A DNA stretch of 30,321 nucleotides, taken from positions 1-30,321 of the IMG/VR virus record IMGVR_UViG_3300009151_000255; one strand, 5' to 3'. Every line of letters begins with the position of its first letter. Positions within the stretch are counted from its first letter, which is position 1. A program made the translations under genes and the position numbers. Under the pieces are notes generated by a model. That model saw only the letters and a program-made list of their open reading frames with translations. It was not told the DNA's origin and did not search any database. Below, in pieces: positions 1-30,321 of this stretch. This DNA is from a virus (Duplodnaviria; Caudoviricetes).

Positions 1-895
1 GGTCGCGCGGCGTCACCGCGTTCTCAAGATAGCGGGCGAGTCCTGCGCTGCCGTGCCCGGCCATCTGTTGCGCCTGTGCAATCCGCATAATCTGATCGGA
101 TAGCGCGTTTTCGGCGGCGGCGCGCGCGGCGTCGTCGGCGGGCCGGCCGTCTTTGCCAGGGAAGGGCTGAACGTCACCGCTACGGTCGCCGGCTTTGCCC
201 GGTGCGGGCTTTCCGTCGCCCTCGCCCTCGCCTTCGCCTTCGCCTTCGCCCTCGCCTTCGCCTTCGCCTTCGCCTTCGCCTTCGCCTTCGCCGTCTGCGG
301 CTGGTGCGTCGGTATCATCCTGCCCGCCTTCGTCGTCCTGGGGGTCGTCTGCGCCTTCCTGCGGCGCGTCTGCGCTGCCGTCCTGATTTGCTTCGTCGGG
401 CCGGTCGTCGCCTTGCCGCGGTTCGTCCGGTTCGGGCTGCGGCGGCGGGGGCGGCGGCGTCTGTGCGGATTTCAAAATCGTGTAGATCGCCTCCCATGCC
501 ATGCCGTCATACTTTTTATCGAATAACCAAGTGTCGGGGATTTTTCGACCGCAAGCGGCTACCTGCAAATTATCAGCGTAGTCCATTGCTTCATTAGCAA
601 GTCGTTGGTTGTGCCGTTTCGGATCAAAGCGCAACGGGTGCAGGTTGGAAACGTGGATGTATTCGTGCAGGAGCGTGGTTTCGAGTTCTTCATCGGATAC
701 GCTGGCGACATAGGCGGGGTTGTACATCACGGCGGCGCCGTTCGTCGCCATCGTCGGGAGCGCGTCGGTTGCGGTGTGCGTCAACGCGTAACCTATCTCC
801 GCGAACAGTCCGCAATTTTTATCCTGCATCAAGCGCAAGCGCGCGGCTGATACGCGGAAAGCCGGGTCTTGCAAAATGTTGGTGTTGGTCGTCAT
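1..895 (-). CDS. DUF2201-like putative zinc metallopeptidase (family usually carries a C-terminal VWA-like domain); 3' end truncated by the window edge
   Basis: Not in the ORF track. Translated by hand from ATG 895-893 (GGAG RBS upstream): MTTNTNILQDPAFRVSAARLRLMQDKNCGLFAEIGYALTHTATDALPTMATNGAAVMYNPAYVASVSDEELETTLLHEYIHVSNLHPLR...ANEAMDYADN..., then an acidic Pro/Gly linker, open to position 2. The TMATNG..YNP..HEXXH..H pattern is typical of DUF2201 N-terminal domains; the gene lies downstream of a MoxR-like ATPase. Confidence 0.85.
   Translation of the reverse strand, partial: MTTNTNILQDPAFRVSAARLRLMQDKNCGLFAEIGYALTHTATDALPTMATNGAAVMYNPAYVASVSDEELETTLLHEYIHVSNLHPLRFDPKRHNQRLANEAMDYADNLQVAACGRKIPDTWLFDKKYDGMAWEAIYTILKSAQTPPPPPPQPEPDEPRQGDDRPDEANQDGSADAPQEGADDPQDDEGGQDDTDAPAADGEGEGEGEGEGEGEGEGEGEGEGEGDGKPAPGKAGDRSGDVQPFPGKDGRPADDAARAAAENALSDQIMRIAQAQQMAGHGSAGLARYLENAVTPRD
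215..292 (-). repeat. Hexanucleotide tandem repeat (YTCGCC)12 plus one GTCGCC unit, encoding (GE)12-GD
   Basis: Directly visible; in frame within the HEXXH protein linker on the minus strand. Confidence 0.95.
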
Positions 896-909
896 GTCGG
901 CGGCTCCGG

Positions 910-1896
910 TTAGGCGGCGCGAACGGGCGCGGTAAACAGGTCAAAAACCTGTGCGGGTGCGGCTGGCGTTGGCGTGGCGGGCGCTGCCGGCGTTGCAACG
1001 GGCGCGGCGGGGGCAAGTCCTAAGTGTTGCGCCATTGTCGCGCATATCGCTTGCGCGCTGGCGGTCGCGCGGTTGCGGGCCGTCGGGTCGTCGCGCAATG
1101 TCTGCGGGTGTATGCCGGCGAGTTCGGCCTGAGCGCGCGCGGCGATTGCGTTTAATGTCGCGTCGTTGGTGATATTCAGGCCGGGCAGGATTGCGAGAAT
1201 TTCGCGCACGTTGCCGATAATGCTGTCGTTGAATTTTTTAACTTCGCCGGCTTCGTACCGTGGCAGGGTTTCGGCAATGTGGCGTATTGGATCAATCAGG
1301 CGGTTGTACAGGTCGCGCATCGCAAGCGCGAAGCGGTCGTTTGCGCGCGTTTCAATGTCTTTCCGTATCATGTCCGCGTCGTCGTCGGTCATTGATACGC
1401 GAAAATCCTGCGCCGTCGGCAGCGGGTCAATCGAAAAATCGAAATAGAATTTCGCGCGTACTTTATGCGGCGGCGGAAAGTCTTTTTCGTCGTAAAGACT
1501 GCCCAAGCTAAAGCGGGCGCGCTCGTAGACCGTCGCATAAAAATCCATGAACGAATCCACAAGCGGCGCGAAGTTAAGCGCGGCGTCCTGCATGATGCGA
1601 TTGACCTTCTGCCAGTGGTCAATGGTCAAAATGCGGTCGCCGTTATCATTCCACGGAAGCGTAAAAAGTTTCAATTCGTCGCGGGTGCGGGTTTCGTGTT
1701 TCTTGATTGCCACAAGTAGCTCGTCCTGCCCGGCTAACAGGTACTTATTGACGCGCGCGGCGTCGGATACTGCGCCCGCGTCCGTCGTCGTCTTGTTCGT
1801 TGCTACGCGGTCAAGTTTGCGCGCGCTCCATGTGCCGATTGATACGCGGGCAATCATCATGCGGCTGGCGGCGTTTCCGGTCGTGTTGGTGTTCAT
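910..1896 (-). CDS. DUF3150-like phage/ICE protein
   Basis: 328-aa ORF with AGGAG RBS. N-terminal VSIGTWSARKLD and TLPW..G.RIL motifs and the C-terminal LPGLNITND resemble DUF3150-type proteins, which sit beside MoxR ATPase/VWA genes. Confidence 0.65.
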   Translation of the reverse strand: MNTNTTGNAASRMMIARVSIGTWSARKLDRVATNKTTTDAGAVSDAARVNKYLLAGQDELLVAIKKHETRTRDELKLFTLPWNDNGDRILTIDHWQKVNRIMQDAALNFAPLVDSFMDFYATVYERARFSLGSLYDEKDFPPPHKVRAKFYFDFSIDPLPTAQDFRVSMTDDDADMIRKDIETRANDRFALAMRDLYNRLIDPIRHIAETLPRYEAGEVKKFNDSIIGNVREILAILPGLNITNDATLNAIAARAQAELAGIHPQTLRDDPTARNRATASAQAICATMAQHLGLAPAAPVATPAAPATPTPAAPAQVFDLFTAPVRAA

Positions 1897-1923
1897 GTTT
1901 TTCGCTCCTGATCGTTGGGGGAA

Positions 1924-2979
1924 TTATTTGCAGAATTGCGCCAAAGCTGCATAGCGCGCGTTTGTGGCAAATGATTTGATAAATGCCGGTGTGCGTCCAA
2001 TTTGCGGCGTGTGGCGGGTTGCTGCGTTCATTGCAAAAACGCATAATTCATCCGGCAAGCGGCAAAGAAAAGGTATTGCCCAAGCCGAAAATCCGGCGGG
2101 GTTGGCGGTTGCCTCGGCCTTATTCGCGGCGATTGTCGCGGCCAAAAACCATTGCGCTGCTGCGTCGTCGGGAACAGGGCAAGCGTCGGGCGCCGTCCGC
2201 ATTTCGTTGATCGTCGGCGCCAGTTCATTCCACAAGCGGCAGAAAGCAGCGAATTTTTGACCGATACCGTACCCCAAGCTACCGCACATGGTCGGGGTCA
2301 ACAGGTCGGACGGAATAGCGCCAGCATGAAGGGTCTTACTGACATCTTCCCATGAACGGGGGCAAGCGTACGTTTCCTCGGGGCTTTTCGGGTCAAAGCT
2401 GCTCCATTCCTTTCCGCCGGTCATGGTGTGGTATGCCGTGACAAAGGGGTGCCAGCCGGCACTCTGCGCGTATGCCAGCGTTTCATCCGGGCAAAGTATC
2501 AAATTAAAGTGCCGGAAGCGTGATTTCAGCGGGGCGGGCATTTCGTTATTCACGCCTCGCGCGCTGGCGGGGTTGCCGGTGGCGAATACGCGATTGTCCT
2601 TCGGCAGTCCGTTACGCTCTAAGATCGTTCCATAAAGCGCGCCCTGCATCATGCGCGCGGCGCCGTTCAATTCTTCAAAAACGATACCCCAAGCGTCGGG
2701 CGAGTCGGGCGGCGGGAGTCCGGGCGCGCCGGTCATGGGGCACGGTTCGCCGGGGCGCATAAGTTGCGGGATCGCATAGCCTTGAAGGTCGGGCAAGTCG
2801 AGAATCATCGCGCGGAAGTCGCAGTATTTGCGGTTTTCCCGTTCGATTACTTGGCGCAAGATTTGCGTTTTTCCGATACCGGGCGCGCCCCAGTAGTAGC
2901 GGGGCACGTTGTCGCGCAAGGCAAGGGCAACGTCTGCGGCCATCTGTCGCGGTGTAACGTCGATGGGTTTCGGGTTCAT
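1924..2979 (-). CDS. MoxR/CbbQ-like (AAA_5-type) AAA+ ATPase
   Basis: Walker A GAPGIGKT, Walker B region IVFEELN, sensor-1 ATGN, arginine finger LKSRF, PRSWE motif; AGGAG RBS. Confidence 0.9.
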   Translation of the reverse strand: MNPKPIDVTPRQMAADVALALRDNVPRYYWGAPGIGKTQILRQVIERENRKYCDFRAMILDLPDLQGYAIPQLMRPGEPCPMTGAPGLPPPDSPDAWGIVFEELNGAARMMQGALYGTILERNGLPKDNRVFATGNPASARGVNNEMPAPLKSRFRHFNLILCPDETLAYAQSAGWHPFVTAYHTMTGGKEWSSFDPKSPEETYACPRSWEDVSKTLHAGAIPSDLLTPTMCGSLGYGIGQKFAAFCRLWNELAPTINEMRTAPDACPVPDDAAAQWFLAATIAANKAEATANPAGFSAWAIPFLCRLPDELCVFAMNAATRHTPQIGRTPAFIKSFATNARYAALAQFCK

Positions 2980-3153
2980 TTAAAAGTCTCCTGCGTGGGT
3001 TGCGGTCCAAAAGTAGCCAATGGTGGCGGCGATCTCAGCGAGCAAGAAAATCAAGCGCTCGGTGTTTGTCGTGGCGATGAGTTCGCAGGCGAGAAAAATA
3101 ATCGAGGCGATCATCCCGGCGATTGTCAGTGCGATAAAAAAAGCCTTTTTCAT
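2980..3153 (-). CDS. Small two-TM membrane protein (57 aa)
   Basis: AAAGGAG RBS before ATG at 3153, preferred over the GTG at 3162 that overlaps the RBS; two hydrophobic stretches; stop codon abuts the ATPase ATG. Confidence 0.65.
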   Translation of the reverse strand: MKKAFFIALTIAGMIASIIFLACELIATTNTERLIFLLAEIAATIGYFWTATHAGDF

Positions 3154-3200
3154 GCGGTGCACTCCTTTAAAGTGTTGGTTGTGTTGTGTTGCTGTTTGGC

Positions 3201-3229
3201 ATTTTCTGAATGTGCGGTGTGGTTGTCAA
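3201..3229 (-). promoter_or_regulatory. Sigma70-like promoter for the leftward operon
   Basis: TTGACA (3229-3224), 17 bp spacer, GAAAAT (3206-3201); A-tracts upstream (UP-element-like) and an unstructured A/C-rich leader downstream. Confidence 0.6.
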
Positions 3230-3314
3230 GTGTTTTTCGATTATTTTTTAATGTATCGGTGTTTCATTGTGATTCGGCGCGGTTCTTGAGCGATTGTGCG
3301 GTTGCAACAAAAGC

Positions 3315-3481
3315 TGTGCATAGATCGTGTATAAACCTGTGAATTGTTTATGTATAACTTTTTTTATTGAATAGTAAGCGGCCACTAACTCATAGGCCTG
3401 CGGTTGCATTAGAGGCGATTTGGCGGGGTCTAGAATTGGGTGGTGCTGAGGTATTCCGGCGGGGTTTTTTTCTGTGGATAA
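3315..3481. promoter_or_regulatory. DnaA-box-like array
   Basis: TGTGCATAG (3315), CGTGTATAA (3326), TGTGAATTG (3338) and TATGTATAA (3349) in the same orientation at 11/12/11 bp spacing, plus a perfect TGTGGATAA (=TTATCCACA) at 3473. Confidence 0.55.
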
Positions 3482-3695
3482 CTTTGGGCCATCCTGGTTG
3501 TTTCGCGTGGCGCTTGCGTTGCGTTGGCGTTCGGGGGTAGGATTCGATCAGAGGGGTTCATCGACCTTCGCCGCGGTTGGGCTAGACCAAGGCGGGCAAA
3601 ATCCGATGTCTACCGTTCGAAGCGGTGCCGGCGTAAAGCTGGAGGACACGTGCCGAAATACGATAGGGCGCGCAGGGATCAATACTAGATAGCCC

Positions 3696-3712
3696 ACCCG
3701 AAAGGGTTTTTT
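3696..3712 (+). terminator. Short intrinsic-terminator-like hairpin
   Basis: ACCC-GAAA-GGGT followed by TTTTT; the stem is only 4 bp. Confidence 0.4.
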
Positions 3713-3830
3713 CCGCTTTGCTGCCGGATGTGGTTCTATTGCGTTTTTTTTGGTCAGGTGCTAAATTCGCGGGCAAGGGCGGTATTTGGTCGATCCCCTC
3801 TAATCACTTTTTACCGTCCCGCTTCACCTG

Positions 3831-3866
3831 CGCCCATGAGCTAGCCCTCGTGGGCGTTTCCTTTTG
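3831..3866 (+). terminator. Intrinsic terminator
   Basis: CGCCCATGAG-CTAGCC-CTCGTGGGCG, a 10-bp stem with one U-G pair that only forms on the plus strand, followed by TTTCCTTTTG. Confidence 0.6.
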
Positions 3867-4051
3867 TGGGGTCGCCACTGGCGGTGGCTGCGCTCGGTCG
3901 GAGATCAGTTTGCTCGGCGGCTGAGGTCAAAAGCTGACATAGATATGTCTTAAAAGCGGGGGCAATAGGTCGCGGCGGCGGCAAGCGTCGTAGGCTAACC
4001 TTACGCCAAACTTACAGCGGTGTTCGTTAGTATGCGGCGGTGGTGGTTACG

Positions 4052-4062
4052 TTATGTCAAAT
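4052..4062 (+). other. XerD-binding-like arm of a dif site
   Basis: TTATGTCAAAT is one mismatch from the E. coli XerD arm TTATGTTAAAT. The XerC-side arm is not recognisable. Confidence 0.4.
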
Positions 4063-4573
4063 TGATGGGGGGTTCGAGGTGTGGGCTAGGCCACCAGCCA
4101 CCCGCCTTGCCGCTTTCGGTTTCGGGGTTGATCTTCTTCTAAAGACAGTCCCACCGGCCTTGTCTGCGATGCGCTAAACGGGTTTAACAGTGTCGCAGCG
4201 TTAAACCGTCGGGGTTTGTTTCGGAAAGTATCGGATGGGTTTGGGTTCGGACTGACGGTTGCTTACCGTAGAGTCTCTGCCTTGCCGGGCTCGCTGGATG
4301 CGTTTGCGTTTGGTCTGGTCTGGCTTCCTCTTGGGCTTGCCTTGTCAGGCGGTGCCACAGGCTGACCCTAGTATCTGGACATTGGATGTGCTTGTGCGCG
4401 TGACCCCACCAGCACTCCCCCCAAAAAAAAATTCAGTTTTCACCCGACTCAAATCGTAGGGCTCGGTTTTGAATGGGAATTTATATATAAAGCCTTTGAC
4501 TTTGAAGCGCGGTCATAACTAATAACGTACCGTGTATGTTGCGTTTTCCTGAATTCTAAGATTAAATGCGCGT

Positions 4574-4855
4574 ATGGAAAGCAAGATTTGGTGCGACACC
4601 AGCTTAAAGCCGCTGCACTACCGGATAATGTGGTGGATGATCGACATGGGTGCGATGCGCGGGGCATTGATGCGAGGCTGGATGGGTATTGCTGCCGACG
4701 ATTTGGGTGTGCACCGCATTTCGTTGAACCGAGCAATGAAGCTGCTGGAAGCGCAGGGCTTTGTTCGACAGTTAAAAAAAGGCACCCATTTATTGCTGAC
4801 CGAGGCGTTTGATTCGGAAGCCGATCCAAGCCGGGTTAAGGTGCGTCGTCCGTGA
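4574..4855 (+). CDS. Winged helix-turn-helix DNA-binding protein
   Basis: 93 aa; IAADDLGVHRISLNRAMKLLEAQGFVRQ is a classic wHTH signature. No clear RBS, so possibly leaderless. Confidence 0.75.
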   Translation: MESKIWCDTSLKPLHYRIMWWMIDMGAMRGALMRGWMGIAADDLGVHRISLNRAMKLLEAQGFVRQLKKGTHLLLTEAFDSEADPSRVKVRRP

Positions 4856-5031
4856 TGCCGCTGCTGAATCGAGAGTGCTCGCTGCAAGGCTGCTCTCGAA
4901 AACACCACGCTAAAGGATATTGCTTCCACCACTATTGGGCGCACTATATTCGGGGCAATGCTTTGAGTGCTAACGCTAAAAAAGGAAGGCCGTCACATGC
5001 CGATGCCGAAGCCAGGTCACAGCGAGATTGA
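4855..5031 (+). CDS. Zinc-finger microprotein (58 aa)
   Basis: Below the ORF-track cutoff. TGATG coupling to the HTH gene; MPLLNRECSLQGCSRKHHAKGYCFHHYWAHY... carries the C-x4-C-x3-H-x3-G-x-C-x2-H-Y knuckle seen in many phage proteins. Confidence 0.65.
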   Translation: MPLLNRECSLQGCSRKHHAKGYCFHHYWAHYIRGNALSANAKKGRPSHADAEARSQRD

Positions 5032-5194
5032 TTCTTACCGCGCCTATTATTCAGGGCTGACGACGGACGAATCCAAATTGAAGTTCTTGCAAATGTTGAA
5101 AGAGCGTCGGGATTGGCACCGCGACGATATTGCCGGCCGACTGCTGCCGGAATTGGCCGAGCTATGGGTCGTATCCAAATGTCAGTCGAGGTAA
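4997..5194 (+). CDS. Hypothetical protein upstream of terminase (TerS candidate by position only)
   Basis: AAGGAAGG RBS before ATG 4997; ends 4 nt before the TerL start. Confidence 0.55.
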   Translation: MPMPKPGHSEIDSYRAYYSGLTTDESKLKFLQMLKERRDWHRDDIAGRLLPELAELWVVSKCQSR

Positions 5195-5198
5195 CGGT

Positions 5199-6968
5199 GT
5201 GAGCGACTTCAATCTGCAAAACTTTTGGAAGTTCTGTTCGGCGTTGCAGGTCGATACCAAAGAGTTGGGCCTGACGACGTTAAACCCCAAGACGTTGATG
5301 GGAACGCAGAAGTATTTTATCGAAGAGGTGGCGAAGGGTCTGGAGGAAGGCATCCATACTTTTGTTGTCTTGAAGGGCCGGCAGTTGGGGATTACAACAA
5401 TCTCTTTGGCGCTCGATCTGTATTGGATGTTTAAACACAGCGGCATGTCCGGTTCGATGGTGACGCACGACGAAGAAACCCGGGATATGTTCCGATCAAC
5501 CCTTGCGATGTATATGGACGGGCTGCCAAATGAATTTAAGCGACCACTTGTCACACATAACCGGAGTCAGCTTACCCTCAAAAATAGGTCGAGATTTGCG
5601 TATCAAGTTGCAGGTACACGAAAAAACACCAAGTTGGGCAAAGGCAAGGCTCTCACATTCCTGCATGCTACAGAGTGCTCTGAATACGGAGATGAGGAAG
5701 GACTCGCTTCACTAGAGGCGTCGCTTGCCGAGCAAAATCCAAACCGGCTCTTTGTGTGGGAAACCACGGCGCAGGGGTATAACGCCTTCTTCGATATGTG
5801 GGAGGATGCTAAAGCCAGCCGCGTCAAGAAAGCGATCTTTATCGGCTGGTGGCGCAATCAGTTCTACCGCAAGAAAAAAGGCAGCATCGAGTACCAAGTG
5901 TATTGGGATGGCCGGCTGCAACCCGAAGAAAAGAAATGGGTGCGCGAGGTCAAGCAGCTCTACGACTTCGACGTGGATGACGAGCAGATCGCCTGGTGGC
6001 GTTGGGCGATGGCCGAGAAGTCGCGGGACGAAACCCTACACATGCAGAATTACCCGCCGACCGAGGACTATGCTTTCGTCTTGTCGGGCAGCCAGTTCTT
6101 CAACGCGGCGCGGATTAACGACGAATACAAGCGAGCGTCGAAGTTCGATTTCCACAATTACCGTTTTGTCTTGCGAGAGGCTTTCGAGGATACGGACATT
6201 TTGGAGTGCGGCGAAAAGAATGGAAACCTCAAAATATGGGAATTCCCCAAGTCACAAGGCCACTACGTCATCGGTGCCGATCCAGCCTACGGCTCCTCCG
6301 ATTGGGCCGATAGGTTCTGCGTGTCGGTATGGCGATGTTACGCCGACGGCATGGAGCAAGTGGCCGAGTTTTGTACGCCAGACTGCTCCACGTTCCAGTT
6401 TGCTTGGGTGATGATCTATCTGGCGGCCAGCTACTTGAATGGCGGCGGGTCTGTCATGCTTAACTTGGAAATTAACGGCCCGGGTCAAGCCGTTTGGCAA
6501 GAAATCCAAAACTTGAAACGCACCGCCGTCAATCAGCCCGGAGAGGGCGGGGCTCGACTGTATTCGGTAATCGCGAACATTCAGAATTACCTGTACAAGC
6601 GATTGGACAGTATGGGTGCGCCGTCGGCCTATCATTGGAAAACGACCGGCGACACCAAAGAGCGCATGTTCAACTTAATCAAAGATTGCTTTGAGCGCGG
6701 AATTTCGTTGGTTAAGTCACGCGAGATGATTGACGAAATGAAGAACGTCATTCGGGATGACGGGATGCTCGGCGCGCCGGGTAGAGGCAAGGACGATAGG
6801 GTTGTGGCTGCCGCATTGGCCCATGTGGCGTGGGCAGACTTTGTCCGTATGCGAATGGTTCAGCAGGGCATGACGCGCCAGCAGGGGCATGCGCGTGACG
6901 CGCAGGGCGAGAACAAGGACGCGAACAGTGTGGCCGGATTCCTCAAGAGTCTTGGGATTGCGGCGTAA
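5199..6968 (+). CDS. terL: Terminase large subunit
   Basis: Walker A LKGRQLGITT, Walker B FLHATE, coupling motif ETTAQG, nuclease motifs VIGADPAYG and DDRVVAA. Likely start is GTG 5199 with a GAGGT RBS, not 5130. Confidence 0.93.
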   Translation: MSDFNLQNFWKFCSALQVDTKELGLTTLNPKTLMGTQKYFIEEVAKGLEEGIHTFVVLKGRQLGITTISLALDLYWMFKHSGMSGSMVTHDEETRDMFRSTLAMYMDGLPNEFKRPLVTHNRSQLTLKNRSRFAYQVAGTRKNTKLGKGKALTFLHATECSEYGDEEGLASLEASLAEQNPNRLFVWETTAQGYNAFFDMWEDAKASRVKKAIFIGWWRNQFYRKKKGSIEYQVYWDGRLQPEEKKWVREVKQLYDFDVDDEQIAWWRWAMAEKSRDETLHMQNYPPTEDYAFVLSGSQFFNAARINDEYKRASKFDFHNYRFVLREAFEDTDILECGEKNGNLKIWEFPKSQGHYVIGADPAYGSSDWADRFCVSVWRCYADGMEQVAEFCTPDCSTFQFAWVMIYLAASYLNGGGSVMLNLEINGPGQAVWQEIQNLKRTAVNQPGEGGARLYSVIANIQNYLYKRLDSMGAPSAYHWKTTGDTKERMFNLIKDCFERGISLVKSREMIDEMKNVIRDDGMLGAPGRGKDDRVVAAALAHVAWADFVRMRMVQQGMTRQQGHARDAQGENKDANSVAGFLKSLGIAA

Positions 6969-6970
6969 CG

Positions 6971-7156
6971 ATGGCGCACGACAACACAGACTTCGTTGTT
7001 GGCGAGCTGCTCAAATTCTATCGAATGTATGAGCGCGATCCGATCTATCAGCGGAAGGTTTTGGAGGGCTGGCAGCAAGAGGCCAAGACAGGCCGCAGTT
7101 ACCGCAAAGCCTACGACCAGGCATACCGGCAGATCATGATGGAGAAGTCGCGTTGA
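6971..7156 (+). CDS. Hypothetical protein
   Basis: 61-aa ORF tightly packed between TerL and the next gene. Confidence 0.6.
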   Translation: MAHDNTDFVVGELLKFYRMYERDPIYQRKVLEGWQQEAKTGRSYRKAYDQAYRQIMMEKSR

Positions 7157-7602
7157 GCGATCAGCCCAATCACCTCACCATGCCGGTCGAGGAAATTCGC
7201 ACCAGAACGATTGCGGCGCTCAAGATTTTTCCAAAAATACAAATCGCAAAGCTGATGAAAGTGCGGTCGCACGATCTGACGTTGTTCGTTCAAGCGAGGC
7301 CGCAGGACGCAGGCCGCAGATTCGGGCCGCTACAGTTGAAGCGCCTTGCAAAAATCTGCCTGCAAATCGAAACCGGAGAGCTGCGGCACAACGGCAAGAT
7401 GGTTGGGCGCGGCAGCAAAATTTGGATTGATAAGCCGATCCGGCCGGCGCTTCCGGTGCACCGCGTTATTTTTGGGCGAGCCGGAACGCATCCCAAGATT
7501 GTGCAAGGCGAAGCGCCGGTCAAGGAAACCATGCCTTCATTCGACAAGCTGTTTTCCAGCAAACCGACCATCGTATTGCCGAAATTGTCCTTTAAGCGTT
7601 AA
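7153..7602 (+). CDS. Hypothetical basic protein, possible N-terminal HTH
   Basis: GGAG RBS, TTG start overlapping the previous stop; the KIQIAKLMKVRSHDLTLF segment is HTH-like. Confidence 0.6.
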   Translation: MSDQPNHLTMPVEEIRTRTIAALKIFPKIQIAKLMKVRSHDLTLFVQARPQDAGRRFGPLQLKRLAKICLQIETGELRHNGKMVGRGSKIWIDKPIRPALPVHRVIFGRAGTHPKIVQGEAPVKETMPSFDKLFSSKPTIVLPKLSFKR

Positions 7603-7625
7603 ATACACACACTCAGGAGGCGTAA

Positions 7626-8072
7626 ATGGCCGTTCTTCACGACTACAATTGCATGGCGCATGGTGTTTTTGAGAGCATGACGGGTAATTGCCCGCATGGT
7701 TGCGGCAAATCTATGGTCGAAATCACCTACATTCAGCCTGCCGGACTGACCTCTTTTCGCACCAAAAACATCGACAAAACCCTCGGAAACCTCGCTTCTG
7801 ACTTCAAATTGACCGACATGAACAATCAAAACGGCACTTCGGCGGTTGTTCGTCCAAATTCAAAGGCCGTGGCGGCGCAAAATCAATTGATGGGAAAGTT
7901 GGGCGATACGCGAAATGCGTGGGGTCAGGTTCCGCAGGGCACTTCGGGCATCAATCAAGCGCTCGCGTCATCAAAGGCAATCCCGGACAACGCATTGCAG
8001 CCCATTCGACCGGCGCTTCAACAACCAAAGCCAATGGTGGTGGGTCGCCATGACGGCGAGATTAAGGCGTAA
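7626..8072 (+). CDS. Zinc-ribbon (FmdB-like) protein
   Basis: AGGAGG RBS; N-terminal DYNCMAHG.FE...CPHGC; typical position between terminase and portal. Confidence 0.7.
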   Translation: MAVLHDYNCMAHGVFESMTGNCPHGCGKSMVEITYIQPAGLTSFRTKNIDKTLGNLASDFKLTDMNNQNGTSAVVRPNSKAVAAQNQLMGKLGDTRNAWGQVPQGTSGINQALASSKAIPDNALQPIRPALQQPKPMVVGRHDGEIKA

Positions 8073-8075
8073 GCA

Positions 8076-9707
8076 ATGAAAATCCCAAAAGACATGCAGC
8101 AGCGCGATATGTTCTACCAAGAGCTGATCGACAAGTGCACAAAATCCCAGGACGACCGCCGGATTGACTACGGCAGCAATCGGCATTTCTTCCTGTTCGG
8201 TCGCGGGCCGGACGAGCCGGAAACGCCATACAACAAAATCTTTCCGCACATCGACATGCTGACTGCGTTTCTGTTTGCGTCCGAGACAACAAAATTCACG
8301 ACGCATTTAGGGCCGCACATTCCAGGCCACGAATACCTGCGCCTCAATGCAATCAACCGCGCCGTCAACGACCAGTGGCTCATGTCAAACGGTGACCAGA
8401 CTTTTGGGCAAGGCTTGATCTGGTCGCTGGTCTACAACACGATGATCTTTAAAATTATCGTTCGCGCCAACGAAAAAGGTTTGCAGGGAATTGATCCGTT
8501 CATTATTGACCCGGGCTCGTTCGGCGTATTGCGGGAGGATATTCCTTACTTGGATCGCCAAGAGGCAATGTGCCATTCCTACTACACAACCAAGTCGCAG
8601 CTGGAAGTGGATTTGGCAAAGCATCCGCAGCGCGAGCAAATTCTTGCCAACCTTGACGCATTTCCGCGCACCAACAAAGAGTCCGATCCGACCGGTGTTG
8701 ATCGCATCATATTGTCCGCATCTACGCCGACGATGCAAGGTAACGCGCAAGTTCCTCTCAACGCGAATGTTGACTACATGCCGAGAGTCGCGGAGGACTT
8801 GGTTGAGATGCAGGAACTTTGGGTGTGGGATACTGATGGCGGCGATTACCGCGTCGTAACAAGAGCCTCAAACTCGGTCACGATTTACGACCGAATGAAT
8901 TTCTTTATCAAGGGCGAGGTGCCGTTTGTTCAGATTTGCCCGAATCCGATGTACTCGTACTTTTGGGGCATGTCAGAAGTCAGCGGCTTGGTGGGCTTGC
9001 AAAAGTGGCGCAATCAGCGCGTTTTGCAGGTCAAGGAATTGCTCGATCTGAATGTTGATCCCCCAACATCGTTGACCGGCTGGATGGGCTTGGTTGACGA
9101 AAAGAATTTTGCATTGAATCGTCCAGGCGGTTTGCTCGTCACGGATTCCATGCAAGGCAAAGTGGATCGCCATAAGCCGGACATTCCCCCCGATCTTTTT
9201 GCCGTCATCCACGAAATTGACGCGATGTTCTCGGAGCGCAGCGGCCTGCAAAACATTATGATGGGCAAAGGCGAGTCCGGAGTTCGCTCTGGCCGGCAGA
9301 CCTCTGAGCTGGCGCGGCTTGGATCGGCTCGAATCAAGAAGCGGGCGCTGGTGGTTGAAGATGCTTTGGAAAAAATCGCTACGCTTTATCTCAAGGTCAT
9401 GCAAAAACACGACACCAACGACTTGAAAGACGCAAAGGGTAATCCGTTTATTCCCTCGCAATTCACGTCAGATTACGTCGTGAAAGTGGATTCGCACAGC
9501 AATTCCCCGCTGTTCTCGGAAGATCACAAACAGTTGGCTGCCGAGCTGCTGGAGGCTCACGCAATCGACCGCGAATCGTTCATTGAAATGATTGACCCGC
9601 CGATGAAAGACCTATTGCTGCGGAAACTAAAGCTGATGGAGGCTGCGGAGCAAAAGGCGAAGCAGGCTGAGGCTCAATCGGAGGCGGCGGGCAATGCTGC
9701 AAAATAA
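8076..9707 (+). CDS. Portal (head-tail connector) protein
   Basis: 543 aa, downstream of TerL; motifs YNKIFPHID, PFVQ...YFWGMSEV..L..LQ, and SG......GKGESGVRSG resemble podovirus portals. Confidence 0.85.
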   Translation: MKIPKDMQQRDMFYQELIDKCTKSQDDRRIDYGSNRHFFLFGRGPDEPETPYNKIFPHIDMLTAFLFASETTKFTTHLGPHIPGHEYLRLNAINRAVNDQWLMSNGDQTFGQGLIWSLVYNTMIFKIIVRANEKGLQGIDPFIIDPGSFGVLREDIPYLDRQEAMCHSYYTTKSQLEVDLAKHPQREQILANLDAFPRTNKESDPTGVDRIILSASTPTMQGNAQVPLNANVDYMPRVAEDLVEMQELWVWDTDGGDYRVVTRASNSVTIYDRMNFFIKGEVPFVQICPNPMYSYFWGMSEVSGLVGLQKWRNQRVLQVKELLDLNVDPPTSLTGWMGLVDEKNFALNRPGGLLVTDSMQGKVDRHKPDIPPDLFAVIHEIDAMFSERSGLQNIMMGKGESGVRSGRQTSELARLGSARIKKRALVVEDALEKIATLYLKVMQKHDTNDLKDAKGNPFIPSQFTSDYVVKVDSHSNSPLFSEDHKQLAAELLEAHAIDRESFIEMIDPPMKDLLLRKLKLMEAAEQKAKQAEAQSEAAGNAAK

Positions 9708-9709
9708 AT

Positions 9710-9738
9710 TTGAAATTGGCAAAAGATTGGTGTAAAAA
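9710..9738 (+). promoter_or_regulatory. Putative sigma70-like promoter ahead of the basic peptides
   Basis: TTGAAA (9710-9715), 17 bp spacer, TAAAAA (9733-9738, imperfect -10); predicted start near 9745. Confidence 0.35.
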
Positions 9739-9745
9739 TTCGCAC

Positions 9746-9779
9746 AGGGTATGGCTGTGTTCCCTTTAAAACGTGGCCG
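9746..9779 (+). ncRNA. Predicted H-type pseudoknot in a 5' leader
   Basis: S1 AGGG 9746-9749 / CCCT 9762-9765; S2 GGCTGTGT 9753-9760 / ACGTGGCC 9771-9778 (three G-U pairs); loops of 3, 1 and 5 nt. Confidence 0.4.
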
Positions 9780-9799
9780 CTTCGACTAAGGAGATGATT

Positions 9800-9844
9800 A
9801 TGGCCCGCCGTTCGCGCCGCGCTAAACGCGCTTCCAAGAAGTAA
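9800..9844 (+). CDS. 14-aa Arg/Lys-rich peptide MARRSRRAKRASKK
   Basis: Strong AAGGAGA RBS at correct spacing; paralog-like twin 108 nt downstream. Confidence 0.7.
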   Translation: MARRSRRAKRASKK

Positions 9845-9907
9845 TCGGATTCGTCCGATGGTTGGGTGCGTCAGCGCCCATTCTCAATCCAAGCCCAGGA
9901 GAAGATT

Positions 9908-9952
9908 ATGGCCCGCAAACACATGCGCGCAAAGCGTAAAAGCAAGCGGTAA
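9908..9952 (+). CDS. 14-aa Arg/Lys-rich peptide MARKHMRAKRKSKR
   Basis: CAGGAGAAGATT before ATG; shares GATTATGGCCCGC with the first peptide gene. Confidence 0.7.
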   Translation: MARKHMRAKRKSKR

Positions 9953-9987
9953 TACCGCCCTCGATGCCCGTCAGCATCGAACATTAT

Positions 9988-10016
9988 TTGACTTTGCTGA
10001 AAAACACGTTTTTAAT
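9988..10016 (+). promoter_or_regulatory. Sigma70-like promoter for head genes
   Basis: TTGACT (9988-9993), 17 bp spacer, TTTAAT (10011-10016). The 10-mer TTTGACTTTG also occurs at 4495 upstream of the HTH gene. Confidence 0.55.
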
Positions 10017-10062
10017 ACAAGCTGTTTATCAGTAAAGTAAGCAATTACTGACGGAGAATCTA

Positions 10063-10695
10063 ATGGCACTCGGATACTTGCAACAGCGTCAAAAAGTCGG
10101 CAACCAAACCGAAGATAACTTCGTCGCCGGCATTGGCGTCAACGGTCAGCTTAACGTGGCTGGCGGGCAGCTTATCTGCTCAAATATCCCCATCGGTTCC
10201 GTCGCGCTTGCTAGCATTGGCACCAATACGACCGATATCGTCCAGTTGTGGACAACCGATATTTTGGTTCCCTACAACCGGATCGTGAAAAACATCAGCA
10301 TCCTGTCGGGCGGCACCGCCACGACGGACAATTGGCTTGCCGCGATTTACGACTCATACGGTCGCTTGATTGCCTCAACCGCTCTGGCCGGTCAGTTGCT
10401 CGCCACCGCGAACACTTGGCAGACCCAACCGCTGGCGCTGGTCTATCCGGCAAGCGGCCTGACCGCGTCAACCGCCGGCCTGTCAGCAACGCAGGTTCAG
10501 CTCTACGGCCCGCAACAGTATTTCATTGCGGTTCAGGGTAGCGGCACAACCGCAGGCGCTTTGCAGACCGTTCCGGCCCCGTATCAGATTTGCGCTTCCG
10601 CGATCACGGCGGCAACTTTCGGAACGATTCCGGCCACGATTACGCCGCCGACTACATTTACGGCAGCCAAAGCCCCAATTGTTTACTTGAGCTAA
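10063..10695 (+). CDS. Putative virion structural/decoration protein
   Basis: 210 aa, Ala/Thr/Gly-rich beta-type composition; GGAG RBS; in the head module. Confidence 0.6.
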   Translation: MALGYLQQRQKVGNQTEDNFVAGIGVNGQLNVAGGQLICSNIPIGSVALASIGTNTTDIVQLWTTDILVPYNRIVKNISILSGGTATTDNWLAAIYDSYGRLIASTALAGQLLATANTWQTQPLALVYPASGLTASTAGLSATQVQLYGPQQYFIAVQGSGTTAGALQTVPAPYQICASAITAATFGTIPATITPPTTFTAAKAPIVYLS

Positions 10696-10702
10696 GACTG
10701 AT

Positions 10703-11302
10703 ATGGCACAAGACATGGGAAATGCTTTGCAGGTGTCGATAGGCTCAAGCCTGCCGACCTACAAGGCCGTCCTGTTTGATGTTGTGCCCTACACTGCCGC
10801 CAGCGATGTTTTAAATATCAGCTTGGCGTCAACGGCAACCGTGGCGCTGCGGGTGACGCGGTGCTATGTGTCGTACGACGCAACCGCCAGCTCGACCTCG
10901 GACGCCTATCTTATTCGGCGCATCACAGCCAATGTGGGCGGCACTCCAACAACTTTCTCGACCACGCAAGCGTCATTTTTGTCTGGATTTGGGGTTGTCA
11001 CGCAGTCCGATACGGCTGACGCGGCCACGGCAGCGACGGTTGTTGGCTATACCGCAGCTCCTTCTACGCTCGGAACCGGTCAAATTATTGATGGCGCACA
11101 CATCACCATTCCGGCGGCGGCAACTCCGTCAGTCTCGGTTTCGTTTTTTGAATTGACCTTCACGACTCGCGGCAGCAAGCCGCCGATCATCCGTCCAGGC
11201 CAATCGATTTCATTGTCTTTGGGGGCCAATACGGTTCCTTCCGGCGCATCTCTTTACGCCTCGATTGAGTGGGTGGAAGTGCCGCTCACGTCGGTATTCT
11301 AG
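10703..11302 (+). CDS. Putative virion structural protein
   Basis: 199 aa, Ala/Thr/Ser-rich, beta-sandwich-like. Confidence 0.55.
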   Translation: MAQDMGNALQVSIGSSLPTYKAVLFDVVPYTAASDVLNISLASTATVALRVTRCYVSYDATASSTSDAYLIRRITANVGGTPTTFSTTQASFLSGFGVVTQSDTADAATAATVVGYTAAPSTLGTGQIIDGAHITIPAAATPSVSVSFFELTFTTRGSKPPIIRPGQSISLSLGANTVPSGASLYASIEWVEVPLTSVF

Positions 11303-11310
11303 GAAAAAAC

Positions 11311-11769
11311 ATGCCAGCTATTGACCCTAAACTTGCGGCCCTTATGGGCAAATCCGGCCCGCCGACCCCTCTCCCTCCGGGCGGGCCGGATGCGAGTCCT
11401 GCCGGCGGTGGCGGGATGGCTCCGGTGAGCGCCCCTATGTCTGGCCCGCAAGAAAACGCCGGAGAAAAACAACAGGCGATGCTCAAGGTTCAGCAGGCAA
11501 TGGATTTGCTCGAACAGGCGTTGCCCGATTTTGGCAGCGAATCCGAGGAAGGCGGCGAGATTCTCAAGACGCTCGGCACCCTCGGTAAGAAATTTGGCGG
11601 CGCAAACCGCGCCCGAAGCAACGAATTGATGCCCGCAGAGTTGATGAATTTGCTGTCGAGCCTTCCGCAAGGTCAGGGTGGGATGAAGCCCATGCCCCCA
11701 AGCGGAGCACCCGGCGGCGCACCGCCCGGAGGCGCGGCACCAATGCCCCCGATGCCCCCAATGGCTTAA
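11311..11769 (+). CDS. Pro/Gly/Met-rich head-module protein
   Basis: AGGA RBS before ATG 11311; low-complexity termini around a helical core. Confidence 0.7.
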   Translation: MPAIDPKLAALMGKSGPPTPLPPGGPDASPAGGGGMAPVSAPMSGPQENAGEKQQAMLKVQQAMDLLEQALPDFGSESEEGGEILKTLGTLGKKFGGANRARSNELMPAELMNLLSSLPQGQGGMKPMPPSGAPGGAPPGGAAPMPPMPPMA

Positions 11770-11781
11770 CAGGAGAAAACC

Positions 11782-11988
11782 ATGTCCGACTATACCGGCG
11801 TTTTTGCCCCCAAATCTTTTTCAATCCGCGACCCGCTCGACAAGAAGCGCCAGCATGGCCGCATCGTCAACCCGCCGCGCCTGAACCAAATGGGCGGTCT
11901 GGATCAGCTCAAAGAGCCGAATGGCCCGTACAAGAACGAAATGACGCTGCAAAAGCCCGGCGGCACGACTTCGGGCGTTCGTAAATAA
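11782..11988 (+). CDS. Hypothetical head-module protein
   Basis: CAGGAG RBS; 68 aa. Confidence 0.7.
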   Translation: MSDYTGVFAPKSFSIRDPLDKKRQHGRIVNPPRLNQMGGLDQLKEPNGPYKNEMTLQKPGGTTSGVRK

Positions 11989-12040
11989 TTTTTCGATCAA
12001 CAGTGTGATTGCTTACTCTTAACCGTCAGGGGAAAACATC

Positions 12041-12571
12041 ATGGCCGTATCACTAGAAGGAATGACGCCAGAAGCGATAGCCGATTTGGCCGCGCTGGCA
12101 AAAGGTTTGACCGACAACCCGAAAACTCGCGGCATGATGCTGCAAGCGATGAAGGTTGCCGACCCAAATCTTTCAATACCCGAACTGGATATTCCAAACC
12201 GAATTTCCAGCTCGGTCAAACCTTATGTGGACAAGATCGAAAGACTTGAACGTGAAGGGCAAGAGCGATCGATGCGCGATATGGTCAGAGAGCGCCGCGA
12301 GAATCTTGTCAAGAACAAGGGGCTGAGTGCTTCTGATGTTGCAGAAGTGGAAAAACTTATGGTTGAAAAAGGTATCAATAACCACGATACCGCTGCCGAG
12401 TTTTTCATTTCGCAGCGCAATTCAGCGCCACCGACACCAAGCAGTTTTTCGCAACCCGCACTACCAAGACCCGATCTTAAAACGATGGGCTTGAACATCA
12501 ACCAATGGTCACGCAATGAGGCTACCAATGCCATTGCAGACCTTATCAAGAATCGCGGTAGGGCCGCGTAA
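12041..12571 (+). CDS. Putative capsid scaffolding protein
   Basis: 176 aa, charged and coiled-coil-like, immediately upstream of the major capsid gene. Confidence 0.65.
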   Translation: MAVSLEGMTPEAIADLAALAKGLTDNPKTRGMMLQAMKVADPNLSIPELDIPNRISSSVKPYVDKIERLEREGQERSMRDMVRERRENLVKNKGLSASDVAEVEKLMVEKGINNHDTAAEFFISQRNSAPPTPSSFSQPALPRPDLKTMGLNINQWSRNEATNAIADLIKNRGRAA

Positions 12572-12583
12572 CAGGAGAACACC

Positions 12584-13591
12584 ATGTCAGTACTTGGCAC
12601 AGGCATCATCCCTTCGGGGAGCATCGCAAACGAGCTGACGGCAGTTACCCGCCGCGCTTTCATTCCGAAACTGGTTGTGCAGTTATACAACTCGACGCCG
12701 CTTTTGGCCGCGCTGATTGCGAACTCACAAACCGCATCGGGCGGTGTATCGTCTGTGTCGGTTCCTGTGCAGGGCGCTTCATTCGTGTCCGGCCAGTGGT
12801 CAGACTATTCGGGCGGGTTCGCGCAGCCCTCCTCGCAGCAAGGTGCCTTCCTCGCGGAATTTAACCTGAAGCTGTTTATTACCCCGATCCCGTTCCTCGG
12901 TATGGAAGGCGCGGTGCAGCTTGACTACGCAATCATCCCGCTGATCGAGGCTCGCATGAACGACGCGACGAACGTCACTTGCGACGTGATGGCGACCGCG
13001 CTCTACAACAACACGACCAATCAGCAAGCGTTTATCGGCCTTCCGGGCGCGATTGACGACGGCACCAACCTGACGACCTACGGCAACATCAATCGCACCT
13101 CGTCACCGTATTGGAAATCGAAGGTTTATGCCGCCGGCTCAGTCAACCCGACCCGTCAAAACGTGCTGCAATACATCAGCGGAACCGTGAAAAACGGCGC
13201 AGAGGTTCCGACCTTTGGCGTGTGCGGCTTCGGCACCTGGACTTTGCTGGCACAAGACTTTGTCGGACAAGAAACCTTCATGATTACGCCGGACAAGGCG
13301 TTCGACAGCGACCCGGATGGCCCGCGCAGCGGCTTCCGCGCCCTGATGGTTGCCGGCGTTCCGATCTTTGCCGATCCGTATTGCCCCGAGGGCACGATGT
13401 ATCTGGTGAACAGCAATTACGCATCGCTCTATTTCCATGAGCAAGCGTCTTTTGCCTTTACCGGTTTTGAGTCAACCCTGTCAAACTGGCAGCTTGGCTA
13501 CGTCGGCGCACTTGTGAACATCGCTGAATTGGTCGTCACCAAGCCGAAAGCGATGACCCGCATTGGTGGTTACAACAGCTTGACGCTGTAA
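12584..13591 (+). CDS. Major capsid protein
   Basis: 335 aa, CAGGAG RBS; motifs ELTAVTRRAFIPKLVVQLY, GLPGAIDDG..TYGNINR..YWKS and GVPIFADPYCPEG; position after the scaffold gene. Confidence 0.85.
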   Translation: MSVLGTGIIPSGSIANELTAVTRRAFIPKLVVQLYNSTPLLAALIANSQTASGGVSSVSVPVQGASFVSGQWSDYSGGFAQPSSQQGAFLAEFNLKLFITPIPFLGMEGAVQLDYAIIPLIEARMNDATNVTCDVMATALYNNTTNQQAFIGLPGAIDDGTNLTTYGNINRTSSPYWKSKVYAAGSVNPTRQNVLQYISGTVKNGAEVPTFGVCGFGTWTLLAQDFVGQETFMITPDKAFDSDPDGPRSGFRALMVAGVPIFADPYCPEGTMYLVNSNYASLYFHEQASFAFTGFESTLSNWQLGYVGALVNIAELVVTKPKAMTRIGGYNSLTL

Positions 13592-13603
13592 AAGGAGAAT
13601 GAC

Positions 13604-14734
13604 ATGGGATTTAATGTAATTGGCTCCGGCCTCAAAACTCTCGCAAACCCGTCGTCGGCTGTGACGCTGCAAAGCGGTCAATACGCCGTTCTGCCGGGCG
13701 GCCAGTACCTCGTTCAGCTCGGCAAATATTCCGCGCTGCAATGGTACGATCCGATTTCGACCACTTGGCGCAATTTCAACGCCATCACCGCCGGATCAAT
13801 CGTTCCGTTTACCTCGGACGGTTACAACTACCGCATCATGAACCTGAGCGGAACTGTTGTCGGCGGCGTGGTTACGACCGGCGGCACCTCTAACGCGGCG
13901 AAAAACGGCATCTGGCTGGCGGGCTCCTCGTCCACCACTGGCGCGACTGCGACCGTTGCGGCTCCGGCTAACGCCCCGACGCAAACGGCTCAAATGAACG
14001 TCATCGTGGGCGGTGCGATCCAGCAAACCATTACCGTTACTGCTGGCGGTTCCGGCTATGTCATCCCTCCGATCATCAGCTTTTCGCCGCCTCCGGCCGG
14101 CGGCCTACTACCGACCGCGTACGCAGTTTTGACCGCCGGCGCAGTTTCCAGCGTTACGGTCGTCGATCAAGGCGCTGGCTACACATCGGCCCCGACCATC
14201 ACTGTGACGCCGGTTTTTGGCGACCCGGGTGTTGGCGCGGTTTTGACTCCGGCTCTCGTTACTTCAACGACCGGCGGTTACGGTCAAGCGGTTGCGGTCA
14301 CCATGTCAAACTACGGCGGCGGCTACGCGACTGTGCCGACGATCACCTGTGCTGGCCTGACCAGCATGGCGGTCACCGCGGTTACTTGCCTCTCGGTCAT
14401 CACCGCGACCACCGTTACGGCGGCCTCGGGCGGCGCTAACGGCTCGCAGTTGACATACGTGGCGCAGCCGACCGCAGCGACGCTGTTCGGCTCGATGAAA
14501 AACCCGTCCTATACGACCAACCTGTTCTCAATGCGGAACGGCTTGGGTGGCTACAACACTTCGGCTACCTATGCGTCGCAAACCATTCTGGACGGCGGCT
14601 TGAGTCAATTGGACGTTTCAAACTTGGCAACCTTCACCCTGGCGTCAACCGGAACGGTTCCTGCGGCAACGACGTTTGCCTCAGGCGCATCCGGCGGCGT
14701 GGCAAGCGATATCAGCTACGTCATTCCTCTGTAA
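13604..14734 (+). CDS. Virion structural protein (capsid decoration or fibre) with G.GY(T/V)..P.IT beta repeats
   Basis: Repeats TVTAGGSGYVIPPIISF, TVVDQGAGYTSAPTITV and TMSNYGGGYATVPTITC; AAGGAG RBS; follows the capsid gene. Confidence 0.7.
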   Translation: MGFNVIGSGLKTLANPSSAVTLQSGQYAVLPGGQYLVQLGKYSALQWYDPISTTWRNFNAITAGSIVPFTSDGYNYRIMNLSGTVVGGVVTTGGTSNAAKNGIWLAGSSSTTGATATVAAPANAPTQTAQMNVIVGGAIQQTITVTAGGSGYVIPPIISFSPPPAGGLLPTAYAVLTAGAVSSVTVVDQGAGYTSAPTITVTPVFGDPGVGAVLTPALVTSTTGGYGQAVAVTMSNYGGGYATVPTITCAGLTSMAVTAVTCLSVITATTVTAASGGANGSQLTYVAQPTAATLFGSMKNPSYTTNLFSMRNGLGGYNTSATYASQTILDGGLSQLDVSNLATFTLASTGTVPAATTFASGASGGVASDISYVIPL

Positions 14735-14760
14735 TCAGCAAGGCAAGGGAGGGCTACCCT

Positions 14761-15165
14761 ATGCTCAAGGTTAAGAACAGAAGCGACGCGGATTTGCAGG
14801 ATCGTTATAACGGAACAGACTACCTCTTTCCAAAGGGGCAGTCTGTTGCCGTAGACGAGGAAGTTGCTCGACATATTTTTGGGTTTGGGGATGCGGATAA
14901 GATTCCCTACCTTTCACGATTGGGCTGGATGCGTAGCAACCAAGAATACGAAATGGGTATGGAGCGCCTCGCCCTTTTTACGTTCTCGGATGCGGGTGAA
15001 ATTGATCCCGACGAAATCCAGCCGCAGGAGCAAGGTTTAGCCCCCTTGCAATTGGGGGCCGACGAGGAAGCCGTGACTGACGGCTCGGTGGAATCGTCGG
15101 TTCCCCTCCCCTCTAAGGGGGCAGGCAAAAAGCGTTCAGTACTTTCACAATTGGCCGGCGCGTGA
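14761..15165 (+). CDS. Hypothetical protein
   Basis: 134 aa, GGAGG RBS; acidic C-terminal tail. Confidence 0.7.
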   Translation: MLKVKNRSDADLQDRYNGTDYLFPKGQSVAVDEEVARHIFGFGDADKIPYLSRLGWMRSNQEYEMGMERLALFTFSDAGEIDPDEIQPQEQGLAPLQLGADEEAVTDGSVESSVPLPSKGAGKKRSVLSQLAGA

Positions 15166-15175
15166 AGTGGCATGA

Positions 15176-15805
15176 ATGACGACTCTCTCAAATTACATCA
15201 CTTCCACGCGCCGTCTGCTGCATGACGCCAATGCGAATTTTTGGTCTGATTCGGAATTAACGGATTACATCAACGCGGGCAGGAATCGCGTCACCTCTGA
15301 TACGGGGTGCAGTAGAGCGCTGCAAAGCTATTCTCTGATACAGGGGCAGGAATCGTACGTTTTCTCGTCGGTTCTTCCTCTCGGCTCGACCACAATTGAC
15401 GTATTAAATCTGACGCTGCTGTGGGGAAACATGCGCGTTCCGATGAACTATATGCCGTTCACAGAATTTAACGCCAAAATGCGCGTGTGGCAGTCGTATC
15501 AGGGGCGTCCGGTGGTATTCACGGTCTACGGTCAGTCCACCGTTTACGTTGGGCCGGTGCCTGACATGGTATACGTTACCGAGTGGGATACCGTCGTCAG
15601 TCCTGCGCCTCTGGTCAATGCGACGGATGTGGATACCATCTTGTTTCCCTATACTGAGCCGGTTACGTATTACGCCGCCTATATGGCAAAATACAAAGAG
15701 CAGTCGTATCAAGAGGCGCAGCTTTTCCACGACGAATATAAGTCAAAAGCGCTCACCGCAATCCGTTCCTCCATGACGCGCAGGCTGCCGAGCGCCTACA
15801 ACTAA
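15176..15805 (+). CDS. Head-tail adaptor / tail tubular protein A-like
   Basis: 209 aa; N-terminal RRLLHD...[12 protein letters not shown] and YVGPVPD..Y motifs typical of podovirus adaptor proteins. Confidence 0.7.
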
Positions 15806-15815
15806 AGGCGCTCAA

Positions 15816-17549
15816 TTGGCACAGCAAAAAACAGCCGAGGGTAAAAAAAGAGATCATACGCTGCGGGATTTTAGCGGCGTAAACACTCAGGCTGCGCGTC
15901 AGGCTATCGAGGATACCGAGTTTTCGTGGCTTGAAAATATCCAGCCCATTGGTCACGGCAACCTCAAATCCGTTCCGTACAGCACCGATACCGGCATCAC
16001 GCTGGCGGCAACTTGCGTGTGGATGAAAGCCGCCAACCTGAACAACGTCGATTACATGATGATGTTCTGCTCTAACGGCGCGGCCTATCAAATCAACTTG
16101 ACCGCCGGATACGCCTCGACAACAATAGGTGCTGCCGGCACGTTCTCGGCCAGCGGCGTTTCGTTTGACCAATGGAACAACACGCTGATCGTAATTGCCG
16201 ATCCCGCGAATGGCATATTTTCTTGGGACGGCACTACGCTGGTCAAAATCAGCGGCAGCTTTGGCATCACGGCCAAGATTGACAACGGCTCGGGCGGCGC
16301 GGGAACGATCCTCAATGTTACGGTAACGGCGGGCGTTCTGGCAATTGGCCAGGTCATCACCGGCGTTGGGGTGTCGGCCAACACCATTATCACGGCTTTC
16401 TTGTCCGGCACCGGCGGCGTTGGAACCTATACGGTCAGCAACTCGCAAAACGTGGCCTCAGAATCAATGACGGCGGCCTCTGCCGCGCCCTCTTTTGGCA
16501 CTGCCGTTGCATCCTACGCGGGTCGCATCTGGATCGCTAACGGGCGAACTGTGACGTTTTCTGCCCCAGGCACCTATACCGACTTCACAACAACCGATTT
16601 TGGCGGCTCATTCACGGTTAATGATTCTACGTTGCACTCCAATATCACTAGCATGATTGCCACAAACGGTTACCTGTATTACACCGGCACCGATTCGTTG
16701 AGCGTGGTATCCGATGTGCGCGTCAGCTCCTCGCCAGCAACGACCCTGTTCTCCAACATCAACCTTGTTACTACGGCGGGAACAAACGCGCCGGATAGCA
16801 TCATTTCGTATTACAGAACTCTGTGGATGGCGAATCCCTCGGGATTCATGGCGGTTACCGGGTCTACCGCGCAGAAGGGCAGCGACAAGCTGGACGGCGT
16901 TTACCCGCTGATTTCCAGCGTCACGAAAGTCTGCGGCGGGGTGGTTGTCATCAACAACATCCTTTGTCTTGCTTATTTCTTCACCTACAACGATCCGGTG
17001 GCCGGCGCTCGACCGCTTTTTGCAATCTTCTTTGGTAAGAAGTGGTTTTTTGCATCACAAGGGTCGGGCCTCACCTTTGCCGCCTCCGCGAGCGTGTCTG
17101 GAACGCAAACGATATTTGCGACCAGCGGCACCAAGCTGTACAAATGCTTCTCCGACACGTCAACGTCAATTGATCAAATTGTACAAACCAAGTTTTGGGA
17201 TTTTGGCGAAAACACGGTATCTGATACGCAAGTGTTAAAGGCCGGCGTGGAGTGCGTTATTCCGGTAGCGCCTGCGTCAATGCAAATTACCATAGACAGC
17301 GAATCCAGTTCTACCGGCGTGAATTTAAGCGGAAACAATACGCAGACATGGGTAAATAACTCAAACATTGTGGTTTCGTGGGTGAACAATTCAAATCAAA
17401 TTGTCCCATGGGTCGTCACTGGATATGTATGGTTCAGGGGCGATGTTTCAAATTACGGCAAATACGCCGGCATGACAATTACAACGTCTGCGCCAGCAGT
17501 AGAACTAAATGCGGCGCAATTACAATATGAATTAAGAGCGAGGTGGTGA
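15816..17549 (+). CDS. Tail tubular protein B / nozzle-like beta-propeller protein
   Basis: 577 aa, TTG start; DFSGVNT...WLENIQP N-terminus and YAGRIWIA repeat-like strands; position after the adaptor gene. Confidence 0.7.
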
Positions 17550-17550
17550 T

Positions 17551-19362
17551 ATGGCGTTTCCTTATACTTTTGGATCGTTAAGTGGGCCCATTCCTACTGC
17601 ATATTTAGACAGTAATTTTAAGGCTTCGGCGCAGGGATCATTTCTTCAACCGGGAACCGGAGCCGTGACCACCACGGTGCAGTTAAAACTGCAAGAAAGC
17701 GTAAGCGTAAAAGACTTTGGCGCTATTGGTGATGGCGTCACAAATGATACCGCGGCTTTTGTTGCGGCGGCGGCATACATTAACACGCAATCTGGCGGCA
17801 AGTTAATTGTGCCTGCCGGAACGTACCTAGTTGGCAGTCAACTTTTTGCTGGAGCAACCGGCAAAGGCTATTCGTATCAAGGCACCAACGTCTTGTATAT
17901 CAATGGCTGCACAAAACCTGTTGTTATTGAGTTTCAAGGCGCGGTGATGAAGCTGGCCGCAGGGCTGCGTATCGGGTCGTTCAACCCAGTGACGGGTGCC
18001 TCGTATACACCAGGTTCGTTGCCGTTCACCAATGCGGATTACCAAGCTAATCCAGGTTGTTTGATATACCTCAACAACAATGCAAACGTAACAATTTGCG
18101 GTTCAGTAGAACTTGATGGCAACAGCAGCAATCTGGTTGTTGGCGGTCAGTGGGGTGACGCAGGATATCAATGCGTTGCGTATGGCATTTTGTCTTATGG
18201 CTGCGATATTTTGAACATATCCAACGTCTACGCGCACCATCAAGGATTGGACGGTGTGGCTATCGGATACACCGGATTGACCGAAACTTCGCCCATAAAG
18301 CCAACTACGCTAACCAACGTGGTGTGCGACTACAATTCTCGTCAAGGTCTTTCGGTTGTTGGCGCAAACGGGCTTACTGCAATTGGCTGTAAATTCAATA
18401 ACACGGGTAAAGGCGCGTTTTCATCTTCTCCAAGCGCTGGTGTTGATTTAGAAGCCGAAAGCTCAATTATTCGACAAGTCAGTTTTATTGATTGCGAAAT
18501 GGTAAACAATGGCGGCGTTGGGATGGTTGCCGATTCCGGCGACACTTCTGGCGTAACTTTTATTCGCTGTAAATTTATCGGAACAACAAGCTGGGCTATT
18601 TGGCCGCGTAAGCCAAGAATAGCGTTTTATGACTGTTTGATGGTTGGCAGTTCGGTAAACGCATATTCAAGTGCCACCAATCCAGACGACGCAACCAAGT
18701 TTTTTAACTGCAAATTTACTGATCAAAACTCGTTAAGTCCAACGGGCGCAACTTATGACAGTGGTTTTGTTGTGCAGTTTGATACGGTTCCAAATGTATT
18801 GTTAGAGAATTGCACGATTGTGGCAACTAAACAACAAGCGTGTCTTATTTCTGGTGGCGCATACATAAAAAACACCAGTCTCATTATCAGCGCAGGAACT
18901 ACTTATATTGCCAATCAAGGACAAGCTGCCAGCTTTCAATCTTCAACAATTGAAAATCTTTTGGTATACGACCAAATCGTTACCAACATACCAACAGACG
19001 CAATATTTATTTATCTCGCAAACACTAAATTTTTTGGCACAAATTACCTTACCAGCGCGTCAGGCAAAATTAAATGGTGGTCATGGTCTGCTGGCGCTGG
19101 TGGCGCAGGTGGGTATCTTGGTCAAAACAGCCCGACAAACAGACCGTTTAGTGCAATCTCTTTGGCTAAAGGATTGGGCTCAGATCTTGTCGGCTATTAC
19201 GGAACAATCTTAATTGTTGCTGGCACTGCCGCACCGACTACTGGCACATGGGCGGTAGGTGATCGCTGCGTTAACTCGACGCCCGTTGTTGGGCAGCCCA
19301 AAGCATGGGCGTGTACTGTTGCGGGCACACCTGGGACATGGGTATCGGAAGGAAATCTGTGA
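17551..19362 (+). CDS. Tailspike with right-handed beta-helix (pectate-lyase-3-like), putative polysaccharide depolymerase
   Basis: GTGAVTTTVQLKLQESVSVKDFGAIGDGVTNDTAAF, VPAGTYLV, beta-helix rungs (NSRQGLSVV, SAGVDLE) and C-terminal APTTGTWAVGD...GTPGTW. Confidence 0.85.
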   Translation: MAFPYTFGSLSGPIPTAYLDSNFKASAQGSFLQPGTGAVTTTVQLKLQESVSVKDFGAIGDGVTNDTAAFVAAAAYINTQSGGKLIVPAGTYLVGSQLFAGATGKGYSYQGTNVLYINGCTKPVVIEFQGAVMKLAAGLRIGSFNPVTGASYTPGSLPFTNADYQANPGCLIYLNNNANVTICGSVELDGNSSNLVVGGQWGDAGYQCVAYGILSYGCDILNISNVYAHHQGLDGVAIGYTGLTETSPIKPTTLTNVVCDYNSRQGLSVVGANGLTAIGCKFNNTGKGAFSSSPSAGVDLEAESSIIRQVSFIDCEMVNNGGVGMVADSGDTSGVTFIRCKFIGTTSWAIWPRKPRIAFYDCLMVGSSVNAYSSATNPDDATKFFNCKFTDQNSLSPTGATYDSGFVVQFDTVPNVLLENCTIVATKQQACLISGGAYIKNTSLIISAGTTYIANQGQAASFQSSTIENLLVYDQIVTNIPTDAIFIYLANTKFFGTNYLTSASGKIKWWSWSAGAGGAGGYLGQNSPTNRPFSAISLAKGLGSDLVGYYGTILIVAGTAAPTTGTWAVGDRCVNSTPVVGQPKAWACTVAGTPGTWVSEGNL

Positions 19363-19389
19363 TAATCGTTCAAAGACGGGACATAAGTC

Positions 19390-20268
19390 ATGCTAAAAAC
19401 CGTAAGCTCAATCACAAACGCAATCGGCGCTCTGAATTACAAGGGAACGTGGGATGCCAATGCAAATAGTCCAACCATCGTTTCGAGCGTTGGAACGAAA
19501 GGGGATTATTACGTCGTCAGCGTCGCGGGTAGCACGACCATCAACAGCGAATCTTTGTGGGGCGTTGGCGATTGGATTGTTTTTAACGGCTCGATTTGGC
19601 AAAAAATAGATGGCGGGGATACCGGAAACTTTACCGCCGTAACCGCATCCAGTCTCACCTCAGGTCGCGTAACGTATGCCAGCACCGGCGGTTTGTTGGT
19701 TGATTCTGCCGCTCTGACATGGGATGGAACCACACTTTCGGCCACTAAATTCTCGGGCGGTTTCAACGGCACCGTAGGCGCAACCACGCCGACAACGGGA
19801 TCATTTACAACGGTACAAGCCGCAACCACAATGGGTGTCGGAGGCACAACACCTTCCGCGTCTGGTGCTGGGATATCATTCCCGGCAACGCAGTCTGCAT
19901 CGACAGACGCGAATACGTTGGATGATTACGAGGAAGGGACGTGGACGCCAACAGATGCTAGTGGGGCAAGCCTGTCTTTTACTACGGCAAATTGCAGATA
20001 TACAAAAATAGGCCGAGTGGTTGTTATCCAGGGCAATATTACTTATCCTGTAACTGCCAGTGGTGCAGCGGCTCAGTTTACAAGTTTTCCTTTTTCGGCA
20101 GCGGATTCAATTTATTTATCCGTCATTTATAGCGACGCTTCTGTTGCTAGTTTTACTTATTTATCTGGAAACACAACAAACGTATTTTTGTTGATACCCG
20201 GCCTAAACGTAACCAATGCAACAATGAGTGGAAAATTTTTAACATTTTCCGGAACGTATGCCGTTTAA
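19390..20268 (+). CDS. Tail fibre protein
   Basis: N-terminal YKGTWDA..NSP...GDYYVVS...W.VGDWIVFNG..WQK module and C-terminal GISFPATQSAS.DANTLDDYEEGTWTP...YTKIGRVV module common in phage fibres. Confidence 0.8.
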   Translation: MLKTVSSITNAIGALNYKGTWDANANSPTIVSSVGTKGDYYVVSVAGSTTINSESLWGVGDWIVFNGSIWQKIDGGDTGNFTAVTASSLTSGRVTYASTGGLLVDSAALTWDGTTLSATKFSGGFNGTVGATTPTTGSFTTVQAATTMGVGGTTPSASGAGISFPATQSASTDANTLDDYEEGTWTPTDASGASLSFTTANCRYTKIGRVVVIQGNITYPVTASGAAAQFTSFPFSAADSIYLSVIYSDASVASFTYLSGNTTNVFLLIPGLNVTNATMSGKFLTFSGTYAV

Positions 20269-20279
20269 AGGGGAAACAA

Positions 20280-20543
20280 ATGAGCATTACCAAAGAAACC
20301 GTAGTCGATCAGATTACCGTTAATGAAAACGGCATCATCCTTTACCGTGAAGCTACGCGCATCATGGAAGATGGCATCGAACTGACCAAGACCTACCACC
20401 GCAACAGCCTGACGCCAGCGCAAGACTTGACGGGTGTGCCTGAGAAGGTTGTGGCGATCTGCAATACTGCGTGGACAGCGGATGTGATCGAAGCCTATCA
20501 AGCCTCGCTGCCGAAAGTAGAAGATGAACCTGCTCAAGTCTAA
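20280..20543 (+). CDS. Small tail-fibre-associated protein (putative chaperone)
   Basis: 87 aa, KETVVDQITV...REATRI..DG...YHR...V.AICN..WT; typically follows LDDYEEG-type fibres. Confidence 0.65.
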   Translation: MSITKETVVDQITVNENGIILYREATRIMEDGIELTKTYHRNSLTPAQDLTGVPEKVVAICNTAWTADVIEAYQASLPKVEDEPAQV

Positions 20544-20706
20544 AACCGTCTGGTATGCGATCATCATTGCAGTGCTGTCCATCGCGCAAGGCTATATCAA
20601 CCTGCTGCCGATGACGCCGGCGCAGCAAATGTTTGTCGGGATTGCAATCTCGGTGGGCATCGTTATTTTGCGTCTGCTCACTACTCAACCAATTTCGGAG
20701 AAATAA
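20524..20706 (+). CDS. Holin-like two-TM protein
   Basis: 60 aa, two hydrophobic helices, LKSKT N-terminus and LRLLTTQP C-terminus. Confidence 0.6.
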   Translation: MNLLKSKTVWYAIIIAVLSIAQGYINLLPMTPAQQMFVGIAISVGIVILRLLTTQPISEK

Positions 20707-21041
20707 TGGGCACAAACGCATTTTGCCAACTTGGAAATACCATCACTTTCACCGCCAACGTATCCGGCTCGGTGCCAACGCCGGTGCAGGCCGTGTCATA
20801 CGGATTGGGCGGCAATCAATACCGCATCATCAACGCGGGAACTGTAACCGTATTCTTGGCAATTGGCTCGACTGCCGCCGCCGCCACAGCTAACGCGGTT
20901 GTCGTTTCCACGCCTCAAGCGACGGTTCCAATATTGCCAGGAACGGACGAGATTTTGACGTTTACCCCGAACGCATGGTTGACCGGCATCACCAGCTCTG
21001 GAACGGCGGTAATTTACGTAACTCCGGGCGACGGACTGTAG
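20706..21041 (+). CDS. Hypothetical virion protein
   Basis: 111 aa, TAATG coupling, GGAG RBS; C-terminal VYVTPGDG-like motif (IYVTPGDGL). Confidence 0.7.
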   Translation: MGTNAFCQLGNTITFTANVSGSVPTPVQAVSYGLGGNQYRIINAGTVTVFLAIGSTAAAATANAVVVSTPQATVPILPGTDEILTFTPNAWLTGITSSGTAVIYVTPGDGL

Positions 21042-21043
21042 CG

Positions 21044-21388
21044 ATGGATTTAGGCCCGTTTTCTGATTTTACTTATCAGAACACCGCCGCGTGGCAGGAC
21101 TTTTTGTTGCTGAACAATTTATCGCACGAAAACTACAATTTGGCCTTTTCCAGACTTGGCATTGAGATTGCCGCTTACCCATTACTCGACATTGGCGCGA
21201 CAAAGGAAGGCATTAGCGATTGGCTGGAAACGCACTATTTAATGCACAAAAGCCTTGCGGCAAATGCGGGTCTTGGCGAAATACCAGACCTTTCAGACGT
21301 TGAGGTTCACTCAGAAGATGAGTTTTATACTTGGCTTCAGCAACACGCGCAACAGCATCAATCGCTCGACTATGCTTTGAATTTATGA
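21044..21388 (+). CDS. Hypothetical His-rich protein
   Basis: Start at ATG 21044 after GGA; repeated W-L-x-x-H-x-x-x-H motif (WLETHYLMH, WLQQHAQQH). Confidence 0.65.
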   Translation: MDLGPFSDFTYQNTAAWQDFLLLNNLSHENYNLAFSRLGIEIAAYPLLDIGATKEGISDWLETHYLMHKSLAANAGLGEIPDLSDVEVHSEDEFYTWLQQHAQQHQSLDYALNL

Positions 21389-21400
21389 GGGGGCTAACCT

Positions 21401-21859
21401 ATGAAGATTCAAGTGATACCGTACGATCGGAAGTATCGGGCGCAGTCTATTGAGATTGCGCGGGAAATGGTGCGAGATTCAGCCTATGGCGACATGCCGT
21501 TTGACGGCGAGAAAGTCATGGATCAGATCGAAGGGCCGTTTTCGCAGGGAGGGCAGTATTTCTTCAAAATAGCCGTTTTGGGCGACGAGGTGTATGGTGG
21601 CTTTCTCGGCATGGTTTTTCGGTCGCTGTTTTGCGATCAGCTTATTGCTAAAGATATTGGCTGGTGGGTGAAAAAGAGCAAGCGCGGGTCGGCGGCGGCA
21701 ATTGCCCTTCTGCGAGAGTTTGAGGCCTGGGGCGTTGCCTCCGGCGCGGTCAAATTGATGGTTGGGCAGGCCAGCGGAATTGACATTGAAAAAACAACGA
21801 AATTGTATCAACATTGTGGTTATTCGGTGGTTGGTTATAACACCATGAAAAACACGTAA
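21401..21859 (+). CDS. GNAT-family acetyltransferase-like protein
   Basis: WWVKKSKRGSAAAIALL (acetyl-CoA motif A) and KLYQHCGY (motif B). Confidence 0.8.
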   Translation: MKIQVIPYDRKYRAQSIEIAREMVRDSAYGDMPFDGEKVMDQIEGPFSQGGQYFFKIAVLGDEVYGGFLGMVFRSLFCDQLIAKDIGWWVKKSKRGSAAAIALLREFEAWGVASGAVKLMVGQASGIDIEKTTKLYQHCGYSVVGYNTMKNT

Positions 21860-21872
21860 AAAGGAGTCGGAC

Positions 21873-22970
21873 ATGGCTGATTTTGGCGTAGGCGAAGTGG
21901 CTGCCACGGAAGGCGCAAAAGGCGCAGGGGAAGCATTGGCGGCCCCCGCTGCGGCAGAGGCCGTAACCCCGTTTGCTGCCGCGCCAGCCGCCGCTGCCAC
22001 AACTCTGGCTCCGGCTGCGGCGGGCGCTGGCGGCGCGGCGGCACTTGAGGCCGGAACTGCGGCCGCGGAAGGTGCGATTGCTGGCGGCGCTGGAACTCCA
22101 GCCGTTCCGGGCGCGATAGGCGCTGCGGCAGCCGCGCCCGAGATTTCTGCGTCGATTGCGCCGGAAGTCGCGGCGAGCGCTGGCGGCGCTGCCGCCGCGA
22201 CCGATCCGCTGGTTGCCAATCTTGCCAGCACCGGAACTGCGGGATCCGATATTGCGGGCGGCGGTCTTTCTGGCGCCACTGCCGCCCCCTCTGCGGCGGT
22301 TCCAAGCGTAGGCGGTGCGGCCGATTTGGGCGCGGGCGCGGGCGAAGTTGGCGCTCCCGCAGCGCTACCGGAAACATCGCCTTTTTATCCCGCCGGAACG
22401 CAGGCGGCCGCCCCTGTTGCCGAACAAAGCATGCAAACGCCCGATTGGCTTTCCAAAGGAATGGGCGCAATTGCCAACATGAGCCCGAGCACCGCCCTAA
22501 CCGGCGCAGGGCTTGGCCTAAACGCCTACAGTCAAATCGCTGCCCGCAATGCTATGGGTGACATGCAAAAGCAGATTAAAGGCGCTGTAGCCCCCTTGTC
22601 GTCAACTCAGCAGGGTCTTTTGACGCAATACAACAGCGGCCAACTGTCCGCCGCCGATCAGCAGGCAATTCAAGACTATACGGCGGCCAGCAAAGCGCAG
22701 ATTCGCCAGCAATACGCCCAAATGGGCCAAGCCAATTCTCCGCAGATGGCGCAGGCCGAAGCTGCCGTGGATCAGAAGGCCGCCGCAATGATGGATCAAG
22801 CTCTGAAGAATTACCTGACCGAGGCATTGTCGGTTACCGGCGCGATTACCGGCCCGTATGCAGGACTCGCAACGCAACAGATCGCGCAAGATGCGGGCTT
22901 GCAAAATGCGGCGAAAGGCGTGTTTTCCGCGATGGGGGCACAGCAGTCCGGCCGTCCGGCGGGAACTTAG
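21873..22970 (+). CDS. Putative ejection / internal virion protein 1
   Basis: 365 aa, Ala/Gly-rich N-half and Gln/Ala-rich helical C-half; AAGGAG RBS. Confidence 0.65.
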   Translation: MADFGVGEVAATEGAKGAGEALAAPAAAEAVTPFAAAPAAAATTLAPAAAGAGGAAALEAGTAAAEGAIAGGAGTPAVPGAIGAAAAAPEISASIAPEVAASAGGAAAATDPLVANLASTGTAGSDIAGGGLSGATAAPSAAVPSVGGAADLGAGAGEVGAPAALPETSPFYPAGTQAAAPVAEQSMQTPDWLSKGMGAIANMSPSTALTGAGLGLNAYSQIAARNAMGDMQKQIKGAVAPLSSTQQGLLTQYNSGQLSAADQQAIQDYTAASKAQIRQQYAQMGQANSPQMAQAEAAVDQKAAAMMDQALKNYLTEALSVTGAITGPYAGLATQQIAQDAGLQNAAKGVFSAMGAQQSGRPAGT

Positions 22971-22979
22971 GAGTAGGAA

Positions 22980-24611
22980 ATGCCCGATTTCATTCAAGCG
23001 CAACCGCAGCCCTATTACTCGGATTTGGAAAGCCCAACTCCGATTCGACTTGGACAGGGCGCTCAGTCCGCGCTCGGCATCGGGGCGCTTCCCTCCCCGC
23101 TCGATCTTGGGAAGTCGGGTCAAAACGCCCCGGCGTTGTTGCAAAAAAAGAATGAAGCGGTTGATGCTCAGATCAGGGCTAAAGAATTGGAACGAACAGC
23201 TCAATCCAAGCTGCTGACCGAGGGCATCCACGCCTCGCAAAAAGAATTGCAACAAAAACTAAAGACGGGGCCGGAAACGGAGAAAATACCCGATCAAATC
23301 AAATTTACGCCAACCGACATTCAGCAAACAATGGGCGGTTTACTGGCTTTGGCCGCACTTTCCGGATTGGCGTCAAGGCAACCTTTGACCGCATCGTTGA
23401 ACGCGATGGCGGGAATGATTCAAGGTGTTCGTGAGGGCGACGAAACTCGCTTTCAAAGATCGTTCAAGGAATACGATCAAAACTTGAAAACGGTTCTTGC
23501 CAAAAACAAGCAATACGAAAACGAATTCAATCGCATCGTCAAATCCGAAGAATTAAGCATCACGCAAAAAGCCGAGGAACTGCGTCTGCTTAACGTGCAA
23601 TTTGATCGCCAGGTGGCGCAGGTTGCGGGGCAGAAAGTTGACTACAGGAACATGCTTGATTTAGGCATGAAGTCAATAAAGGCCACGACTGACGCCGAGC
23701 TAAAACTTGAAAGCATTAAGGCGAGGGCTCAAGCGGCGGCGCAAGCGTCTGCTGACCGTAGGTATACGGCAGACTTGGCGGCCCAAACAAGGCAGGCGGC
23801 GATAGCTGCTCGACCCGGAGCGGCGACAAGAGAACCAAAGACCGAAGAAGGAAAAAATTTGTGGGCGCAAATGGTCGCCAACGGAACCGCCCCCGCTGGA
23901 GGTCGATACATGAACGGCGAAGTGTTTGATCGGATGGCGGCGTCCGGAGTTACGGCGCAAAGCATAAGCACTGGCCGGGCTGGATTAAAGTCGGATCAAT
24001 CATCCTTAACCAAAGCAACGCAAAAATCCGATGCGCTTCATGCAACCCTAAATTCATTTCATAACAACATTCAAACGTGGGAATCAATTGCAGAAGGTGA
24101 AGCCCCGAAACTTGGCGGCGCGAAAATTGCCGAGCTTGGGGATAAAATGCAAAAGCTGGATTTCTCAAAATACACGACCTATAACGACGCTTTGATAAAG
24201 GTCAAAACCCTTACGAGTGATCCTGCCGCCGCCGCATATATTACCGCCGCAATGACCGTCGCTATGGACTATGCGCGGATTATGGCAAGTCAAGGCCAGT
24301 CTGCCGGACAGATCGCAGAAGGCGCTCGAAACGAGGCAATAAACCTGATAAAGGCCGGCTACAACAAAGACGCAAGGCAGGCAATGATTGGCGTTTTGGA
24401 GTCCGATACCGAGGGTCAGTTGAAGGGCGTCACAGATCAGCAAAATGAGATTTTGGAGAGGATTGCCCGCCGAGCGGCGACCTCAGCCCCAAAGCCCGTC
24501 GCCGCTGCTGCCGCCGCAAGCAATGATCCCGCGCCACCAAAAGAAAGCCGGGTGGCAGGGCAAACCAAGTGGCGGGGTCATACTTGGGATGGAACTGGAT
24601 GGGTTGAATAA
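22980..24611 (+). CDS. Putative ejection / internal virion protein 2
   Basis: 543 aa, coiled-coil-rich, C-terminal WDGTGW motif. Confidence 0.65.
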   Translation: MPDFIQAQPQPYYSDLESPTPIRLGQGAQSALGIGALPSPLDLGKSGQNAPALLQKKNEAVDAQIRAKELERTAQSKLLTEGIHASQKELQQKLKTGPETEKIPDQIKFTPTDIQQTMGGLLALAALSGLASRQPLTASLNAMAGMIQGVREGDETRFQRSFKEYDQNLKTVLAKNKQYENEFNRIVKSEELSITQKAEELRLLNVQFDRQVAQVAGQKVDYRNMLDLGMKSIKATTDAELKLESIKARAQAAAQASADRRYTADLAAQTRQAAIAARPGAATREPKTEEGKNLWAQMVANGTAPAGGRYMNGEVFDRMAASGVTAQSISTGRAGLKSDQSSLTKATQKSDALHATLNSFHNNIQTWESIAEGEAPKLGGAKIAELGDKMQKLDFSKYTTYNDALIKVKTLTSDPAAAAYITAAMTVAMDYARIMASQGQSAGQIAEGARNEAINLIKAGYNKDARQAMIGVLESDTEGQLKGVTDQQNEILERIARRAATSAPKPVAAAAAASNDPAPPKESRVAGQTKWRGHTWDGTGWVE

Positions 24612-27600
24612 TGCCCCTCACAGACGAACAGGTGATAGCTAAAACGTCCGGCGAGGCAAGTGCGCCCCTGTCTGACGAAGAGGTTATCGCAAAAACCGGA
24701 GCGACCAGCCAAGCCCCGACCGTTTCCGCGCCACCCCCATCGGCGGGGGATGTTGTTGCGGGCTCGGTTGAGGTTCCGAAAAGTCCTGCGTGGCAAGCCG
24801 GAATGGATCAAAAAAAATCGTTGCGGGAGAAAATGACTCCGGCGCAAAGAGCCGCCGAGTTGGCGGGCGGCGCAATCGAAGGTGCTGCAATGAATTTGGC
24901 GGCTGTGCCGGTTCTTGGCGGCGCGGGCCGAGCCGTCATGCTTGGTGGAAAATCCGTTCCCTATATGCGCGATTTCGGTGGCGCATTGTCCGCGATATCG
25001 AAAAGCATGGAATCGGCTGGCCCGAAGGCTTTGGCTGCCGGCGGGGCGGCAATTGGCGCTTTGCAATCATCCCTTGAGCGCGGCGTTCAAGATGCCTTTG
25101 ATGTATCGAAAGAGGCGGCTTCCAACATTGTTGCGTCGGCAATGGTTACGCCTGTTGCTGCAAAAGCTCTTTTTGACAAGCTGCCGAGCTTTGCGACGAC
25201 TAACGCCAAACGCGTTGTGAGCGAATTGTTTGGCCCCGAAGGTAAGTTTATTTCTCAGCCGGAGTGGGAGAAAACGCGGGATAAGCTGCTTGCAATGTTT
25301 GGCGAGAGCAAGACCGTCAAGCAAGATTCGGATGTTCTTGCGAAATCTCTTGAGCAAACTGCCGCCACCAGAAAAGCTGAAATTGAAGCTGCGGCAAAAA
25401 CCGAAGCAGGCAGGCTGGAGCGTCAGCAAACCAAATACGGACAGATTCCGGCAACCACAATTCCGAGAATTGTAGAGGGTTCTCGGAAAGCAAAACTTGG
25501 GCCGGATCAAACCCCATCTCAGCGCGGAGATTTTGTTCGCAAGGAAGTTACTCCTCAGACACTTTCTCAGGAAAGCGCACTGTCAGCTCAAGGGCGTCAG
25601 GGCTGGAGTGATATGTCAGTTGAATCCAATCAGATGGAAAATTCAGGAAACTTTATCAGCAACACGCCGCCAGCGCAGGCCGGCGTAAAAATGATAAATG
25701 ATTTGATTGAGGTTGATCCGACGACGGGCACAAGCAAAGTTGATCCAAAAAATCCGCTGTATCAAACTTTGAAAAATTGGCGGGATCGGATGTTGGGGCG
25801 TCAAGTCGAGATGGATGCGTCCGGCAATGTTGTGGCAAGCGTGGATACGAAACTCGCAAAACCTTCCGGCCCTACCGACGCCCAAATAATGGCGGCCCGA
25901 AAGCGCGGCTTGATTTCGACAATCAAAGAAAAATACGGCGTAACGGATAAAGAAATTCAGACCGGCATAAGTGAGGGCCGTCTTGACAAAATGCTTGAGG
26001 GATTGACGCAGGGCGGCGGCGGTTATGAGCATTGGGCGGGAAAGACTACCGACGATCTCAATACCGCAATTCGCGAGGAATTCGATCATTTATTCGATGT
26101 GTCCAAAGCGGGGGCAACTCTTGATCCATCTCGCATGCACTATTCAAGCTCGGAAATGGACAATGCTTTTGCAAGAACAAAAGCCGAGTTTTTGGCCGCG
26201 CAGGGCGGCATGTCTGGTCAGGCTGGAAGGGTTGGGCCGACGACTAAAGAAAATCGTCAGACAATGTATGAATACGATCTTTTGCGTAGGGAATTGAACG
26301 ATATCGCAAACGCGCCAAACATTCGCCCAGGGGATGCTCAAAAAGCGACGCTTGCCAGAGAGATCAGCAATTTTGTCAGCGCAGCAGAAAGTCGCCACAT
26401 GCCCAAGAGTTTTGACGCCGCCAAAGCGGATTATCATCACCAAGCAACGGCGACGGAGGATTTTAGAACCAAGCTCGCCGCCGCAATGCAGGAAGGCCCG
26501 TCGGCGGCGCACACGCTTGATGCGAAAATATTTTCGGGCCGAGATAGCGTAAGGGCGACAAAGCGTTTGATGGGCGGCGATCAAGGTAAATTGGATCAGC
26601 TCGGGTTGTCTTATGTCTCGGACAGCTTGAGGGGAAAGAACGCCACATCTGCCGAAAAGTGGCTGGACGACTACTATAGAGATTGGGCGGGGGAATTGTC
26701 CCCGGCGGCGCAACAAAAAATCGCGTCATACCTGTCCGACCTTAAGCGGGCCGATCAAATATCTGCCGCCGCAAAAACGAGGGCCGGAACAAAGGCCGGA
26801 CAATTGAGGGATTTGCCGAGCGCCACCAAGCAGGCCGTAGAAAAATCGACAACAGAATTAACTGGAACGCTGGAGGCTGTGCCAAGATTTAAGCAGCTCT
26901 TGACTACCCCGCAAAGAAACCGCGAGGAAATGCGGGCGGTTTATCAGGCTGTTAAAGCGCAGCCGGGCGGCGAGGAGGCGTTTAAAAAGGTTGTTAGGTC
27001 AGTGTTGCGCGAACAGCCGCCGGAGAAAATGCTCGAAACTTTCGATAATTTGATTTCGGATAAATTGATTGATGCGGGAAGCCATACGCCAGCAGAAATG
27101 GCAGAAATTCGGAAAATCATCGTTGATCTTGATTCTCTGGTAAAGAATATGAAAGTTGGAACTCCAGAGGTCATGAAGGCAAAAATTAACGAGATTGTTT
27201 CGTCCGAGAATAAGAGGGGCGCGGCGCTTTATGTCGCGCTGTCCACATTGGGCGGCGCGGCCACGATGGGATCGTACGTGCATGGGGGCTCTTGGCTTAC
27301 TGGCGGTCTTGGTGGTCTGGAGGCTGCCGGCTTATATGCGGGGCGGGGCGCTTATCAAAGAAATGCAAATGCCATTAAAGTCTTGGCAGACGAGATTATT
27401 GCCAATCCAGAAATGTACGATGCCGCAATAGCGCCGGCCACGCCTTCCAGCGTAACTCGATTTAAGGCTTTATTGGGTCAGGCGATGCGTCAATCTGCGG
27501 CCATTTCTACAGCAGAATCGGCCATTCAGCCCGTGACGCAACCGGCCAAAGATCAACTACAACAGTTGAACGCCTCCGGATACGTTGATAGGCTTCTTAA

Positions 27601-27631
27601 TCAGCCGACCGGATTGATGGGGCCGAGATGA
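24611..27631 (+). CDS. Putative large ejection / internal virion protein 3
   Basis: 1006 aa, helical with Gly/Ala hydrophobic segments near both ends; TAATG coupling; third and largest of the set, as in podoviruses. Confidence 0.7.
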   Translation: MPLTDEQVIAKTSGEASAPLSDEEVIAKTGATSQAPTVSAPPPSAGDVVAGSVEVPKSPAWQAGMDQKKSLREKMTPAQRAAELAGGAIEGAAMNLAAVPVLGGAGRAVMLGGKSVPYMRDFGGALSAISKSMESAGPKALAAGGAAIGALQSSLERGVQDAFDVSKEAASNIVASAMVTPVAAKALFDKLPSFATTNAKRVVSELFGPEGKFISQPEWEKTRDKLLAMFGESKTVKQDSDVLAKSLEQTAATRKAEIEAAAKTEAGRLERQQTKYGQIPATTIPRIVEGSRKAKLGPDQTPSQRGDFVRKEVTPQTLSQESALSAQGRQGWSDMSVESNQMENSGNFISNTPPAQAGVKMINDLIEVDPTTGTSKVDPKNPLYQTLKNWRDRMLGRQVEMDASGNVVASVDTKLAKPSGPTDAQIMAARKRGLISTIKEKYGVTDKEIQTGISEGRLDKMLEGLTQGGGGYEHWAGKTTDDLNTAIREEFDHLFDVSKAGATLDPSRMHYSSSEMDNAFARTKAEFLAAQGGMSGQAGRVGPTTKENRQTMYEYDLLRRELNDIANAPNIRPGDAQKATLAREISNFVSAAESRHMPKSFDAAKADYHHQATATEDFRTKLAAAMQEGPSAAHTLDAKIFSGRDSVRATKRLMGGDQGKLDQLGLSYVSDSLRGKNATSAEKWLDDYYRDWAGELSPAAQQKIASYLSDLKRADQISAAAKTRAGTKAGQLRDLPSATKQAVEKSTTELTGTLEAVPRFKQLLTTPQRNREEMRAVYQAVKAQPGGEEAFKKVVRSVLREQPPEKMLETFDNLISDKLIDAGSHTPAEMAEIRKIIVDLDSLVKNMKVGTPEVMKAKINEIVSSENKRGAALYVALSTLGGAATMGSYVHGGSWLTGGLGGLEAAGLYAGRGAYQRNANAIKVLADEIIANPEMYDAAIAPATPSSVTRFKALLGQAMRQSAAISTAESAIQPVTQPAKDQLQQLNASGYVDRLLNQPTGLMGPR

Positions 27632-27849
27632 CCAAGCCAATCAAAAAAGGAGGCATTGACCCCTCGCTGGAAAAGTCGATTGCCAAACTCCTGAAAGAGG
27701 TGATGGCAAGTGCGGAGGCAACGATTACCGATAAAATGAAAGTAATTGATCGCGCTTTGAAATTAGAGGCAATAAAGCAGAAAATGCAAGACGACGGTTA
27801 CGGAAGTGGTTTTTTCAATGACGACGAGCAGGGCAACAATGGGGGCTAA
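27628..27849 (+). CDS. Hypothetical protein
   Basis: 73 aa, ATGA overlap with the previous gene. Confidence 0.7.
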   Translation: MTKPIKKGGIDPSLEKSIAKLLKEVMASAEATITDKMKVIDRALKLEAIKQKMQDDGYGSGFFNDDEQGNNGG

Positions 27850-27854
27850 ACCAA

Positions 27855-28100
27855 ATGGACGAGAAGCAAGTAAGGGCGATTATGCTGTTTATCGCCGCAG
27901 GAACGAAGGTGTTGTCGGCGCGGCTGGTGTTGATGCTGGCGCTGTTTATGACGTTTGGCCTGTTTGTTTGGGCCATGTATATGCCAACGCCTGAGAGGAT
28001 TGGGGCGGCGACAATTTTTACCCTGCTTGTGTTTCTGCCCTCGATAAAAGCGGACTCCAAGCATAACGAAGATGCGAAGAACGCAACCACAGGAGAATGA
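27855..28100 (+). CDS. Small membrane protein
   Basis: 81 aa with 2-3 hydrophobic helices. Confidence 0.65.
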   Translation: MDEKQVRAIMLFIAAGTKVLSARLVLMLALFMTFGLFVWAMYMPTPERIGAATIFTLLVFLPSIKADSKHNEDAKNATTGE

Positions 28101-28101
28101 C

Positions 28102-28434
28102 ATGGCAAGCCCAAGCGTAAAAGAAAAGCAGCCGCCGCGCATTACCGGAACAACGAAGCGCATGAATGACGAAAAGCAAGCCCTTCGAGATACGGTTGCG
28201 CGGCCTACGCGACCAGCGGTTCCGGATGACACCAATAACGTGCAGACTTATAAAAATTGGCAGCCTGGCCAACTGCGTCCGTTTGTTGGGGTTCATGTTT
28301 TCAACATAGAAAATCCGATGAATGGATTGTGCGGCGGCCCCGCCAAAGCTGTCGGCGGTAAGTTAAACGCTATTTCGGGCAGCCCAAAGATGAATAGCCA
28401 AAAAATTATTGGCAAGAACGGTTGGTCGAGGTAA
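28102..28434 (+). CDS. Hypothetical protein
   Basis: CAGGAGAATGAC before ATG 28102. Confidence 0.65.
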   Translation: MASPSVKEKQPPRITGTTKRMNDEKQALRDTVARPTRPAVPDDTNNVQTYKNWQPGQLRPFVGVHVFNIENPMNGLCGGPAKAVGGKLNAISGSPKMNSQKIIGKNGWSR

Positions 28435-28436
28435 GA

Positions 28437-28658
28437 ATGGACGCTCAAACACTCATCAATGCGGGGCTTGCTTTGGGCGGGTTTCTTGGGGCGTTTGTTC
28501 TTAACCGCATTATGCAGACGCTTGATCGCTTGGACGAGGATATGCGTAAAATGCCCGAGAAGTATCTGGCAAAAGAGGATTATCGACGCGACATTGACGA
28601 GATTAAAGACATGCTCGACAAGATTTTCTGTAAGCTAGATCACAAGGCTGACAAGTAA
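28437..28658 (+). CDS. Single-TM plus coiled-coil protein (holin/lysis-associated candidate)
   Basis: GAGG RBS; N-terminal TM followed by a charged helix (LDRLDEDMRKMPEKYLAKEDYRRDIDEIK). Confidence 0.6.
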   Translation: MDAQTLINAGLALGGFLGAFVLNRIMQTLDRLDEDMRKMPEKYLAKEDYRRDIDEIKDMLDKIFCKLDHKADK

Positions 28659-29344
28659 TGAGCGTTTTTTCCGCGCCTAGTGGCAATTTATACAAGTTTA
28701 CGGGGGCTTCAACAGACTCTAAACCTACGACTGCCATTCAGCCTGGATCAATATTTACGGAAACGGATACGCTTAATCAATTTATATTTGGTTCTGATTA
28801 TTCGTGGCATCCGTATTATGAGCATACTGCTATTCAAATATGGCAACCGTCTACGCTTTCGTATATCTACGCTACTGCTGACGCTTCTGGAAATCTTAAC
28901 GTCACTGGCGGCGGTGGCGGCGGTGGTGGCTCTGTTACGCAGGGAACTACGCCTTGGGTAGATAACATTTCTCAGTTTGGTGGTTCTGCGGTAGTTACTG
29001 GAACAGGAGCCAGTGGCGCTGGTATTCCCCGCGTGACGGTATCGAACGATAGCACTGTCAATACCAAAACATCTTTGACGGCAAACAGCCCTACAGCGGC
29101 CAGTGTTGGAGTAACGTCAGCGCAAATATTAGCTGCAAATTCAAGCCGTAAAGGTTTGATATTAACAAACACAAGCAATAACAATATTAGTTTAGGATTT
29201 GGTTCTGCTGCCGTATTAAACAGTGGAATAACTTTATATCCAGGTGGCGTATTTTCTATGGATGAATATATGTTTACTACGTCGGCAATAAATGCCATTG
29301 CATCTGTTGCGTCATCTAATTTGGGTATACAAGAATGGCAGTAA
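28658..29344 (+). CDS. Putative virion adhesin/fibre-like protein
   Basis: 228 aa; TDSKPT...GSIFTETDT N-module, poly-Gly linker, C-terminal LAANSSRKGLIL.N beta domain. Confidence 0.6.
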   Translation: MSVFSAPSGNLYKFTGASTDSKPTTAIQPGSIFTETDTLNQFIFGSDYSWHPYYEHTAIQIWQPSTLSYIYATADASGNLNVTGGGGGGGGSVTQGTTPWVDNISQFGGSAVVTGTGASGAGIPRVTVSNDSTVNTKTSLTANSPTAASVGVTSAQILAANSSRKGLILTNTSNNNISLGFGSAAVLNSGITLYPGGVFSMDEYMFTTSAINAIASVASSNLGIQEWQ

Positions 29345-29562
29345 TAAATCCCAATGTAATTAGCGTTACCGCTACTGCGCCGGTATCAAGCAGCGGCGGT
29401 TCTGGGCCGATTATATCAATGGTTGCGTCCACATCGTCTGCGAACGGATATTTGACCAGCACCGATTGGACTACGTTTAACGCAAAACAGAAAGCTATTA
29501 CCAGCGGAACTACGGCACCTAGTGGCGGTTCTGATGGTGATATCTATTTGCAATACACATAG
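29335..29562 (+). CDS. Short fibre-repeat protein
   Basis: SVTATAPVSSSGG, ANGYLTSTDWTTFNAKQ and SGTTAPSGGSDGDIYLQY are fibre-type modules. Confidence 0.6.
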   Translation: MAVINPNVISVTATAPVSSSGGSGPIISMVASTSSANGYLTSTDWTTFNAKQKAITSGTTAPSGGSDGDIYLQYT

Positions 29563-29571
29563 GATTATTCA

Positions 29572-30321
29572 ATGTTAATCCAATCAAGCACCAACGATAA
29601 AATTCAAGTTATCACTTCAGCAACCGGAACGGTAAATGTTCATGCGTCTTGGGTTGATGATGCGTCTAACGTGTTCACCCCTGGGAGAACAAATACAGCT
29701 ACTATTACGAGCGCAACGACAACGGACGTTGTTGCGGCTCCTGCTGCTAGCACTCAGCGCACGACTAATTTTCTGAGCGTTAGAAATACAGATTCATCGG
29801 TATCGCAGACGATCACTATTCAACACACTGATGGAACAACAATCGAGCCGCTTTGGATCGGAACTTTAAACGCCGGAGAATCGGTAGTAATGGACAGGAC
29901 GGGAGTGTTTACTTCCTATGCCAACACGGGTGTCATTAAATCATCGGCGCAAACTGGCTGGTTGTTCAACTCAAACACGGGTAATCCTGCCGCTGGTTTT
30001 TCAACAGATACTTATTTGGTTGGATCAAGCATACTTATACCGCCGCAAAACTTTAAGAGTGGAACAGGTTACCGATGCCGGATTAGCGTAACAAAAACTG
30101 CGGCTGGAACGGCGGGGTTAACCGCCACATTAAGAGTAGGCGCAACGGCAACAACTTCTGACTCTAGTTATTTTGCATTGAACTTGTCGGCTCAAACCGC
30201 CGCAACAGACACGACATTGTTGACGTATGACTTTATGACGCGTAGCACAGGCGCATCTGCGGCATTGGTTGCACATTTATCCAGCATTAGCCAGCCAACA
30301 ACGGGTTTTTCCAGTTTGTTA
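29572..30321 (+). CDS. Putative virion structural protein, truncated at the right edge
   Basis: Not in the ORF track. ATG 29572 after AGGA; MLIQSSTNDKIQVITSATGTVNVHASWVD... open for 250 codons to the window end; Thr/Ser/Ala-rich. Confidence 0.75.
   Translation, partial: MLIQSSTNDKIQVITSATGTVNVHASWVDDASNVFTPGRTNTATITSATTTDVVAAPAASTQRTTNFLSVRNTDSSVSQTITIQHTDGTTIEPLWIGTLNAGESVVMDRTGVFTSYANTGVIKSSAQTGWLFNSNTGNPAAGFSTDTYLVGSSILIPPQNFKSGTGYRCRISVTKTAAGTAGLTATLRVGATATTSDSSYFALNLSAQTAATDTTLLTYDFMTRSTGASAALVAHLSSISQPTTGFSSLL

Follow-up and report, generated by a model that had tools for sequence, protein, structure and literature searches.

Protamines and the baculovirus protein P6.9 are polycations that are defined by composition and compact double-stranded DNA; they are tens of residues long and dominated by arginine, with multi-Arg runs. 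The adenovirus Mu peptide (protein X) counts 19 amino acids, is present in 100–300 copies per virion, helps to condense the genome, and is cut from a 79-aa precursor by the viral protease (excerpts of PMC7998265). In the Microviridae, the small basic protein J/VP8 resides in the capsid interior and serves in DNA packaging (excerpts of PMC11945456). IPI, IPII and IPIII of phage T4 are basic, high-copy, non-essential proteins of the head interior, which bind DNA at low salt; these internal proteins of 8–20 kDa carry a 10-residue capsid-targeting propeptide that is removed by the prohead protease (excerpts of PMC9026906).

The locus considered here lies in a stretch of 30,321 nucleotides (the window) from the IMG/VR virus record IMGVR_UViG_3300009151_000255. 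As judged by sequence comparison, a conserved class of micro-genes with a candidate new RNA leader is real. Two of the 103 ORFs compared look like chance calls and were later removed; the remaining 101 peptides (1,216 residues) consist of 34% R and 30% K (64% R+K) in x-R-K repeats, with 6 L/I/V/F/W, 3 D/E and 1 P, in contrast to the Arg-dominated protamines and P6.9. With adenovirus Mu they share the character of a very short, strongly basic peptide in a dsDNA virus, whereas they are encoded by stand-alone genes of 9–20 codons with their own Shine-Dalgarno (SD) sequence, ATG and stop, in a tailed phage, and with K about equal to R. J/VP8 is likewise a small basic phage protein, but it occurs with 60 copies in ssDNA T=1 capsids, while the micro-ORF peptides are shorter and belong to a dsDNA phage with terminase and portal. 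J carries a hydrophobic capsid-anchoring tail, which is missing from the micro-ORF peptides with their six L/I/V/F/W residues in 1,216. The T4 internal proteins are similar in being basic and in their tailed-phage head context; they differ in that the micro-ORF peptides are of about 1.7 kDa, 9–20 residues long and almost pure charge, and the propeptide is absent from both window peptides. By analogy, the micro-genes would work like Mu, J/VP8 and the T4 internal proteins, yet they fail a defining feature of each. The original prediction had likened them to protamines and Mu, which is apt as an analogy but not as homology.

Full-text literature searches, limited to the beginnings of abstracts and with few subscription papers, returned no description of such genes in tailed phages. 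A 2022 survey of small phage genes may list these families. The class would have been missed because it falls below the limits of gene callers, and trypsin would leave pieces of 1–3 residues. The Minerva preprint and PMC10690425, as far as consulted, contain nothing on such micro-genes.

The two micro-genes of the window and their neighbours

By PHROG and Pfam searches the window codes for a terminase, an SU10-type portal, a major head protein and tail proteins, and so belongs to a tailed dsDNA phage. The upstream neighbour of the micro-genes is the portal gene (8076..9707, + strand; PHROG portal, E 1e-7; Pfam SU10_portal, 40.2 bits at a cut-off of 30). A record with identical portal and post-portal region measures 37,350 bp and has direct terminal repeats.

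Micro-ORF A (9800..9844, + strand; ATG at 9800, TAA at 9842-9844) encodes MARRSRRAKRASKK, and micro-ORF B (9908..9952, + strand; ATG at 9908, TAA at 9950-9952) encodes MARKHMRAKRKSKR. Both comprise 14 codons with 8 R/K and a net charge of +8, and GATTATGGCCCGC is common to their starts. ORF A belongs to a peptide class led by a predicted pseudoknot and ORF B to a class without it, such that the window holds one peptide of each class, in an order reversed with respect to the usual one. The SD of ORF A (9788..9794, with AGGAGA at 9789-9794, + strand) lies 5 nt before the ATG, and for it a weak pairing with CTTC (9780-9783) is predicted (-3.1 kcal/mol, z -1.38); the AGGAGA of ORF B (9897..9902, + strand) also lies 5 nt before its ATG. 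Hairpin 1 (9844..9859, + strand; -5.6 kcal/mol, z -2.05) shares its first base with the end of the ORF A stop codon, and is followed by hairpin 2 with its GUCA loop (9863..9880, + strand; -12.2 kcal/mol, z -4.06), loops resembling the latter being found in L004, L005, L007, L008, L031, L057 and L130. Hairpin 3 with the loop CCGTCA (9961..9980, + strand; -8.9 kcal/mol, z -4.25) follows ORF B and is terminator-like by a consensus scan.

Two 14-codon ORFs with eight R/K each, their AGGAGA sites and three hairpins downstream had been proposed in the original prediction; all are present where it placed them, and the folds have been computed. The twin length and the common start hold in the window but not across the family, in which relatives have 9–20 codons and other starts; the 13-nt common start was rejected as a family motif, as it is not conserved in relatives. 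That the ORF track misses the micro-ORFs was also correctly noted: the ORF lister returns longer GTG-started frames (9773-9844 and 9866-9952) of which they merely form the tails; the upstream GTG starts of these frames were rejected because they sit inside structures. With an RBS, 8-25 codons and an R/K share of 40% or more as the limits, the 30-kb window yields no ORFs but A and B on either strand. A weak sigma70-like site, TTGAAA-18-AAAAAT (9710..9739, + strand; one found against a shuffle mean of 0.5), would place a transcription start near the 5' end of the pseudoknot; the same rule finds none in L004, L005 and L007.

Further downstream lies the capsid block, with which the micro-genes travel in relatives (11302..13591, + strand; recognised from the PHROG match for the major head protein, MCP, and from gene order). 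It comprises, all on the + strand, a Pro/Gly-rich gene (11302-11769), a small gene (11782-11988), a likely scaffold labelled by its position (12041-12571), and the MCP gene (12584-13591; PHROG E 1e-31). The MCP, net negative and with 12-19 R/K over its approximately 335 aa, is without a basic arm and gave a single weak match to solved structures (E 0.019). The product of 11302-11769 is conserved and Pro/Gly/Met-rich with a central helical segment; it is without a family match, an atlas search returned unnamed viral clusters only, and it is more acidic in the sub-branch in which peptides were lost. Between the micro-genes and the capsid block, at 10063-11302, two T/A/G-rich genes (210 and 199 aa) are variable among relatives and gave no PHROG or Pfam match; they possibly encode decoration proteins.

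Conservation, selection and the link to the capsid block

Portal-based scans yielded 222 loci (L001-L142 and L271-L350), of which 27 were dropped for an incomplete portal end or less than 450 nt downstream. Among the 195 evaluable loci, 172 carry 1-3 R/K-rich micro-ORFs (9-20 codons) within 900 nt of the portal stop; by clusters, these are 61/64 at 90% and 14/17 at 70% portal identity. In a later batch micro-ORFs were present in 65/65 evaluable loci, many of them on contigs already counted. The first 47 representatives hold 75 micro-ORFs in 28,181 post-portal nt, compared with a mean of 0.08 and a maximum of 1 in 50 dinucleotide shuffles; a same-strand control elsewhere gave 2 in 354,948 nt, both of them family members displaced by an inserted gene, and the opposite-strand control 1 in 383,129 nt. 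A peptide-side search returned 120 loci, of which all 80 with flanks belong to the same phage family and 40 are without flanks. In two GenBank relatives the micro-ORFs are present and unannotated, the region being covered by antisense 'hypothetical' genes.

Tool estimates put the IMG/VR stretches of this phage family at roughly 1,800-2,400, and an IMG/VR scan aimed at distant portals recovered the same 50% group again. A scan of bacterial and archaeal genomes (78 loci) revealed family-type matches of 12-13 aa on contigs with the same portal (L385, L416, L441, L140) and nine further in-frame matches of 15-22 aa. Variants of 20-25 aa with Met-rich or other N-terminal additions occur in L477, L485, L500, L501, L505, L469 and L524, in which the micro-ORF length is flexible and the basic end kept. 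A short Glu-containing N-terminal extension precedes the basic part in L031:5845-5907 and in L538 (+1023 after the portal stop), which we take to be reminiscent of a cleavable targeting peptide.

The 116 peptides derive from 170 distinct nucleotide sequences, with up to 10 nucleotide variants per peptide. Over 103 nearest-neighbour pairs, which are not fully independent, 192 synonymous changes in 892 sites compare with 142 non-synonymous changes in 2,825 sites (pN/pS 0.23), and the commonest peptide changes are A/S/T/G swaps at spacer positions. Of the 103 ORFs, 67 have a net charge of +8 and another 27 one of +7 (94/103 together). Frame, SD, basic composition and position are thus kept in relatives along with a synonymous excess, the pattern for which the original prediction had proposed to look. 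Selection, as read from these substitutions, acts at the protein level, on charge with free sequence. Most peptide C-termini are RK, RR, KK or KR; the pseudoknot-led class mostly ends in RK (36/48) and the other class mostly in RR (38/53). Arginine is encoded by CGY in 264/312 codons of the micro-ORFs versus 762/1,284 in portals, and 70/75 micro-ORF stops are TAA; a strong SD, CGY codons and TAA stops are sequence features expected of heavy translation. The codon counts, with common codons prevailing, led to the rejection of attenuation by rare codons. An invariant AT-hook-like RGR core was likewise rejected, since it occurs in 28/101 peptides and is absent from the window peptides. In one lineage (L058:5832-5909, also L270 and L290) the second micro-ORF contains two AGA codons, and the sole tRNA of the genome, Arg(UCU), starts 7 nt beyond its stop.

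Ten distant GTDB contigs were examined with a micro-ORF threshold of 30% R/K, three of which have too little downstream DNA. Basic micro-ORFs are present in 6/7 evaluable contigs at 26-44% portal identity (L527, L535, L537, L538, L539 and L540, that of L538 being called at 28 codons), as well as in L138 and L360 (38-40% portal identity); even at 26% portal identity the SD, the ATG and a stop in frame remain. In L538, L539 and L540 unrelated genes part the portal from the micro-ORFs, and the Pro-rich gene, small gene, scaffold and MCP directly follow the latter. L536 has no micro-ORF after the portal, and the head genes are absent there too. The micro-genes therefore follow the capsid block and not the portal. 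Furthermore, two portal-blind pattern scans gave 18 matches with 4 in-frame ORFs of at most 25 codons. All four are surrounded by packaging, head or tail genes, in phages unrelated to this family, and one overlaps a terminase small-subunit gene; at n=4, this placement lends weak support to a link with morphogenesis.

Three clusters are without peptides, namely L036 (20 loci), L136 and L312. They nest in one sub-branch that lost the pseudoknot-led gene first, according to a FastTree portal tree rooted on L138 and drawn without support values; these nested losses mark the peptides as non-essential. In the L036 clade, two complete genomes contain no ORF of the micro-ORF type elsewhere, the two basic matches in G002 being ends of longer ORFs. 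A run of small basic ORFs is seen elsewhere in this peptide-less-clade genome (L266:5720-6235, G002). A further gene, ORF X, encodes about 55 aa (50-60) adjoining the portal, with a D-Q-P-R motif and a basic tail, and was found by pattern in 42/64 representatives (e.g. L013:5598-5765). In this tail a Y-G-R motif is frequent, resembling the way in which one peptide class starts. ORF X is absent from the clade of the window and kept in all three peptide-less clusters, and no cluster is without both.

The leader pseudoknot and other RNA and DNA elements

The leader of ORF A is predicted to form an H-type pseudoknot (9746..9778, + strand), with stem P1 at 9746-9749/9762-9765 and stem P2 at 9753-9760/9771-9778. 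It spans -54 to -22 of ORF A; across the family 16-22 nt separate the end of the HMM match from the ATG. In 39 relatives 91% of cells are paired, with 36 two-sided changes (0/500 shuffles), and one P2 pair occurs in all four Watson-Crick forms. The 39 representatives were chosen from 47 by a motif regex, and the structure is favoured over slid controls because it was read from the same sequences. Folding of the window pseudoknot with ViennaRNA gives stem P2 only (z -0.01), so that the prediction rests on covariation. In 2.1 Mb of fetched, redundant DNA, training set included, the pseudoknot HMM has 258 matches at E<0.01, of which 255 precede a basic micro-ORF and 3 lie at contig ends; it has no match in the distant GTDB contigs. 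Between 42 and 48 of the 64 representatives have the element, which leads only one of the two peptide classes.

The linker from the pseudoknot to the SD is short, 63% pyrimidine, and pairs weakly with the SD. In the pseudoknot-led class the SD pairing probability is 0.67 versus 0.56 for shuffled linkers (36/48 above their own shuffle), the linker used partly overlapping P2; in the other class it is 0.34. Rfam gives 0 matches in the window at the gathering score (best E 5.1 in 9680-10100), and three pseudoknot core 12-mers, in DNA or RNA spelling, are absent from the searchable supplements of PMC10690425. The pseudoknot is a candidate new cis-regulatory RNA. Comparable in form is the autoregulatory T4/T2 gene 32 pseudoknot, which belongs to the gene of a nucleic-acid-binding protein, is also H-type, lies 67 nt upstream, and is accompanied by an unstructured A+U tract with UUAA repeats (excerpts of PMC3014915). 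Both are placed 5' of the RBS, a likeness of form only; the pseudoknot found here, with covariation in both stems, is located at -54 to -22, with a short pyrimidine-rich linker instead of the A+U tract.

The 36 nt past micro-ORF stops fold with a mean of -9.6 kcal/mol (n=103); the corresponding values are -4.0 for other genes (n=258) and -6.5 for shuffled sequence, and hairpins past the stop occur throughout the family. Beyond ORF B, a TTGAC(A/T) box (9988-9993), -35-like and with a poor -10, overlaps a long predicted hairpin (together 9988..10038, + strand); the inverted repeat over the TTGACT box extends over 9991-10038 (z -5.68), and apparent compensating changes in L004, L005 and L007 were seen by eye. 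TTGAC[AT] occurs within 200 nt past the last micro-ORF in 47/61 representatives versus 0.14 per 200 nt in portal coding sequence, and the box satisfies the full promoter rule in only 15/61. The loop sequence CCGTCAG at 9968-9974 is complementary to CTGACGG at 10048-10054, which overlaps the SD of gene 10063; L004, L005 and L007 retain the two sequences, with no covariation between them. Another group (L013, L019, L021, L024, L085 and L105) has a second conserved element past the last micro-ORF (e.g. L013:5990-6030), in which a hairpin loop could possibly pair with a downstream CTCCTCC and form a second pseudoknot before the TTGAC box.

Possible roles of the peptides

Fixed charge with free sequence, the lack of a hydrophobic face, variable copy number, signs of strong translation and the tie to the capsid block together suggest a stoichiometric polycation for DNA during head filling, and a role based on charge alone would fit both the composition and the position before the capsid block. 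We give about even chances to the reading that the peptides are bulk-made, sequence-nonspecific polycations that enter the head as counter-ions of the DNA and are retained in the virion. The micro-genes would be translated in bulk late in infection into peptides of roughly +8 that bind DNA irrespective of its sequence; the strength of the SDs, the common codons, the 1-3 gene copies and the hairpins after the stops would yield far more peptide than the 12-copy portal. The peptides would enter the prohead, or travel inward attached to the DNA, and would damp the repulsion between phosphates as a polyamine does, but with a size that prevents leakage. The pseudoknot may stabilise the mRNA or set the output, possibly with feedback when peptide exceeds DNA, as in T4 gene 32. 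In a genome of 37,350 bp, neutralising 10% of the phosphates would take about 930 peptides.

Several points speak against retained counter-ions. Most peptides are without a targeting sequence that would explain head entry, and in most genomes of the 50% group the micro-ORFs lie upstream of the TTGAC box and hence apparently outside the strongest capsid transcript. Tailed phages, moreover, store naked dsDNA well with polyamines and cations (excerpts of PMC6755088). As for expression, no RNA run was listed for window positions 9500-10300, and no contig from three RNA runs of the same sample matched positions 7000-14000; this weighs neither for nor against. A wider proposal, which we put forward only tentatively, is that many podovirus-like phages carry DNA that is not naked: ribosomally made 'polyamine substitutes' of 10-15 residues, at hundreds to thousands per head, would set internal pressure and particle stability in low-salt water or soil, their supply being titrated against DNA by a pseudoknot switch.

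Alternatively, the peptides could act in assembly only, either by compacting concatemeric DNA for the terminase or by forming a charge condensate with acidic scaffold and Pro-rich proteins, and then be released. Position and composition serve this explanation just as well as the retained counter-ion, the scaffold-like and Pro-rich products encoded nearby have, for the most part, a net negative charge, and a capsid-targeting signal would be unnecessary. We nevertheless consider it unlikely: peptides bound to DNA or enclosed in the prohead would be expected to be retained in part, and in the sub-branch where peptides are fewer the Pro-rich proteins show greater acidity (net -8 to -12 in L027, L036, L061 and L136), a trend that does not suggest charge pairing.

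In a role in RNA-level regulation, the capsid operon would be tuned either by the peptides attaching, as arginine-rich motifs, to the pseudoknot or hairpins, or by their translation remodelling the leader. The original prediction had named RNA binding as an alternative, and this is kept alive by the pseudoknot, which it did not see: the covarying element is strictly tied to one peptide class, the SD of that class is weakly paired, hairpins follow the stops, and in the window clade the CCGTCAG loop faces its complement before gene 10063. Common codons and TAA stops are, however, ill-suited to stalling leaders, R and K are interchangeable, and the copy number ranges from 1 to 3. With the TTGAC box usually lying between the micro-ORFs and the next gene, and the peptides kept in distant phages in which the pseudoknot was not found, regulation of this kind seems improbable.

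A function against host defence, in which the peptides would be packaged and ejected with the genome and shield it from host nucleases or sensors, takes T4 IPI as its model; the T4 internal proteins are basic, present in about 300 copies per head and ejected, and IPI inhibits restriction (excerpts of PMC9026906). The Glu-containing extensions in L031 and L538 would also be in keeping with it. Purifying selection on charge is found rather than rapid turnover, low-complexity 12-mers would be poor candidates for specific inhibitors, and no prohead protease was matched among the 28 window proteins scanned; we regard this function as quite improbable.

Outer membranes may be perturbed by polycations, and some ribosomal proteins are basic and very small. 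That the peptides work outside head assembly, either as cationic lysis helpers that permeabilise the membrane or by binding ribosomes, is nonetheless very improbable in view of the missing hydrophobic face, the near-absence of proline and the strict link to the capsid block; an amphipathic lysis peptide was rejected on composition. That the ORFs are untranslated by-products of a conserved RNA or DNA element is barely credible, for although the region is rich in conserved structure, the synonymous excess, the up to 10 nucleotide variants per peptide, and the SD, ATG and in-frame stop kept in the most distant portals all argue against it.

If the peptides are indeed retained as counter-ions, a phage-encoded, protamine-like counter-ion would be added to the picture of tailed phages with naked DNA plus polyamines, and few non-leader genes would be shorter than these micro-genes. 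The idea is testable, since a comparable ORF exists in a cultured phage. Among eight phages with a distantly related MCP, seven have no such ORF between portal and MCP and one, the podovirus Tunturi 1, has an unannotated, Lys-rich ORF of 22 aa (net +7, AGGAGG) between portal and scaffold (L351:4332-4400), which is also found in Tunturi 2 (L359:2833-2901). In PP887698 it occupies positions 5736-5804, and these phages infect Tunturiibacter psychrotolerans. No IMG/VR relatives of the Tunturi portal were found, so that this ORF rests on two near-identical genomes; the accessible part of the isolation paper (PMC11924767) contains no mass spectrometry. The 22-aa ORF is followed by a 43-aa basic gene, a Pro-rich gene, the scaffold and the MCP, an order that echoes the architecture of the window.
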